In this document: in pieces, positions 1-31,812 of the stretch
Layout of the letters: every line of letters begins with the position of its first letter
Numbering within the stretch: position 1 is the stretch's first letter
Source of the DNA: Candidatus Heimdallarchaeota archaeon
GTDB taxonomy: Archaea > Asgardarchaeota > Heimdallarchaeia > Heimdallarchaeales > Heimdallarchaeaceae
Assembly: GCA_021399395.1 (NCBI GenBank)
Contig: JAAFKJ010000042.1
Location: forward strand, 1-31,812
DNA length: 31,812 nucleotides
Reading direction: 5' to 3'
Notes under the pieces: model-generated
What the model was told of the DNA's origin: nothing
What the model saw: the letters and a program-made list of their open reading frames with translations, nothing else
Database searches by the model: none
Program-made: the position numbers and the translations under genes

Positions 1-1
1 C

Positions 2-238
2 AAAAAATGGCTTTATATAGGATGTCGGATTTGTTCAGACATAAGAAAAACTCGAACGGTGAAAAAAATGAACAGCAAGATACGAAAACTGATTGACCCT
101 GGATACAAAAAACTCTGCCAGGGTTTGCAAAAGTTGAATACTGCTCTAGCTGCTAAATGTGCAGAACAGCAAACGTTTTCCTCTTGCAGGATAAATGAGA
201 AATCAAAATCGTTCATTACAAATGAAACGGAGGTGTAA
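2..238 (+). CDS. Possible 3' end of a hypothetical CDS truncated by the window edge (KKWLYIGCRICSDIRK...FITNETEV*)
   Basis: Frame 2 is open from the window start to TAA at 236-238 and contains CxxC. The stop sits beside the SD of the next small ORF. Not in the ORF track. Confidence 0.4.
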   Translation, partial: KKWLYIGCRICSDIRKTRTVKKMNSKIRKLIDPGYKKLCQGLQKLNTALAAKCAEQQTFSSCRINEKSKSFITNETEV

Positions 239-243
239 CAAAA

Positions 244-390
244 ATGTTGAAATTACCAAACTTCATCCATAAACTCAAAGTTGCTAAACCAATAGTCTAT
301 CTATGGAGAACACTAAGATATGCACTACCACTATTTGTTGTAGGTATAGTTGTTGGATTGGCACCAGCTTTTACAAGAATAGTTATTTAA
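244..390 (+). CDS. Small 48-aa putative single-pass membrane protein (MLKLPNFIHKLKVAKPIVYLWRTLRYALPLFVVGIVVGLAPAFTRIVI)
   Basis: Strong SD GGAGGTG at 229-235, ATG at 244, TAA at 388-390, basic/amphipathic N-terminus plus a hydrophobic stretch, T-rich tract downstream. Confidence 0.6.
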   Translation: MLKLPNFIHKLKVAKPIVYLWRTLRYALPLFVVGIVVGLAPAFTRIVI

Positions 391-459
391 GAGTTTGAAA
401 AGTGCTCTCACTTTTCTTCTCCAATTCTTGTTTTACTCTTTATACTCTTTTTGAATTAC

Positions 460-1635
460 TTAACTATCTCTTCGTCTATAAATAGCAAGGAATATGATTG
501 TAGAGCTAAGGATTGTTAACATTGGTATTCCACTAGTCTCACTCATATTAGGATCAATCATTGCTGGTAAGAGATAGTCATCTAGGATTGTGTAAAACTC
601 ATCAGGTGGTTTAGAATCAATAGAAGAACTTGTTAGGGATAGAGCTATATTATATTCGGGTAACACCGCCATAACTAACATTGTTGATCCCATTGCAGTA
701 TAAAGGTTGTAATCTTCAATTGAGTAAAAGCGACAAGCTAATTTTCGTTCATGATCATTCTCAAGTGTTAGATTCCAGACAGGTTCAAGCAGTTCCACTA
801 TTGTCTCTTCAGGTATTATCTGATTACCATTCCAACTTCCATTGTTGAGTAGTAAGTGACCTATCCGAGTTAAGTCTCTAGTTCGCAGATATAATCCGTG
901 ACCACCATAATTTACCCCAGTACCATCATCGGTCCAAGTAACTTCTTCAATTCCTAAAGGATTGTAAAGATATTGTTTTGCAAAGTCAATAGGAAACATC
1001 CCTGTAGTTATATTGATAATTGTGGTGAGAAGATGCATGCTACCTGTATTCTCAACATATTGAGTACCAGGTTCGTACTTCATTGGAAGATCGAGCATAT
1101 ATTGTACTTTATCTTCGGCAGATATCCATGCTGCAAACATATATTCATCAATTTGCCATTCTAATCCAGAAGAACTAGTAAGAATATGCCTTATTGTTAT
1201 ATTATCTTTTGAAGGACTATAATTCGATATGTTTCTATCTGTGAAGTAATCGAATACTTTTGAATCTAAACTTTCGATAAATCCTTCAGATATAGCAATT
1301 GCTGTTAAAAGCGAAGTTATTCCCTTTGTAATTCCCCACAGATGTTTGGTTTCATTTTCACCCATTACAAATTTATAAGTTTCAGCTATAAGATAACCAT
1401 TCTTAACCAAAACCATTGAATCAAAAAGTGTTTTTGTGTCAACGTACTCAATCATTTCATCTATCAGTGTAACATCTAATCCTTGATCATCGGGTAAAGC
1501 TTCAACCCACGTTTCATCTGGAAAGATCATGAGTGAAGTTGAACTAGAAGTAAAACTAGAACCTGCAAATAATAAGATTAATATCGAAACTATCATCCAA
1601 TAAGTAGAATTTTTTTGTAACATATTTATCATCAT
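460..1635 (-). CDS. Membrane-anchored beta-lactamase class C / serine hydrolase-fold protein, apparently catalytically degenerate
   Basis: Signal peptide and family motifs ITIRHILTSSSGLEW, EPGT, GGHGLYLRTRDLTRIGHLLLNNGSWNGNQII. SxxK reads GITK and YxN reads EN. C-terminal TM plus RRR tail. Confidence 0.85.
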   Translation of the reverse strand: MMINMLQKNSTYWMIVSILILLFAGSSFTSSSTSLMIFPDETWVEALPDDQGLDVTLIDEMIEYVDTKTLFDSMVLVKNGYLIAETYKFVMGENETKHLWGITKGITSLLTAIAISEGFIESLDSKVFDYFTDRNISNYSPSKDNITIRHILTSSSGLEWQIDEYMFAAWISAEDKVQYMLDLPMKYEPGTQYVENTGSMHLLTTIINITTGMFPIDFAKQYLYNPLGIEEVTWTDDGTGVNYGGHGLYLRTRDLTRIGHLLLNNGSWNGNQIIPEETIVELLEPVWNLTLENDHERKLACRFYSIEDYNLYTAMGSTMLVMAVLPEYNIALSLTSSSIDSKPPDEFYTILDDYLLPAMIDPNMSETSGIPMLTILSSTIIFLAIYRRRDS

Positions 1636-1811
1636 TCTTTCTTAAATGAGTATCAAGAGTTTGAGACACTTATAAGTGTTAAAATTCTTATCGAACAATA
1701 GTTTAAATAATCACATTTTCTCAGTCTAGATGCTCCTAAAAAGACTGAATAGAGTAGTTAATGCGATTTTTAGGAGAATGATTTATTAATATTGAATACT
1801 CTGTACTCTTT

Positions 1812-2162
1812 ATGAGTGTAAACGAATTCTATCTTGAGTTCCATGCAATTGATTCAAGAATAAAGAGTGGGAAGTATAAAAGTAGTGAAAAACCCTATCT
1901 AGATTTTGCTCTAAAGATGTTTAAACAAGCCGATTGCAAGACTCTTTCACTTGAAGATGCAATCCAAGCTGTCGAATTACTAAACGATCTAAATGTTAAG
2001 CTTCATCAAGAATTTCTTGAAGCAGGAGAGGGACAATGGCTTTCTACGATTGCAGATTATAAAACTCTGAAGGAAAAAGAGATGGTGGTTTTTGTTCTAT
2101 ACCCAATAGGTGCAACTGATTCTTCTGAAGAACCAAAAATATGTGTAGTTGAAATACCTTAG
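1812..2162 (+). CDS. Hypothetical protein (116 aa)
   Basis: ATG-initiated ORF with host-like composition filling an intergenic gap. No recognised motif. Confidence 0.65.
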   Translation: MSVNEFYLEFHAIDSRIKSGKYKSSEKPYLDFALKMFKQADCKTLSLEDAIQAVELLNDLNVKLHQEFLEAGEGQWLSTIADYKTLKEKEMVVFVLYPIGATDSSEEPKICVVEIP

Positions 2163-2266
2163 AACAGCAAGGATAAATCTTTCTTCTATATCGTTACAAA
2201 AACCATTCTAATATGCAATAAACGATTGAGTTTTAAAGCATCTCTTTAGAAAGTCTTCTGTAAATA

Positions 2267-3988
2267 TTGTTTGGGATTGATTTGACGAAGAAGATAGTTG
2301 TTATTGGTGGAGTAGCTGGTGGAGCTTCAACAGCTGCAAGATATAGAAGACTGGATGAATTTGCAGAAATCATAATTCTTGAGAGAGGATCATTTGTTTC
2401 GTTCGCAAATTGCGGATTACCCTATTATGTTGGGGGTGTTATTCAAGATAAAGAGAACCTTGAGCTTGTTACACCAGAGATGTTTCAAGATCGTTTTAAT
2501 ATTGATGTGAGAATCAATACAGAAGCTTTGTTTATCGACAGAGAAAACAAGAAAGTAGAAGTTAGTAATCTAATAAATGACTCAAAGTATAATCTTGAAT
2601 ATGATACACTTGTTCTATCACCGGGAGCAGAACCGATTAGGCCACCATTCAAAGGAATGGAAGAAGTTCCTGTTTTTACACTGAGAACCATCCCAGATAC
2701 TTTGAAAATAACTGAGCATATTGAGAAACATCAACCTAAGAAAGCCACAGTTGTGGGAGGAGGTTTTATCGGTCTAGAAATGGCAGAAAATCTTCATGAA
2801 AAAGGCATTGAAGTTACGATTATTGAGCTAATGGACCAAGTTATGATAACTTTGGATCGAGAAATGGCCCAATATGTACACTTTGAATTGTATCGCAATG
2901 AAATTGAACTTATACTAGGAGATGGAGTAGATTCTTTTGAAAGGAATGAAACTGGTCAAGCTAGTGTAATTACACAAAGTGGTCGGAAATTTCCAACAGA
3001 TCTTGTTGTTCTAGCAATTGGAGTTCGTCCTGAATCAAAATTAGCAAAAGAAAGTGGTTTAGAACTAGGTAAGAGAGGGCATATTCTTGTAAACAAACAA
3101 ATGCAAACATCTGATCCAAACATCTACGCTGTCGGAGATGCAGTTGAAGTAACTAATTTTATTACACAAAAAAGAATAACTATCCCTTTAGCTGGTCCTG
3201 CTAACAAACAAGGTAGAATAGCTGCAAATAACATTGCAGGTAAGACTGAGGAATATGAAGGTGTTCTTGCTGCAGCTGTTGTGAAGGTTTTCGATATAAC
3301 AGTTTCTCAAGTTGGATTAAATGAAAAAGATTTGAAGTCTAATGAAATTGAATACGAGAAAGTCTATCTCCACCCAATGAATCATTCAGGATATTATCCA
3401 GGTGCTGATAAATTAGCACTCAAAGTACTATTTGAAAAGAATACTGGTAAAGTTCTAGGAGCACAAGTTTTGGGTGGAAGCGGTGCAGAAAAAAGGATAG
3501 ATGTGATTTCAACAATAATTCATTTTGGTGGAACTGTATTTGACTTAGAAAAATTGGAACTAACTTATGCACCTCCATTTGGTTCAGCAAGAGATCCTGT
3601 TAATATGGCAGGGTATATTGCAACAAACATCATTAAACAAGATGTTAAGATAATTCACTGGCATGATATATCAAGTATTCAACAAAATGAAGGTTTAATT
3701 CTCGATGTGAGAAGAGATGATGAATTCGAACTTGGTACTATTGAAGGTGCAAAACATTTCTCTGAATTTGAGATAAGAAGTAGATTAGATGAAATACCAA
3801 AAGATGAAAGAATTTGCTTGTGCTGTCAAGAAGGGTTTAGAGCTTATATAGTACAGAGAAATCTCTCTCAACGAGGATATAAGGTGTGCAATCTCGTTGG
3901 GGGGTATAAAACCTATAAAATGGCTACAGCTTCACAAGAAGAGTTGAAAGAAATGGCTAAGAATCCTCCATTTCGTATCATTTTCTAA
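2267..3988 (+). CDS. cdr: CoA-disulfide reductase / NADH-dependent persulfide reductase with C-terminal rhodanese domain
   Basis: FAD motif IGGVAGGASTA, active site SFANCGLPY, NAD motif GGGFIGLE, TSDPNIYAVGD, YYPGA, YAPPF, rhodanese DVR...CCQEGFRA...NLVGGY. Confidence 0.92.
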   Translation: MFGIDLTKKIVVIGGVAGGASTAARYRRLDEFAEIIILERGSFVSFANCGLPYYVGGVIQDKENLELVTPEMFQDRFNIDVRINTEALFIDRENKKVEVSNLINDSKYNLEYDTLVLSPGAEPIRPPFKGMEEVPVFTLRTIPDTLKITEHIEKHQPKKATVVGGGFIGLEMAENLHEKGIEVTIIELMDQVMITLDREMAQYVHFELYRNEIELILGDGVDSFERNETGQASVITQSGRKFPTDLVVLAIGVRPESKLAKESGLELGKRGHILVNKQMQTSDPNIYAVGDAVEVTNFITQKRITIPLAGPANKQGRIAANNIAGKTEEYEGVLAAAVVKVFDITVSQVGLNEKDLKSNEIEYEKVYLHPMNHSGYYPGADKLALKVLFEKNTGKVLGAQVLGGSGAEKRIDVISTIIHFGGTVFDLEKLELTYAPPFGSARDPVNMAGYIATNIIKQDVKIIHWHDISSIQQNEGLILDVRRDDEFELGTIEGAKHFSEFEIRSRLDEIPKDERICLCCQEGFRAYIVQRNLSQRGYKVCNLVGGYKTYKMATASQEELKEMAKNPPFRIIF

Positions 3989-3992
3989 GATA

Positions 3993-5123
3993 TCAATAAA
4001 TCTTGGGAAACATCTTATACTTGGCTATTTCGCGATAGTCATCCCAAAGTTTACCATATTTCTTCTTACACCGTTTTTCATCTCTCCATGCTCTTTGCAT
4101 AAGAAGAATTAGTAAAGAACCAGGGAGAATTAAAGGTAATGCGGAGATCAAACCTGTTGTCAAAACAATCACTAAATAAGTAAGAATTTCTCCAGTATAG
4201 TTTAGCTTTCTTCCCTTTCCCCAGAATCCAGAGATCAGAATTTTCCCCTCTAAAGTTTTTGCAGGTTTGAACCAGATTTTAGTATTCGGGTTTTTCTTAA
4301 ATCTATACTTTTGCAGGTTTGCACCTCTGAAAATCCAGATTGAGAGGAGATATGCAACACACAGAAAGACAATTACATAGACACTAAAAGCAAGCTCTTG
4401 GCTAATAAGGAACCATCCTGCAATTGAATAGAAGAATGGTACATAAACTGTGTCTCCCCAAACTAACATTAAACCAAAATTCTCAGACATTATATCCCAG
4501 GTTGAGAGCATGAACTCTTCGAAAACATAGTGAGTAAAAAGATAGAACCACCAGAAGGCTTGGTATAACCACATCTGTGGAAGAATATAGCCTTGATTGT
4601 TTAACTGAGTAAACATAAAACTCCAATTTATGATGGATAAACCAATTAAAGATGGCTGGTATGCAAACATTTTCAGATCAACACCCCACCAAGTTGGATT
4701 TAATTCAGAACCAAACCAAATATCATGCAGAATTCCTTTGAACCCTTTGCGTCTAGCTTCACCTTGTTTTCTTCTTCCTAGAATAAATAGTAAGATAGTC
4801 CATACTATCACAAAGATATTTGCTACTATCAAAAGAGACCAGAATCTTATAGCAATATATTCTAAGTTCCAAATATAAGAGGAGACTCTTTCGTAAAGAA
4901 CAAGTACTAATATTGCACTAAATGTTGCTAAGAGGAATAGGATTAAACCAGTTAACTTGTACTCTTTTCTAGTTCCATCTTTCAAAGGTTCTCCTAGTCC
5001 TTTGATCCCTGGTAGAAACTTTGTTCCTAGAAACATAATTGTAAAGAAAATTAGTATCATTAGAAATGCAGTAAGCAGATTCATTGGAGTTACAGGAAGT
5101 AATAATTCGAATATACCAGCCAT
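3993..5123 (-). CDS. ERG4/ERG24-family sterol reductase (Delta14-sterol reductase / LBR / DHCR7-like) integral membrane protein
   Basis: GSELNP, DIMSENFGLMLVWGDTVYVPFFYS, ANLQKYRFK, ILISGFWGKGRKLNYTGE and RAWRDEKRCKKKYGKLWDDY match family signatures. ATG 5123 follows AGGTG (the ORF track uses GTG 5132). Confidence 0.9.
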   Translation of the reverse strand: MAGIFELLLPVTPMNLLTAFLMILIFFTIMFLGTKFLPGIKGLGEPLKDGTRKEYKLTGLILFLLATFSAILVLVLYERVSSYIWNLEYIAIRFWSLLIVANIFVIVWTILLFILGRRKQGEARRKGFKGILHDIWFGSELNPTWWGVDLKMFAYQPSLIGLSIINWSFMFTQLNNQGYILPQMWLYQAFWWFYLFTHYVFEEFMLSTWDIMSENFGLMLVWGDTVYVPFFYSIAGWFLISQELAFSVYVIVFLCVAYLLSIWIFRGANLQKYRFKKNPNTKIWFKPAKTLEGKILISGFWGKGRKLNYTGEILTYLVIVLTTGLISALPLILPGSLLILLMQRAWRDEKRCKKKYGKLWDDYREIAKYKMFPKIY

Positions 5124-5308
5124 GGTTGACACCTAATTAGTATGTATTTTTGATGGTTACTTAAAACAATTATCCTTAACATCATCTATAGTTATATTAA
5201 AAAGTGCTTCATTAAAACAGAAAGCAAGCAATAGAATAAGATTTAAATATTCTCAATAAACTGAGAATGCAGTATTAGAATCTTGAGAACAAAAAAGGTC
5301 AGATAAAT

Positions 5309-6457
5309 ATGTTGAAAAAAACTTCAATTATGCTCATACTAATTGCTACATCTTTAGTGATAAATCAAAATTCAGTCAAGGGAGAGATTGAACCTGAATT
5401 AGTTCCAATCAGTTTACAATTTGTTCATGCTGCACGGTATGATTTAGGAGAACAAGTAGCTGTTGAGTTTAATGACACTCTTATGCCTGATAACGCAGTT
5501 TATGGACCTGATGATGTAGTTTGGTTTAGTTTCACTTATGATGTTGCAGAATTCAGATTCGACACCCAACAGAGTGAGGATTGGAGTCAAGCTAATTATT
5601 GGTATTTTGCAGAAGAGGATGAGTATGGGGTCTATAACGAAACTAGATTCCAAGGCATTCTCAACGTCTATCTTGATGGAACTGATTTTGGTTTATCCAA
5701 TATTCATACATTCGCTGATACTATAAACACTACACAAGATCTTTGGCATGAATACCTTGCTCCAGGATGGCATATACTTACTGTTTTTGCAGCCGAATAT
5801 GTTTCAGATCCAGCAAGAACTTCTATGTACTGGCAGACTGCAAAAGATGAAAAATGGTTTTATGTTTCTTTAGACACAGAAATTTTACCTCCAGCCAGAG
5901 AGATTTCAGAGGAAACTTTAACTGTTAAAGCTAATCCCCTTGCAAGCGATGAATGGGATCCAAACTTTGATTGGGAATTTTTAAACATCTGGCCTAGAGC
6001 AAGAAGTACAGTTGGAACACCACTAAGTCAAGAGATTACTGAGGCAGGTCAAGGCGTTCAGGTTCAAGCAGATTTCAATGTAACAACTGGATCACTGATG
6101 TTAAATGGTACAAATTCTTCTGGTTCACAACAAGCTGTGTTTTATGACCCAGCTCACATGGGTGACGGTACAATTTTTTGGTGGATTAATGATGGTCCAG
6201 TCACTGATGATCTTGAAGCTACATTCGAACTTCATAGAGGTCCCAATTTCATTTACTTTGCAGCTATTGGTTTTAGAGTATACTACAGCCTTTGGTATGA
6301 AGAACTACTCACACCAAGAGCTGATATAGACAGTAATGTATTCTCAGTAACAGAAAGCATACCCACAGAAACGGCGCCATTTGGTTTTGAGAGTTTTGTT
6401 TTAGCTTTAGGAATATTCGCAACAATTAGCATCTTTGTTAAGAAGAGAAGAGAATAA
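5309..6457 (+). CDS. Secreted, C-terminally anchored cell-surface glycoprotein of unknown function
   Basis: Signal peptide, acidic beta-rich body, several NxS/T sequons, C-terminal APFGF-TM-KKRRE anchor. Confidence 0.8.
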   Translation: MLKKTSIMLILIATSLVINQNSVKGEIEPELVPISLQFVHAARYDLGEQVAVEFNDTLMPDNAVYGPDDVVWFSFTYDVAEFRFDTQQSEDWSQANYWYFAEEDEYGVYNETRFQGILNVYLDGTDFGLSNIHTFADTINTTQDLWHEYLAPGWHILTVFAAEYVSDPARTSMYWQTAKDEKWFYVSLDTEILPPAREISEETLTVKANPLASDEWDPNFDWEFLNIWPRARSTVGTPLSQEITEAGQGVQVQADFNVTTGSLMLNGTNSSGSQQAVFYDPAHMGDGTIFWWINDGPVTDDLEATFELHRGPNFIYFAAIGFRVYYSLWYEELLTPRADIDSNVFSVTESIPTETAPFGFESFVLALGIFATISIFVKKRRE

Positions 6458-6471
6458 AGTTTCTCTTTTAT

Positions 6472-6843
6472 TTATTTTCTTTGAGAAATTTGAATCCAGT
6501 TTCCTTCAATATCTTGGAATGTTGCAACAAGTGTTGGACCCACATCATTTATTTTGTTTATCCCATAGAATTCTATACCTTTTGATTCAAGCTTCTTAAC
6601 ATAATCAAAAATATTTTCCACTTTAAAGGATATCATAATCTTTTGTTGTTCAACTTCAGAAGGATTGTTCCCAGCATAATCGAGTGCAAATCTTGTTGCA
6701 GTTTTTTCTGGAAAAACAAATTCCTGCCAATGTAGATCAGGTGTTGCGAAACCATTTTCTAATTCAAGAATTTCATTGTACCATTGACGAAGTTTTACAG
6801 GATCTTCAACATGTAAAAATACCACATCTACGCTTAAAATCAT
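6472..6843 (-). CDS. VOC / glyoxalase-bleomycin resistance family protein
   Basis: VFLHVED...WYNEILEL, ISFKVENI...LESKGIEF, ATFQDIEGNWIQI. Confidence 0.88.
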   Translation of the reverse strand: MILSVDVVFLHVEDPVKLRQWYNEILELENGFATPDLHWQEFVFPEKTATRFALDYAGNNPSEVEQQKIMISFKVENIFDYVKKLESKGIEFYGINKINDVGPTLVATFQDIEGNWIQISQRK

Positions 6844-6906
6844 ATAATCATATAAAGGTTGATGGTAAAAGATGAAATAGTTTTTGATGTAACGATTTGT
6901 GTCTAA

Positions 6907-7602
6907 TTACAGTATTCTGCTATCATGAAGTTCTTGCTCAAATTCATCGTAATTCTTCATTAGAAGAAGCATCTTTAACCCAGTAAACATCAATTTGAGC
7001 TCATAGTACGATAGATTTTCAGCTAATTTAGAAAAATCTTCGGAGTAATCGGTAACGAGGGATTTTATATCAACATCTATTTTCTTATCTATTTTAATTA
7101 ACATGTTCTTTAATGTAGAAACTGAAGGCTTTTTAGATTTGTTCAAAAGACCAAGAGTACCAGAAAGAAGTTTTAAAGCAGAGTCCATTCCTTCAGTTTC
7201 ACTCCAGATTTCTTGACCACCTTGATGGAGAAATAACTTAGCTGTTCTACCGTAGAGAGTCTCGGACGCGGTTTGATTTTCAACTATTCTTTTCCCAGCT
7301 GGAATAACAAAACCTTGCTTCTCTAATTCATTTAGGTATTTGTATAAGGTTTTAGATTTACGAACTAATTTTTCTAGTAAAACATTCTTCTCTTCTTGTG
7401 AGAGATCCATTTCATCAATTCGCTCATTCACAAGTTCATTATACTGATTTTCAAGTTCTCTAACAGTTAGAGGCCCTTTTCTCAAAGCAATTATTATGGG
7501 TTCAATTTTAGGATCTTCCAAAAATTGGAATTTTTCGATTTCATTAAGAATCTTAATTGTTTCTTCTTTATAACTTGGATAAATGTGATCATGATAACTC
7601 AA
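6907..7602 (-). CDS. Winged helix-turn-helix (ArsR-like) transcriptional regulator with helical insertion
   Basis: IIIALRKGPLTVREL...KSKTLYKYLNELEKQGFV followed by a wing ending LYGRTAKLF. Divergent from the MFS gene. Confidence 0.72.
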   Translation of the reverse strand: MSYHDHIYPSYKEETIKILNEIEKFQFLEDPKIEPIIIALRKGPLTVRELENQYNELVNERIDEMDLSQEEKNVLLEKLVRKSKTLYKYLNELEKQGFVIPAGKRIVENQTASETLYGRTAKLFLHQGGQEIWSETEGMDSALKLLSGTLGLLNKSKKPSVSTLKNMLIKIDKKIDVDIKSLVTDYSEDFSKLAENLSYYELKLMFTGLKMLLLMKNYDEFEQELHDSRIL

Positions 7603-7736
7603 ATGTAAATCGCCTTAATTCTTATATAATATCATCTGTAACTAGCAAATTTAAGTTTTTCTCTGTTGAAGGAAATATTTTTATATTTGTTAGAAGAAAC
7701 GTTTCTCTAAGTTCAGAGAAAATTAAAGGTGTTTCT

Positions 7737-9182
7737 ATGACAGGGTTAGCAGAAATTAGTGAAGATACTACTGGGGCTTTCAAAAATTACATCTTCTTTT
7801 GGTCAGGACAGATGGTATCTTTATTAGGATCATCAATTGTCCAGTTTGTGATTATCTGGTGGATTACTATCAGAACTAGAAGTGCATTATATTTATCGAT
7901 AGCTAATATAGCAGGGTTCTTACCCTTCATACTTCTGACACCAGTAGCTGGAGTTTTTGTAGACAGATGGAGTCGCAAAATTCTAATTGGATCATCAGAT
8001 TTCCTACAAGCAGTGGTTACTGTTGGACTGGCTATGTTTTTCATATTTGAAAATACTATTTTCAATTATCCTAACTATGCTTTCAAATTTGATGTTGGGA
8101 ATTATATCTATAGATACGATAGAGTTTTAGCTAATACTGGACCCATGATATTCATCTGGGTAGTAATGGGATTCCTTGCGATTAGAGGTAGTTTACAGGC
8201 TTTCCAAGTGCCTGCAATTCAAGCTATAATTCCAATTATGGTTCCAAGAAAGCATCTTAATCGGATGAATAGTGTTGATTTCTTATTTAACGGGGTAATT
8301 GGTCTTATAGGTCCAGTTATTGCGGCTCTCCTTTTAGCTTTAAATTTTCTAGATATAGGTGATCTTCTATGGATTGATGTTATCACATTCTCAGTTGCAG
8401 TCGTACCACTAGTATTAATAAGAATCCCAAGTGTTACGAAAGCGGAGAAAAAAGAGAAAAAAGAAACAACTTTCTTTCAGGAATTCAAGGAAGGGATTGT
8501 ATTCATTAAGAACAAAAGAGGTCTACTTGCGCTTCTTGGAGTCTTCACAGCTGCTAATCTCTGTATAACCCCTCTATTTACATTGATCAATCTGTATATT
8601 TATGATGGACATTTGGGTAATGCTACGAACCTAGCGCTTGTTTTAGCGTTTTTCCAAGGAGGGATGATAGGTGCATCAGTATTAATGGTCATATGGAAAG
8701 GATTCAAGAAAAAGGTAATAGGTGTTGCAGGAGGAATTCTTGTAACATATATAGGGTTCTTACTAATCACATTTACACCTCAAGGATTGTTCTGGTTCAT
8801 GGGGATAGGTGGTTTGATAATGGGAGTATCATTACCTATATTAAATTTATCAAGCCAATTTATCTGGCAAACGGTTGTTCCAAAGGAAAAACTGGGTAGA
8901 GTAATGGCTGTTAGACAAACTCTTGCACAATTTTCTGCTCCATTTGGGATGATCTTATCGGGAATAATAGTTCACTTTATCGCAAAAAAAGCAGAGAGTT
9001 CAGGTACTGAAGTAAATGCCATAGCAACAATAAATCCAGTTTTCTGGGGGGCTATTGCACTCGGAACAGCAATGCTAATCTTCTCATGGTTCTTTACAAA
9101 CATGAGGCATGTTGAAGATGATTTGGATTATGATAAATCACCAGATGAACAAACATCTTCGGCAATTCAAGTTGATGAATGA
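7737..9182 (+). CDS. MFS transporter, DHA3/MefA-like efflux family
   Basis: FFWSGQMVSLLGSSIVQF, motif A GVFVDRWSRK, about 12 TMs, VPKEKLGRV. ATG 7737 follows AAAGGTG. The ORF-track start at 7557 overlaps the divergent gene. Confidence 0.9.
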   Translation: MTGLAEISEDTTGAFKNYIFFWSGQMVSLLGSSIVQFVIIWWITIRTRSALYLSIANIAGFLPFILLTPVAGVFVDRWSRKILIGSSDFLQAVVTVGLAMFFIFENTIFNYPNYAFKFDVGNYIYRYDRVLANTGPMIFIWVVMGFLAIRGSLQAFQVPAIQAIIPIMVPRKHLNRMNSVDFLFNGVIGLIGPVIAALLLALNFLDIGDLLWIDVITFSVAVVPLVLIRIPSVTKAEKKEKKETTFFQEFKEGIVFIKNKRGLLALLGVFTAANLCITPLFTLINLYIYDGHLGNATNLALVLAFFQGGMIGASVLMVIWKGFKKKVIGVAGGILVTYIGFLLITFTPQGLFWFMGIGGLIMGVSLPILNLSSQFIWQTVVPKEKLGRVMAVRQTLAQFSAPFGMILSGIIVHFIAKKAESSGTEVNAIATINPVFWGAIALGTAMLIFSWFFTNMRHVEDDLDYDKSPDEQTSSAIQVDE

Positions 9183-9188
9183 TGTGTA

Positions 9189-9211
9189 TTTGTCATGTTG
9201 GCATACTAACC
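9189..9211. repeat. Left imperfect terminal inverted repeat TTTGTCATGTTGGCATACTAACC
   Basis: 19/23 identity to the reverse complement of 10580-10602. Contains the tnpB stop codon. Confidence 0.75.
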
Positions 9212-10600
9212 AAACATGGTTGAGCTTGTTTCATAGATACTGTGGGTGTCATTCCTTGTGGGTCTACACACACTCTACGTGGGTACATCACATACCCTCC
9301 TACCCCGTTCACTTTACGCGAAGGTAAAGCTTTCGGATCGCTTTTGACTAAAATGTTGTACGCAGCGTTAACATCAGCGTTGATCCTATGTCCTAGTGCA
9401 GAGGTGAACAACCCTCTAGAAGAGCGCTTACCTGCATACTTAGCTCTTTTTTGGGAAGACTCATTATCTAGAAAACTGCTCTTGGAAGTATAATCTTCAG
9501 GAATAAGAACGATATGTATCCCTTGTTCTTCACACTTGTATTTCAGCTGATTGATAATTCTCAAAAATGGGATGGTGACGAACATCTGAGTGACTTTCTT
9601 ACCCAGATTCACTTGTTGCTTCCATTGGGGGTTATAACCTATGACCACCTCATGTAAGCCACGATTTACCAACAAATCTACTAGATATTTGGTGAGCTGG
9701 TGGAGAGCGTTCTTGAGTTTCCGTCTATACTTCTCTTTCAGTTTATAGTAGGCTAGCCCATAGACTAGCTTGTGCTGTTGTTTCAGTTGTTTCTTCTGCT
9801 GTTGGACATACTGTAATCTTAGTTTTGTTTGGAGTTTCATATAATATTGGATTATGGATTTTATCCCTTTTCCGTGATCCTTGATAACAATCGGTTGATT
9901 GCCGAGGTTATCTACGAAGGTCACGAGGTTGATGGTTCCTAAATCGATGGCACCTTTTCTTGTGTTCTTTTTTCTTAGCTTGGGGAGAAATTTCTCATAG
10001 ACTAGCTCAAGAGTGTATCCCACCTTTCTAGGGATAACCCTCACTTCTTTCAGTCGAGTGCTAGCTGTCAGACGTGTTTTATAGTAAAACCCCACTTTCT
10101 GTGGTAAGACTAGCCACCCATTCTTGATCTTAGCTTGTTGGTTGGTAAGAATCGCTACACTCTCCCCATCTTTAGGTTTATACTTAGGAGGTTTGGGTAG
10201 AGCGTAGAATTTCTCGGGATGGCGCTTCCACTCCTTCTGTGCTTGAAAATACGCTTTCCAATTCCTAGTTAGAAGTTTGAGGGTGTGTTGAGCTGTATGT
10301 GCTGGTAACACTCTATAACACTCTTCTTGGTTAAGAAGAGTATTAAGATCGTAATAGTTAAGGAAACTATTTTTTTTGTTAAGTGATTGTTTTACCAGAA
10401 AATTTGCTCGACTGTAGAGGTTTTTAACTTGATGACAAAGTTTGCTTAGAGTAGGCTGAAAAGGGAGTTCAATGCATTCTACTCTCAGTACTTTACTCAT
10501 CACTTTTCTCTTTGTTTTTTCCTATAAAAGCTCCCGTAATATCTTACTTTCAGTCTTGTTTTAAGTTGATGAGTAATACGTTTAATATGACTACATGACA
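9191..10600 (-). mobile_element. Non-autonomous TnpB-only element bounded by imperfect terminal inverted repeats
   Basis: TGTCATGT at 9191 and ACATGACA ending at 10600. Interior is visibly more G/C-rich than the flanks and carries no tnpA. Inserted between the MFS stop and a poly-T tract. Confidence 0.7.
9193..10503 (-). CDS. tnpB: RNA-guided endonuclease TnpB (IS200/IS605/IS607 superfamily), rearranged RuvC-II type
   Basis: KNLYSRANF, RNWKAYF...PKPPKYK, RuvC-I AIDLG, VVIGYN (Gly at the canonical Glu position), PEDYTSK (alternative Glu), RuvC-III NADVNAAYNI. Zn-finger cysteines absent. Confidence 0.93.
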   Translation of the reverse strand: MMSKVLRVECIELPFQPTLSKLCHQVKNLYSRANFLVKQSLNKKNSFLNYYDLNTLLNQEECYRVLPAHTAQHTLKLLTRNWKAYFQAQKEWKRHPEKFYALPKPPKYKPKDGESVAILTNQQAKIKNGWLVLPQKVGFYYKTRLTASTRLKEVRVIPRKVGYTLELVYEKFLPKLRKKNTRKGAIDLGTINLVTFVDNLGNQPIVIKDHGKGIKSIIQYYMKLQTKLRLQYVQQQKKQLKQQHKLVYGLAYYKLKEKYRRKLKNALHQLTKYLVDLLVNRGLHEVVIGYNPQWKQQVNLGKKVTQMFVTIPFLRIINQLKYKCEEQGIHIVLIPEDYTSKSSFLDNESSQKRAKYAGKRSSRGLFTSALGHRINADVNAAYNILVKSDPKALPSRKVNGVGGYVMYPRRVCVDPQGMTPTVSMKQAQPCLVSMPT

Positions 10601-10602
10601 AA
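10580..10602. repeat. Right imperfect terminal inverted repeat (reverse complement TTTGTCATGTAGTCATATTAAAC)
   Basis: Inverted match to 9189-9211. Confidence 0.75.
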
Positions 10603-10621
10603 AGTTATTCATAATCTTACC

Positions 10622-10651
10622 TTATTTCTTCACCTTTTCTTTTTTTTTCTT
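10622..10651 (+). terminator. Oligo-T archaeal terminator, probably the MFS gene terminator displaced by the insertion
   Basis: TTATTTCTTCACCTTTTCTTTTTTTTTCTT. It would begin about 30 bp after the MFS stop if 9191-10600 is removed. Confidence 0.5.
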
Positions 10652-10701
10652 CAAAGAAAAATCTTAATTACTTTAGCTATTTAGTGAGGTTGTGATTAAA
10701 A

Positions 10702-11838
10702 TTGAAAATCATTGTTTTAGGTGCAGGTTTAGTGGGAAATGTAATTGCCTTGGATTTAGCAAAAAACCCGAACAATAGAGTAACTGTCGCTGATATAAAT
10801 CAGGATATTCTTGATGATCTAAGTAACAAGGCAGACATTCAAACAATTTACGCAAATTTGTCAAATAAAGAAATGATACAAGATATTATTGAGGAATATG
10901 ATTTAGTAATTGGAGCACTCCCTGGATTTATGGGGTATGAAACTCTGAGGACAGTTATTGAAGCTGAGAAGAATGTTGTAGATATTTCTTTCTTCGAAGA
11001 GGATCCTTACAGTTTAGATGAGCTTGCAAAGGAGAAAGGAGTAACCGCTATAGTTGACTGTGGAGTTGCACCTGGATTGAGTAACCTCATACTAGGCAAT
11101 GTAAATAGTATATTAGATTCTACTACTAATTTTCTCTGTTATGTTGGAGGATTACCTCAAGCTAGAGAATGGCCGTTTGAATACAAAGCACCTTTTTCCC
11201 CTATTGATGTTATAGAAGAATACACTCGATTAGCAAGATATGTTGAGGAGGGTGAAGTTGTAATAAAACCTGCCCTATCTGAAGCAGAACTATTAGAATT
11301 CCCTGATATTGGTACTCTTGAAGCATTCAACACAGATGGTCTTAGAACTTTACTTAGAACAATGAATATTCCAAATATGAAAGAAAAAACAATGAGATAT
11401 CCTGGTCACATTGAAAAAATGAGAGTATTAAGAGAAACAGGATTCTTTGATAAGGAGCCAATTGAAATCAATGGTAAAGATATAATCCCATTAGAATTAA
11501 CTTCAAGACTTCTGTTCAAAAGCTGGAAAATGGAGGAAGGAGACAAAGACCTAACTGTTATGAGAATCATTGTTGAAGGGTCAAAGGAAGATCAAAACAT
11601 CCGTTATACATACAATATGCTAGATTATTATGATGAGGAAAATAAAGTAATTTCAATGGCAAGAACTACAGGTTATACTTGCACAGCTGTTGCTAGCTTG
11701 ATAGCTGATGGGATATTCAAAGACAAAGGAATAATTCCCCCTGAAATAATCGGAAAGAACTTTGAAGCTTTTGAAGCAATTCTCGAATATCTTGAAGAAA
11801 GAAATGTGGTTATCAATAGAACAATTGAAGAAATTTAG
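10702..11838 (+). CDS. Saccharopine dehydrogenase / L-lysine 6-dehydrogenase family protein
   Basis: IIVLGAGLVG, ALPGFMG, VDISF, DCGVAPGLSN, YVGGLP, EAFNTDGLRTL, EKTMRYPGH, MARTTG. Confidence 0.9.
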   Translation: MKIIVLGAGLVGNVIALDLAKNPNNRVTVADINQDILDDLSNKADIQTIYANLSNKEMIQDIIEEYDLVIGALPGFMGYETLRTVIEAEKNVVDISFFEEDPYSLDELAKEKGVTAIVDCGVAPGLSNLILGNVNSILDSTTNFLCYVGGLPQAREWPFEYKAPFSPIDVIEEYTRLARYVEEGEVVIKPALSEAELLEFPDIGTLEAFNTDGLRTLLRTMNIPNMKEKTMRYPGHIEKMRVLRETGFFDKEPIEINGKDIIPLELTSRLLFKSWKMEEGDKDLTVMRIIVEGSKEDQNIRYTYNMLDYYDEENKVISMARTTGYTCTAVASLIADGIFKDKGIIPPEIIGKNFEAFEAILEYLEERNVVINRTIEEI

Positions 11839-11954
11839 CATTTTTTCCTTAGAATTTGTGGAAACTCTTTCAAATATGTGAAATAATGAATTTATGTTTC
11901 TATCAAAAAAAGAATGAAAAAAAGATAGAATTAATCCTTCGATTAAAGAACAAA

Positions 11955-13334
11955 TTAGTGTTTAGTTTTAATCAAAGCGATTAAAAATCTTTGTTTTGCA
12001 AGTATCAAAGGATTACTGTCAGATATTATTAAAGTACTAGCTTCTTTAGGAGTCCTAAATACTGGCTCGAAATAGGTATAGTTTTCATCTAACGAGAAGA
12101 AACAATCAACTGAATAATGGTCAGAACTCGAGTTAGCTGAAGGTGTATCACCAGCAGTTGAATTGATCATTTTATCAGCCCAATGATGGTTTACAATGAT
12201 ATAATCTATTCTTCCCCAATATTGCGGTTCCCATCTGCCAAATGTTGGACCGAATGATGTCGGATTTAAGGTTCTATATACATCAGTGAAATTATGTACT
12301 TGGCTTGAATATGAGCCCCAAGTCGGATCATCAGGATCTAGAATCATAGTTAAAGGACCATCCCCAAGATCCCCCATAGGAGCTAAAGCAGGATCAGCAA
12401 CATCTACTGGTGAGAAAGCATTGAAATCTCCTCCCCAAATAATGGGGACATCACCTAGATCATCTAGATAGTTGAGAATAGTCTCTGTTTCGTTTCTTCT
12501 TAATGGAGGTTCATCTCCAGTGTTATTACAACATTTGCCATGATAAGCAATAAAGTGTGTATGAATCCCTTGAATATCAACTACTGCATCAAAGAAATCG
12601 TGATGGAAATAAAAAGTCTCTCCATTATCTAATCTATATTCTGTGATTTGGTTGAATTCAAGAATCGGATATCTGCTAAGTATTGCTTCTCCATCTGTAT
12701 GAGCTGAGATAGCTTGGTCAGTATAACCCTCATAAGGTGCTTCATCATAGTGATAAGCATTTAATCTTTCAATAGCGTCATTTAATTGATAGTTTTTAGC
12801 ATCATCAAGCGAACCTGTTTCAACAAGAATAGCAATATCGGCATTTTCTTCCCTCATTACATCTTTCCAAGCACCTTTTGGACGGGTTTCACCATTGAAA
12901 CCTATAACCTTTTCACCACTTTCCCATATATTATAGGCCATGACTTTGAATACATCATCCCGAGGGGAATCAATAAAGTTGTCAACAGCTAGTTTAACAG
13001 ATTCTTCTACGGAATTACCTCGCTTATCTTCTGCTTTGAAAACAATTTCAACAATCGAACCATCATCACAAGTCGCTGTATCCCAGTCATATGTATTAGA
13101 AGTAGACACTAGCTCATCATCAAGGAAAATACTGTACAAGACTGTTCCAGAGTTGTCTTCAGCTTCCATTCCGAGAGCTACAACACCTGAGCTAAGCAGA
13201 AATTCATCAGGATAATAACTGGTAATTACTGGATCCTCCTTATCAGCTAATTGTGTAACTAAAATAGGTACTGTAATGGCCACAATTAGTACAATTGCAA
13301 TAGGAACTAAAACTATCTTTTTCAATTTAATCAA
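11955..13334 (-). CDS. Membrane-anchored endonuclease/exonuclease/phosphatase (EEP) family protein with N-terminal Ig-like domain
   Basis: N-terminal TM, beta-sandwich segment (YDWDT...AEDKRGN), KVMAYNI, ADIAILVE, AILSRYPI, GGDFN, RIDYI, SDH. Confidence 0.87.
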   Translation of the reverse strand: MIKLKKIVLVPIAIVLIVAITVPILVTQLADKEDPVITSYYPDEFLLSSGVVALGMEAEDNSGTVLYSIFLDDELVSTSNTYDWDTATCDDGSIVEIVFKAEDKRGNSVEESVKLAVDNFIDSPRDDVFKVMAYNIWESGEKVIGFNGETRPKGAWKDVMREENADIAILVETGSLDDAKNYQLNDAIERLNAYHYDEAPYEGYTDQAISAHTDGEAILSRYPILEFNQITEYRLDNGETFYFHHDFFDAVVDIQGIHTHFIAYHGKCCNNTGDEPPLRRNETETILNYLDDLGDVPIIWGGDFNAFSPVDVADPALAPMGDLGDGPLTMILDPDDPTWGSYSSQVHNFTDVYRTLNPTSFGPTFGRWEPQYWGRIDYIIVNHHWADKMINSTAGDTPSANSSSDHYSVDCFFSLDENYTYFEPVFRTPKEASTLIISDSNPLILAKQRFLIALIKTKH

Positions 13335-13439
13335 GTAAACCTACATACGGCATATAAAAACATTATCGCGTAATAACGCACAATAGTATTCAATGTTTTT
13401 AGAAAAAGAATAAAAACCACTAGAAAACACTATAGAGTA

Positions 13440-14816
13440 ATGATAAAACCAATAACAGCAATTTTAATTGGAGCAGGAGATAGAGGTGCAGATGTTTTTG
13501 GAGAATATGCACTAAGCTATCCTAACGAAATCAGGTTTATCGCTGTAGCAGAACCAGATAATAAGAGAAGAGACATTTTTACTCAGAAACACTTTATTGA
13601 ACAAAAGAACTCTTTTTCTAGTTGGGAACCTCTATTGGAGAAAGAAAAATTCGCTGATGTAGCTTTTATAACAACTCAAGATCAGATGCATTTTGATCCA
13701 GCTGTTTTGGCAATGAAAAAAGGATATGATGTTTTTCTAGAGAAACCAATGGCTACTACTTTAGAAGAATGTAAAGAGCTAGTTAGAGTTGCAGCAGATA
13801 CTGGACGGATCCTACAAATTGGTCATGTTCTACGATATTCACCATTTTTCTCGACGATTAACAATCTGATTTCCTCGGGAAGGATTGGAGAGGTTGTTAA
13901 TATCTCTCTAAGAGAAAATGTTGCTACTTTCCACTATTCTCACTCATTTGCAAGAGGTAATTGGCATAATAGAGATAAATCAAGTCCTATGATCTTAGCG
14001 AAATCTTGTCATGACCTAGATATTTTGCATTGGTTTGCAGGTTCTCAAGCAGTTAAAATAAGTTCATTTGGTTCACAAGCTCACTTTGGAAAGGATAATA
14101 TTCCAGAAGGAGCACCAGAATACTGCATAGAAGGCTGCCCAATTTCAAAAACTTGTTTGTATAATGCAACTCGAATATATTTAGATATCATTCCGCTTCT
14201 ACAGATATCAGTAAAGGGTAGTAAGGGATTTGTCAAATTTATATCTAAAGCTGTACTTAGGTTTCCCTGGTTAAGGAATATTCCACCATTCACCAAAATC
14301 AGAGATTATACTGGATGGCCTGTAAGTACAATTTCACAAGATATGACTTTGGAGGGTAAAAAGAAAGCATTAACCTCAACAGATTATGGTAGATGTGTTT
14401 ATCGTGTTACAGACCATGATACTGTCGATCATCAAGTTGTTAATATAGAATTTGAAAATGAAGTTACAGCTACTTTTACTATGCAAGGTTTTTCTCATGA
14501 AGAAGGTCGAACTCTAAGAATCGATGGTACAAAAGGAACGATCATTGGTGAATTTCTCCTTTCAGGAGATAAGATAGTTTTACATGATTCTACTTCAGGG
14601 AAGAAGAAAAACATTCGAAAAACTGGAATGTCTGACGGACATGGAGGAGGAGATATTGGAATAATGAAAGCCTTCATCCGAAATGTCAATTCGAAGGACA
14701 GGTCTTTAATACTAACTGATGCTCAAACCTCCTTGGAATCCCATCTTATGGCTTTTGCAGCAGATATTTCAAGATTGGAGGAAAGGGTAGTAAAAATGGA
14801 AGATTTAAGAGAGTGA
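13440..14816 (+). CDS. Gfo/Idh/MocA family NAD(P)-dependent oxidoreductase
   Basis: IGAGDRG, LEKPMA, GHVLRY, HSFARGNW, LAKSCHDLD, GHGGGD. Confidence 0.92.
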   Translation: MIKPITAILIGAGDRGADVFGEYALSYPNEIRFIAVAEPDNKRRDIFTQKHFIEQKNSFSSWEPLLEKEKFADVAFITTQDQMHFDPAVLAMKKGYDVFLEKPMATTLEECKELVRVAADTGRILQIGHVLRYSPFFSTINNLISSGRIGEVVNISLRENVATFHYSHSFARGNWHNRDKSSPMILAKSCHDLDILHWFAGSQAVKISSFGSQAHFGKDNIPEGAPEYCIEGCPISKTCLYNATRIYLDIIPLLQISVKGSKGFVKFISKAVLRFPWLRNIPPFTKIRDYTGWPVSTISQDMTLEGKKKALTSTDYGRCVYRVTDHDTVDHQVVNIEFENEVTATFTMQGFSHEEGRTLRIDGTKGTIIGEFLLSGDKIVLHDSTSGKKKNIRKTGMSDGHGGGDIGIMKAFIRNVNSKDRSLILTDAQTSLESHLMAFAADISRLEERVVKMEDLRE

Positions 14817-14884
14817 ATCTATTCATAACAAACTTTGATATATCAAAAGAAAAGAAACATAAATAAGAACAGGAAGAATGCAGA

Positions 14885-15499
14885 ATGATTCAAAATATCA
14901 TAATTACTCACGAAAGCGGTTTACCTCTCTTCGGCAGGTCATTGATGTGCCATATAGGAATGCATTGTATAGATTTCGCTAAGGACAATACCTTTGCAGA
15001 TGAGACTCTTTTAAATTCAGCTCTACTCAATGCCATGCTAATTTATGATCAAGCAAATCCAAACAATTTTCATGAATTCGATATGAATCAAGCTAAGGTT
15101 CTGACATTTCCAAATGAAAAAATAACTGTTATTATGTACACAGACCCAGAAGATGACCTAGAAGAGTATAAGAATAGATTAAGATTATTTGCGGATTTAT
15201 TTACAAAACAATATGAATATTTATTGGATGATTTTGCAGGTGATGTTACTCCTTTTGAATCATTTCAAGATGTGATTGCTGAAGAAGGTTTGCTAGATGA
15301 AGGTGAAAGATTTAGGAAAAACTGTGTTGAGTGTACCTATGACAAACATTGTGCATTTAGAATTACAATTGCTGCGCCTAACAAAACTTTCCAAGAGATA
15401 TTTGATTCTATTTTTCCAAGCAATATTTTCAAGAAGATGTGGTTAATTTTTGCTGGTATGTTTCAACCGAAATACATACCTTTCTACGCAAAATCTTAG
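14885..15499 (+). CDS. Longin-like domain protein with Cys/His motifs
   Basis: IIITHESGLPLF...DETLLNSALLNAM...F.KQY...F.GDVTPFESF is the Asgard longin-like pattern. Also has CHIGMHC and CVECTYDKHC. Confidence 0.65.
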   Translation: MIQNIIITHESGLPLFGRSLMCHIGMHCIDFAKDNTFADETLLNSALLNAMLIYDQANPNNFHEFDMNQAKVLTFPNEKITVIMYTDPEDDLEEYKNRLRLFADLFTKQYEYLLDDFAGDVTPFESFQDVIAEEGLLDEGERFRKNCVECTYDKHCAFRITIAAPNKTFQEIFDSIFPSNIFKKMWLIFAGMFQPKYIPFYAKS

Positions 15500-15510
15500 T
15501 CTTTTCTTTT

Positions 15511-16491
15511 CTACTTTTTATTTTGTCTATAATATGGAGAACGTAGAATCAGAAATAACTGTGCTAATGGACTTACAATTCTGATAAGTTTTCTGCGCAG
15601 TTTTATTCTATTCTCAAACTCTTGTGCAAAATCCTCCAAAGTATATCGTTGAAACTTGAGTAATTCTTGTGTATCTTCTGTGTACAACCAATCTGTATGA
15701 AACCAGTCTTTCTCATGTTTAGGTTCATGGAAGCACTCTCTAGGAATTGGTCCAACACCAAATGATTTGAGTAATCTAGTAATATACTCTCCTGCTAGCA
15801 TTTGACAATTTTCTCCACCTGCTAGATTCATTATTTTGTGATTTTTGAATGCATCTATAGCATTAACGCACGCCAAACCAGCATCTCTGGAATGGATAAA
15901 TTCCAATCGTTGATCAAATGGTACCTCAAACATTAGAGAAGGAATTTTCATTGGCATTCGAAGAGAAGGAACAGCTGTTAAACGTAAAATCATCCAATCT
16001 AAGGAACTTGCTTGTAAGATTTTTTCCATCTCCCATTTCTGGAAAGCATAGAGATCATGCGATATAGGTTCTATTTCATCTGTAACCATTCGTGGTGGAG
16101 GAATATGCATTTTAGAGCCATAAATAGCTAGTGAGCTGGTAAAAATAATTCTAGGTTTCTTGTCTAGTTTTTCTACTGCTTCAACAAGGTTTTTCATGCC
16201 ACCTGCATTAACTGCATCTGCATAGTCTGGTTGTTCATCAGCTTCGGGAGGTATAATTGCACATAAATGGATAATATATTCAACACCTTGGACTATTTTT
16301 TGGACATCTTCCTTGTTGCGAATATCTCCCCAGATGGTCTCAAAATCTCCCTTTTGGGACATTATCTTTTGAACCTTTTTAGTTTGTTTTGTACGTTTAT
16401 CAAAACATCTAACATCATAACCACGTTCTAACAAAATAGATAGAGTACTCTCACCCACATTTCCAAATGGTCCAGTTAGTAAAACCTTCAT
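15511..16491 (-). CDS. Extended SDR, NAD-dependent epimerase/dehydratase (3-beta-HSD-like fold)
   Basis: LLTGPFGNVG, GDIR, IHLCA, FTSS, YAFQK (YxxxK), ILRL. Confidence 0.88.
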   Translation of the reverse strand: MKVLLTGPFGNVGESTLSILLERGYDVRCFDKRTKQTKKVQKIMSQKGDFETIWGDIRNKEDVQKIVQGVEYIIHLCAIIPPEADEQPDYADAVNAGGMKNLVEAVEKLDKKPRIIFTSSLAIYGSKMHIPPPRMVTDEIEPISHDLYAFQKWEMEKILQASSLDWMILRLTAVPSLRMPMKIPSLMFEVPFDQRLEFIHSRDAGLACVNAIDAFKNHKIMNLAGGENCQMLAGEYITRLLKSFGVGPIPRECFHEPKHEKDWFHTDWLYTEDTQELLKFQRYTLEDFAQEFENRIKLRRKLIRIVSPLAQLFLILRSPYYRQNKK

Positions 16492-16791
16492 GAACTAATC
16501 CTCTGGTTAGGTTTCAGAGACAAAAGTTCTTTTATTTAATATTTACTCTGAAATGATTTTGTTTTTTTGGAATTGGTATTCCAATAAAAGAAAAATAAAG
16601 TACAAGTTGAATTCTCTAATAATGATAGTGAGTAGTTACGTTTTATTTTTTCTGTCAATTCAGTTATATACACATATTCAACTAGAATCCTTTAAAAATT
16701 GTAAAATTCTTTAAGTTTCTTTTTTATGCGAAAGAGTTAAATTTGCTAAAGTATGTCATTTACTGATTAACTATCCTTTGTAGGTTAAATT

Positions 16792-17970
16792 ATGAAAAAT
16801 CTAGTAAAACAATCTAAAATTCCAATGAAAAGTGTTTTTTGCATTACATTTCTAATAGTTGGAATATGTACAATGTCTAGTTTGAGAGTAAGTGCAATCA
16901 GTGATTCTTACGATAAACCACAGTCCCCCTCGCTAACTCAATATAATCCATTTTCTGTTCTTAATGATGATGATCTGATAGGTTTTCCTGGAACTGGAAC
17001 AGAAGGAGATCCATATATCATTGAATATTTCAGCATTGAAACATCAGAAAGTAATGGCATTTATATTACTGGTACAACTAAATATTTCGTTATTCAAAAA
17101 TGTTTTATTGACGCTGCTGATTATGGTATATTTGTCGATGATGTTGTATCAGGGACAGCAACTGTACATAACAATACATGTAGAAAAAACAGTGAAGCAG
17201 GCATCTATATTCGATATTCAGAAAATTCTACTGTGTCAAATAATATATGCAATAGCAATGGTTTTTCTGGTATCAGCATTAAAGATTCTTATTATACGAC
17301 TGTGACAAACAATGAGTGTAATTATAACGATGAATATGGTATCGCCATTAAAGATTCTGGTTTGAATACTGTGACGAACAACAAGTGCAGTGATATTATA
17401 GATTATTTAGGTAGTGGTATTTGGGTTTACAAATCTTATAATGTGACTGTGACAAATAATGAGTGCAATAATAATTTTAACGGTATAATGATACACGGTT
17501 CTGAGTATTCAATTGTTACAAACAACACTTGCATGATTAACTATATTGGAATCTATATTCCTGCTCTTGCTGATTATTGTATCGTTTCTTACAATCTTCT
17601 TCAAGAAAATGATGGCCCCGGAGTACATATCCTTTCCAATTATAGCAGCATTCACCATAATACCTTTGCAGCTAATGATTATCCCCCTGAAACACAAGCG
17701 CTAGATAACGGCGGTAGCAATAACTGGTATGAAACTTCAACAAATAAAGGCAATTTTTGGTCTGATTGGTCAGGAACAGGAGCTTATTCTATCGATGGTG
17801 TAGCTAATGCTGTAGATCCTTATCCTCTTGCTGATCCTGTTGTGGATTACACACTTGGATCTGACCCTCCTGAAGAATCTCAATTCAATCCCATATATAC
17901 TATACTAATACCTGCACTTTCCTTGCTAGTTATTAGAATATTCTCAAGAAAAAGACGCAAAGTTGATTAA
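16792..17970 (+). CDS. Cell-surface parallel beta-helix (NosD/CASH-like) protein with C-terminal membrane anchor
   Basis: Signal peptide, GTGTEGDPYII, repeated TVTNNxCxxN...GI, GNFWSDW, DPYPL, C-terminal TM plus RKRRK. Confidence 0.88.
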   Translation: MKNLVKQSKIPMKSVFCITFLIVGICTMSSLRVSAISDSYDKPQSPSLTQYNPFSVLNDDDLIGFPGTGTEGDPYIIEYFSIETSESNGIYITGTTKYFVIQKCFIDAADYGIFVDDVVSGTATVHNNTCRKNSEAGIYIRYSENSTVSNNICNSNGFSGISIKDSYYTTVTNNECNYNDEYGIAIKDSGLNTVTNNKCSDIIDYLGSGIWVYKSYNVTVTNNECNNNFNGIMIHGSEYSIVTNNTCMINYIGIYIPALADYCIVSYNLLQENDGPGVHILSNYSSIHHNTFAANDYPPETQALDNGGSNNWYETSTNKGNFWSDWSGTGAYSIDGVANAVDPYPLADPVVDYTLGSDPPEESQFNPIYTILIPALSLLVIRIFSRKRRKVD

Positions 17971-18052
17971 ACAACTTTTTCCTTCTTTTTTTCAATTGTT
18001 ATACCTCCGTATTTCTACTAGTAGTAAGAGAAAAATTGTTAGAGATGCAAAA

Positions 18053-19807
18053 CTAAAACAGATACTTTACTTTCCACTCTTTTTTAGGGAACATATAATT
18101 GAAAGTGAAAACAAGAAGAACTAAGCAGACAGCTTCACAAGTGAAAATTAACCAATATCCAACAACAGCTGAAAAAATAAACATAACCATCATTAAAGAT
18201 ATTAAAAGTATAATAAGAACATATTTAGAGAATTTATATTTTCCCTTGATTTCTTCAACAACATATTTGTGCCTGAACTTGCCAAATAACCGAACTTTGA
18301 GTAAAAGTCCAGCTACACCAATTATCGGGAAAACAAGTAAAAAGGATAATGTAAGATACAGTGTTCCAATGAAAATAGGTGATTTAATCATTACTAGAAG
18401 AGACAAAAGCATACCAATTACTATTGTTCCAAAGAAATATGGAATTTTAGATTTCATCTTGTCTCTTTCGTTGATTGGTAGAGCTGCCATGATTGTTTCT
18501 CCTCCTGTTTCTATAGTTGTTGTACTCACAATCATAGCCATTGTATTTGTCAATACATAAACCATCATGATAATGAAATATACAGTTACTGTCGTGTTTC
18601 CATAGATTACATGAAAGTCTTCAACATAGCCAGTAATTGCGGTATAAATTGGCATCATAATTGGTAATATGAGAACAACAATTTGTTGCATTTCTCTTGT
18701 GATAATAGAAAGATCACGTTTCATAAAAGCCCTAACTGGAGGAAGATTTTTAGTAACAATGTCTTCTACTATTGTTTTTCTTCTCATGATTTTCTTTCTT
18801 TTTATTTCAGGAGATGAAATGTTTCTTAAAATTGTAAGAGCTTTTCTAATTACTAAAAAAGTAATTAAACAATGGAATAAAAATCCAATAACAGAACCAA
18901 CTATTGTTAGTGGGGCTACACCATTAAAATCTAAAACAAATATCGATAGTAGATATCCACTTGAGAAAGGGTATGGAACAAACGAAAGTATGTTACTAAT
19001 CAAGGTTGAATCTTTAATAGATAAACCGTTCAAGCCATAAAAAGCATCTAGATTCTGTATACCAATATTAACTACTGAAAAAATAAACATTGATACAAAG
19101 AAATAAGCAAACATGGTTCCAATTCGAATAAAACTTGCTTTTTTTGATGCAAAATCATACTCTTCCATCACAATAGCTAGTTTTCGTGATAAGATGATCA
19201 ATATACCAATGTTAAAACATGTGTTAACCAAAGAAAGAACTATACTTAGTAGAATAATAGCAAGAATTTTCCAGATACTTATATAGGGACCAATCGTCAA
19301 GCTTATGGCTACAGTCATTCCAATCGGTAAGACAAGAGTCATGGCAATTAATTGAACATTGATACTTCTAACGAAAGTTAGTAAGCCTATTTTTTCGATT
19401 TCCTTTCTGCTGAAAGGGAGTGTGTGTATCCATTCATAAGGACCACCTGACATTATTCCCCAAGCTAACATTAGAGCAAATACAACCAGAATTACTAGTT
19501 GAATAAAGAAAAATGCACCATTAACAATACCACTAGCAAAATTAAGCCACTCAAATGAAGAACCTTCAGATAATTGCCTATACATTGAAAAAACTGATAA
19601 AATTGGGAGAAAAGTTAGTGAAGCGATATATATTGTTGCTAACAATTTATAGATTATATCTGGAGATCTTGCTATTCTATCTTTTTCGATTCTTTCCAGA
19701 TATCTCTGTTGATTACTTCCAGCAGATTGAAGTTGAGCGTGAAGTACCGCTTCTTTATAGACTCTTTTAGAAGCTTTGTATAATACTTTATTTCTCAAAA
19801 GAATCAC
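18053..19807 (-). CDS. Putative ABC exporter permease (multi-TM)
   Basis: About 14 TMs, LPFSR and LPINER motifs in the two halves. Start overlaps the ABC ATPase stop. Confidence 0.8.
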   Translation of the reverse strand: MILLRNKVLYKASKRVYKEAVLHAQLQSAGSNQQRYLERIEKDRIARSPDIIYKLLATIYIASLTFLPILSVFSMYRQLSEGSSFEWLNFASGIVNGAFFFIQLVILVVFALMLAWGIMSGGPYEWIHTLPFSRKEIEKIGLLTFVRSINVQLIAMTLVLPIGMTVAISLTIGPYISIWKILAIILLSIVLSLVNTCFNIGILIILSRKLAIVMEEYDFASKKASFIRIGTMFAYFFVSMFIFSVVNIGIQNLDAFYGLNGLSIKDSTLISNILSFVPYPFSSGYLLSIFVLDFNGVAPLTIVGSVIGFLFHCLITFLVIRKALTILRNISSPEIKRKKIMRRKTIVEDIVTKNLPPVRAFMKRDLSIITREMQQIVVLILPIMMPIYTAITGYVEDFHVIYGNTTVTVYFIIMMVYVLTNTMAMIVSTTTIETGGETIMAALPINERDKMKSKIPYFFGTIVIGMLLSLLVMIKSPIFIGTLYLTLSFLLVFPIIGVAGLLLKVRLFGKFRHKYVVEEIKGKYKFSKYVLIILLISLMMVMFIFSAVVGYWLIFTCEAVCLVLLVFTFNYMFPKKEWKVKYLF

Positions 19808-20625
19808 TTCTTTTTATCATTATGAAACATCTTCCTAAGATTTTGAATAATATGATTTACTGACTCATCTTGTTGAGTTAGTTTAAGAAAAATCGTTTCC
19901 AAATCAGCACCAGCCTTATCTGCCATCTTAGAGAGTTCTTCCACTGTACCTAAAGCAACAAGTTTTCCTCTATCAATGATAGCTATTCTATCACATATAT
20001 CCTCTGCAACTTCAAGAATGTGGGTAGAAAAAATTACTGACCCTCCTCTTTCACTATGAAGTTCTATGATCTCTTTTACGACTTTAGCAGATTTAGCATC
20101 TAAACCAGTTAGAGGTTCATCAAGGATTAGTAAATCAGGATCATGAATTAGAGACGCTATAACTTGCATCTTCTGTTTATTACCTCTAGACAAGGTAGCG
20201 ATCAGTTTCTCATAATATTCGACAGCTTCTAAACTTTCAAGATAATATCTTAGTTTCTCAGTTGTTTTAGCTTCATCGAGATCGCGTATTGAAGTTATGA
20301 AATCAAATAACATTTTTGGAGTCATTGATTTATAGATTAAGGGGTCTTCAGAAACATAACCTAGTTTCTTCTTAATTTCCACTTCATCTTTCTCGGGATG
20401 GAGACCAAAAACTTCTATTTCTCCTTGATCTAACTCTAACAATCCTAAAATCAGTTTCACAGTTGTAGTCTTCCCCGCCCCATTTGGACCCAAGAGTCCG
20501 AATACCTCTCCAGGTTTAACTTCAAAAGACAAATTATTTACAGCGACAACATCACCAAAGCTTTTGGTAATTTGCTGTACTTTAATCATGGGTTCTTTCC
20601 CAATACTCATTTCTTCATTCCTCAC
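19804..20625 (-). CDS. ABC transporter ATP-binding protein
   Basis: Walker A GPNGAGKTT, signature LSRGNKQK, Walker B LLILDEP, H-loop STH. True start may be ATG 20610. Confidence 0.95.
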   Translation of the reverse strand: MRNEEMSIGKEPMIKVQQITKSFGDVVAVNNLSFEVKPGEVFGLLGPNGAGKTTTVKLILGLLELDQGEIEVFGLHPEKDEVEIKKKLGYVSEDPLIYKSMTPKMLFDFITSIRDLDEAKTTEKLRYYLESLEAVEYYEKLIATLSRGNKQKMQVIASLIHDPDLLILDEPLTGLDAKSAKVVKEIIELHSERGGSVIFSTHILEVAEDICDRIAIIDRGKLVALGTVEELSKMADKAGADLETIFLKLTQQDESVNHIIQNLRKMFHNDKKK

Positions 20626-20698
20626 AAGATTAGAGTTTTACAATCTCTACGCAAATTTAAGCATATGCACTAATAAATATTGACAAATTAAATTAAAT

Positions 20699-22108
20699 CT
20701 AAATCAGCTTTAATAAAAGAGGGTTGCGTTTGATAGCTAACTCAATAGCTTTATCTACAAAACTTGAAGGAAACCCAGAATGTTCAAACAAATTACCAAA
20801 AAGCGGTTCCGCTTGCTCTTTTGAATAAAGGGAAAAGGAAGTTATGATATATGACATCGACACAAGTTTTCTTAATTCATTGAATATTTTTATTGCAGTT
20901 TTAGTAATATCCTCATTGACACTTTTCTCAAATAATCCGAAGAAATATTCACTCTGTTGCTGACCTTTAACAGTTCCTTCTAACAGATTAATTTTCATCA
21001 AATCTTTATATTCTGCTTTAGATAAATCCAGTTGATTAAATGTCCCAATATTCATTCCACATAGACTAGTATCTAATTCAGTTAGAGCGGAAATAGCATC
21101 CTCTTGAATAGTTATCCAGCTTTGTACCTTTACTGCAAGATGTTGATTAAACATCGAAAGAGTATCAATTGCAAGCTTTACAGTTAATTTGTCTCCTGCT
21201 AACAGTACTTTTCTTCCACTAATAACAGAGTATAGTACATCACTAATTTGTCTTGGAATAGCCGTGGAAAGGAATGCTAAAGAAAGTTCCTCAACATCTG
21301 TATGAGTAAAATGATTACCGGGATCTTCCATATTTTGGATAATGTCAAGAATATCTAACATCTCGAAATTATAATCTTGATCGGTCAAAATGCGGAGTTT
21401 TTCTTCAATCAATGGAAATAATCGAAAGACCGTATGGTCTAAATCGGGTTTGAATTTTAATATTCCTACATTTGTTCTCATTTCAGCTTTTTCTATTATA
21501 ACCAGTTCTGATGTTTTCTTCTGAGGTACAAATAGTAGCATTCCAGTTAGTTTCTTATCAAAATCATAAGTCAGTCTGTGCTGAATAATCATGTTTAGAG
21601 TTTCTATAGTTTCTTCTTTCTTACCAACAGATTCTATAATCTCTGTATCTGTTTCATCAAAGTGAATTAGACTAAAAACAAAAGGTTCAGATTCTCTTAG
21701 AGGATTCTTTGAGAAAAATAATGGTAAGTTGAAGATATTATGAAGAACATGTTCTAGAATTAGTTCAGCTTCACCTTCACTTATTAAAGTTTCATCTCTA
21801 CCTTCAAGCATAGGAGATGCACTAAGTTGTATCTGTTCTAATATTTGAGCGAGTTGACGGTCTGAGAAGAAAGTCTCTTCAACTTTAGTTTCCATGATGA
21901 ATATGAAATCGTGAACTTCAGCAAATGAGATGTTTTTATCATGATAGGATATAGATTGTAATTCTTGTCTATGAACTTCTTTTGCGAATGTAATAATTGC
22001 ACTGATAAGGCTTGTAGCCAATATCTGTTGAGTGTCATCTGCTGATTCTGGTTTTGAAGCTAACAATAATCCTGATGCCGTTACTAATGATAATTGTAAG
22101 CTTTGCAT
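20699..22108 (-). CDS. Longin + DENN-like protein (SMCR8/folliculin-like C-terminal core), paralogue B
   Basis: N-terminal longin pattern SLVTASGLLL...LATSLISAIITFAKEV and C-terminal VLYSVISGRKVLLAGDKLTVKLAIDTLSMF. Confidence 0.65.
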   Translation of the reverse strand: MQSLQLSLVTASGLLLASKPESADDTQQILATSLISAIITFAKEVHRQELQSISYHDKNISFAEVHDFIFIMETKVEETFFSDRQLAQILEQIQLSASPMLEGRDETLISEGEAELILEHVLHNIFNLPLFFSKNPLRESEPFVFSLIHFDETDTEIIESVGKKEETIETLNMIIQHRLTYDFDKKLTGMLLFVPQKKTSELVIIEKAEMRTNVGILKFKPDLDHTVFRLFPLIEEKLRILTDQDYNFEMLDILDIIQNMEDPGNHFTHTDVEELSLAFLSTAIPRQISDVLYSVISGRKVLLAGDKLTVKLAIDTLSMFNQHLAVKVQSWITIQEDAISALTELDTSLCGMNIGTFNQLDLSKAEYKDLMKINLLEGTVKGQQQSEYFFGLFEKSVNEDITKTAIKIFNELRKLVSMSYIITSFSLYSKEQAEPLFGNLFEHSGFPSSFVDKAIELAIKRNPLLLKLI

Positions 22109-22199
22109 AGTAATTTAATCTAAAACATCATTTAAGTAAATTTCTTTAGTGCTAACGCTGTGGGAAAAGTTTTTCTTCAGCCCATGTTAACTGAATTTA

Positions 22200-22955
22200 A
22201 TGAAAGATGACACTATTTTTCTTCAAGAGGCAGTTCATAAAGCTTGGGTAGCCAAAGACAATGTTCTCTATAAAGGATGGATTTTAAGATTATCTGAAGG
22301 GATTACAAAGAGAGCAAATAGTGTTCTTACACTTAGATATTTTGGTGATAATGTAGCAGCTGATATAGAAAATGTCGAGACAATCTATAGAAGCAGAGAT
22401 CTTCCTGTAATTTTTCAGATTGCAGATTATCATCAACCAGAAAATATTATGGGTATTCTAGAATCATTAGGCTATCATCCTTGTGATGAAACTATTGTTA
22501 TGAATAGAAATCTCAAAGAGTTTAAAATAACAAAATGGGATTCAAAAATATCTTATACTACTGAAGTTGGCGTTGCAGATTATTGGTTTGAAACTCTAGA
22601 AAGACTAAGTACTAGTTCTTCAACAAGAATACTTGGAATTAGAAGTATTGTTGACAGGTGTACATTTGGCAAAATCACTTGCTATGCTCAAGAAAACAAA
22701 GAGATTATAGGAACCGTGCTTGGGATAATAGAAGCTGATAATCTTGGTATCTACAACCTAATAGTGAATCCAGATAGAAGACGGGAAGGAATTGGAGAAA
22801 AAATCATGTTAAAAGTGATGAACTGGGCACAAGAAAATGGGATTAAATCAATCTATTTGGCAGTTGAAAAAAGTAATTTAGAAGCTTTAGCACTATATAG
22901 AAAACTAGGATTCGATAAGAAATACTGTTATAGATATTATGAGAAAGATGAATAA
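22200..22955 (+). CDS. GNAT family N-acetyltransferase
   Basis: GWILR...TKRANSV, LIVNPDRRREGIG (motif A), LAVEKSNLEALALYRKLGF (motif B). Confidence 0.92.
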   Translation: MKDDTIFLQEAVHKAWVAKDNVLYKGWILRLSEGITKRANSVLTLRYFGDNVAADIENVETIYRSRDLPVIFQIADYHQPENIMGILESLGYHPCDETIVMNRNLKEFKITKWDSKISYTTEVGVADYWFETLERLSTSSSTRILGIRSIVDRCTFGKITCYAQENKEIIGTVLGIIEADNLGIYNLIVNPDRRREGIGEKIMLKVMNWAQENGIKSIYLAVEKSNLEALALYRKLGFDKKYCYRYYEKDE

Positions 22956-22962
22956 AATAGGT

Positions 22963-24369
22963 CTAGAGTAAATAATCAAGTAACATATTCCTTTTTACTG
23001 TCATCTCAAGAGCTTTTCTAACGAAACTAGATGAATAACCTGATTTTGAACTCAATTCTTTCAATTTTATTCTCCCTTTGGTTTCATCAACTAAACTTAT
23101 TGATGTTAAATCAAGTGATAAAGAAACAATATTCTCTAACTCCAAAGCTATTTTTGTCACTAGTTCTGAAATTGAGAGTTTTTTGATGGTATCATACAGT
23201 TTTTTGAAATGACTACTTGATTTTAATCCGGTTGTTTTCCCCGAATTTAAATTGATACTTGTATCAGATTCAGTTAAAGTTTCATTATCGAATAAAATCT
23301 TGTATACCTTTGTAGACATCCCACATATACGGGCAGTCAAATCACATTTTCCATTTTGAGTTATTTCAGTTTCTGAAATCCATGGGTTAACAGATGTTTG
23401 CATGTGTTGATTAAATATTGAAAGTGTGTCAATGACAAGTTTTACAGTGGGTTTATCGCCTATTACAAAAATCGGCTCTCCAACAACTGCTGAATAAATA
23501 GCTTTATCCAGATTTCGACCAACTATTCTTTCCAAGAAAGACGGAGACAAATCTTCTAGGTTAATACTAGAGATTCTATTTCCAGGATCATCAATATCCA
23601 TTAGAGTGTTAATAATCTCTTCCATATTGTGATCACTTTCTTCTTCTGATAGAATGTGAAGCATTTGATCCATCATAGTAAATAATCTGAATAAAACCAA
23701 ATCTAATTCTCGAGGAGTTTTTAATATACCAATTTTGGAGGTTTGACCATCAGTATCTACAATTATGTAAACGGTACTATTATCTTCAGGAAGATGTGTT
23801 ATTATTCCTCTTAGAGCACCTTTACATTTCTCATTGGCTTTTAGAGTGTCTAACATAAGAGCTATCGTCGGTATAAAAGAGCCAGAACCAACTTTATCCT
23901 TAATTTCCCATCCTTTATCTGTATGCAAGAGAGTAAACTGAGCACGCTCTGCCTTGTGTAATGGTTGTTCTGATATAGAATAATGAAGTAGTTGAATATC
24001 TTGTAAACATTTATCTAAGATTATTTCTGCTTCCCCATCAGTTATTATATCGGGGTCAACTCCTTCTAAAATTGGTTCGGTACAAGACTTCAGCTGTTCT
24101 AGTAACTGTCCCAGTCTTTTCTCTGTTAGAGTTGAATCTTCATCTATTGTTTCAAGGATAAGAACGAAATCATGAACTCTAACAAAAGAGACCGTGCGAT
24201 CATGATAAGAGATTGATTGTAACTCTCTATGATGAACTTCTTTTGAGAATGAAATTAATGCTGTCATTAAGCCAGTAGCAAGAATTTGTCTAGTATCATC
24301 TACAACTTCTGGCTTTGAAGCGAGTAGAATACCTGTAGAGGTTACTAGTGATACCTTAATGTTAAGCAT
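22963..24369 (-). CDS. Longin + DENN-like protein (SMCR8/folliculin-like C-terminal core), paralogue A
   Basis: N-terminal SLVTSTGILL...LATGLMTALISFSKEV and C-terminal AIYSAVVGEPIFVIGDKPTVKLVIDTLSIF. Colinear with 20699..22108. Confidence 0.65.
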   Translation of the reverse strand: MLNIKVSLVTSTGILLASKPEVVDDTRQILATGLMTALISFSKEVHHRELQSISYHDRTVSFVRVHDFVLILETIDEDSTLTEKRLGQLLEQLKSCTEPILEGVDPDIITDGEAEIILDKCLQDIQLLHYSISEQPLHKAERAQFTLLHTDKGWEIKDKVGSGSFIPTIALMLDTLKANEKCKGALRGIITHLPEDNSTVYIIVDTDGQTSKIGILKTPRELDLVLFRLFTMMDQMLHILSEEESDHNMEEIINTLMDIDDPGNRISSINLEDLSPSFLERIVGRNLDKAIYSAVVGEPIFVIGDKPTVKLVIDTLSIFNQHMQTSVNPWISETEITQNGKCDLTARICGMSTKVYKILFDNETLTESDTSINLNSGKTTGLKSSSHFKKLYDTIKKLSISELVTKIALELENIVSLSLDLTSISLVDETKGRIKLKELSSKSGYSSSFVRKALEMTVKRNMLLDYLL

Positions 24370-24461
24370 TAATAGATTTTGTAAATTAGCTATATATTAA
24401 AATTTACTTTAAGCAGTACTTCAAAAAATAGATAGAAAATGATAAGATAGAATGATTTGAA

Positions 24462-25322
24462 CTACTTCATTCTTTTCTCGCGATTTCTCTTATCACGAAT
24501 CTCATCCATTATTTCAGGAGTTAGAGTAGTAACACCCATTTCCTCAGCTTGCTTAACAATCTGTGTCATAGCTTTCTTAAGAAAAACTCTTGGAATAGCA
24601 ACAATCTTTGCACAAGCTTCATCAGTCCAATGAACATCAGAATCAAGTCTATCGGCTTGATAACGAACAGTACCTAAATCTACGCCTTTGCCTTTTGGTA
24701 ATGCTTCTGAATATGGAGTTCTAGGTTCACTGAACCAGAAGTGTTTATTGTCTCGATAACCATAATCGATTGGTAAAGATGGAAATTTCCCGTTCCCTTC
24801 GACAAGAGCGTTATGCCATTTCTTCTTCATCAAAATTCGATCTATTCGTAAGAGAAAGTGACTCTCATCTTTTGTCCCATTATAGTGAAAAGATTCACCA
24901 TCATCCCAGGTACATTCAAATATCTGAACCGATTCTTGGACATACTTAGGTATTTTTCCATTGGTCATTTTGCCGTTTGACGGTTGCAAAGTAAAGATGC
25001 TATCATTAAGTTTTTCTTCCGATGTTTGACCTGGAAAACCTAATTTTACTGTATTCTTCAATATTTTCTTATCATAAGGTATGAAGTTCAAAGTAGCTTT
25101 TCTTGTTCGTAGAACATTCTGTGCAGTATTACTAGTGTTTCTTGAAATCAGCATCATTGCATGTTGATCTGCTATTCCAAATGGAAAAACTAAGGAGTAA
25201 GGTCCAATGTTAGTAACACCAGTTTCAGAGATTGTCGTTATTAAAACAACCGGCATAGGATAAAATGACGAGGTTTGATAAAAATTATCCAATATTCGTA
25301 CTTCTTCAAAGTCGTTTGTCAT
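24462..25322 (-). CDS. Flavin reductase-like (DIM6/NTAB split-barrel) protein fused to a C-terminal PCP_red-like domain
   Basis: PMPVVLITT...NIGPYS...SNTAQNV...ATLNF...FEC, then C-terminal WTDEA...IPRVF...AEEMGVTTLTPEIMDEIR. Confidence 0.78.
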   Translation of the reverse strand: MTNDFEEVRILDNFYQTSSFYPMPVVLITTISETGVTNIGPYSLVFPFGIADQHAMMLISRNTSNTAQNVLRTRKATLNFIPYDKKILKNTVKLGFPGQTSEEKLNDSIFTLQPSNGKMTNGKIPKYVQESVQIFECTWDDGESFHYNGTKDESHFLLRIDRILMKKKWHNALVEGNGKFPSLPIDYGYRDNKHFWFSEPRTPYSEALPKGKGVDLGTVRYQADRLDSDVHWTDEACAKIVAIPRVFLKKAMTQIVKQAEEMGVTTLTPEIMDEIRDKRNREKRMK

Positions 25323-25327
25323 TTAGT

Positions 25328-26161
25328 TCACCTCTTCTGTAATTGTTGGTATTGCATTTCGAACCAAGATTTCTTTCGTATCATCTTTCTGTACCATGCT
25401 GGCATTACCCACCCAAGGTACATTGTAACATAAGCTGTTGCATATGCGAGTGCCCTAAAAGCTGAAACTGTAATCATCAAAGCTGGAAGATTAGAAATAC
25501 TACTGTCAAAAGCTGAAAGCAACCCCGCCAGAAGATATAAAAACACTCCAATACCAATTGTTTGTAATCCTCTCTTTCTAATAGGTTGATCTGATTTTCT
25601 TGCAAGCCTTAAAGCTCTAATTCCTATTCTACTTGTAACAAAAATTGAGATTACTATTTGAGCTACAAGGATGGGCCAGGTATATGAAATTGTAAATACA
25701 TCATTAGTAATGTAGGTTGGTTCTGAAAACAATGAATTTGTATAGATATTATCATAAGCAATTACAGCAGTAATAAGACCATAAATTACCATTATTATAG
25801 CAAAAAGATAGGTTTTGACAATTTCATTATCTTTTAAAATATGTCTGCAGCCAAAGAAATAGAGAAATGCAAATGCAGGGAGGATAATCATGGGAGTTAA
25901 AGATCCCATCTGATAAATAGTATCTGTCATTACACCTTCATTGTAAATGAGCGAAATACGGTATGCAATGCTAAAAGCTGATGTTAAAGAAAATAGGAAG
26001 TAAGATGAAAGTAGCATGAATGTACCAACTGTTTTCTTGCGAAAGAAGTTGACTAAGAGCGTGATAACTAGTGCTAGACTGAAAGCCATGTTTATTACAG
26101 ATGAAACAATAATGAAAAATGAAGCAGGTTCTATTAATGAAAGATCAACCATCATCATCAC
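25328..26161 (-). CDS. Stand-alone seven-transmembrane protein
   Basis: Seven hydrophobic segments, basic TM5-TM6 loop (RALRLARKSDQPIRKRG), basic C-terminal tail. Start overlaps the GTPase stop. Confidence 0.8.
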   Translation of the reverse strand: MMMMVDLSLIEPASFFIIVSSVINMAFSLALVITLLVNFFRKKTVGTFMLLSSYFLFSLTSAFSIAYRISLIYNEGVMTDTIYQMGSLTPMIILPAFAFLYFFGCRHILKDNEIVKTYLFAIIMVIYGLITAVIAYDNIYTNSLFSEPTYITNDVFTISYTWPILVAQIVISIFVTSRIGIRALRLARKSDQPIRKRGLQTIGIGVFLYLLAGLLSAFDSSISNLPALMITVSAFRALAYATAYVTMYLGWVMPAWYRKMIRKKSWFEMQYQQLQKR

Positions 26162-26685
26162 CCGATAAACTCATCAACAAACCATTTGAAGGAATTGAAT
26201 ATTCCATCTCCTGTCTTTGCTGAAGTTTCAAAAACTGCCCATTTAAAAGGCAAATCCAGCAAATTGAATTCTTCAATAAAGAGTGATTTTTCTATTACGT
26301 TGGGTTCATCACTCTTATTGAGCAAAATCAGTATTATCAGATCTTGATCCAATTGTGCGTGAATGGTTTGTTCAAACACTTCCTTTGCTTCATCAAATCT
26401 CATAACATTAGATCGATCAATAACGAATACAATTCCATCAGATTTTTCGTTGATATTGTGCCACATGTTTCGAAAATCTTCTTGACCAGCTAAATCAAAA
26501 ACATTAACCTGCAAATTTGGTAGATGTAGAGTTTCTCTGTTAACACCCATAGTCGGTGTTGTATCAACAAATTCACCAGTTTCTAGAAATCTCAGTATTG
26601 TTGTTTTACCAGCATCATCAAGACCACAGATAGTTATATCTGCATGCTTTGTTCTGGTTCGGAATAGTCTTTGTAAGAATGACAT
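26158..26685 (-). CDS. Arf-family small GTPase
   Basis: G1 GLDDAGKTT, G2 PTMG, G3 DLAGQ followed by FRNMW, G4 NKSD, G5 TSAK, N-terminal amphipathic MSFLQRLF. ATG 26685 follows AGGTG (the ORF track uses GTG 26697). Confidence 0.93.
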   Translation of the reverse strand: MSFLQRLFRTRTKHADITICGLDDAGKTTILRFLETGEFVDTTPTMGVNRETLHLPNLQVNVFDLAGQEDFRNMWHNINEKSDGIVFVIDRSNVMRFDEAKEVFEQTIHAQLDQDLIILILLNKSDEPNVIEKSLFIEEFNLLDLPFKWAVFETSAKTGDGIFNSFKWFVDEFIG

Positions 26686-26697
26686 TTTATTCCACAC

Positions 26698-27192
26698 CTA
26701 GTCCCAAAGATCGTCAGATAACGCGTCTATAGCATTGCCATTTTTGTCATTCCCTTGTTTTGGAAAATCAAATTTTATGGTTGAAGTAGAAGTTATCTCG
26801 ATCTTGAATTGTCCTTTGTTAAAGCCTTTGTATAGTTTTGGTAGAATTTCTTCCAGAGTATGTGTTGCGAGTAAATCTTTCTTTTCAAGTTCTGCTACTA
26901 CCCATGAGAACACCTGTTTTATAGAGTTTGCATCATAGTTGCTGGTATTAAACACAGCGACTAATGAAGCAAGATTATCTCTGTTTTCTGCAGATGGTAT
27001 GCGAAAGATAAAACTTGTTAAATTCAGATTATTAAAGGTCGTTGAAGCAAAATCCCCAGGATTGGATCCCATAGGGATGGTTTTGTAAACAAGCTGATTC
27101 ATGGAATCAGACGGAATGACATCAGGGAAAGATTTGACTAACTCTAATCCCCGTGTGCCCATATTGACTAAACATAAACTTAATGGTTTCAT
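26698..27192 (-). CDS. Stand-alone uDENN/longin-like protein
   Basis: LCLVNMGTRGLELVKSFP...LVYKTIPMG...SFIFRIPSAENRDNLASLVAVF fits the uDENN pattern. Immediately upstream of the GTPase. Confidence 0.62.
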   Translation of the reverse strand: MKPLSLCLVNMGTRGLELVKSFPDVIPSDSMNQLVYKTIPMGSNPGDFASTTFNNLNLTSFIFRIPSAENRDNLASLVAVFNTSNYDANSIKQVFSWVVAELEKKDLLATHTLEEILPKLYKGFNKGQFKIEITSTSTIKFDFPKQGNDKNGNAIDALSDDLWD

Positions 27193-27560
27193 TTAAAATC
27201 CCCTTACTAATCATGATTTACCTCATTCGTTTAAATATCTTTTTAAAACTGCAAAACGCTATTTCTAAGGGGTTTATCCGCGATTTTAAGCATTTTCGAG
27301 TGTGCAGTAAAGTGCACAAACGACGTTTTACTGAACGGTGTTCAGTCTAATGCAAATCCGTACATTTTCAATCCCCATATCAAGAGCATAATGAACAGAT
27401 GTTAACTTAATTAATTAAGATTGCACAACATTCATAATTTATTTAGATAAGTTTTTTAATAAAAAAAAGAACCAATTCAATTGAGATTTTAAGTTTAAGG
27501 AGTTATACCGACAGAATTAGGTTTTAATCTCATTATCAGATGGAATTCGAGTTCATTAAG

Positions 27561-27573
27561 ATAGTTTTATAAA
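27561..27573 (+). promoter_or_regulatory. Putative TATA box region (ATAGTTTTATAAA) for tldD/tldE
   Basis: TTTATAAA about 60 bp upstream of ATG 27633. The identical 13-mer occurs upstream of the second tldD. Confidence 0.5.
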
Positions 27574-27632
27574 TTTCTTAGGGTGAGAATGGTTAGGTTA
27601 AATATTTAATTTTAACCAATAGGTGAAATTAA

Positions 27633-29051
27633 ATGGAAAAAGATTATGTTTTTGATTTATTACAAAAAGCAGTTGAAAAGGGTCAAAAACTTGGTGGAGA
27701 GTTTATTGAAGCAAGATATGATGATTTGCAAGAAACAACTATTAACTTAACTAATGAAATGGTTAAGCAATCATCATCATTACACCGAAAAGGAATAGGT
27801 GTGATGGCATACTATAACGGAACACCAGGTTACAGTTTTACACCTGAATTGAGCAAGGAGAGTATAGAGGAAGCAACTATCAGAGCTGTAAAACTAGCCA
27901 AATCAACTGATAACAGAAATACAATAAAACTAGATTTTGACGAAATTCCATCAGTTAAAGATAAAATTGATGCGAAGTTAAAGAAACATCCTAGAGATTT
28001 TGAGTTTGGAGAAAAATTAGAACTTCTGAAAAGAGGAGTTGGATCCATTAAAGAAGAAATTGAACCAACAACTACAACTGGATTATATGGTGAATCATAT
28101 GGTGAGAAGTACTTTGTAAATTCAGAAGGGTCAGAAATTTTTTGGGTTCCAATAGTTGTAGATTTGCGAATGATTAGTGTCATCATTAAAGATGGACAAC
28201 AAGCTACAGCCTTTGAAGGAACTGGAGCATCAAAAGGTTTCGAGTTTTTTGAAATGAAAGGATCATCCCCTGAGGAAGTTGGGAAATTATCAGGTAAAAC
28301 TTGTAAAGAAGCACTTGATGCAGTAGCAGCTCCAGCAGGAAAAACAACAACACTCGTATCGCCACAGATGGGGGGAGTTGTAGTTCATGAATCTTTTGGT
28401 CACTTATCAGAATCAGATTTTGTTGTAACTGGTCAATCTCCTCTGTCAGATAGAGTTGGAGAACAACTTGGAAGCGATCACGTTTCAATTTATGATGAAG
28501 GAATTACTGAATATGGAGGGTATTATCTCCCATATGATGATCAAGGTATTAAAACAGGAAAGACCGTCCTTCTCGAAGATGGAATCTTGAAAGGATATCT
28601 TCACAATAGAGGAACAGCAAAGAAAATGAATGCAGAAATGACTGGCAATAGCAGAGCAATTAACTTCCTATTTAATCCGATAGTACGAATGAAAAACACA
28701 TACTTTGGAAAAGGAGACTTAACATTTGAAGAAGCTGTAGAACAAGTAGGAACTGGAGTATATGCGGTAGACATGTCTGGAGGACAAGTCGGTCTAGACG
28801 GAAATTTCATGTTTAATTGCAGCAAAGGTTACTTGATCGAAAACGGTGAGATAACTAAACCAATCAAAAATACTGCTTTATCAGGAAACATTCTCGAGCT
28901 ACTGAAACATGTTCAAGGAGCAACAAAAGAAATCAAAATTAAAACCGGTTACTTCGGTGGTTGCGGAAAAAACGGACAGAATGGATTAGCTGTAGGATAT
29001 GGAGGTCCGAATGTTATAATGGGTCAAGTTCTCGTTGGAGGTGCACAATAA
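27633..29051 (+). CDS. tldD: TldD family metalloprotease, catalytic subunit
   Basis: HESFGH (HExxGH), YDDQG, RMKNTY, GGQV, GGCGK conserved Cys. AGGTGA SD. Confidence 0.92.
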   Translation: MEKDYVFDLLQKAVEKGQKLGGEFIEARYDDLQETTINLTNEMVKQSSSLHRKGIGVMAYYNGTPGYSFTPELSKESIEEATIRAVKLAKSTDNRNTIKLDFDEIPSVKDKIDAKLKKHPRDFEFGEKLELLKRGVGSIKEEIEPTTTTGLYGESYGEKYFVNSEGSEIFWVPIVVDLRMISVIIKDGQQATAFEGTGASKGFEFFEMKGSSPEEVGKLSGKTCKEALDAVAAPAGKTTTLVSPQMGGVVVHESFGHLSESDFVVTGQSPLSDRVGEQLGSDHVSIYDEGITEYGGYYLPYDDQGIKTGKTVLLEDGILKGYLHNRGTAKKMNAEMTGNSRAINFLFNPIVRMKNTYFGKGDLTFEEAVEQVGTGVYAVDMSGGQVGLDGNFMFNCSKGYLIENGEITKPIKNTALSGNILELLKHVQGATKEIKIKTGYFGGCGKNGQNGLAVGYGGPNVIMGQVLVGGAQ

Positions 29052-30430
29052 TGTCGCTAGAAGATATAAGGAACAAAGTATTAGGGATAGCTGATCAAAC
29101 AGTCAAATATGCTAGAGATCTCAAAGTCCCATCTGCAGAAATTTTTGTAATTGAGCAATCTACTACTAGTCTGACAGATAATAAAGGTAAAGTAGACAGT
29201 AGAGATGGTATTATACAAGGAATAGGGATAAGAGCAGCGATAGGGAAACAACTAGGTTTTGCGAGTAGTACAGGTTTTGAAGATGAAACACTAAAGAGCA
29301 CTCTTCAAGCAGCTTATAATATCGCTAAAGTCAGCCCAGAAAATCCTATGTTCAATGGATTTGTAGCCGAAACAAAAACAGCTAAAGAAGGTATTCTTGA
29401 TTCAAATATACTTAATCTTGAAGCTGATGATTTAATTGAGAAATGTAATATTATGAATCAAGAAGTAGATCTGAGTGATAAAAGAATTATTTCCGGAAGT
29501 TTTGGTTCAAACATTTCACACACGGGATATGCAATTGGAACCACTGAAGGATGTTTAGCATCTTCTTTAACAACATCATTTTCAGCTAACTCTTACTTTG
29601 TTGTTACAGAAGCAGGAGATAGAAAAACAGCAGGTGATTTCATAAATAGTAGAGAGATAAAATCAGTTGAAGGAATTGCACCAAGAGCATTGAACAAAGC
29701 ACTTTCCTCTCTTGGTTCTAAAGCTTTTGGAGGTTCTGAAGTTCTTCCTACAGTTTGGGAAGCTCGTGAAGCAGCATCATTTCTAGCTTTTGCATTTTTC
29801 AATGTATTCTCAGGAACTACTTATGTCGAAAAGAGCAATCCATGGTCGGACAAACTCAATGAACAAGTTGCATCTAAGGAGCTAACTGTCATAGATGATG
29901 GTCAAAAACCTGATACTCAAGCATGTCATGCAATTGACTCAGAAGGAACACCTAAACAAACTACAACAATCATTAAAGAGGGTATTCTACAGACCTTTCT
30001 GTTCAATAAAATGTATGGTGAGGTAGCAGGTTTCGCTACTACAGGGAACGCACAAAGAGGAGGACCAATGGGTGGTGCAGCACCATATGAAAGTACTCCA
30101 AGCGTAGGTTTTAATCAGATTCTAGTAGAAGAAGTAGCCAAGAATCTTAACGAGCAGATAGCTGAGATGGATAGGGGAATCTTAATCACTGGTACTCCAA
30201 TTGGATTATTTACAGCTAATCCAGTTACAGGTGATTTCAGTGTCACTTGCAATGATACTTTTCTAATTGAAAATGGAGAAAAAGTTCATCCTCTGAAATC
30301 TGTCAGCATTGCAGGCAACTACTTTGAAACTTTGAATAACATCCGTTTCATTGGTAACGATAGAGAACCGTCAGGGTGGCCAATAGATACACCTAGTATG
30401 ACTTTTACTGGACATACAATCTCTGACTAA
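29051..30430 (+). CDS. pmbA: TldE/PmbA family protein, non-catalytic partner
   Basis: GIGIRA...GFASST, DSEGTP, TTGNA, NPVTGDFS, IENGE, IAGN, no HExxH. ATG 29051 overlaps the tldD stop (TAATG). Confidence 0.9.
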   Translation: MSLEDIRNKVLGIADQTVKYARDLKVPSAEIFVIEQSTTSLTDNKGKVDSRDGIIQGIGIRAAIGKQLGFASSTGFEDETLKSTLQAAYNIAKVSPENPMFNGFVAETKTAKEGILDSNILNLEADDLIEKCNIMNQEVDLSDKRIISGSFGSNISHTGYAIGTTEGCLASSLTTSFSANSYFVVTEAGDRKTAGDFINSREIKSVEGIAPRALNKALSSLGSKAFGGSEVLPTVWEAREAASFLAFAFFNVFSGTTYVEKSNPWSDKLNEQVASKELTVIDDGQKPDTQACHAIDSEGTPKQTTTIIKEGILQTFLFNKMYGEVAGFATTGNAQRGGPMGGAAPYESTPSVGFNQILVEEVAKNLNEQIAEMDRGILITGTPIGLFTANPVTGDFSVTCNDTFLIENGEKVHPLKSVSIAGNYFETLNNIRFIGNDREPSGWPIDTPSMTFTGHTISD

Positions 30431-30461
30431 ATCTCTTATCTTTTTCTCATTTTTTTATTTT
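30431..30461 (+). terminator. Oligo-T terminator after tldE
   Basis: CTTTTTTCTCATTTTTTTATTTT immediately after the stop. Confidence 0.55.
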
Positions 30462-30521
30462 ACTCAACAGTTTATTAGAGTATCATATGCAATCATAGTT
30501 TGATTTAATGTATAAAAAATA

Positions 30522-31130
30522 ATGAAAAAGGCAATAATTAAACTTACTGAAAATCCAAACAATGTAGCTATTTTCCATTTTGATGACTTATTCACTACAT
30601 CACTCCCATGGGCAGAATTTAGGCTTAATTCTGATCTTCTTGGAAATAATGCTAGTATGATAAATTTTGATAAAATCCATCTAGATATGGAAGGATTCCC
30701 AATTACTTTTATTTATCCTAAAACTGTTATTGCAAACGGAACAGAAATGAGTGTTTTTGATTACTTATACGAAGATTTGAAACAACATGAAATTTCAACC
30801 AAGGAGTTTAAGTATAAAGTTACAAACGATGAAGACCTTTTTGCTATTCAAATAGAAATTCATATTGCATATGAATCATTCTTTGGTGGAAGAATTGAGA
30901 TTGATGAAGAAGCAACAATTACTTACAATAAGGAATGGGGAGTTCTGAGTATGTATGAATTAGACTTCAGAACAGAAACATTTAGTGGAGTAGAGAAAGC
31001 AGAGATATTACTGGAGATTACTGATGAGGATTTAAGGGTAGAAGTATCCTATGGATGGTTTACAGGTATTTCTGTATTGATTATAGCTGGTTTAGTAATT
31101 TTGAGAAAAAGAAAGAAACTAAGTAAGTGA
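30522..31130 (+). CDS. Hypothetical protein with C-terminal TM + basic tail and no signal peptide (possibly 5'-truncated surface protein)
   Basis: Beta-rich acidic body (ITYNKEWGVL), VSYGW-TM-RKRKK tail. An in-frame TAA directly precedes the ATG. Confidence 0.7.
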   Translation: MKKAIIKLTENPNNVAIFHFDDLFTTSLPWAEFRLNSDLLGNNASMINFDKIHLDMEGFPITFIYPKTVIANGTEMSVFDYLYEDLKQHEISTKEFKYKVTNDEDLFAIQIEIHIAYESFFGGRIEIDEEATITYNKEWGVLSMYELDFRTETFSGVEKAEILLEITDEDLRVEVSYGWFTGISVLIIAGLVILRKRKKLSK

Positions 31131-31335
31131 ATATAAAAATTATTTTTTTTTTAAATTTTAAAATTAATACAATTGATTGATTCTGATAACTTCATCTTGT
31201 ACTCATTAAATTCATCATAATAAAACAATTTTTTTTATAAATAAAAAATTTTATTCATTCATTTATGTCTAAAAAAAACAATCAGAAAGTCTTTTCAATA
31301 GATTTGGTTTAATTAATTAAGCTCATTAGTTTTGC

Positions 31336-31348
31336 ATAGTTTTATAAA
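31336..31348 (+). promoter_or_regulatory. Putative TATA box region (ATAGTTTTATAAA) for the second tldD
   Basis: Identical to 27561-27573. Confidence 0.45.
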
Positions 31349-31471
31349 CATTTCAATTATCGAATGTTTAATTCGAATCATTGTTAGATAACCTAACAGG
31401 ATAATGTATGTGGTCAGCACTTTAAATTAGAGTGCTCAATCAAGAAGTCATAGAAACATAAGGTGAAAATA

Positions 31472-31812
31472 TTGGAAAATGATTATGTTTTTGATCTATT
31501 ACATAAAGCAGTTGACGAAGGTCATAAATTAGGTGCAGATTTTGTTGAAGCTAGATATGATGATTTAACCTTAACAACCATCAATTATACTAATGAAAAA
31601 GTAAGAGAATCTTCTACAAAACAACGTAGAGGTATAGGGATTATAACTTATATCAATGGTTCTCCAGGTTATTCATTTACTCCAAACATAGATTCAGATG
31701 CAATCCAAGAGGCAACCAAAAGATCTCTAGGAATAGCTAAAGCTACTGAACCGCTCTTAACATTTAAGCACAATTATGACGATCGCTCCTCTGTAAAGGA
31801 TTCAATTGTTAA
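31472..31812 (+). CDS. tldD: Second TldD paralogue, truncated by the window end
   Basis: TTG start after AGGTGA. MENDYVFDLLHKAVDEGHKLGADFVEARYDDL...NGSPGYSFTP aligns with 27633 (MEKDYVFDLLQKAVEKGQKLGGEFIEARYDDL...NGTPGYSFTP). Not in the ORF track. Confidence 0.9.
   Translation, partial: MENDYVFDLLHKAVDEGHKLGADFVEARYDDLTLTTINYTNEKVRESSTKQRRGIGIITYINGSPGYSFTPNIDSDAIQEATKRSLGIAKATEPLLTFKHNYDDRSSVKDSIV

Follow-up and report, generated by a model that had tools for sequence, protein, structure and literature searches.

The window analysed here, a stretch of 31,812 nucleotides, is contig C131 of assembly G000 (2.8 Mb, 81.8% complete, 2.6% contaminated). On its reverse strand, positions 3993–5123 hold an intact open reading frame that starts at an ATG at 5123, is free of internal stops and encodes a protein of 376 amino acids; an alternative GTG start at 5132 would give a reductase of 379 amino acids. 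Pfam, a structure model and phylogeny together identify the product (P0001) as a membrane reductase of the ERG4/ERG24 family, from the clade termed 'bacterial ERG24 homolog 1' (homolog 1 below). The assembly encodes no second member of this family, and a promoter and terminator scan performed at chance level (5 observed, 5.6 expected).

The convergent neighbour at 2267–3988 on the forward strand encodes a CoA-disulfide-reductase-like flavoprotein with a rhodanese domain and marks a conserved gene site: in 8 of the 11 carrier genomes it is present, whole or as a fragment, at most about 1.2 kb downstream of the reductase gene. It is a site marker, not an operon partner of the reductase. As originally predicted, genes for squalene monooxygenase and cyclase are absent from the window, with no such family among the 27 open reading frames scanned.

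The archaeal host named in the original prediction is borne out by the contig, whose composition is typical of the assembly (34.1% GC; tetranucleotide closeness to the whole assembly 12th among 43 contigs longer than 20 kb). A Pfam scan detected an Arf-family GTPase on the same contig, and the nearest named locus is from Candidatus Heimdallarchaeota archaeon, with a reductase 82% identical and ten neighbour genes in common. Contamination was excluded as the source of the gene because orthologues in independent genomes share its site, and because both GC content and tetranucleotides are host-like.

Two further features of the window deserve mention. An IS605-family TnpB-like gene (PF01385, PF07282) is located at 9193–10503 on the reverse strand, and a copy with 71% identity to it is found immediately upstream of the reductase gene at locus L031. 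The Arf-family GTPase gene (26158–26697) is part of a region (20699–27192) that also contains two related proteins of 468–469 amino acids with no Pfam match (20699–22108 and 22963–24369) and a 164-residue open reading frame, and that by eye resembles an Asgard small-GTPase regulator cluster.

Structure and active site

Membership of the sterol reductase family was confirmed by PF01222 (ERG4_ERG24; 215.3 bits, E = 1.7e-63, cut-off 27, model positions 69–432), the sole Pfam match of the protein, and by a sequence match over residues 36–376 (E = 8.2e-50) to MaSR1, the Δ14-sterol reductase of Methylomicrobium alcaliphilum (PDB 4QUV); no NCBIfam model matched. An AlphaFold2 model computed from a 111-row alignment (pLDDT 95.2) was compared with known structures using Foldseek, and the two chains of 4QUV were the only matches past E = 0.001 (E = 3.7e-21, TM-score 0.83, rmsd 3.1 Å), with SRD5A2 and ICMT far lower. 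The model thereby predicts a MaSR1-type multi-helix membrane fold for the archaeal protein. Although the two proteins share this fold and the equivalents of Tyr241, Asp257, Asn359 and Arg395, they are 31% identical, the archaeal protein is about 50 residues shorter at its N-terminus, and MaSR1 sits in a separate 'homolog 2' clade.

A short architecture is shared with the FACKEL/HYDRA2 (FK) type of plant Δ14-sterol reductase (369 amino acids in the plant protein), which we take to be the nearest eukaryotic type of experimentally known function. However, identity to this type is 36%, it keeps the motifs YxxDY and RHxNYxGD as well as Tyr387, and it forms no clade with the archaeal proteins. The description 'LBR-like' held for the C-terminal reductase domain, in which the equivalents of lamin B receptor N547 and R583 are kept, but not for the rest of that protein: with 376 residues and PF01222 alone, the archaeal reductase lacks the nucleoplasmic N-terminal domain, and identity with lamin B receptor was ruled out on this basis.

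Residue equivalences were taken from the alignment to MaSR1, in which Y194 corresponds to Y241, D210 to D257, D224 to D271, N308 to N359 and R344 to R395. Y241 and D363 are predicted catalytic residues of MaSR1 (PMC12489058), while N359 and R395 belong to its NADPH site (PMC4951196). Tyr194 (4542–4544, reverse strand) is the equivalent of the first of these; the position is Tyr in 13/13 archaeal-clade rows and in 112/112 of the top other matches. Equivalents of the NADPH-binding residues N359, R395, N316, K319, K406 and Y407 are all present (N308, R344, N269, K272, K355 and Y356, respectively), again in 13/13 archaeal-clade rows, and Arg344 falls in the C-terminal NADPH-side motif QRAWRDEKRCKKKYGKLWDDY (4032–4097, reverse strand). 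Residues invariant throughout the clade alignment are Tyr194, Asp210, Asn269, Lys272, Asn308, Arg344, Asp348, Lys355 and Tyr356.

Other parts of the pocket differ from MaSR1. In the motif RKLNYTGE (residues 305–312; 4188–4211, reverse strand), which contains Asn308, Lys306 replaces His357 and Glu312 replaces the predicted catalytic Asp363; elsewhere, D244 is replaced by T197 and R203 by Q156. MaSR1 Y387, presumably part of the catalytic hydrogen-bond network, corresponds to S336, and this position is not Tyr in any of the 125 clade rows, whereas FK-like rows keep D244, D363 and Y387 (7/7). The original prediction had noted RKLNY (residues 305–309; 4197–4211) in place of the usual RH(P/L)NY. 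It is a clade-wide bacterial signature: among the top matches outside the archaeal clade, Lys stands at the His357 position in 111 of 112 and Glu at the Asp363 position in 108 of 112, so that archaeal novelty could be ruled out. Glu at the latter position also occurs in other myxobacterial family members, and the archaeal protein shares the homolog-1 signature YQPSLIG / YLxTHY / RKxNYxGE. By these alignments, the pocket substitutions are traits of the whole clade and not particular to the archaeal protein.

Phylogeny

A protein search returned seven close matches (65–85% identical), followed by 112 listed at 46–54%; named organisms among the matches listed were cyanobacteria (Nostoc, Moorea), Myxococcota and other proteobacteria. 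Starting the search from a divergent clade member brought in proteins of Paramecium, Tetrahymena, Rotaria and Adineta. The main tree (IQ-TREE, LG+C20+F+G4 PMSF) was built from 67 rows hand-picked from 217 sequences; its FK-like rows include P0132, a confirmed plant Δ14-reductase (95% to Daucus). The outgroup consisted of myxobacterial proteins from other sub-families, and animal and fungal ERG24, LBR, TM7SF2, DHCR7 and ERG4 were left out of the trees.

The archaeal rows group as one clade (100/100) inside the bacterial homolog-1 clade, which is separated from the FK-like rows with full support (100/100) and stays whole once the outgroup is added. Within it they fall in a sub-clade, here called THY (100/99), together with cyanobacterial and myxobacterial proteins, and more narrowly in sub-clade S (90/97), which also holds the ciliate and rotifer rows and whose inner order is unsettled. 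The latter rows constitute a separate clade of their own (100/99). The existence of this single ciliate and bdelloid rotifer clade (P0278, P0280, P0285, P0295, P0303, P0325) inside a bacterial one suggests transfer into or between these eukaryotes.

In AU tests with 36 rows, a clade uniting the archaeal and FK-type proteins was rejected (p-AU 5.8e-5), which rules out FK orthology, while placing the archaeal and ciliate/rotifer rows together cost 2.1 log-likelihood units (p-AU 0.42). The donor lineage is not fixed, because trees with the archaeal rows as the first homolog-1 branch were not rejected either with an outgroup (36 rows, p-AU 0.073) or without one (30 rows, p-AU 0.081). By these comparisons, the nearest kin of the archaeal protein are the short (~370 amino acids) homolog-1 proteins, about 50% identical to it, and not MaSR1 or LBR.

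Distribution and inheritance in Asgard archaea

Carriers were defined by PF01222 at E ≤ 1e-15 across 400 Asgard genomes, many of them 70–90% complete. Eleven carriers were found, all in the genus of the window (11 of its 25 genomes); at this threshold the family was absent from the other 389 genomes, from the other 84 genera and from all 90 genomes with at least 90% completeness and at most 5% contamination. Many other genomes gave weak matches to the C-terminal part (below 45 bits, over a short stretch of the model), and these were left out of the count. Nine carriers have a whole or almost whole frame; the copy of G013 lies on two contig ends and that of G030 is split over two frames. Individual archaeal copies are also damaged: L128 has one in-frame TAG (860–862), the frame of L033 is broken, and L134 lacks about 146 bases. 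A near-identical protein (P0003) is whole, and the broken copies may represent assembly errors or local decay.

In an RpoB tree (30 rows covering 28 of the 31 genomes of the family, three genus genomes having given no RpoB), the 11 carriers and the non-carrier G017 form a single sub-clade (94/91), which is divided into {G000, G023, G030, G031}, {G008, G013} and the rest. The reductase tree repeats these splits for the genomes that it contains. Long rows from G012 and G031 resembled divergent paralogues and were disregarded; these RpoB-like sequences (L235 and L237) are unlike the host RpoB and possibly come from viral or contaminating contigs. The archaeal reductase is under purifying selection, with dN/dS of 0.04–0.16 in 31 of 36 pairs (the other five were saturated) and of 0.06–0.16 in the ten close pairs (dS 0.2–0.43). 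The restriction to one sub-clade, the matching splits, the conserved site and the low dN/dS together point to a single gain followed by vertical inheritance under selection.

Gene neighbourhoods in bacteria and lipid pathways of the host

We surveyed 95 loci of the clade, of which 90 could be placed on the tree (five were too short or broken). With sterol genes scored within 5 kb, on contigs many of which span only 1–4 kb and with a panel to which some loci supplied the queries, such genes accompany the reductase at 16 of 24 basal loci and at 15 of 24 THY loci outside sub-clade S. In sub-clade S, which holds the archaeal genes, a strong CYP51-like neighbour was found at 6/42 loci, enoyl-CoA hydratase or P450 genes at 6/42, a CMAS-type methyltransferase at 5/42 and an acyl-ACP desaturase at two more; no panel gene was near 20/42 loci, many of them on short contigs. 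Neighbour families were verified with Pfam for 60 open reading frames of 14 loci and with PDB for one CYP51. One genome (G660) has a CYP51-linked and an unlinked copy, both of sub-clade S, and an OSC-like match was present in 8 of 10 myxobacterial carriers tested, one of them partial.

Copies immediately adjacent to CYP51 (158 bp away in L103, 58 bp in L136), like the one in a Planktothrix cluster (L068), carry these pocket substitutions too; taken with the sterol-gene neighbourhoods, this makes the altered pocket compatible with a role in a sterol pathway. From gene neighbourhood, the bacterial clade most likely acts as a Δ14-reductase after CYP51, and sub-clade S may have diversified in function. 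The annotation of the Planktothrix agardhii plasmid record (NZ_LR882940.1; L068:1369–20755) lists a complete cluster of sterol type, with a cyclase, several P450s, squalene synthase, Rieske proteins and EBP in addition to the homolog-1 reductase. At L104, L105, L142, L145 and L151, homolog-1 genes lie directly beside a CMAS-family methyltransferase, possibly as a pair that adds and then reduces a methylene group, and two of these loci also have a gene for an acyl carrier protein or an acyl-ACP desaturase in the vicinity.

The genomes of the archaeal host, which are incomplete, yielded no pathway for sterol synthesis. Squalene synthase, P450 and fatty-acid hydroxylase were found in 0/25 genomes of the genus, with positive controls, and squalene epoxidase in 0/6 carriers tested. 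No cyclase of OSC strength was detected in 83 genomes of the class; weak partial matches occurred in 37 (best 42 bits), with none in G000 and one among the 11 carriers (G013, 40 bits). These weak PF13243 matches do not follow the reductase gene, and a link to Asgard cyclase-like proteins was discarded. Searching G000 by tblastn with the proteins of the bacterial clusters returned nothing beyond generic matches to SDRs, hydratases and methyltransferases, and no sterol uptake or catabolic gene was linked to the archaeal reductase. An ERG2 search was uninformative, since the control genomes, like the five genomes searched, gave no match. Nor was there a full-strength CMAS in 31 family genomes (best match 66 bits and partial, against 165–172 bits for myxobacterial CMAS), which disposes of a methyltransferase partnership as in some myxobacteria.

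G000 does encode an SRD5A-type reductase (C189; L263:3121–3885, reverse strand) that scores 262 bits to PbSRD5A and keeps the equivalents of catalytic E57 and Y91. Homologues occur in 20 of 25 genus genomes and 108 of 400 Asgard genomes and do not track the ERG24-type gene. SRD5A1 has already been put down as archaeal in origin (PMC12872463), and the G000 homologue may act on polyprenyl lipids instead of sterols.

Other possible lipid genes were noted in passing. An extended SDR in the window (15511–16491, reverse strand) has weak matches to 3β-HSD and to SdmB, far under the SdmB cut-off, and is conserved in the reductase neighbourhood of L031. Two of five carriers tested, but not G000, encode EXPERA proteins next to SCP2 and DegV genes; in these two (G009, L264:6886–10828; G031, L265:4644–9160), an EXPERA/EBP-domain protein, with a double domain in G009, lies near SCP2 sterol-carrier and DegV lipid-binding genes in a possible lipid-handling cluster.

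Discussion

Of the two origins offered by the original prediction, horizontal acquisition is upheld by the nesting of the gene among bacterial sequences, its narrow distribution and the rejection of an FK grouping. We consider a single horizontal gain very probable, presumably in the direction from bacteria to archaea: a homolog-1 gene would have entered, in a single event, the ancestor of one sub-clade within a genus of Heimdallarchaeia and been retained since. Its product would span the membrane several times, bind NADPH at the cytoplasmic face and receive a hydrophobic substrate from the bilayer; by analogy with MaSR1 and ERG24, a C=C bond would be reduced through protonation via Tyr194 and hydride transfer. 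Since sterol synthesis is lacking in the host, the substrate would most likely be an environmental sterol, reduced at a ring diene (such as Δ8,14 or Δ5,7) or at an alkene of the side chain; a similar proposal has been made for the ciliate members. That the substrate is a sterol we hold to be, if anything, a shade likelier than the contrary, and the complete account, in which a once-acquired bacterial NADPH-dependent reductase now acts on scavenged sterols, to be about evenly balanced. Counting against it are the altered pocket, the varied neighbourhoods within sub-clade S, the unlinked copy in G660, the lack of any sterol uptake or catabolic gene linked to the archaeal one, and an SRD5A distribution that does not follow this gene.

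The same horizontal origin would also serve an enzyme that reduces an alkene in a non-sterol lipid, such as a polyprenyl, a cyclic diterpenoid or a methylene-branched acyl chain. This alternative weighs heavily, since the pocket departs at several positions from that of the characterised enzymes (MaSR1 and the FK type); the nearest bacterial relatives include the copies beside CMAS, acyl carrier protein and acyl-ACP desaturase genes, the host cannot supply sterol itself, and long retention under purifying selection may fit an endogenous substrate better. Identical pocket substitutions are nevertheless found in the CYP51-adjacent copies (L103, L136) and in L068, no full-strength CMAS exists among the 31 family genomes, and weak cyclase-like matches occur in just one of the 11 carriers, so that on balance we find a non-sterol substrate plausible but somewhat doubtful.

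It is improbable, in our view, that the gene came from the ciliate/rotifer lineage or shares a direct transfer with it. The two groups belong to the same sub-clade, their union was not rejected, and members of both are listed close together in Fig. S14 of PMC8237579; however, none of our trees grouped them jointly with support, both are AT-rich and may attract each other by composition (the trees gave composition warnings), and the highest identities outside the archaeal clade, among the matches listed, are to bacterial and unnamed proteins. Far less likely still is a vertically inherited, pre-eukaryotic gene tying Asgard archaea to eukaryotic ERG24, FK and LBR, the other origin first suggested. 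A Heimdallarchaeia-type host, the unrejected basal position in homolog 1 and the incompleteness of many genomes (70–90%) would suit it, but the gene is missing from 389 of 400 Asgard genomes, all 90 of high quality and 84 other genera, is confined to one sub-clade of one genus, and encodes a protein 49–53% identical to bacterial proteins compared with 36% for plant FK and 31% for MaSR1. Finally, an unseen pathway to sterols or sterol-like rings, which the incompleteness of G000 and other genomes might hide, or a binning artefact is scarcely credible given the missing synthase, P450, epoxidase and cyclase genes on the one hand and the same-site orthologues with host-like GC on the other.

The presence of this family in a Heimdallarchaeon is already in print, undiscussed: the 'Bacterial ERG24 homolog 1' block in the text layer of Fig. 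S14 of Hoshino and Gaucher (2021; PMC8237579), from which the branches could not be taken, includes Heimdallarchaeota AB_125 OLS30822.1 (369 amino acids) near Tetrahymena EAR91677.1, and the main text of that paper contains no mention of Heimdall. The homolog-1 proteins described there resemble ours in length (~370 amino acids), come from myxobacteria, cyanobacteria and actinobacteria and are often encoded beside CYP51, whereas the present host lacks SQS, SQMO, OSC and CYP51. FK orthologues were also reported in ciliates, which do not synthesise sterols, with a suggested role in processing dietary sterols (PMC2817430); these and the bdelloid rotifer proteins share sub-clade S with the archaeal ones but belong to eukaryotic, sterol-ingesting hosts, and their function is itself a proposal. 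A 2025 preprint states that no sterol metabolism has been identified in Asgard archaea, while showing a START protein from Asgard to be capable of moving sterols (PMC12139934). In the literature searched, outside which most subscription papers fall, we found no biochemically characterised homolog-1 member (including any activity of the ciliate enzyme) and no prior report of the narrow distribution, the vertical retention, the clade-wide pocket changes or the sharing with eukaryotes that make no sterols; the supplements of PMC7306690, PMC10202945, PMC12004948, PMC4919349, PMC7591894 and PMC12139934 might include or test clade members.

In conclusion, the archaeal reductase gene is real, intact and selected, in all likelihood not pre-eukaryotic, and of putative sterol function. 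It belongs to a reductase clade, so far uncharacterised, whose active site is remodelled and which several hosts incapable of sterol synthesis have acquired. Nothing here alters the view of eukaryotic sterol synthesis as bacterial in origin, and the gene is no missing link to eukaryotes. As a retained and selected gene of sterol-reductase type, it nonetheless offers one inexpensive test of whether any of the Asgard archaea act on sterols, and the SRD5A-type reductase in the same genome makes the idea of sterol scavenging testable. More tentatively, and with the chances rather against it, these Heimdallarchaeia might import and remodel environmental sterols independently of O2 by combining the ERG24/FK-type reductase with the SRD5A-type 5α-reductase and the 3β-HSD-like SDR. 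If true, this would amount to an archaeal sterol-modifying metabolism, possibly yielding stanols and possibly serving the cell's own membrane, and, although the gene itself is of bacterial origin, would give the lineage nearest to eukaryotes a living example of 'use sterols before making them'.

Follow-up and report, generated by a model that had tools for sequence, protein, structure and literature searches.

The stretch of DNA analysed here, which we refer to as the window, comprises 31.8 kb from a Heimdallarchaeota genome. It contains an element of 1432 bp on the minus strand (9179-10610) whose only gene is a tnpB; no second open reading frame was found besides it within 9179-10610. The element belongs to a large, selected, multi-copy TnpB family that occurs in 21 of the 25 genomes of a Heimdallarchaeal genus, and for which no cognate transposase was found. 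An earlier note had described it as a tnpB enclosed by terminal inverted repeats and captured by a transposon of a different family. In the following we describe its coding and putative RNA parts, define its ends, and discuss by which enzyme it may have been mobilised.

The tnpB gene and its putative flanking signals

The tnpB gene (9193-10500, minus strand; Pfam and NCBIfam) encodes 435 amino acids from an ATG, or 436 from a GTG one codon upstream. Its product matches OrfB_IS605 (PF01385, 37.7 bits), Cas12f1-like_TNB (PF07282, 45.8 bits) and, with 144.9 bits (cut-off 100), NCBIfam NF040570. Alignment with Cas12f chains and inspection of invariant columns place the catalytic aspartates of RuvC-I (D187, in IDLG) and RuvC-III (D377, in NADVN), both of which are present and invariant, while the canonical position of the RuvC-II glutamate is occupied by G289 and E336 is invariant. 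A published survey (PMC10691335) regards TnpBs of this Glu-to-Gly type with a substitute glutamate as probably active. The zinc-finger cysteines are missing. Among the copies in the genome dN/dS ranges from 0.07 to 0.17 and dS from about 0.57 to saturation; TnpB is intact and under purifying selection, and the copies are old.

A promoter-like box, TTTATA with upstream purines (10521-10530, minus strand), precedes the start of tnpB by about 20 nt. The block ...ATATTACGGGAGCTTTTATAGG... is conserved in the 41 listed regions of the left end (LE) and likewise in the LE alignment A2, and the TTTATA box may act as an archaeal promoter. At the opposite side, a conserved module of 165 nt (9179-9343, minus strand) overlaps both the 3' end of tnpB and the right end (RE) of the element, and is also found by itself or within short copies that lack the gene. 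It contains two stems with compensatory changes, including four covarying pairs that are changed on both sides among 26 sequences. Its single-sequence fold has a z-score of -1.64, and no Rfam match was obtained between 8900 and 10900 (E<=1). By analogy with the TnpB family, the module is predicted to be a guide-RNA (omega-RNA) scaffold, and the host DNA flanking the RE (9161-9178, minus strand) would, by what is known of TnpB biology (PMC10690162), form the guide part of a read-through omega-RNA.

Extent of the element and its target

In the orientation of tnpB, the LE is at the high and the RE at the low coordinate. Homology among copies of the same genome stops at 9179 and 10614. The outermost four bases, ATAA at 10611-10614, persist in three independent empty sites of sister genomes and are host DNA, for which reason the element is taken as 9179-10610 (or 9181-10612, if the shared AT described below is assigned to the opposite end). 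On the tnpB strand this host tetranucleotide (10611-10614, minus strand) reads TTAT and represents, judging from LE junctions and empty alleles, the target and predicted TAM; the RE terminates in CATCAT (9179-9184, minus strand; ATGATG on the plus strand). The boundaries are therefore shifted outwards by 8-10 bases per end: the inverted repeats, which had been thought to bracket the element exactly, are subterminal, the supposed flanks GTATT and AAAGT both lie inside the element, and the empty site is TTAT^N on the tnpB strand rather than TT^AA.

TTAT is found in register at 10 of the 15 LE junctions in the genome, with CTAT or ATAT at two more, and its bases have frequencies of 0.8-0.9 in 35 LE ends. 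CATCAT is present at 14 of 15 RE ends in the genome and at 34 of 37 related loci read by eye. Since insertion takes place 3' of a host TTAT and the element itself ends in TCAT, an AT is common to both host-element junctions; occupied sites have two AT and the three empty sites have one. No target duplication beyond this shared AT was observed at the three sites, in agreement with the earlier note, which had seen no obvious one. The AT can equally be read as a duplication of 2 bp or as the end of the conserved TCAT terminus. A TA duplication of the IS630 kind was also considered and rejected (the RE flank in the window begins with T, and the empty site has a single AT). The insertion is asymmetric, as the nearly invariant TTAT is confined to the LE side, where TT reaches frequencies of 0.8-0.9 versus 0.4-0.6 on the other side. 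Bases 3' of the RE show a weak preference for A, which gives an approximate target of TTAT(A)A.

At the RE the element adjoins an MFS gene, whose stop codon TGA (9180-9182) comes from the RE terminus. The empty allele of this gene in a sister genome ends in GAT GAA TAA, followed by an oligo-T tract. The suggestion that excision rejoins the MFS stop to an oligo-T tract was therefore only roughly right.

Copies in related genomes

The search for further copies and empty sites that had been proposed in the earlier note yielded both, namely copies within the same genome (81.8% complete) and the three empty sites of sister genomes. Heimdallarchaeota MAGs contain dozens of copies in which the inverted 21-23-mers are conserved, the repeat core motif occurs in 21 of the 25 genomes of the genus, and insertion sites vary between sister species. 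Among the matches listed for these 25 genomes, plus/minus pairs of the core motif are about 1.4 kb apart or less; 86 further core-motif matches lie outside this count. Gene-less short derivatives, which keep only the putative LE promoter and the RNA region, are numerous. Eight public sequencing runs from four studies contain the genome, with no RNA run among those listed. The assembled contigs of four public runs, a kind of data that cannot show rare forms, contained no empty allele or circle junction; they showed the occupied left junction and joints of internal deletions.

Structure of the ends

The inverted repeats around tnpB are real. The two arms (9189-9209, plus strand, and 10582-10602, minus strand) are identical at 18 of 21 positions, or 19 of 23 at the length chosen originally; at up to three mismatches they are the only two matches in the window, and none of 100 shuffled sequences gave any. 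The right arm (10582-10602, minus strand) is the LE subterminal repeat, 8 nt inside the LE terminus, and consists of two GTCAT units 8 nt apart. The left arm (9189-9209, plus strand) is the RE subterminal repeat, 10 nt inside the RE terminus, and consists of the 3' arm and loop of a hairpin plus ACAAA. Read inward from the AT, each end presents 8 variable bases and then a block of about 22 bp with two GTCAT units, in inverted orientation. Between the consensus sequences of the LE and the complemented RE, 28 of 32 positions are the same with AT counted as terminal, a figure in which only the positions outside the motifs are unbiased because the sets of ends were chosen by motif. If the AT is included on both sides, LE and RE together make up a nearly symmetric inverted repeat, about 32 bp long, with ATGA...TCAT at its termini; as the subterminal repeats are equidistant from AT, the ends are nearly true 32-bp TIRs. 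One LE (locus L058) even bears the outer 10 nt of the RE type.

Across 35 LE ends (a set selected by the same motif), each position of the LE repeat is conserved at 0.8-1.0. The repeat has no coding or RNA role and is kept across copies with saturated silent sites, which suggests that a recombinase continues to use it. That the inverted repeats are conserved and look functional is supported by the data.

Hairpins are a property of the RE only. Not a single conserved pair of an LE hairpin was found in 24 aligned LEs, and the LE folds, as DNA, with -1.5 kcal/mol (z +1.24), i.e. worse than shuffled sequences. The RE hairpin (9194-9218, minus strand) has 8 bp with one bulge, and 15 nt separate its 3' arm from the RE terminus. 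In the window copy it is weak (-4.1 kcal/mol, z 0.17); other copies have a hairpin in the same position, 15-18 nt from the end, with different complementary arms, the changes in the arms being compensatory.

Search for a mobilising enzyme

The element contains no transposase gene, so that any mobilisation must take place in trans, as had been supposed. None of the related copies examined contains a serine TnpA (MerR-type HTH plus Resolvase domain). The Y1 TnpA (PF01797) was found in none of the 25 genomes of the genus, the present one included (72-92% complete), and occurs in 7 of 47 genomes of the order, beside unrelated TnpBs. In the genome itself neither the IS630-type DDE_3 (PF13358) nor the IS4-type DDE_Tnp_1 (PF01609), the two DDE families searched for, nor a Cas1 domain was found. 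An autonomous partner with the same inverted repeats had been suggested: a fuzzy scan of the genome revealed no larger element with these ends, and none with the same core motif was present among the matches listed for the 25 genomes. The repeated families of the genome (self-BLAST followed by Pfam) comprise TnpB elements, IS607-type elements and ordinary paralogues, with no transposase partner among them. Two repeated protein families without Pfam match are mutually 38-58% identical and not IS-like.

Of the 24 sister genomes, 18 gave matches to IS607-type TnpA genes, of which the present genome has two intact copies. These resident elements were discarded as a possible source or partner, since they have unrelated end sequences in which GT rather than AT is shared. 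Their TnpA is paired only with a TnpB of 647 amino acids, the 436-amino-acid type or the repeat core being found at none of 30 loci. In one genome (G002), TnpA variants sit at contig ends, with partner genes beyond reach. Two proteins with a Resolvase domain (243 and 252 amino acids) occur once each in 23 of the 25 genomes of the genus, with a conservation of 84-92%.

More distant relatives of the TnpB (35-49% identity) were inspected at 80 metagenome loci. A serine TnpA lies directly upstream of tnpB at 11 of them and a Y1 gene at none, the IS607-type serine recombinase being the only transposase found in cis with these relatives. At one locus (L214), a TnpA with a Resolvase domain is followed by a TnpB that is 43% identical to that of the window over 393 amino acids (E 2e-102) and has GYN and PE..YTS motifs in common with it. 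This locus has, by eye, a terminal inverted repeat of 12/14, and two pairs of autonomous relatives, likewise read by eye, have ...ACAT as their terminus and an AT where the LE begins. The TnpA of L214 has no close homologue in the 47 genomes of the order (27-40% identity, to resident lineages only). In a quick tree, which has a polytomy, the window family groups at shallow depth with solo and serine-linked TnpBs, and the Y1-linked TnpBs of the same order sit on branches 3.5-7 long; the match between the window TnpB and a Y1-linked TnpB of the order is weak (23% identity, E 9e-17).

Mode of mobilisation

In our judgement the element is probably, with considerable room for doubt, a TnpA-less, non-autonomous TnpB/omega-RNA insertion sequence of the IS607 lineage, within the IS200/IS605-IS607 TnpB elements, that is mobilised in trans. 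In favour of this reading are the boundaries and target seen in the copy alignments and the three empty sites, the symmetry of the ends, the agreement with published IS607 ends, the serine-linked relatives, the IS607-type TnpA genes of the present and the sister genomes, and the failure to find an LE hairpin, a Y1 TnpA in the genus, or DDE_3, DDE_Tnp_1 or Cas1 in the genome. A serine recombinase supplied in trans would bind the subterminal repeats and excise the element as a circle, with exchange at the AT; in the circle the joined ends would form a near-palindromic crossover site around AT, and the recombinase would insert the circle at another (TT)AT. TnpB, with an omega-RNA guide read from the RE flank, may then cut the vacated joint of TTAT and flank, upon which the element would be copied back, while the TCAT of the RE (C for T at position -3) would protect the occupied site. 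Several observations speak against this reading. No copy with these ends has a tnpA among the matches listed, the resident IS607-type TnpAs keep to their other TnpB type and their unrelated, GT-sharing ends, and the best match of the L214-type TnpA in the 47 genomes of the order is only 40% identical. Moreover, a serine recombinase would derive no polarity from the palindromic AT core, although TTAT is always found on the LE side, and the ends are more symmetric than IS607 ends as described. As regards current mobility, the age of the copies (dS about 0.57 to saturation) likewise counts against it.

A classical TnpB-only element of the IS200/IS605 family (IS1341 group), with single-stranded transposition by a Y1 TnpA in trans, would treat TTAT as LE cleavage site and target, and TCAT as RE cleavage site. 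The fixed tetranucleotide 5' of the insertion and the lack of a duplication agree with it (a feature common to IS607), as do the RE hairpin at 15-18 nt with its compensatory arm changes and the weak match to a Y1-linked TnpB; TnpB-only elements are, moreover, usually classed there (PMC3627910; PMC3119063). We nevertheless regard it as quite unlikely, in view of the LE without a conserved hairpin, the inverted rather than direct likeness of LE and RE, the failure to find a Y1 TnpA in the 25 genomes of the genus, 21 of which have the repeat motif, and the relatives' loci (no Y1, 11 serine TnpAs); nor does Y1 chemistry need the same last dinucleotide at TAM and RE. The original idea places tnpB in a TIR transposon that belongs to a different superfamily (DDE or the like) and has its partner elsewhere; the enzyme would bind the 32-bp repeats and make a 2-bp duplication of AT. 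Near-symmetric TIRs including ATGA...TCAT, AT once in empty and twice in occupied sites, and the A-rich RE flank (target roughly TTAT(A)A) fit this idea, and both DDE-transposon TnpBs with inverted ends and solo TnpBs with such ends have been published (PMC10691335). Capture by a DDE transposon is, however, not supported and appears very improbable: DDE_3, DDE_Tnp_1 and Cas1 were not found in the genome, its repeated families hold no transposase, no larger element has these ends among the matches listed, and the relatives are serine-linked (11 of 80). In addition, the target motif is strongly one-sided, and a symmetric cut-and-paste enzyme would not keep TTAT beside the LE.

The cognate transposase may also have been lost, the copies being old residents that are immobile or moved by a non-cognate host enzyme (candidates are the IS607 TnpA resident in the genome and the two small serine recombinases that the genus has conserved), and whose persistence would be due to TnpB/omega-RNA homing and to selection on tnpB. 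High dS combined with low dN/dS, the failure to find a cognate TnpA in the 47 genomes of the order, the two Resolvase-domain proteins conserved in 23 of 25 genomes, and the same puzzle in haloarchaeal IS1341-type elements (PMC3119063) are consistent with such a loss. We consider it unlikely given that insertion sites differ between sister species, gene-less derivatives are many, the LE repeat is conserved despite saturated silent sites, and no link exists between the host recombinases and the element. A related and rather improbable reading is that the family is without a transposase of its own throughout the lineage and is moved by an enzyme not yet linked to TnpB elements, e.g. a chromosomal small serine recombinase, acting on the near-palindromic RE-AT-LE site that would arise where the two ends are joined.

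Comparison with known systems

If the element is of IS607 origin, the odd-looking TnpB with TIRs resolves into known biology. For IS607, a shared core dinucleotide has been described together with short direct repeats and with inverted repeats that are imperfect and lie near the ends (PMC6188088, eLife 2018), so that the statement that IS607 also lacks TIRs was too strong. There is no target duplication, and the core dinucleotide is identical at the ends and the target (PMC6188088; PMC4058570). The published core is GG (PMC6188088; PMC10690162); for example, the IS607 element of C. botulinum has TGGG as TAM and TCGG as RE end (PMC10690162). The present element resembles the IS607 family (IS607, IS1535, ISC1926, CboIStron) in its tnpB with a 3' guide-RNA region (predicted here), in the absence of a target duplication, with one dinucleotide at both junctions and target, and in imperfect inverted repeats near the ends that are made of short direct repeats. 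Similarly, TAM and RE differ at position -3 only (TGGG/TCGG in CboIStron and TTAT/TCAT here), and the nearest transposase-bearing relatives of its TnpB have a serine TnpA. It differs in having no tnpA in the copies seen, and in a TnpB with Gly at the RuvC-II position and without zinc finger. The nearly symmetric ends, with repeats equidistant from a palindromic AT core, set it apart from the asymmetric GG-type ends of IS607. Together, the predicted TTAT TAM, the compact zinc-finger-less TnpB of 435 amino acids with its presumably shifted catalytic Glu, and the putative RNA module make it a candidate genome-editing scaffold.

The IS1341 group and PATEs of IS200/IS605, e.g. in haloarchaea, likewise have tnpB only, no duplication and a fixed short target 5' of the LE, with highly diverged copies per genome and short derivatives that retain only the termini; as described (PMC3119063), however, they lack inverted terminal repeats and have a palindrome close to each terminus, whereas here the hairpin is restricted to the RE and the ends are inverted repeats. 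DDE-associated and solo TnpBs (Altae-Tran et al. 2023, PMC10691335) share symmetric ends and presumed mobilisation in trans; the present element has no DDE partner that was found, no ordinary duplication, a one-sided TTAT and serine-linked relatives. The aloposons of Heimdallarchaeum (PMC8813620) are unrelated giant-gene elements, and the available part of an archaeal IS survey (PMC13343696) gives no detail on this TnpB family. Fanzors in eukaryotic TIR transposons are similar in that a TnpB-family nuclease lies within inverted ends (PMC3627910), but they were captured by Mariner, hAT, Helitron and other elements with their own transposases and duplications, of which there is nothing here. Should the family indeed be moved by a host enzyme throughout its lineage, it would represent a host-enzyme-dependent, TIR-bearing OMEGA class in the archaeal group nearest to eukaryotes, and would be closer to the architectures of Fanzors in TIR transposons than any prokaryotic arrangement described.

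Boundaries and empty sites

The element, a TnpB-only unit on the minus strand with its left end (LE) at the high and its right end (RE) at the low coordinate, spans positions 9179-10610. An earlier note had delimited it by two inverted repeats, 9189-9209 (plus strand) and 10582-10602 (minus strand). These arms are real, being identical at 18 of 21 positions (19/23 over the 23-mers originally compared); allowing up to three mismatches, the arm motif matches the window at these two places and nowhere else, and 100 shuffles gave no match. They do not, however, mark the boundaries. The genome to which the window belongs (201 contigs, 81.8% complete) holds 44 matches to the element (47 BLAST rows at smaller word size), and homology among these copies repeatedly ends at window positions 9179 and 10613-10615, i.e. 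10-12 bases beyond the arms, so that the bases formerly taken for flanks lie inside the element rather than in host DNA. The same ends were found in 49 loci of other Heimdallarchaeota MAGs.

Fifteen LEs and 15 REs from the own genome were aligned in tnpB orientation. The LE junctions read flank-TTAT-GAA/AAA-...-TTTGTCATGTAGTCATATTAAA, with TTAT in register at 10 of 15 and CTAT or ATAT at two more, and the RE junctions terminate in ...ATGACAAAAACNCATCAT, followed by unrelated flanks, with CATCAT in 14 of 15. By eye, this CATCAT terminus was also read in 34 of the 37 printed RE regions of related loci.

The proposed search for empty sites yielded three orthologous positions without the element in sister genomes. 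At the first, the MFS gene directly adjoins its downstream neighbour; the closest sister reads ...GTTGATGA-AT-AAGCTC..., and the window reads ...GTTGATGA, then ATGATG...(element)...TTATTC, then ATAATCTT. A 374-bp gene-less copy of contig C171 is missing from three sister genomes, which retain ...G(A)ATAAAAA..., and a 383-bp copy of contig C136 is missing from one, which reads ...AAATTGTAAATG...; with this copy removed, the own flanks join as ...AAATT-AT-AAATT... The three empty sites thus show that ATAA on the plus strand, or TTAT when read along tnpB, belongs to the host. Across the three, AT occurs once in the empty and twice in the occupied state, with no other duplication; the empty site is not TT^AA, as predicted before.

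The MFS stop codon TGA (9180-9182) is contributed by the element; the reading frame of the empty allele closes with GAA TAA, at the same residue. On the opposite strand the RE terminus (window 9177-9184) reads ATGA, which restores a stop codon when the element lands at A|TAA of a convergent gene. In a small sample of ORFs of at least 100 codons reading into an RE, four of six usable ones stop exactly at the RE-derived TGA; a seventh (contig C144) was left out as a contig-end artefact.

Structure of the ends

The LE consists of host TTAT, eight variable bases and a repeat block in which two GTCAT units are spaced by 8 nt, followed inwards by a conserved AATCA..TT.AA and, ~20 nt ahead of the start codon, an ...ATATTACGGGAGCTTTTATAGG box, which is a predicted archaeal TATA promoter. 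No conserved pairing was detected in 24 LE sequences (0 pairs), and the LE fold has a z of +1.24. The RE comprises the last 165 nt of the element and recurs by itself and within short copies. In 26 sequences this module has two stems with compensatory changes (four pairs changed on both sides), and the arms of its terminal hairpin vary among copies with complementarity kept; in the window copy this hairpin has little stability as DNA (-4.1 kcal/mol, z 0.17). The RE arm of the earlier note corresponds to the 3' arm and loop of the hairpin plus ACAAA.

The consensus LE (35 ends) has the same base as the reverse complement of the RE (66 ends) in 28 of 32 positions, AT being counted at both ends, in sets that were motif-selected, include a few spurious rows and are unbiased only outside the motifs (e.g. 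TTAT, 0.8-0.9). As the repeat block also lies equally far from AT in both, the ends come close to true inverted repeats, ATGA...TCAT.

Gene-less derivatives of 370-470 bp join ~100 nt of LE (repeat plus promoter box) to a 130-165-nt RE RNA module; they are located at L148:597-979 (C136), L149:595-980 (C171), C23:10456-10827 and C197:6177-6643, and look like promoter-plus-guide-RNA satellites needing TnpB in trans. Deletion joints 9310->10516, 9312->10522 and 9495->10468 occur in contigs from four sediment or cold-seep runs (two studies); in run X1 summed contig depth across 9267-9347 is ~45x that of the flank.

The TnpB protein

The tnpB gene (9193-10500, minus strand) encodes 435/436 aa with the Pfam domains OrfB_IS605 and Cas12f1-like_TNB and matches the RNA-guided endonuclease TnpB family NF040570 of NCBIfam (144.9 bits, cut-off 100); the element contains no second ORF. 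In an eight-sequence alignment D187 (IDLG), D377 (NADVN) and E336 (PE.YTS) are invariant, Gly289 (VIGYN) occupies the usual position of the RuvC-II Glu, and all four zinc-finger cysteines are missing. PMC10691335 describes large TnpB branches in which Gly replaces this Glu and another Glu substitutes for it, as well as the NADXN motif and zinc-finger loss, and considers these features consistent with activity.

Seven own-genome tnpB copies (C131, C15, C161, C170, C106, C189, C63) have open frames of 426-471 codons. Their pairwise dN/dS of 0.07-0.17 and dS from 0.57 to saturation indicate that tnpB is under selection and the copies are old, resembling the many old, distinct haloarchaeal IS1341-type genes described in PMC3119063.

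A second TnpB-only family (402 aa; L146:624-1829 on C17, further copies on C154, C145 and C95) of the same genome likewise ends in ...ACTCAT and bears a TTCCGA motif close to each end, with two copies at the LE; the end architecture may be general for this clade. The genome also encodes paralogous proteins of ~410-470 aa without Pfam match and with 38-58% mutual identity (L136 on C6, L137 on C9, L138 on C22, C126:280-1722 and C170:45270-46682), several at contig ends; the C170 member adjoins a TnpB copy.

Relatives and the mobilising enzyme

Scanning metagenome contigs with the family alignment gave 80 loci (35-78% identity), of which 11, all at 49% identity or less, carry a serine-recombinase gene directly upstream of tnpB; two more bear TnpA C-terminal remnants (by eye). 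One relative, L214, encodes a 204-aa TnpA with a Resolvase domain and a 418-aa TnpB that is 43% identical to that of the element over 393 residues (E 2e-102) and shares its GYN and E.YTS motifs; by eye, its ends match in inverted orientation at 12 of 14 positions. Two pairs of autonomous serine-linked copies, located at different sites, terminate in ...AACAT and ...GACAT, and homology at the LE begins with ...AT (both by eye). In a quick maximum-likelihood tree the Heimdall TnpBs share a shallow, unresolved clade with both serine-linked and solo TnpBs, and the Y1-linked TnpBs of the order and a 647-aa TnpB lie on branches 3.5-7 long, a length at which placement is unreliable. The best-supported reading is that of a TnpA-less TnpB/omega-RNA element of the IS607 lineage.

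Mobilisation by a Y1 enzyme is a lesser rival: Y1 TnpA (PF01797) occurs in seven of 47 genomes of the order, adjoining unrelated TnpBs, but neither the own genome nor any of its 24 sisters in the genus (72-92% complete) has one, and none of the 80 relatives' loci has a Y1 gene. Movement by a DDE partner, likewise a lesser rival, is one form of the capture envisaged by the earlier note; it finds no support, as the own genome lacks IS630-type DDE_3, DDE_Tnp_1 and Cas1, and no other transposase was found among its repeated families. Within the genus, 21 of 25 genomes contain the repeat core, with as many as 37 occurrences (reversed control 0-2), and among the matches listed for the 25 every plus/minus pair spans ~1.4 kb or 0.33-0.74 kb, which leaves the autonomous partner with the same ends, once expected, without a candidate among these pairs.

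Resident IS607-type elements pair a MerR-HTH plus Resolvase TnpA, of a type matched in 18 of 24 sister genomes, with the 647-aa TnpB. At its 30 loci this TnpA is never accompanied by the 436-aa TnpB or by the repeat core, and the ends of these elements are unrelated, with GT and not AT as common dinucleotide. The autonomous copies (L106 at C28:22197-25793, C195:908-3626 and C132:63346-65739) combine a serine TnpA of 196-199 aa with an unusually long TnpB of 646-649 aa; a conserved ACTGT precedes their LE and their REs end in GTGT or GCGT, which would make GT the dinucleotide they share. Contigs C5, C152, C18 and C163 carry solo RE fragments. Two small proteins with an N-terminal Resolvase domain, of 243 aa (L033:1489-2217, C86) and 252 aa (L034:1207-1965, C20), are each present once and conserved in 23 of the 25 genomes of the genus, at 84-92% and 45-48% identity to the first, and look like chromosomal serine recombinases rather than mobile-element genes. 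The 47 genomes of the order contain no close homologue of the L214-type TnpA (best 40%). The mobilising enzyme was not found in the genomes searched; loss of the cognate enzyme, or movement by a non-cognate one, is a further lesser rival.

Comparison with published systems

IS607-family elements are described as having neither terminal inverted repeats nor duplications; imperfect inverted repeats close to the ends and short motifs in direct repetition are noted, and the GG found at the termini as well as in the target fits a 2-bp exchange (eLife 2018, PMC6188088); relative to these, an AT core and unusually symmetric ends are the variant features of our element. According to Boocock and Rice (PMC4058570) the joined ends of the circle form a crossover site around the overlap dinucleotide. 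The C. botulinum IS607 element has TGGG as its target and TAM, and TCGG at the end of its RE (PMC10690162); in this pair as in TTAT/TCAT the last two bases are equal and position -3 differs. Altae-Tran et al. (PMC10691335) have already reported inverted-end DDE transposons that contain a TnpB, as well as solo TnpBs bearing the ends of autonomous elements, so the capture envisaged earlier would not have been a new category. Bao and Jurka (PMC3627910) described TnpB-only elements as lacking TIRs and TSDs and as perhaps being TnpA-deleted derivatives of IS607 or IS605.

Follow-up and report, generated by a model that had tools for sequence, protein, structure and literature searches.

An Arf GTPase encoded with an NPRL2-like longin and a predicted seven-helix membrane protein in Heimdallarchaeial genomes, beside a separable longin-longin-DENN pair

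In eukaryotes, the C9orf72-SMCR8-WDR41 complex is a GTPase-activating protein (GAP) for ARF1 and FLCN-FNIP2 is a GAP for RagC/D. A eukaryotic longin GAP draws its two longin domains from two different subunits, and the arginine finger of NPRL2 is Arg78. The prokaryotic regulator MglB is a roadblock homodimer with no known arginine finger. According to the available text of one report, LYCHOS (GPR155), a GPCR-like protein of the lysosome, binds GATOR1 at high cholesterol (10.1101/2024.11.21.624772). In Asgard archaea, an operon of Roadblock, Rab-like GTPase and DENN genes that includes a LAMTOR1-like roadblock protein is described in the accessible parts of Liu et al. (2020 preprint; 2021). Asgard FLCN/SMCR8-type longins bearing an arginine finger have also been described, with their GTPase partner left open in the portion of that article available (Traffic 2025). 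As far as the accessible texts go, membrane binding of Asgard ArfRs requires an N-terminal helix (Vargova et al., preprint), and in yeast and human cells Asgard Arfs are able to promote association with membranes, although which GEFs and GAPs natively act on them is stated to be unknown (Zhu et al.).

The window analysed here is the whole of a 31,812-nucleotide stretch of contig JAAFKJ010000042.1 from a Candidatus Heimdallarchaeota archaeon. The original prediction proposed that six of its genes form one signalling system. The features of the locus are as follows.

20699..22108, minus strand: g6, longin-longin-DENN (LLD) paralogue of g5, 469 aa (BLASTP and profile)
22200..22955, plus strand: GNAT acetyltransferase gene between g5 and g6 (Pfam)
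22963..24369, minus strand: g5, LLD protein, 468 aa (predicted fold)
24370..24461, minus strand: g4/g5 spacer of 92 nt containing a T-run and a TATA-like element (sequence reading)
24462..25322, minus strand: g4, flavin-reductase-like protein whose C-terminus resembles PCP_red, 286 aa (sub-threshold Pfam)
25328..26161, minus strand: g3, seven-helix membrane protein with no known family, 277 aa (hydropathy)
26158..26685, minus strand: g2, small GTPase of the Arf family (ArfR-type), 175 aa (Pfam and motifs)
26698..27192, minus strand: g1, stand-alone NPRL2-like longin, 164 aa (open reading frame and predicted fold)
27193..27632, strand not applicable: intergenic region separating g1 from the divergently oriented TldD/PmbA genes (sequence reading)

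The six minus-strand open reading frames were confirmed, and the genes, spacings and folds of the original prediction are real. The open frame of g2 spans 26158-26697; with the ATG at 26685 taken as its start, g2 begins 12 nt past the g1 stop, the GTG start of g3 shares GTGA with the TGA stop of the Arf gene, and g4 starts 5 nt beyond the end of g3, in agreement with the predicted 12-bp gap, overlapping start/stop and 5-bp gap. The plus-strand GNAT gene between the paralogues and the 92-nt g4/g5 spacer had been omitted. From its sequence, this spacer is probably the boundary of two transcription units. Upstream of the g1 ATG are an A/T box (TATA-like) at approximately 35-50 nt and a G-rich stretch at approximately 8 nt, both putative signals.

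The AF2 model of g1 (pLDDT 78.2, pTM 0.75) closely resembles NPRL2. All of its best 14 Foldseek matches were GATOR1/SEAC chains of the NPRL2/NPRL3 type, and alignment with NPRL2 (9o5a_H) in VIA-align gave Z 16.7 (rmsd 2.9, 149 residues aligned) and took in an extra hairpin; FLCN scored no higher than Z 10.8, and generic longins scored near 9. Of the uDENN label first given to g1, the longin fold stands and the DENN kinship does not, the best match being NPRL2. We found no Pfam family for g1 and no match to NPRL2 at the sequence level. The C-terminal tail of g1 is disordered, with a conserved D-x-L-W at its end. Arg71 (R71), in the loop before or at the start of strand 5, is invariant in 21 of 21 g1-family members and in 18 of 18 diverse relatives, whose alignment has just one other invariant column, P40. 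Its position and the alignment ranges, rather than a residue-level superposition, suggest that R71 is the counterpart of the catalytic arginine of NPRL2. This arginine is lost in exactly the four family members that have neither a 7TM nor an Arf neighbour and is retained in nine longin-7TM doublets with no adjacent Arf, where it may work in trans or serve some other purpose. The GAP-type "GP" motif reads G-L in the triad subfamily and G-P in seven of the 18 relatives. The triad of g1, g2 and g3 encodes a single longin, as opposed to the two used by eukaryotic longin GAPs.

These features bear on whether g1 is a GAP or is instead a GEF, a scaffold or an Arf effector, comparable to Mon1-Ccz1, Ragulator, TRAPP or SRX-SR-beta, with the arginine having a structural role. 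The missing proline of the GP motif, the lone longin and the nine doublets are consistent with a non-GAP role, as is the statement in the available text of one article that longin-based regulators are mostly GEFs or platforms (Traffic 2025). However, the clear closest fold is that of the catalytic GAP subunit NPRL2, not of Mon1, Ccz1, LAMTOR or SRX, and loss of the arginine is confined to the four copies that lost their neighbours. R71, the sole invariant charged residue, also lies in the loop that, in the accessible part of the same article, bears the arginine finger of GAP-type longins (Traffic 2025). We consider a non-GAP role possible but doubtful, and favour g1 as a candidate GAP.

The Arf label of g2 was borne out by Pfam (PF00025, E 1.2e-40; score 139 bits, cut-off 22.3). 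Among solved structures its best sequence match was Arf1 (3lrp_A, E 7.1e-32), and chains 8oun_A and 8oum_A, annotated "GTP-binding protein", were among its best matches (E 5.2e-30). The P-loop and the PTMGxN, DLxGQ, NKxD and SAK motifs are conserved across 19 orthologues and paralogues, as is the MSFLxxLF N-terminus. The N-terminus of g2 contains an amphipathic helix, and the catalytic Gln68 is intact and invariant in all 19. The link to G-alpha in the original prediction comes down to a Pfam match of 36.4 bits, under the cut-off of 48.8.

Alignment-averaged hydropathy of g3 identified seven hydrophobic segments with positive-inside charges, K/R falling in alternate loops, which bears out the earlier 7TM label; from hydropathy, the topology is predicted to be N-out/C-in. 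All of its conserved residues fall on the predicted cytoplasmic side, in loops and tail, and the outer loops vary, with mean column identities of 0.63 for cytoplasmic, 0.44 for transmembrane and 0.25 for outside positions. ICL3 is 17 residues long in 18 of 19 members and ECL2 ranges from 21 to 39. None of the 19 members matched a Pfam family, including any 7tm family. Searching 1.84 billion representatives yielded 147 relatives at E<=0.001, with no long fusions among them.

We then surveyed gene order around g1 homologues. Across 400 Asgard genomes, strong matches to the g1 family (E<=1e-21) occurred at 43 places, 42 of them assessable; these genomes are related and hence are not independent samples. 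The full longin-Arf-7TM triad occurs in 28 of the 42 assessable places, including six times in one genome (G081). Nine other places have the longin with a g3-type 7TM gene immediately after it, one has longin-TM-7TM, four have the longin alone, and the remaining one is truncated where its contig ends. A 7TM gene thus lies downstream of the longin in 38 of the 42, and the longin-7TM link is more constant than the link to Arf. In all 28 triads, which come from two families of the class, order and strand are constant and the frames are contiguous or overlapping. Paralogous triads pair between genomes as blocks, with L013 and L016, L014 and L018, and L011 and L015 being nearest neighbours for each of the three genes; distances for g1, g2 and g3 correlate between their matrices (r 0.88-0.92). 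The three genes were duplicated as one block. The idea that their adjacency has no functional meaning is scarcely credible given this constancy across 28 places in two families and the block duplication.

More distant g1-like longins lie no more than 2.5 kb from an Arf-domain protein in 14 of 20 sampled loci, mostly in other families of the phylum, and most of their operons contain two polytopic membrane proteins of roughly 215 aa. The partner GTPase in other Asgard families ends, like Rag proteins, in a longin/roadblock-like domain. Within the window's own genus, a strong g1 match was found in 6 of 24 genomes. The triad is patchy in its own genus, and so accessory. The original statement that the domains are individually known in Asgards is correct, judging from the accessible text of the Liu et al. 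preprint. These domain families are already published; the triad combination was found in no paper in the literature searched.

The triad could also be a minimal sorting or trafficking device, in which the 7TM protein serves as the cargo or anchor on which Arf-GTP acts together with the small longin, itself comparable to the sigma and zeta subunits of adaptor and COPI coats, so as to sort or shape membrane. The models of g1 and g5 align to the longins of AP sigma and zeta-COP with Z of approximately 9-11, and the membrane association driven by Asgard Arfs in yeast and human cells fits such a role, as far as the available text of Zhu et al. goes. Against this, coat-type longins score well under NPRL2. 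The neighbours of the triad vary, and no other coat-like gene was retained among 96 ORFs near 13 triad loci. A protein that is multi-copy, variable outside and conserved inside also suits a receptor family better than cargo. We regard a sorting device as quite improbable.

The flavin reductase/PCP_red label originally given to g4 is retained tentatively, on two sub-threshold Pfam matches (22.3 bits against 27 and 20.2 against 32.5) and a language-model lead in an atlas to bacterial Flavin_Reduct(+PCP_red) clusters; g4 also weakly matched the FMN-binding protein 1eje_A (E 1.7e-4). It follows the triad in 5 of 19 triad loci, namely the window and L005-L008, and is absent from L009-L022, L009 being among the nearest relatives. 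We read g4 as an occasional, unrelated passenger of the triad.

The two large proteins are paralogues as predicted, with 173 of 465 residues identical (37%, BLASTP E 3e-107) and a profile match of g6 at E 5.6e-195. The AF2 model of g5 (pLDDT 83.5, pTM 0.73) had DENND1B, MON1-CCZ1, DENND10, a C9orf72-complex chain, BLOC-3 and FLCN as its top Foldseek matches. VIA-align matched residues 1-129 to the Sec22b longin (Z 12.6), residues 273-461 to the FLCN DENN domain (3v42_B; Z 11.8, rmsd 3.1, 174 aligned) and residues 221-463 to SMCR8 (Z 11.9, rmsd 3.4). The fold thus supports the longin+DENN label; in Pfam, g5 and g6 gave sub-threshold longin matches and no match to DENN, FLCN or SMCR8. By inspection of the column list, neither longin domain of the LLD proteins has an invariant arginine in its strand 4-5 loop. 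The paralogues are retained as a pair in relatives, and probably form a heterodimer regulating some small GTPase. The intervening gene (Acetyltransf_1, E 1.1e-17; Rv0428c_C, E 1.1e-18) occupies an equal position in L005, L006, L009, L045-L047 and L051, so GNAT belongs to the LLD backbone (TldD | LLD-GNAT-LLD-ABC) and not to the triad.

This arrangement allows the larger claim to be assessed, that all six genes are one signalling system in which an LLD heterodimer resembling FLCN-FNIP or C9orf72-SMCR8 is the GAP or GEF of g2, beside a 7TM sensor. In its favour, the LLD fold matches FLCN, SMCR8 and DENND1, and wherever the genus has a strong g1 match (six genomes), the triad lies beside the LLD pair. 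An LLD gene directly follows 7 of 28 triads in two flanking contexts, the window's genus and G014/L010, where a divergent single LLD is present; in G082 the distance between an LLD and a triad is 6 kb. However, 21 of the 28 triads have no adjoining LLD, and no triad is adjacent in any of 13 LLD loci from genomes picked for LLD matches. The LLD pair is far commoner in the genus than the triad (21 of 24 genomes versus 6 of 24), the spacer with promoter-like features separates the units, and the LLD longin loops do not share the g1 arginine. Four of the LLD loci (L045-L047 and L051), from the same genus, have TldD | g5-GNAT-g6-ABC with none of g1-g4, that is, with neither triad nor flavin-reductase gene; the six genes do not make up a single conserved neighbourhood. 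From the original picture of sensor, switch and regulators at one locus, the widely kept co-encoding of g1, g2 and g3 survives and the six-gene unit does not. We consider a six-gene system unlikely, and coupling of the LLD pair to the g2 Arf optional at best. The locus consists of two separable modules, which are neighbours in one small lineage.

The explanation we favour, and consider probable, is that the triad forms an operon complete in itself, encoding a membrane-associated Arf switch and a dedicated arginine-finger longin as its candidate GAP, the LLD pair being separate. GTP-bound g2 would be held on the membrane by its N-terminal helix. There g1 would bind the switch face of g2 and supply R71 as an arginine finger, and by supplying it would act as a GAP, a role comparable to that of NPRL2 towards RagA and of SMCR8 towards ARF1. 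The membrane partner would be g3, its cytoplasmic loops and tail holding or controlling g1, g2 or both, and its outer loops may diversify between paralogous cassettes in the fashion of a receptor family. The locus offers testable candidates for native partners of archaeal Arf GTPases.

Compared with GATOR1 (NPRL2-NPRL3-DEPDC5) acting on RagA/B, g1 has the NPRL2 longin fold with a conserved arginine in the corresponding loop, and partner GTPases in other Asgard families have the Rag-type C-terminal domain. Unlike GATOR1, g1 is only 164 aa long, has no NPRL2 C-terminal domain and has G-L for the GP motif; the triad operon has no NPRL3 or DEPDC5 partner, and g2 is Arf-type with no roadblock domain. 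The pairing of GATOR1 with LYCHOS/GPR155 is similar in placing a GTPase and a multi-helix membrane protein in one functional set, but g3 has no detectable relation to LYCHOS. Like C9orf72-SMCR8 and FLCN-FNIP2, g5 and g6 each have longin as well as DENN domains, and they come as a conserved paralogue pair that recalls the eukaryotic heterodimers, with an Arf nearby in the window's lineage. They differ in an extra N-terminal longin, in a finger loop lacking the invariant arginine, and in having GNAT and an ABC transporter, and no GTPase, as conserved neighbours.

In MglA-MglB, too, the gene for a prokaryotic small GTPase is accompanied by one for a small regulator of longin/roadblock fold, but MglA is not Arf-type and there is no dedicated 7TM partner. 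The triad also resembles a GPCR with G-alpha: g3 has seven predicted helices, an N-out/C-in arrangement and a conserved cytoplasmic face, is variable outside and many-copied, and is encoded beside a GTPase of the Arf/G-alpha group. Neither g2 nor g3 belongs to those families by sequence, and the regulator is a longin; we note the likeness and propose no descent in either direction. FLCN-like DENN proteins in Heimdall genomes and NPRL2-like longins from the same phylum appear in the accessible text of Liu et al., whereas the GTPase of the operon there is Rab-like and that text mentions no Arf or 7TM partner. Closest to g2, an Arf-family GTPase from a Heimdallarchaeial genome, are the Asgard ArfR/AArf proteins, with which it shares the N-terminal amphipathic helix that they need in order to bind membranes; in the available texts these proteins are presented with no genomic context and with native regulators unknown (Vargova et al.; Zhu et al.), whereas g2 has two fixed neighbours.

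The window carries a minus-strand run of six genes, g1 to g6, that the original prediction read as a single signalling module. As an observation this run was confirmed in full, down to its junctions: 12 nt separate the stop codon of g1 from the ATG of g2, the TGA of g2 and the GTG of g3 overlap, and g3 and g4 are 5 nt apart. The prediction did not mention a plus-strand GNAT gene or the 92-nt spacer between g4 and g5, which contains a T-run and a TATA-like box as read from the sequence. The genes are arranged as follows.

26698-27192, minus strand: g1, encoding a stand-alone longin protein of 164 aa
26158-26685, minus strand: g2, encoding a predicted Arf GTPase of 175 aa counted from the ATG
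25328-26161, minus strand: g3, encoding a predicted seven-helix (7TM) membrane protein of 277 aa
24462-25322, minus strand: g4, a flavin-reductase-like gene, 286 aa
22963-24369, minus strand: g5, first gene of a longin-longin-DENN (LLD) pair, 468 aa
22200-22955, plus strand: GNAT acetyltransferase gene, between g5 and g6
20699-22108, minus strand: g6, second gene of the LLD pair, 469 aa

The divergent region upstream of g1 spans 440 nt and contains a TATA-like A/T box, and two TldD/PmbA genes lie on its far side. These form a metallopeptidase gene pair of the TldD/PmbA type opposite the locus (27633-30430), and two tandem pairs are seen in relatives (loci L005, L009, L045 and L046). The genes downstream of g6 encode an ABC ATPase and a permease-like protein of 584 aa.

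The product of g2 matches the Arf profile PF00025 with an E value of 1.2e-40 (139.3 bits against a cut-off of 22.3) over profile positions 5-173 of 174, and its closest solved relatives are Arf1, Arl1, and Arf6. Alignment of the 19 copies from triad loci, that is, loci with g1, g2, and g3 together, showed that the motifs GLDxAGKTT, PTMGxN, DLxGQ, NKxD, and SAK are kept and that Q68 is invariant. The N-terminus, MSFLxxLF, is hydrophobic at i, i+1, i+4, and i+5 with M1, F3, and F8 nearly invariant in the 19 sequences, and is predicted to form an amphipathic helix of the Arf type. By profile, G motifs, and N-terminus alike, g2 is predicted to encode an Arf family GTPase. For Asgard ArfRs, experiments in yeast and on liposomes have shown that the GTP-bound protein attaches to membranes through the N-terminal helix, according to the available sections of two studies (Zhu et al.; Vargova preprint).

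Searches of Pfam and NCBIfam with g1 gave no usable family, and a sequence search of solved structures with the g1 family profile gave no relative. An AlphaFold2 model (pLDDT 78.2) made from an alignment of 21 relatives contains a longin fold that is extended by a hairpin and a disordered tail, and its best 14 PDB matches in Foldseek were all GATOR1 or yeast SEA-complex (SEAC) chains of the NPRL2/NPRL3 type. Structure alignment with NPRL2 gave a Z score of 16.7 (rmsd 2.9, 149 residues), compared with 14.4 for the yeast Npr2-type protein, 10.8 for FLCN, 9.4 for C9orf72, and approximately 9 for the generic longins of coat and SNARE proteins. As modelled, the longin fold of g1 is nearest to the catalytic GAP subunits, with NPRL2 first by a clear margin. 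No NPRL2-specific C-terminal domain is present, the 164 aa holding only the longin, hairpin, and disordered tail, and no second longin gene that would complete a catalytic pocket was found in the triad at the loci compared.

In NPRL2, FLCN, and SMCR8 an arginine finger is supplied by the longin domain, as described in the accessible text of a survey of longin GAPs (Traffic 2025, PMC12290439). The candidate arginine finger of g1 is Arg71, which the model puts in the loop leading into strand 5, and it is tentatively matched to the catalytic arginine by loop position and alignment ranges. This residue is invariant in 21 of 21 family members, and in an alignment of 18 distant g1 relatives Arg71 (18/18) and Pro40 are the sole invariant columns. 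The GP motif before strand 2, which the survey reports for GAP-type longins, is absent from the triad subfamily, where G15-L16 is found instead; at this site seven of the 18 wider relatives have G-P and six others have N-P.

The alignment-averaged hydropathy of g3 has seven segments, with K/R residues in alternate loops and in the C-terminal tail. Based on hydropathy and K/R distribution, g3 is predicted to encode a 7TM protein with its N-terminus outside and its C-terminus inside. Invariant residues are confined to the tail and the cytoplasmic ends, and mean column identity is 0.63 in cytoplasmic parts, 0.44 in the helices, and 0.25 in the outer parts. One inner loop is fixed in length and one outer loop ranges from 21 to 39 residues. 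No described 7TM family was recovered in Pfam, where 19 members gave only scattered single matches below threshold, and the score against NCBIfam MAB_1171c was far below the cut-off (21.9 bits vs 100). An Atlas cluster of g3 look-alikes is automatically named 'histidine kinase N-terminal 7TM region', which we regard as a lead only. Yip1-like and transporter-like identities, each suggested by single weak matches, were considered and set aside. Among 1.84 billion representatives searched with a profile, 147 g3 relatives reached E<=0.001; when fused forms were sought in this set, only stand-alone proteins of 57-398 aa were found, and eight relatives, including the three longest, had no Pfam domain above cut-off. 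Prediction of a complex between g3 and g1 gave scores of 0.40, 0.30, and 0.27 (median 0.30 vs a mark of 0.32) and, run without controls, is evidence neither way.

The g1 family profile has matches in 61 of 400 genomes of the Asgard phylum, and strong full-length matches were confined to the family of the window's own genome and one other family of the same class. Every one of the 43 places with a g1 match at E<=1e-21 was included and compared with the g1, g2, g3, and LLD profiles.

Gene arrangement at the 43 places with a strong g1 match
28 places (the window and two broken-gene copies included): g1-g2-g3 in the same order and strand, contiguous or overlapping
9 places: g1 directly followed by g3, without an Arf gene (doublets)
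1 place: g1, a gene for a 213-aa polytopic protein, then g3
4 places: g1-type gene alone
1 place: cut by the contig end

The triad is a conserved neighbourhood, present in 28 of the 42 assessable places, but the unit of six genes in the original prediction is not. Since triads, doublets, and the 213-aa variant all contain both genes, the longin is paired with the 7TM gene in 38 of 42 places. A single genome contains six triads and one doublet. Between genomes, paralogous triads match one another as entire units for each of the three genes, with correlations between distance matrices (r 0.88-0.92) that are inflated by shared descent, and the triad has clearly been duplicated as a block. At 13 triad loci the flanking genes (96 ORFs) show no relation between loci. 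The nine doublets keep the arginine at position 71 and the four lone g1-type copies have Glu or Lys there. A D-x-L-W tail is present in all members of the g1 family, including the four with no 7TM neighbour; because these copies keep it, the tail marks the g1 family and proves no contact with the 7TM protein.

Some cassettes appear decayed, with the Arf gene in two pieces (L080), the 7TM gene in three (L088), or an in-frame TGA in the longin gene (L090). Directly 3' of the 7TM gene in two orthologous triads is a gene for a 200-aa leucine-rich-repeat protein (L014:10003-10605, L018:10118-10720). Downstream of another triad, at L020:3863-8385, a gene for a 278-aa protein weakly matching the LLD profile is accompanied by genes for two Roadblock/LC7 proteins and for a protein of 452 aa with Fuz_longin_1 and Roadblock hits.

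Weaker g1-like longins, mostly in other families, were within 2.5 kb of a gene for an Arf-domain protein of approximately 300 aa in 14 of 20 sampled loci. The C-terminal part of these Arf-domain proteins, where matched, resembles a longin/roadblock domain, and most of these distant operons also hold two genes for polytopic membrane proteins of approximately 215 aa. In the analogous operon type of loci L025-L033 and L042-L044, from other families of the phylum, the g1-like longin has N-P and is followed by the two ~215-aa membrane proteins and then the ~300-aa protein, in which an N-terminal Arf domain precedes, where matched, the longin/roadblock-like part, a Rag-like layout. Some genomes with this operon hold two copies 3-13 kb apart. 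In other genera of the window's family (L034-L036), a g1-like longin with G-P and a D-A-L-W tail is encoded ahead of a 212-213-aa polytopic protein and then a 246-254-aa g3-like 7TM protein. This variant operon contains no GTPase gene, and a pyridine-nucleotide disulphide oxidoreductase gene is next in L034 and L036. Elsewhere in the window's own genome is a further g1-like longin, distantly related and 150 aa long, that keeps G-P and the arginine (L037; G000:C39:7621-8073). It adjoins an ABC exporter and has no GTPase or 7TM neighbour, as is also the case in L039, L040, and L041.

Scores of g4 in Pfam were below threshold for both Flavin_Reduct (22.3 bits vs 27) and PCP_red (20.2 vs 32.5), and its Atlas look-alikes carry these two families; the evidence for a flavin reductase is weak. 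The gene follows the triad only in the window and four relatives and is absent from L009, which is among the nearest relatives (g1-g3 85-92% identical). The g4 gene is incidental to the triad.

The g5 and g6 proteins are 37% identical to each other. Pfam and NCBIfam gave nothing usable for either, with no match to DENN, FLCN, or SMCR8 profiles and only sub-threshold hits to Intu_longin_1 (E 0.0017) and Fuz_longin_1 (E 0.023), and the LLD family profile had no PDB match by sequence. An AlphaFold2 model of g5 (pLDDT 83.5) combines a pair of longin-like domains with an alpha/beta-plus-helical domain at the C-terminus, and the leading Foldseek matches were DENND1B, MON1-CCZ1, DENND10, the C9orf72 complex, BLOC-3, and FLCN. 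Domain-level alignment matched residues 1-129 to longin domains (Z 12.6) and residues 270-466 to the DENN domains of FLCN (Z 11.8, rmsd 3.1), SMCR8 (Z 11.9), and DENND1A (Z 11.9). In the model, g5 has the layout of a DENN module, with a longin (uDENN) followed by a core DENN and a helical dDENN. The longin-DENN fold anticipated by the original prediction was recovered by structure comparison in g5, whose DENN part is FLCN/SMCR8/DENND1A-like, and what it named uDENN in g1 is an NPRL2-like longin fold. Tri-longin proteins (Mon1/Ccz1, Fuzzy/Inturned, HPS1/4) also rank high in Foldseek and align to g5 residues 1-132 only; because the third domain of g5 aligns to DENN domains, a Mon1-Ccz1-type tri-longin was set aside as the main reading of g5 and g6. 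The g5 and g6 pair most likely forms a FLCN-FNIP-like heterodimer for some GTPase. The LLD family has no invariant arginine in the loops that bear the finger in GAP-type longins. Some LLD relatives bear the precomputed Pfam label PF27109, under which the family may already be named. Positions ~270-465 of the LLD profile, its DENN-like part, weakly match many other proteins of 330-800 aa across the class, so several further DENN-like proteins are encoded in these genomes.

Among 24 genomes of the window's genus, 21 contain the LLD family and six contain a strong g1 match. We compared 13 LLD loci from genomes selected by LLD match and found an adjacent triad in none of them, with one triad 6 kb away. 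At L045-L047 and L051, TldD is followed by g5-GNAT-g6, which is the backbone of the window minus g1-g4, and L046 and L051 also match the window in having ABC ATPase and permease genes after g6. Because sister backbones lack g1-g4, the triad and g4 would be an insertion between TldD and g5, or have been deleted elsewhere. The LLD pair has its own company of an opposite-strand GNAT gene between the paralogues and genes, after g6, for an ABC ATPase and a ~580-aa permease-like protein (window 18053-20625 and 22200-22955; L045-L051, L057). Several genomes of the genus have this company without a triad, and the folliculin-like pair may conceivably be linked in function to a transporter. An LLD gene follows seven of the 28 triads; six of these belong to the window's genus, and the seventh, from another genus, has different flanks and only one, divergent LLD gene. 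The folliculin-like DENN pair is a module separate from the triad, so a six-gene system should not be assumed, and it is unlikely that the pair serves this Arf. The original interpretation stands in part, in that a GTPase, a longin, and a 7TM protein are encoded together.

For the triad, we propose that g1 would act as a GAP of g2 through Arg71, that g3 would be the membrane partner whose invariant inner face positions or controls g1 and g2, and that the outer loops of g3 may diversify between paralogous cassettes. The triad is probably such a functional unit. Whether g1 is a GAP for g2 is nearly an even call that we place slightly on the doubtful side. This step is rated below the unit as a whole because the triad subfamily has a G-L motif, the triad has a single longin, and doublets without an Arf keep the arginine.

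Several parts of this arrangement have precedents. As far as the published texts were available to us, two experimental papers present Asgard Arf GTPases (ArfR/AArf) as membrane-binding nucleotide switches (Vargova preprint; Zhu et al.), and according to Zhu et al., whose Supplementary Dataset D27 lists two C9orf72-complex-like candidates, their native GEFs and GAPs are still to be established. Asgard arginine-finger longins are already published in the 2025 survey, which covers 15 Asgard longins and asks whether they act on ArfR or Rag GTPases (PMC12290439). The available text of the Liu et al. preprint describes Asgard DENN proteins with FLCN-like organisation, NPRL2-like longins, and a Roadblock-Rab-DENN operon. 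A structural study of the cultured Asgard strain MK-D1 reports, in the sections available, that GTPases are generally not in operons with longin/roadblock genes, so partners there cannot be matched from genome layout. The cassette offers a candidate match of one Arf, one NPRL2-like longin, and one membrane protein copied as a block, and its proteins are small enough for joint expression. No longin-Arf-7TM operon is described in the literature searched, although its supplementary lists may include some of these genes, and the accessible portion of the Vargova preprint does not mention the gene neighbourhood of ArfRs. The window's own contribution is a negative result, namely that the neighbouring DENN pair is separate from the triad.

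In eukaryotes, LYCHOS/GPR155 binds GATOR1, as stated in the available part of a recent report (10.1101/2024.11.21.624772). The triad could be an archaeal receptor-GTPase-GAP unit in which a cue from outside or from the membrane is sensed by the 7TM protein, which holds the arginine-finger longin by the longin's conserved acidic-aromatic tail and sets the Arf-GTP level through it. Such a unit would be related by descent to lysosomal nutrient sensing in eukaryotes, where GATOR1 or FLCN longin GAPs act on Rag/Arf GTPases together with a membrane sensor (LYCHOS or SLC38A9, for example), and in this lineage the neighbouring LLD pair would have been recruited to regulate the same Arf a second time, in the manner of FLCN-FNIP. 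We consider this full scenario improbable. Longin-based control of Arf/Rag-type GTPases at membranes would be older than the eukaryotes if the longin turns out to be a GAP that works through R71 and the 7TM protein to be its partner in the membrane. Proteins of the kind found in the DENN pair are already known from Asgards, and the triad is new as a small GTPase and longin regulator with a dedicated 7TM partner.

Follow-up and report, generated by a model that had tools for sequence, protein, structure and literature searches.

The locus considered here raises the question of what a small seven-helix (7TM) membrane protein of an Asgard archaeon does beside an Arf-family small GTPase whose gene overlaps its own. 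In the sequence-only reading of the window, that is, of the whole stretch of 31,812 nucleotides analysed from contig JAAFKJ010000042.1 of Candidatus Heimdallarchaeota archaeon, the two genes had been taken for a pairing of the GPCR-G protein kind, in which the 7TM protein may signal through the adjacent GTPase as a receptor or GEF.

The 7TM gene lies on the minus strand at 25328..26161 and encodes 274-277 amino acids: 277 if the ORF (26161..25328) is read from a GTG start, and 274 in the gene call of the protein collection (P0001), which begins at the third ATG (26152). A Kyte-Doolittle scan of the ORF yields seven hydrophobic segments, and the AlphaFold model (mean pLDDT 87.0, pTM 0.82) places transmembrane helices at residues 9-39, 42-70, 77-106, 110-138, 159-186, 190-214 and 223-249 (P0001 numbering). 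Lysine and arginine residues number 21 on the cytoplasmic side (three in ICL1, three in ICL2, eight in the TM5-ICL3-TM6 stretch and seven in the tail) versus 0 on the outer side, counting the N-terminus and each of the three outer loops, and the protein is therefore oriented N-out/C-in. The seven N-out helices and the basic TM5-TM6 loop read from the sequence thus stand. The helix-8-like tail was recovered as well, in that the model continues past TM7 with a short helix (252-259) and then a helix at 263-273, although the tail is predicted with a pLDDT of only 63-68. TM7 (223-249) carries a near-invariant Arg233 and, as had been pointed out, no lysine; an identity as microbial rhodopsin was rejected since the retinal-binding lysine is missing.

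When the model was compared with 48,161 chains by VIA-align, the best 50 were all of the GPCR fold (Z 16.1-12.6, rmsd approximately 4.2, 213-246 residues aligned), from ADGRV1 (9fte_A, Z 16.1, rmsd 4.2, 233 aligned) down to rank 50 at Z 12.6. Unrelated helical bundles can attain about Z 14 through a common arrangement, and the model is nearer to GPCRs than to the remaining 7TM folds only in the sense that these 50 chains include no other fold. The top Foldseek matches were likewise all GPCRs (E 3.3e-4). The HisKA_7TM profile PF16927 matched 0 of 42 family members. The GPCR-type packing of the predicted structure holds at fold level only. Pfam assigned no family to the protein of the window, the 42 members matched no GPCR profile family except for one Srsx match at E 0.56, and PDB profile searches with the 7TM alignments A1 and A4 returned no 7TM chain, so that by sequence profile the protein is assignable to no 7TM family.

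Two names offered by automatic annotation were rejected. The Atlas name "Histidine kinase N-terminal 7TM region", which is accompanied by one cluster at a score of 0.87 with PF16927 in 10% of its members, is unsupported by any PF16927 match in the family. The model NF042915 ("MAB_1171c family putative transporter") matched 11 of the 42 members weakly, with at best 22 bits against a cut-off of 100; because it also matches an unrelated MFS-like ORF of 660 amino acids elsewhere in the same genome, its match to the 7TM protein was taken as compositional.

In all, 54 relatives (representative clusters) were found among 1.84 billion representatives, with source labels of Heimdallarchaeaceae or Thorarchaeota, and all of them are short (61-338 aa). 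A search of proteins of 519-2000 amino acids with the family alignment found no fused forms, which is weak evidence, and together with the empty Pfam result agrees with the earlier observation that the protein lacks an output domain. More distant relatives match the third from TM5 to the tail only (E 1e-10 to 1e-3) and were found in 69 of 400 genomes when all hits were counted. Those in other Asgard lineages stand alone, with an upstream GTPase in 1 of 12 cases (Ras-type) and the longin in 0 of 12. The distant relatives have no shared neighbours and were kept out of the locus counts given below.

The GTPase gene (26158..26697, minus strand) encodes 179 amino acids from a GTG. Its homologues align from Met5, and the start is therefore probably the ATG at 26685, the one adopted in the sequence-only reading, giving 175 amino acids. 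The protein matches Pfam Arf with 139.3 bits (cut-off 22.3, E 1.2e-40) and remains under the cut-off for G-alpha (36.4 versus 48.8 bits). Its best PDB sequence matches are Arf1 (3lrp_A, 6.6e-32) and 8oun_A, a "GTP-binding protein" (3.8e-30), and 8oum_A of the same description follows at 5.5e-25. The P-loop GLxxAGKT, the switch-I threonine, DxxGQ, [NH]KxD and SA are invariant in 17 homologues. These 17 sequences begin with MSFLxxLFK, where F3 and F8 are invariant and L7 nearly so, and the corresponding stretch of the protein, MSFLQRLF, is predicted to form an Arf-type amphipathic helix. The junction with the 7TM gene (26150..26163, minus strand) reads GGGTGATGATGATG, in which GGG is followed by three consecutive TGA triplets and TG. 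The GTPase stop TGA occupies 26160..26158, while the 7TM gene may start at the GTG of 26161..26159 or at the ATGs from 26158, 26155 or 26152, which leaves its start ambiguous within 9 nt. The overlap of the two genes reported from the sequence is therefore real, and at each of 16 related loci the stop of the GTPase gene either overlaps the start of the 7TM gene or is separated from it by no more than about 12 nt.

Directly upstream of the GTPase lies the first gene of the unit (26698..27192, minus strand), which encodes a longin-domain protein of 164 amino acids. Pfam found no family in this protein. Its predicted structure (pLDDT 78.8) has the topology bb-a-bbb-aa and resembles NPRL2/NPRL3 of GATOR1: the best VIA-align match is 8fw5_B of GATOR1 (Z 12.7, rmsd 3.5, 144 aligned), with 8adl_S of the SEA complex at Z 11.4 and 6nzd_H of the FLCN complex at Z 9.3, and the top 14 Foldseek matches are all GATOR1/SEAC chains (best E 1.2e-6). 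Judged from the model, the fold is closest to the NPRL2/FLCN-type longins. Arg71 in the beta4-beta5 loop is near-invariant, being present in 34 of 35 homologues including those of all eight loci without a GTPase, and its putative equivalence to the catalytic arginine of NPRL2 is based on a nearly collinear structural alignment of model residues 2-160 with residues 6-161 of the matched chain. In a survey of 2025 (Traffic, PMC12290439), GAP longins have been linked to a GP motif where strand 2 begins; the longin of the window reads G15-L16 at this place. The glycine is found in 32 of 33 scorable copies (one has histidine), and the residue that follows is leucine, isoleucine or valine, never proline.

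Strong 7TM homologues (E <= 3.1e-16) were located at 36 loci from 400 Asgard genomes. A longin gene lies directly upstream in 35 of these, the remaining one being cut by a contig end, and the GTPase gene stands between the two, in the same order and on the same strand, in 28; the other eight carry longin-7TM pairs without a GTPase. In all 16 solid loci taken from genome contigs the order is longin, GTPase, 7TM on one strand. The three genes are tightly packed, their stops and starts overlapping or nearly touching. The enrichment of 7TM homologues next to GTPases anticipated by the sequence-only reading was thus found, and the recurrence of the gene order in 28 of 36 loci indicates that the arrangement of GTPase and 7TM is more than chance. 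Of the GPCR-G protein-like pairing, the adjacent GTPase and the GPCR-like fold stand but the two-gene unit does not: since the longin is the steadier neighbour and eight loci lack the GTPase, the unit is a triad, and the pairing may run via the longin. Nor is the one-to-one pairing absolute, given these eight loci and the orphan GTPases of the same subfamily at three further loci (L070, L073 and L074).

The triad has been duplicated as a block. As many as six places were counted in single genomes, G081 yielded a seventh triad, and some genomes hold seven or more copies; the roughly seven modules of G081 include L029, L052, L054, L055, L064, L069 and the GTPase-less L059. The flanking genes of different loci are unrelated, with ABC-2, MFS, PadR and metabolic enzymes among them. 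The three genes have diversified in step, as shown by the correlations of their identity matrices (7TM-GTPase r 0.89, 7TM-longin r 0.80, GTPase-longin r 0.84), which were reached by 0 of 2000 permutations for each gene pair. These matrices and the conservation counts were computed without L038, in which the 7TM gene is broken by two TAA, and L056, in which the GTPase is split in two ORFs. Correlated divergence is expected of any linked genes and is therefore no proof of binding.

The genes around the triad are less constant. Upstream of the longin gene, the ORF map leaves an intergenic region of 440 nt (27193..27632) before a divergent TldD gene, which is presumed to be the promoter region of the operon. 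The sequencing runs listed for window positions 24400-27300 are of DNA from sediment and cold-seep metagenomes, and RNA runs are not among them. Downstream, a gene for a flavin-reductase-like protein of 286 amino acids (24462..25322, minus strand) starts 5 nt past the 7TM stop; both of its Pfam matches are below the cut-off (Flavin_Reduct 22.3 bits against 27, PCP_red 20.2 bits). It follows the 7TM gene in L002-L006, is represented by its last 61 residues in L001 and is absent from L007-L016, and is thus a clade-specific addition outside the conserved triad. The same holds for the next gene (22963..24369, minus strand), the first of two paralogues, which encodes 468 amino acids and is found past the triad in L001-L006, with a 452-aa relative in the same place in L011. 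Its nearest Atlas cluster scores 0.84, where anything below 0.9 is a lead only, and contains PF11704 (Folliculin) in 23% of its members; Pfam Intu_longin_1 reaches E 0.0017, below the cut-off. A Folliculin/C9orf72-like (longin-DENN) nature is accordingly a lead only. A PDB profile search with the family of the 468-aa protein gave no matches, and hhalign did not relate the 164-aa longin to the 468-aa proteins (probability 0.2%). The second paralogue (20699..22108, minus strand; 469 aa, 37% identity) has a Pfam Fuz_longin_1 match at E 0.023, which is also below the cut-off.

Conservation within the 7TM protein is confined to the side that faces the cytoplasm: in 35 sequences, 16 of 132 positions of the cytoplasmic half are at least 90% identical, versus 0 of 135 in the outer half. 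The conserved parts comprise KT.GT in ICL1, Y..F..RH.L.D at the end of TM3 and in ICL2, the basic TM5-ICL3-TM6 stretch, and Y.GW..P at the end of TM7 followed by the basic tail. R103 is invariant at the cytoplasmic end of TM3, where the single cysteine of the protein (C102) is also located, and P251 is invariant where TM7 gives way to the following helix, a position that forms a helix break in the model and lies outside TM7 proper. Five tyrosines (Y51, Y98, Y206, Y241 and Y245) are conserved as well.

We hold it to be about an even chance that the three genes make up a self-contained small-GTPase switch, found in Heimdallarchaeia, in which the 7TM protein is the part embedded in the membrane and docks the partners on its cytoplasmic face. 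The gene order, the block duplication, the conserved face, the fold and Arg71 of the longin and the invariant GTPase motifs favour this view; the G-L in place of GP, the loci without a GTPase, the orphan GTPases and the lone distant relatives count against it. This face would dock the longin, its steadiest neighbour, and also the Arf-type GTPase, either via the longin or beside it, so that the nucleotide cycle of the GTPase would take place at a defined site of the membrane. The longin, probably as a dimer, would be the GAP in the manner of the longins of the GATOR1 and FLCN type and would act on the nucleotide pocket of the GTPase by way of Arg71. The 7TM protein would tether the longin at the membrane and gate access to the GTPase or its activation, and its variable outer half together with the ECL2 hairpin could provide a paralogue-specific input. 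The Arf-type N-terminal amphipathic helix would then couple GTP loading to membrane binding.

A direct coupling of the GPCR type is less probable in our view, but a serious rival. Here, the 7TM protein would act as GEF on the GDP-bound GTPase through TM5-ICL3-TM6 and the helix-8-like tail, with the longin as a separate GAP. For a GTPase whose activation is linked to insertion of its N-terminal helix into the membrane, a GEF embedded in that membrane would be fitting, and where one of the three parts of the switch is GAP-like, the role of the GEF is still vacant; moreover, Zhu et al. (PMC11914678) found no Sec7 or Sec12 counterpart in Asgard proteomes. The uniform GPCR-fold matches (all of the best 50 of 48,161 chains; Foldseek E 3.3e-4) are in line with such a coupling, but a Z of about 14 is attainable for helical bundles that are unrelated, and the 42 members have no GPCR profile match save the single Srsx match at E 0.56. 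Similarly, the overlap of stop and start and the GTPase neighbour in 28 of 36 loci have to be set against the longin, which is steadier (35 of 36), and against the eight loci that hold 7TM and longin only. The invariant arginine at the cytoplasmic end of TM3 and the basic TM5-TM6 junction also speak for the coupling. However, the invariant motifs of ICL1, ICL2 and the TM7 end are also kept in the loci without a GTPase and therefore cannot be GTPase-specific. The tail speaks for this coupling and for the membrane switch alike, as its motif R259-x-K261-x-W263 is weaker in the GTPase-less loci: W263 is retained in 0.93 of the 27 loci with a GTPase versus 0.57 of the 7 without, the latter being 7 sequences from about three clades. 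Position 233 in TM7 is arginine at 25 of the 27 loci that have a GTPase; of the 7 that have none, 4 carry arginine and 3 lysine there.

It is rather improbable that the 7TM protein is an effector or a cargo, whose tail would be bound by the GTP-loaded Arf-type protein to sort or cluster the membrane protein or to switch a transport or enzymatic activity, much as eukaryotic Arf/Arl proteins deal with membrane cargo, the longin serving as a timer. Eukaryotic Arf-family proteins recruit effectors to membranes, as stated in work on their Asgard counterparts (10.1101/2024.02.28.582541), and the tail is basic and conserved; the buried, near-invariant Arg233 and the five conserved tyrosines could mark an active or binding site within the bundle. 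No transporter or enzyme family matched, though, the sole recurrent model being NF042915 at 22 bits against 100, and the outer half is unconserved, which would be unusual for a catalytic or transport site common to all paralogues. The presence of one longin per copy is left unexplained as well. That the 7TM gene is an unrelated hitch-hiker in the operon, co-transcribed within a common pathway or regulon without direct contact of the products, gains from the evidence here being gene order alone, but is very unlikely, because an order that is kept down to about 26-30% 7TM identity and through repeated duplication into unrelated surroundings is hard to account for without selection on the unit.

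The membrane-embedded switch that we prefer has counterparts in eukaryotes. Longin-domain GAP complexes act at eukaryotic membranes, namely GATOR1 (NPRL2-NPRL3) on RagA/B, FLCN-FNIP on RagC/D and C9orf72-SMCR8 on Arf, and the lysosomal GPCR-domain protein LYCHOS/GPR155 is reported to bind GATOR1. The operon longin models best on NPRL2/Npr2 (Z 12.7 and 11.4) and has a conserved arginine in a core loop, and its operon also holds the genes of a small GTPase of its own and of a membrane protein shaped like a receptor. Unlike the longins of GATOR1, FLCN and SMCR8, it is a bare domain of 164 amino acids without DENN or C-terminal domain and reads G-L instead of GP; furthermore, in contrast to GATOR1 and FLCN, the GTPase is of the Arf and not of the Rag type, and the triad has no second, different longin.

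GPCRs of classes A, B and C possess a TM3-ECL2 disulfide, and those of class A use the micro-switches D/ERY and NPxxY. The 7TM protein resembles GPCRs in its seven-helix N-out arrangement and modelled packing, in the arginine at the end of TM3, in the basic TM5-TM6 junction and in the short helix past TM7, but has no sequence-profile kinship with them and, with a single cysteine, no TM3-ECL2 disulfide. In contrast to heterotrimeric G proteins, the operon includes no G-beta/gamma, and the GTPase lacks the helical-domain insert. The GTPase is a member of the Arf family, and this family is the predicted source of G-alpha (PMC12554972, there citing Anantharaman 2011). Taken furthest, the triad would be a surviving relative of the ancestral receptor/G-protein system, with a GPCR-fold 7TM GEF, an Arf-family GTPase and a longin GAP where RGS later stood, encoded as insulated receptor-switch-terminator cassettes, present in multiple copies, by the archaea most closely related to eukaryotes; we give this view little credence. 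In eukaryotes, Sec12 is an integral-membrane GEF for the Arf-family GTPase Sar1 and a single-pass beta-propeller protein. The likeness lies in the logic of a membrane-anchored partner that turns on an Arf-family switch at the membrane, the GEF role of the 7TM protein being putative, and the difference in the seven helices of the partner.

In prokaryotes, MglA-MglB combines a Ras-like GTPase with a GAP of the Roadblock fold. An Asgard operon with a LAMTOR1-like Roadblock protein, a Rab-like GTPase and a DENN protein has been described by Liu et al. (10.1101/2020.10.19.343400). As in these two systems, the triad places a GTPase beside a regulator of the Roadblock/longin superfamily in a conserved operon, but its GTPase is Arf-type, its longin NPRL2-like and its third member an integral 7TM protein rather than a soluble DENN protein. 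The GTPase shares the Arf signature, the amphipathic N-terminus and the catalytic glutamine with the Asgard ArfR/AArf proteins as characterized in 10.1101/2024.02.28.582541 and PMC11914678, and the main texts of these two papers contain no mention of an operon, neighbourhood, synteny or genomic context.

Work by other groups has shown that Asgard Arf-type GTPases behave as nucleotide-dependent membrane switches. Their native regulators (GEFs, GAPs and effectors) are named as still to be established in PMC11914678, and the GTPase partners of the Asgard GAP-like longins were posed as a question in the 2025 survey (PMC12290439). For both questions, the operon supplies co-inherited candidates. A description of the triad was not found in the literature searched, although the supplementary lists of 7TM or GPCR-like proteins in Liu et al. 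2021, Eme et al. 2023 and a 2026 structural-clustering preprint may contain the family. Three small proteins, namely a GTPase, an NPRL2-like longin and a dedicated membrane protein, make the question testable, and the diverged copies within single genomes are natural specificity controls. Should the 7TM protein prove to regulate its GTPase, it would be the first regulator of an archaeal Arf to be integral to the membrane, and the triad would be relevant to the origin of nutrient signalling at lysosomes, where longin GAPs act at membranes, and, more speculatively, on the origin of the coupling between GPCRs and G proteins.

The 7TM gene (26161..25328, minus strand; 277 aa, no Pfam family) follows, on the same strand, genes for a 164-aa longin protein (27192..26698) and an Arf-type GTPase (26697..26158; 179 aa, Pfam Arf E 1.2e-40, 139.3 bits). 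The three genes and the ORFs downstream are closely spaced in the window, whose G+C content is 34% and whose genes have relatives on contigs labelled Heimdallarchaeota, Thorarchaeota or Promethearchaeati. The junction had been described as overlapping in the sequence-only reading and is indeed so: it reads GGG TGA TGA TGA TG on the minus strand, and the GTPase stop (26160..26158) therefore overlaps the 7TM GTG at 26161 and touches ATGs at 26158, 26155 and 26152. When the window proteins were searched by tblastn against 20 reference-genome loci, longin, GTPase and 7TM genes occurred in one order and on one strand at each of the 16 loci where the 7TM match was solid, with GTPase stop and 7TM start ranging from overlapping to about 12 nt apart. 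Screening 400 genomes of the phylum yielded 36 places with a strong, full-length match (E <= 3.1e-16). Each was scored with profiles of the three proteins, and they are confined to two GTDB families, that of the window (f1) and f7. The longin gene lies directly upstream in 35 of them, the remaining locus (L024) being cut by the contig start, and the GTPase gene lies in between in 28 (split by a stop in L056). The proposed pairing of 7TM protein and GTPase thus holds at these 28 loci, but the unit is a triad. Weaker 7TM relatives across the phylum match the TM5-to-tail third only; a Ras-type GTPase was found upstream of one of 12 such genes and a longin beside none of the 12.

The operon GTPase has all G motifs and an amphipathic N-terminus with invariant Phe3 and Phe8, and matches eukaryotic Arf1 as well as chains 8oun_A and 8oum_A. 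The longin model (pLDDT 78.8) has the strand and helix order of a longin and best matches GATOR1 chain B (8fw5_B; Z 12.7, rmsd 3.5, 144 aligned), with further matches to the yeast SEA complex (8adl_S, Z 11.4), a Lokiarchaeal longin (8yqg_B, Z 10.9) and the folliculin complex (6nzd_H, Z 9.3); the first 14 Foldseek matches all belong to GATOR1/SEAC. The cassette holds a longin of the GAP-complex type together with an intact Arf-type switch. The loop that joins strands 4 and 5 of the longin carries an Arg71 which 34 of 35 copies retain, among them all eight from loci lacking the GTPase gene. According to the accessible text of a 2025 longin survey (PMC12290439), a GP motif is tied to GAP-type longins, whereas the operon longin has G15 followed by L, I or V.

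A hydropathy scan of the 7TM protein gave seven segments, and the AlphaFold model built on 19 homologues (mean pLDDT 87.0, pTM 0.82) has seven long helices, a second outer loop folded as a beta hairpin and a short helix past TM7 (252-259; numbering of P0001, the 274-aa gene call), the last helix being at modest confidence. The tail and the three inner loops hold all 21 Lys and Arg residues of loops and ends; the N-terminus and outer loops are free of them, and the topology is therefore N-out/C-in. The seven TM segments of the sequence-only reading were borne out, as were a TM7 free of Lys and the missing output domain: all relatives are short (31 of 163-296 aa in an index of 5.8 billion proteins, 54 representatives of 61-338 aa in a library of 1.84 billion), none carries a fused output domain, and no such fusion was found among longer proteins, a search that gives weak evidence.

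Of 48,161 representative chains compared with the 7TM model, with no Foldseek prefilter, the best 50 all have the GPCR fold, from adhesion receptor ADGRV1 at the top (Z 16.1, rmsd 4.2, 233 aligned) through a GABA-B receptor (Z 14.7) and a class T receptor (Z 14.5) to rank 50 (still Z 12.6), scores to be read with the knowledge that unrelated helical bundles can reach Z about 14 and that GPCR structures abound. The 50 further include class A, class B and Frizzled receptors and two de novo 'GPCR-like fold' designs, and Foldseek was concordant (GPCRs at E about 3e-4, TM about 0.5). We read the model as GPCR-type packing, which does not imply homology to GPCRs. Profile support for sequence kinship was found neither in Pfam, nor in PDB profile searches, nor with family members, and the usual TM3-ECL2 disulfide is ruled out because the protein has a single Cys. 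The receptor/G-protein-like interpretation of the pair is therefore partly supported, the underlying observation being confirmed: the fold matches speak for it, but no sequence profile does. That the 7TM protein itself catalyses direct, GPCR-like exchange would suit this packing and the adjoining GTPase; with the longin the more constant neighbour, we consider it a less likely but serious alternative.

The 7TM protein evolves fastest in the triad (mean pairwise identity 0.30; GTPase 0.56, longin 0.44) and is conserved on its inner face only. Identity of at least 90% over 35 sequences is reached at 16 of 132 cytoplasmic-half positions and at none of the 135 outer-half ones. The 16 are T41, G43, T44 and L47 in or after ICL1, Y98, F100, R103, L106 and D108 at the TM3 end and in ICL2, R175, G195 and I199 around ICL3, and Y245, G247, W248 and P251 at the TM7 end. 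Relatedness among the sequences makes the Fisher test (p 8e-6) overstate the bias, which is nonetheless plain in the alignment by eye. GTPase-less loci still keep these motifs. Their basic tail, with the motif R259-x-K261-x-W263, is in many cases shortened or has lost that motif, W263 being kept in 0.57 of 7 GTPase-less vs 0.93 of 27 GTPase-bearing loci, a small sample from about three clades. Off the cytoplasmic face, strong conservation in a closer set of 19 sequences is limited to basic residue 233, about halfway along TM7 (P0001 numbering; at about 25457-25459 of the window), which is Arg in 25 of 27 GTPase-bearing cassettes and, among seven GTPase-less ones, Arg in four and Lys in three.

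Eight loci (L036, L037, L038, L059, L060, L061, L063 and L067) pass from longin to 7TM gene without a GTPase, over gaps of 24-129 nt. This state needs three changes on the tree of the 36 7TM proteins, and the operon therefore lost its GTPase repeatedly. GTPases of the operon subfamily also stand as orphans (L070, L073 and L074; profile E 5e-53 to 5e-68), with no longin or 7TM gene within 2.5 kb, in genomes that also hold GTPase-less pairs, and because they share genomes these pairs may use them in trans. The orphan check also revealed a seventh complete triad (L069, G081:C29) in the cassette-rich genome G081, missed by the phylum-wide search because only six candidates per genome were scored; copy numbers are thus lower bounds. 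One copy is present in the window's own genome (81.8% complete). Decaying copies were seen as well: the 7TM gene of L038 is broken by two TAA, the GTPase genes of L056 and L072 are split by a stop, and L065 combines Arg71 to Cys in the longin with a truncated 7TM tail. Across loci, pairwise-identity matrices are correlated between 7TM protein and GTPase (r 0.89), 7TM protein and longin (r 0.80) and GTPase and longin (r 0.84; in each case 0 of 2000 permutations as high), which shows that cassettes were copied as blocks and their parts not exchanged; the correlation is no proof of contact because linked genes have a common history.

We give an even chance to a joint reading in which the 7TM protein serves as a docking platform and the longin as a GAP acting through R71. 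The inner face would be the docking surface and the longin, because it is never missing from the loci, its main partner; the cassette would let the GTPase cycle at one defined spot on the membrane, and the variable outer half may tell paralogues apart. That the 7TM protein is an effector or cargo we find improbable. With a tightly packed cassette that is conserved and multiplied among flanking genes that vary from locus to locus, mere co-transcription is hardly credible.

Downstream, a flavin-reductase-like gene (25322..24462, minus strand; 286 aa, weak match) begins 5 nt past the 7TM stop and is kept in the homologous loci L002-L006; it is dispensable for the triad because only its last 61 residues are left in L001, the closest relative. 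Two further minus-strand ORFs, with a plus-strand GNAT gene between them, encode paralogues of 468 aa (24369..22963) and 469 aa (22108..20699) with 37% identity, kept downstream of the triad in the window's own clade (both in L001, L003, L004, L005 and L006, one visible in truncated L002, one 452-aa relative in L011). The nearest Atlas cluster of the 468-aa protein is a Heimdall cluster with Folliculin in 23% of members, and eukaryotic Folliculin/C9orf72 clusters are near (scores 0.84-0.75, a lead only); in Pfam, the paralogues have sub-threshold matches to the INTU/CCZ1/HPS4 and FUZ/MON1/HPS1 families, in each case to the first longin domain. Together the two may make up a longin-DENN-type heterodimer that regulates the operon GTPase. 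A TldD/PmbA metallopeptidase pair (27633-30430, plus strand) diverges from the operon; it also adjoins the triad in L001, L004 (there on one strand with it) and L006, and lies further away in L012. Elsewhere, the window encodes an ERG4/ERG24-family protein (3993-5132, minus strand; Pfam E 2.8e-63), a member of a family of sterol-reductase-type membrane enzymes most familiar from eukaryotes, and a TnpB/Cas12f-like protein (OrfB_IS605 plus Cas12f1-like TNB domain; 9193-10503, minus strand) of an IS200/IS605-type element.

Operons, gene neighbourhoods, synteny and genomic context go unmentioned in the main texts of 10.1101/2024.02.28.582541 and PMC11914678, and the native regulators of Asgard Arf proteins are, in the accessible text of the latter, still to be established. 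The operon described in the available text of Liu et al. (10.1101/2020.10.19.343400) is a different one, in which a Rab-like GTPase is joined by a LAMTOR1-like Roadblock protein and a DENN protein. A 2026 preprint mentions GPCR clusters and Asgard '7TM proteins', with no context in the available text; Eme et al. 2023 mention neither in their main text, and the 7TM family may still be in the supplements of these papers. The cassette adds a new member, a receptor-shaped 7TM protein, to the known type of operon that pairs a small GTPase with a longin/Roadblock regulator, and supplies concrete, testable candidates for the native partners of archaeal Arf GTPases.
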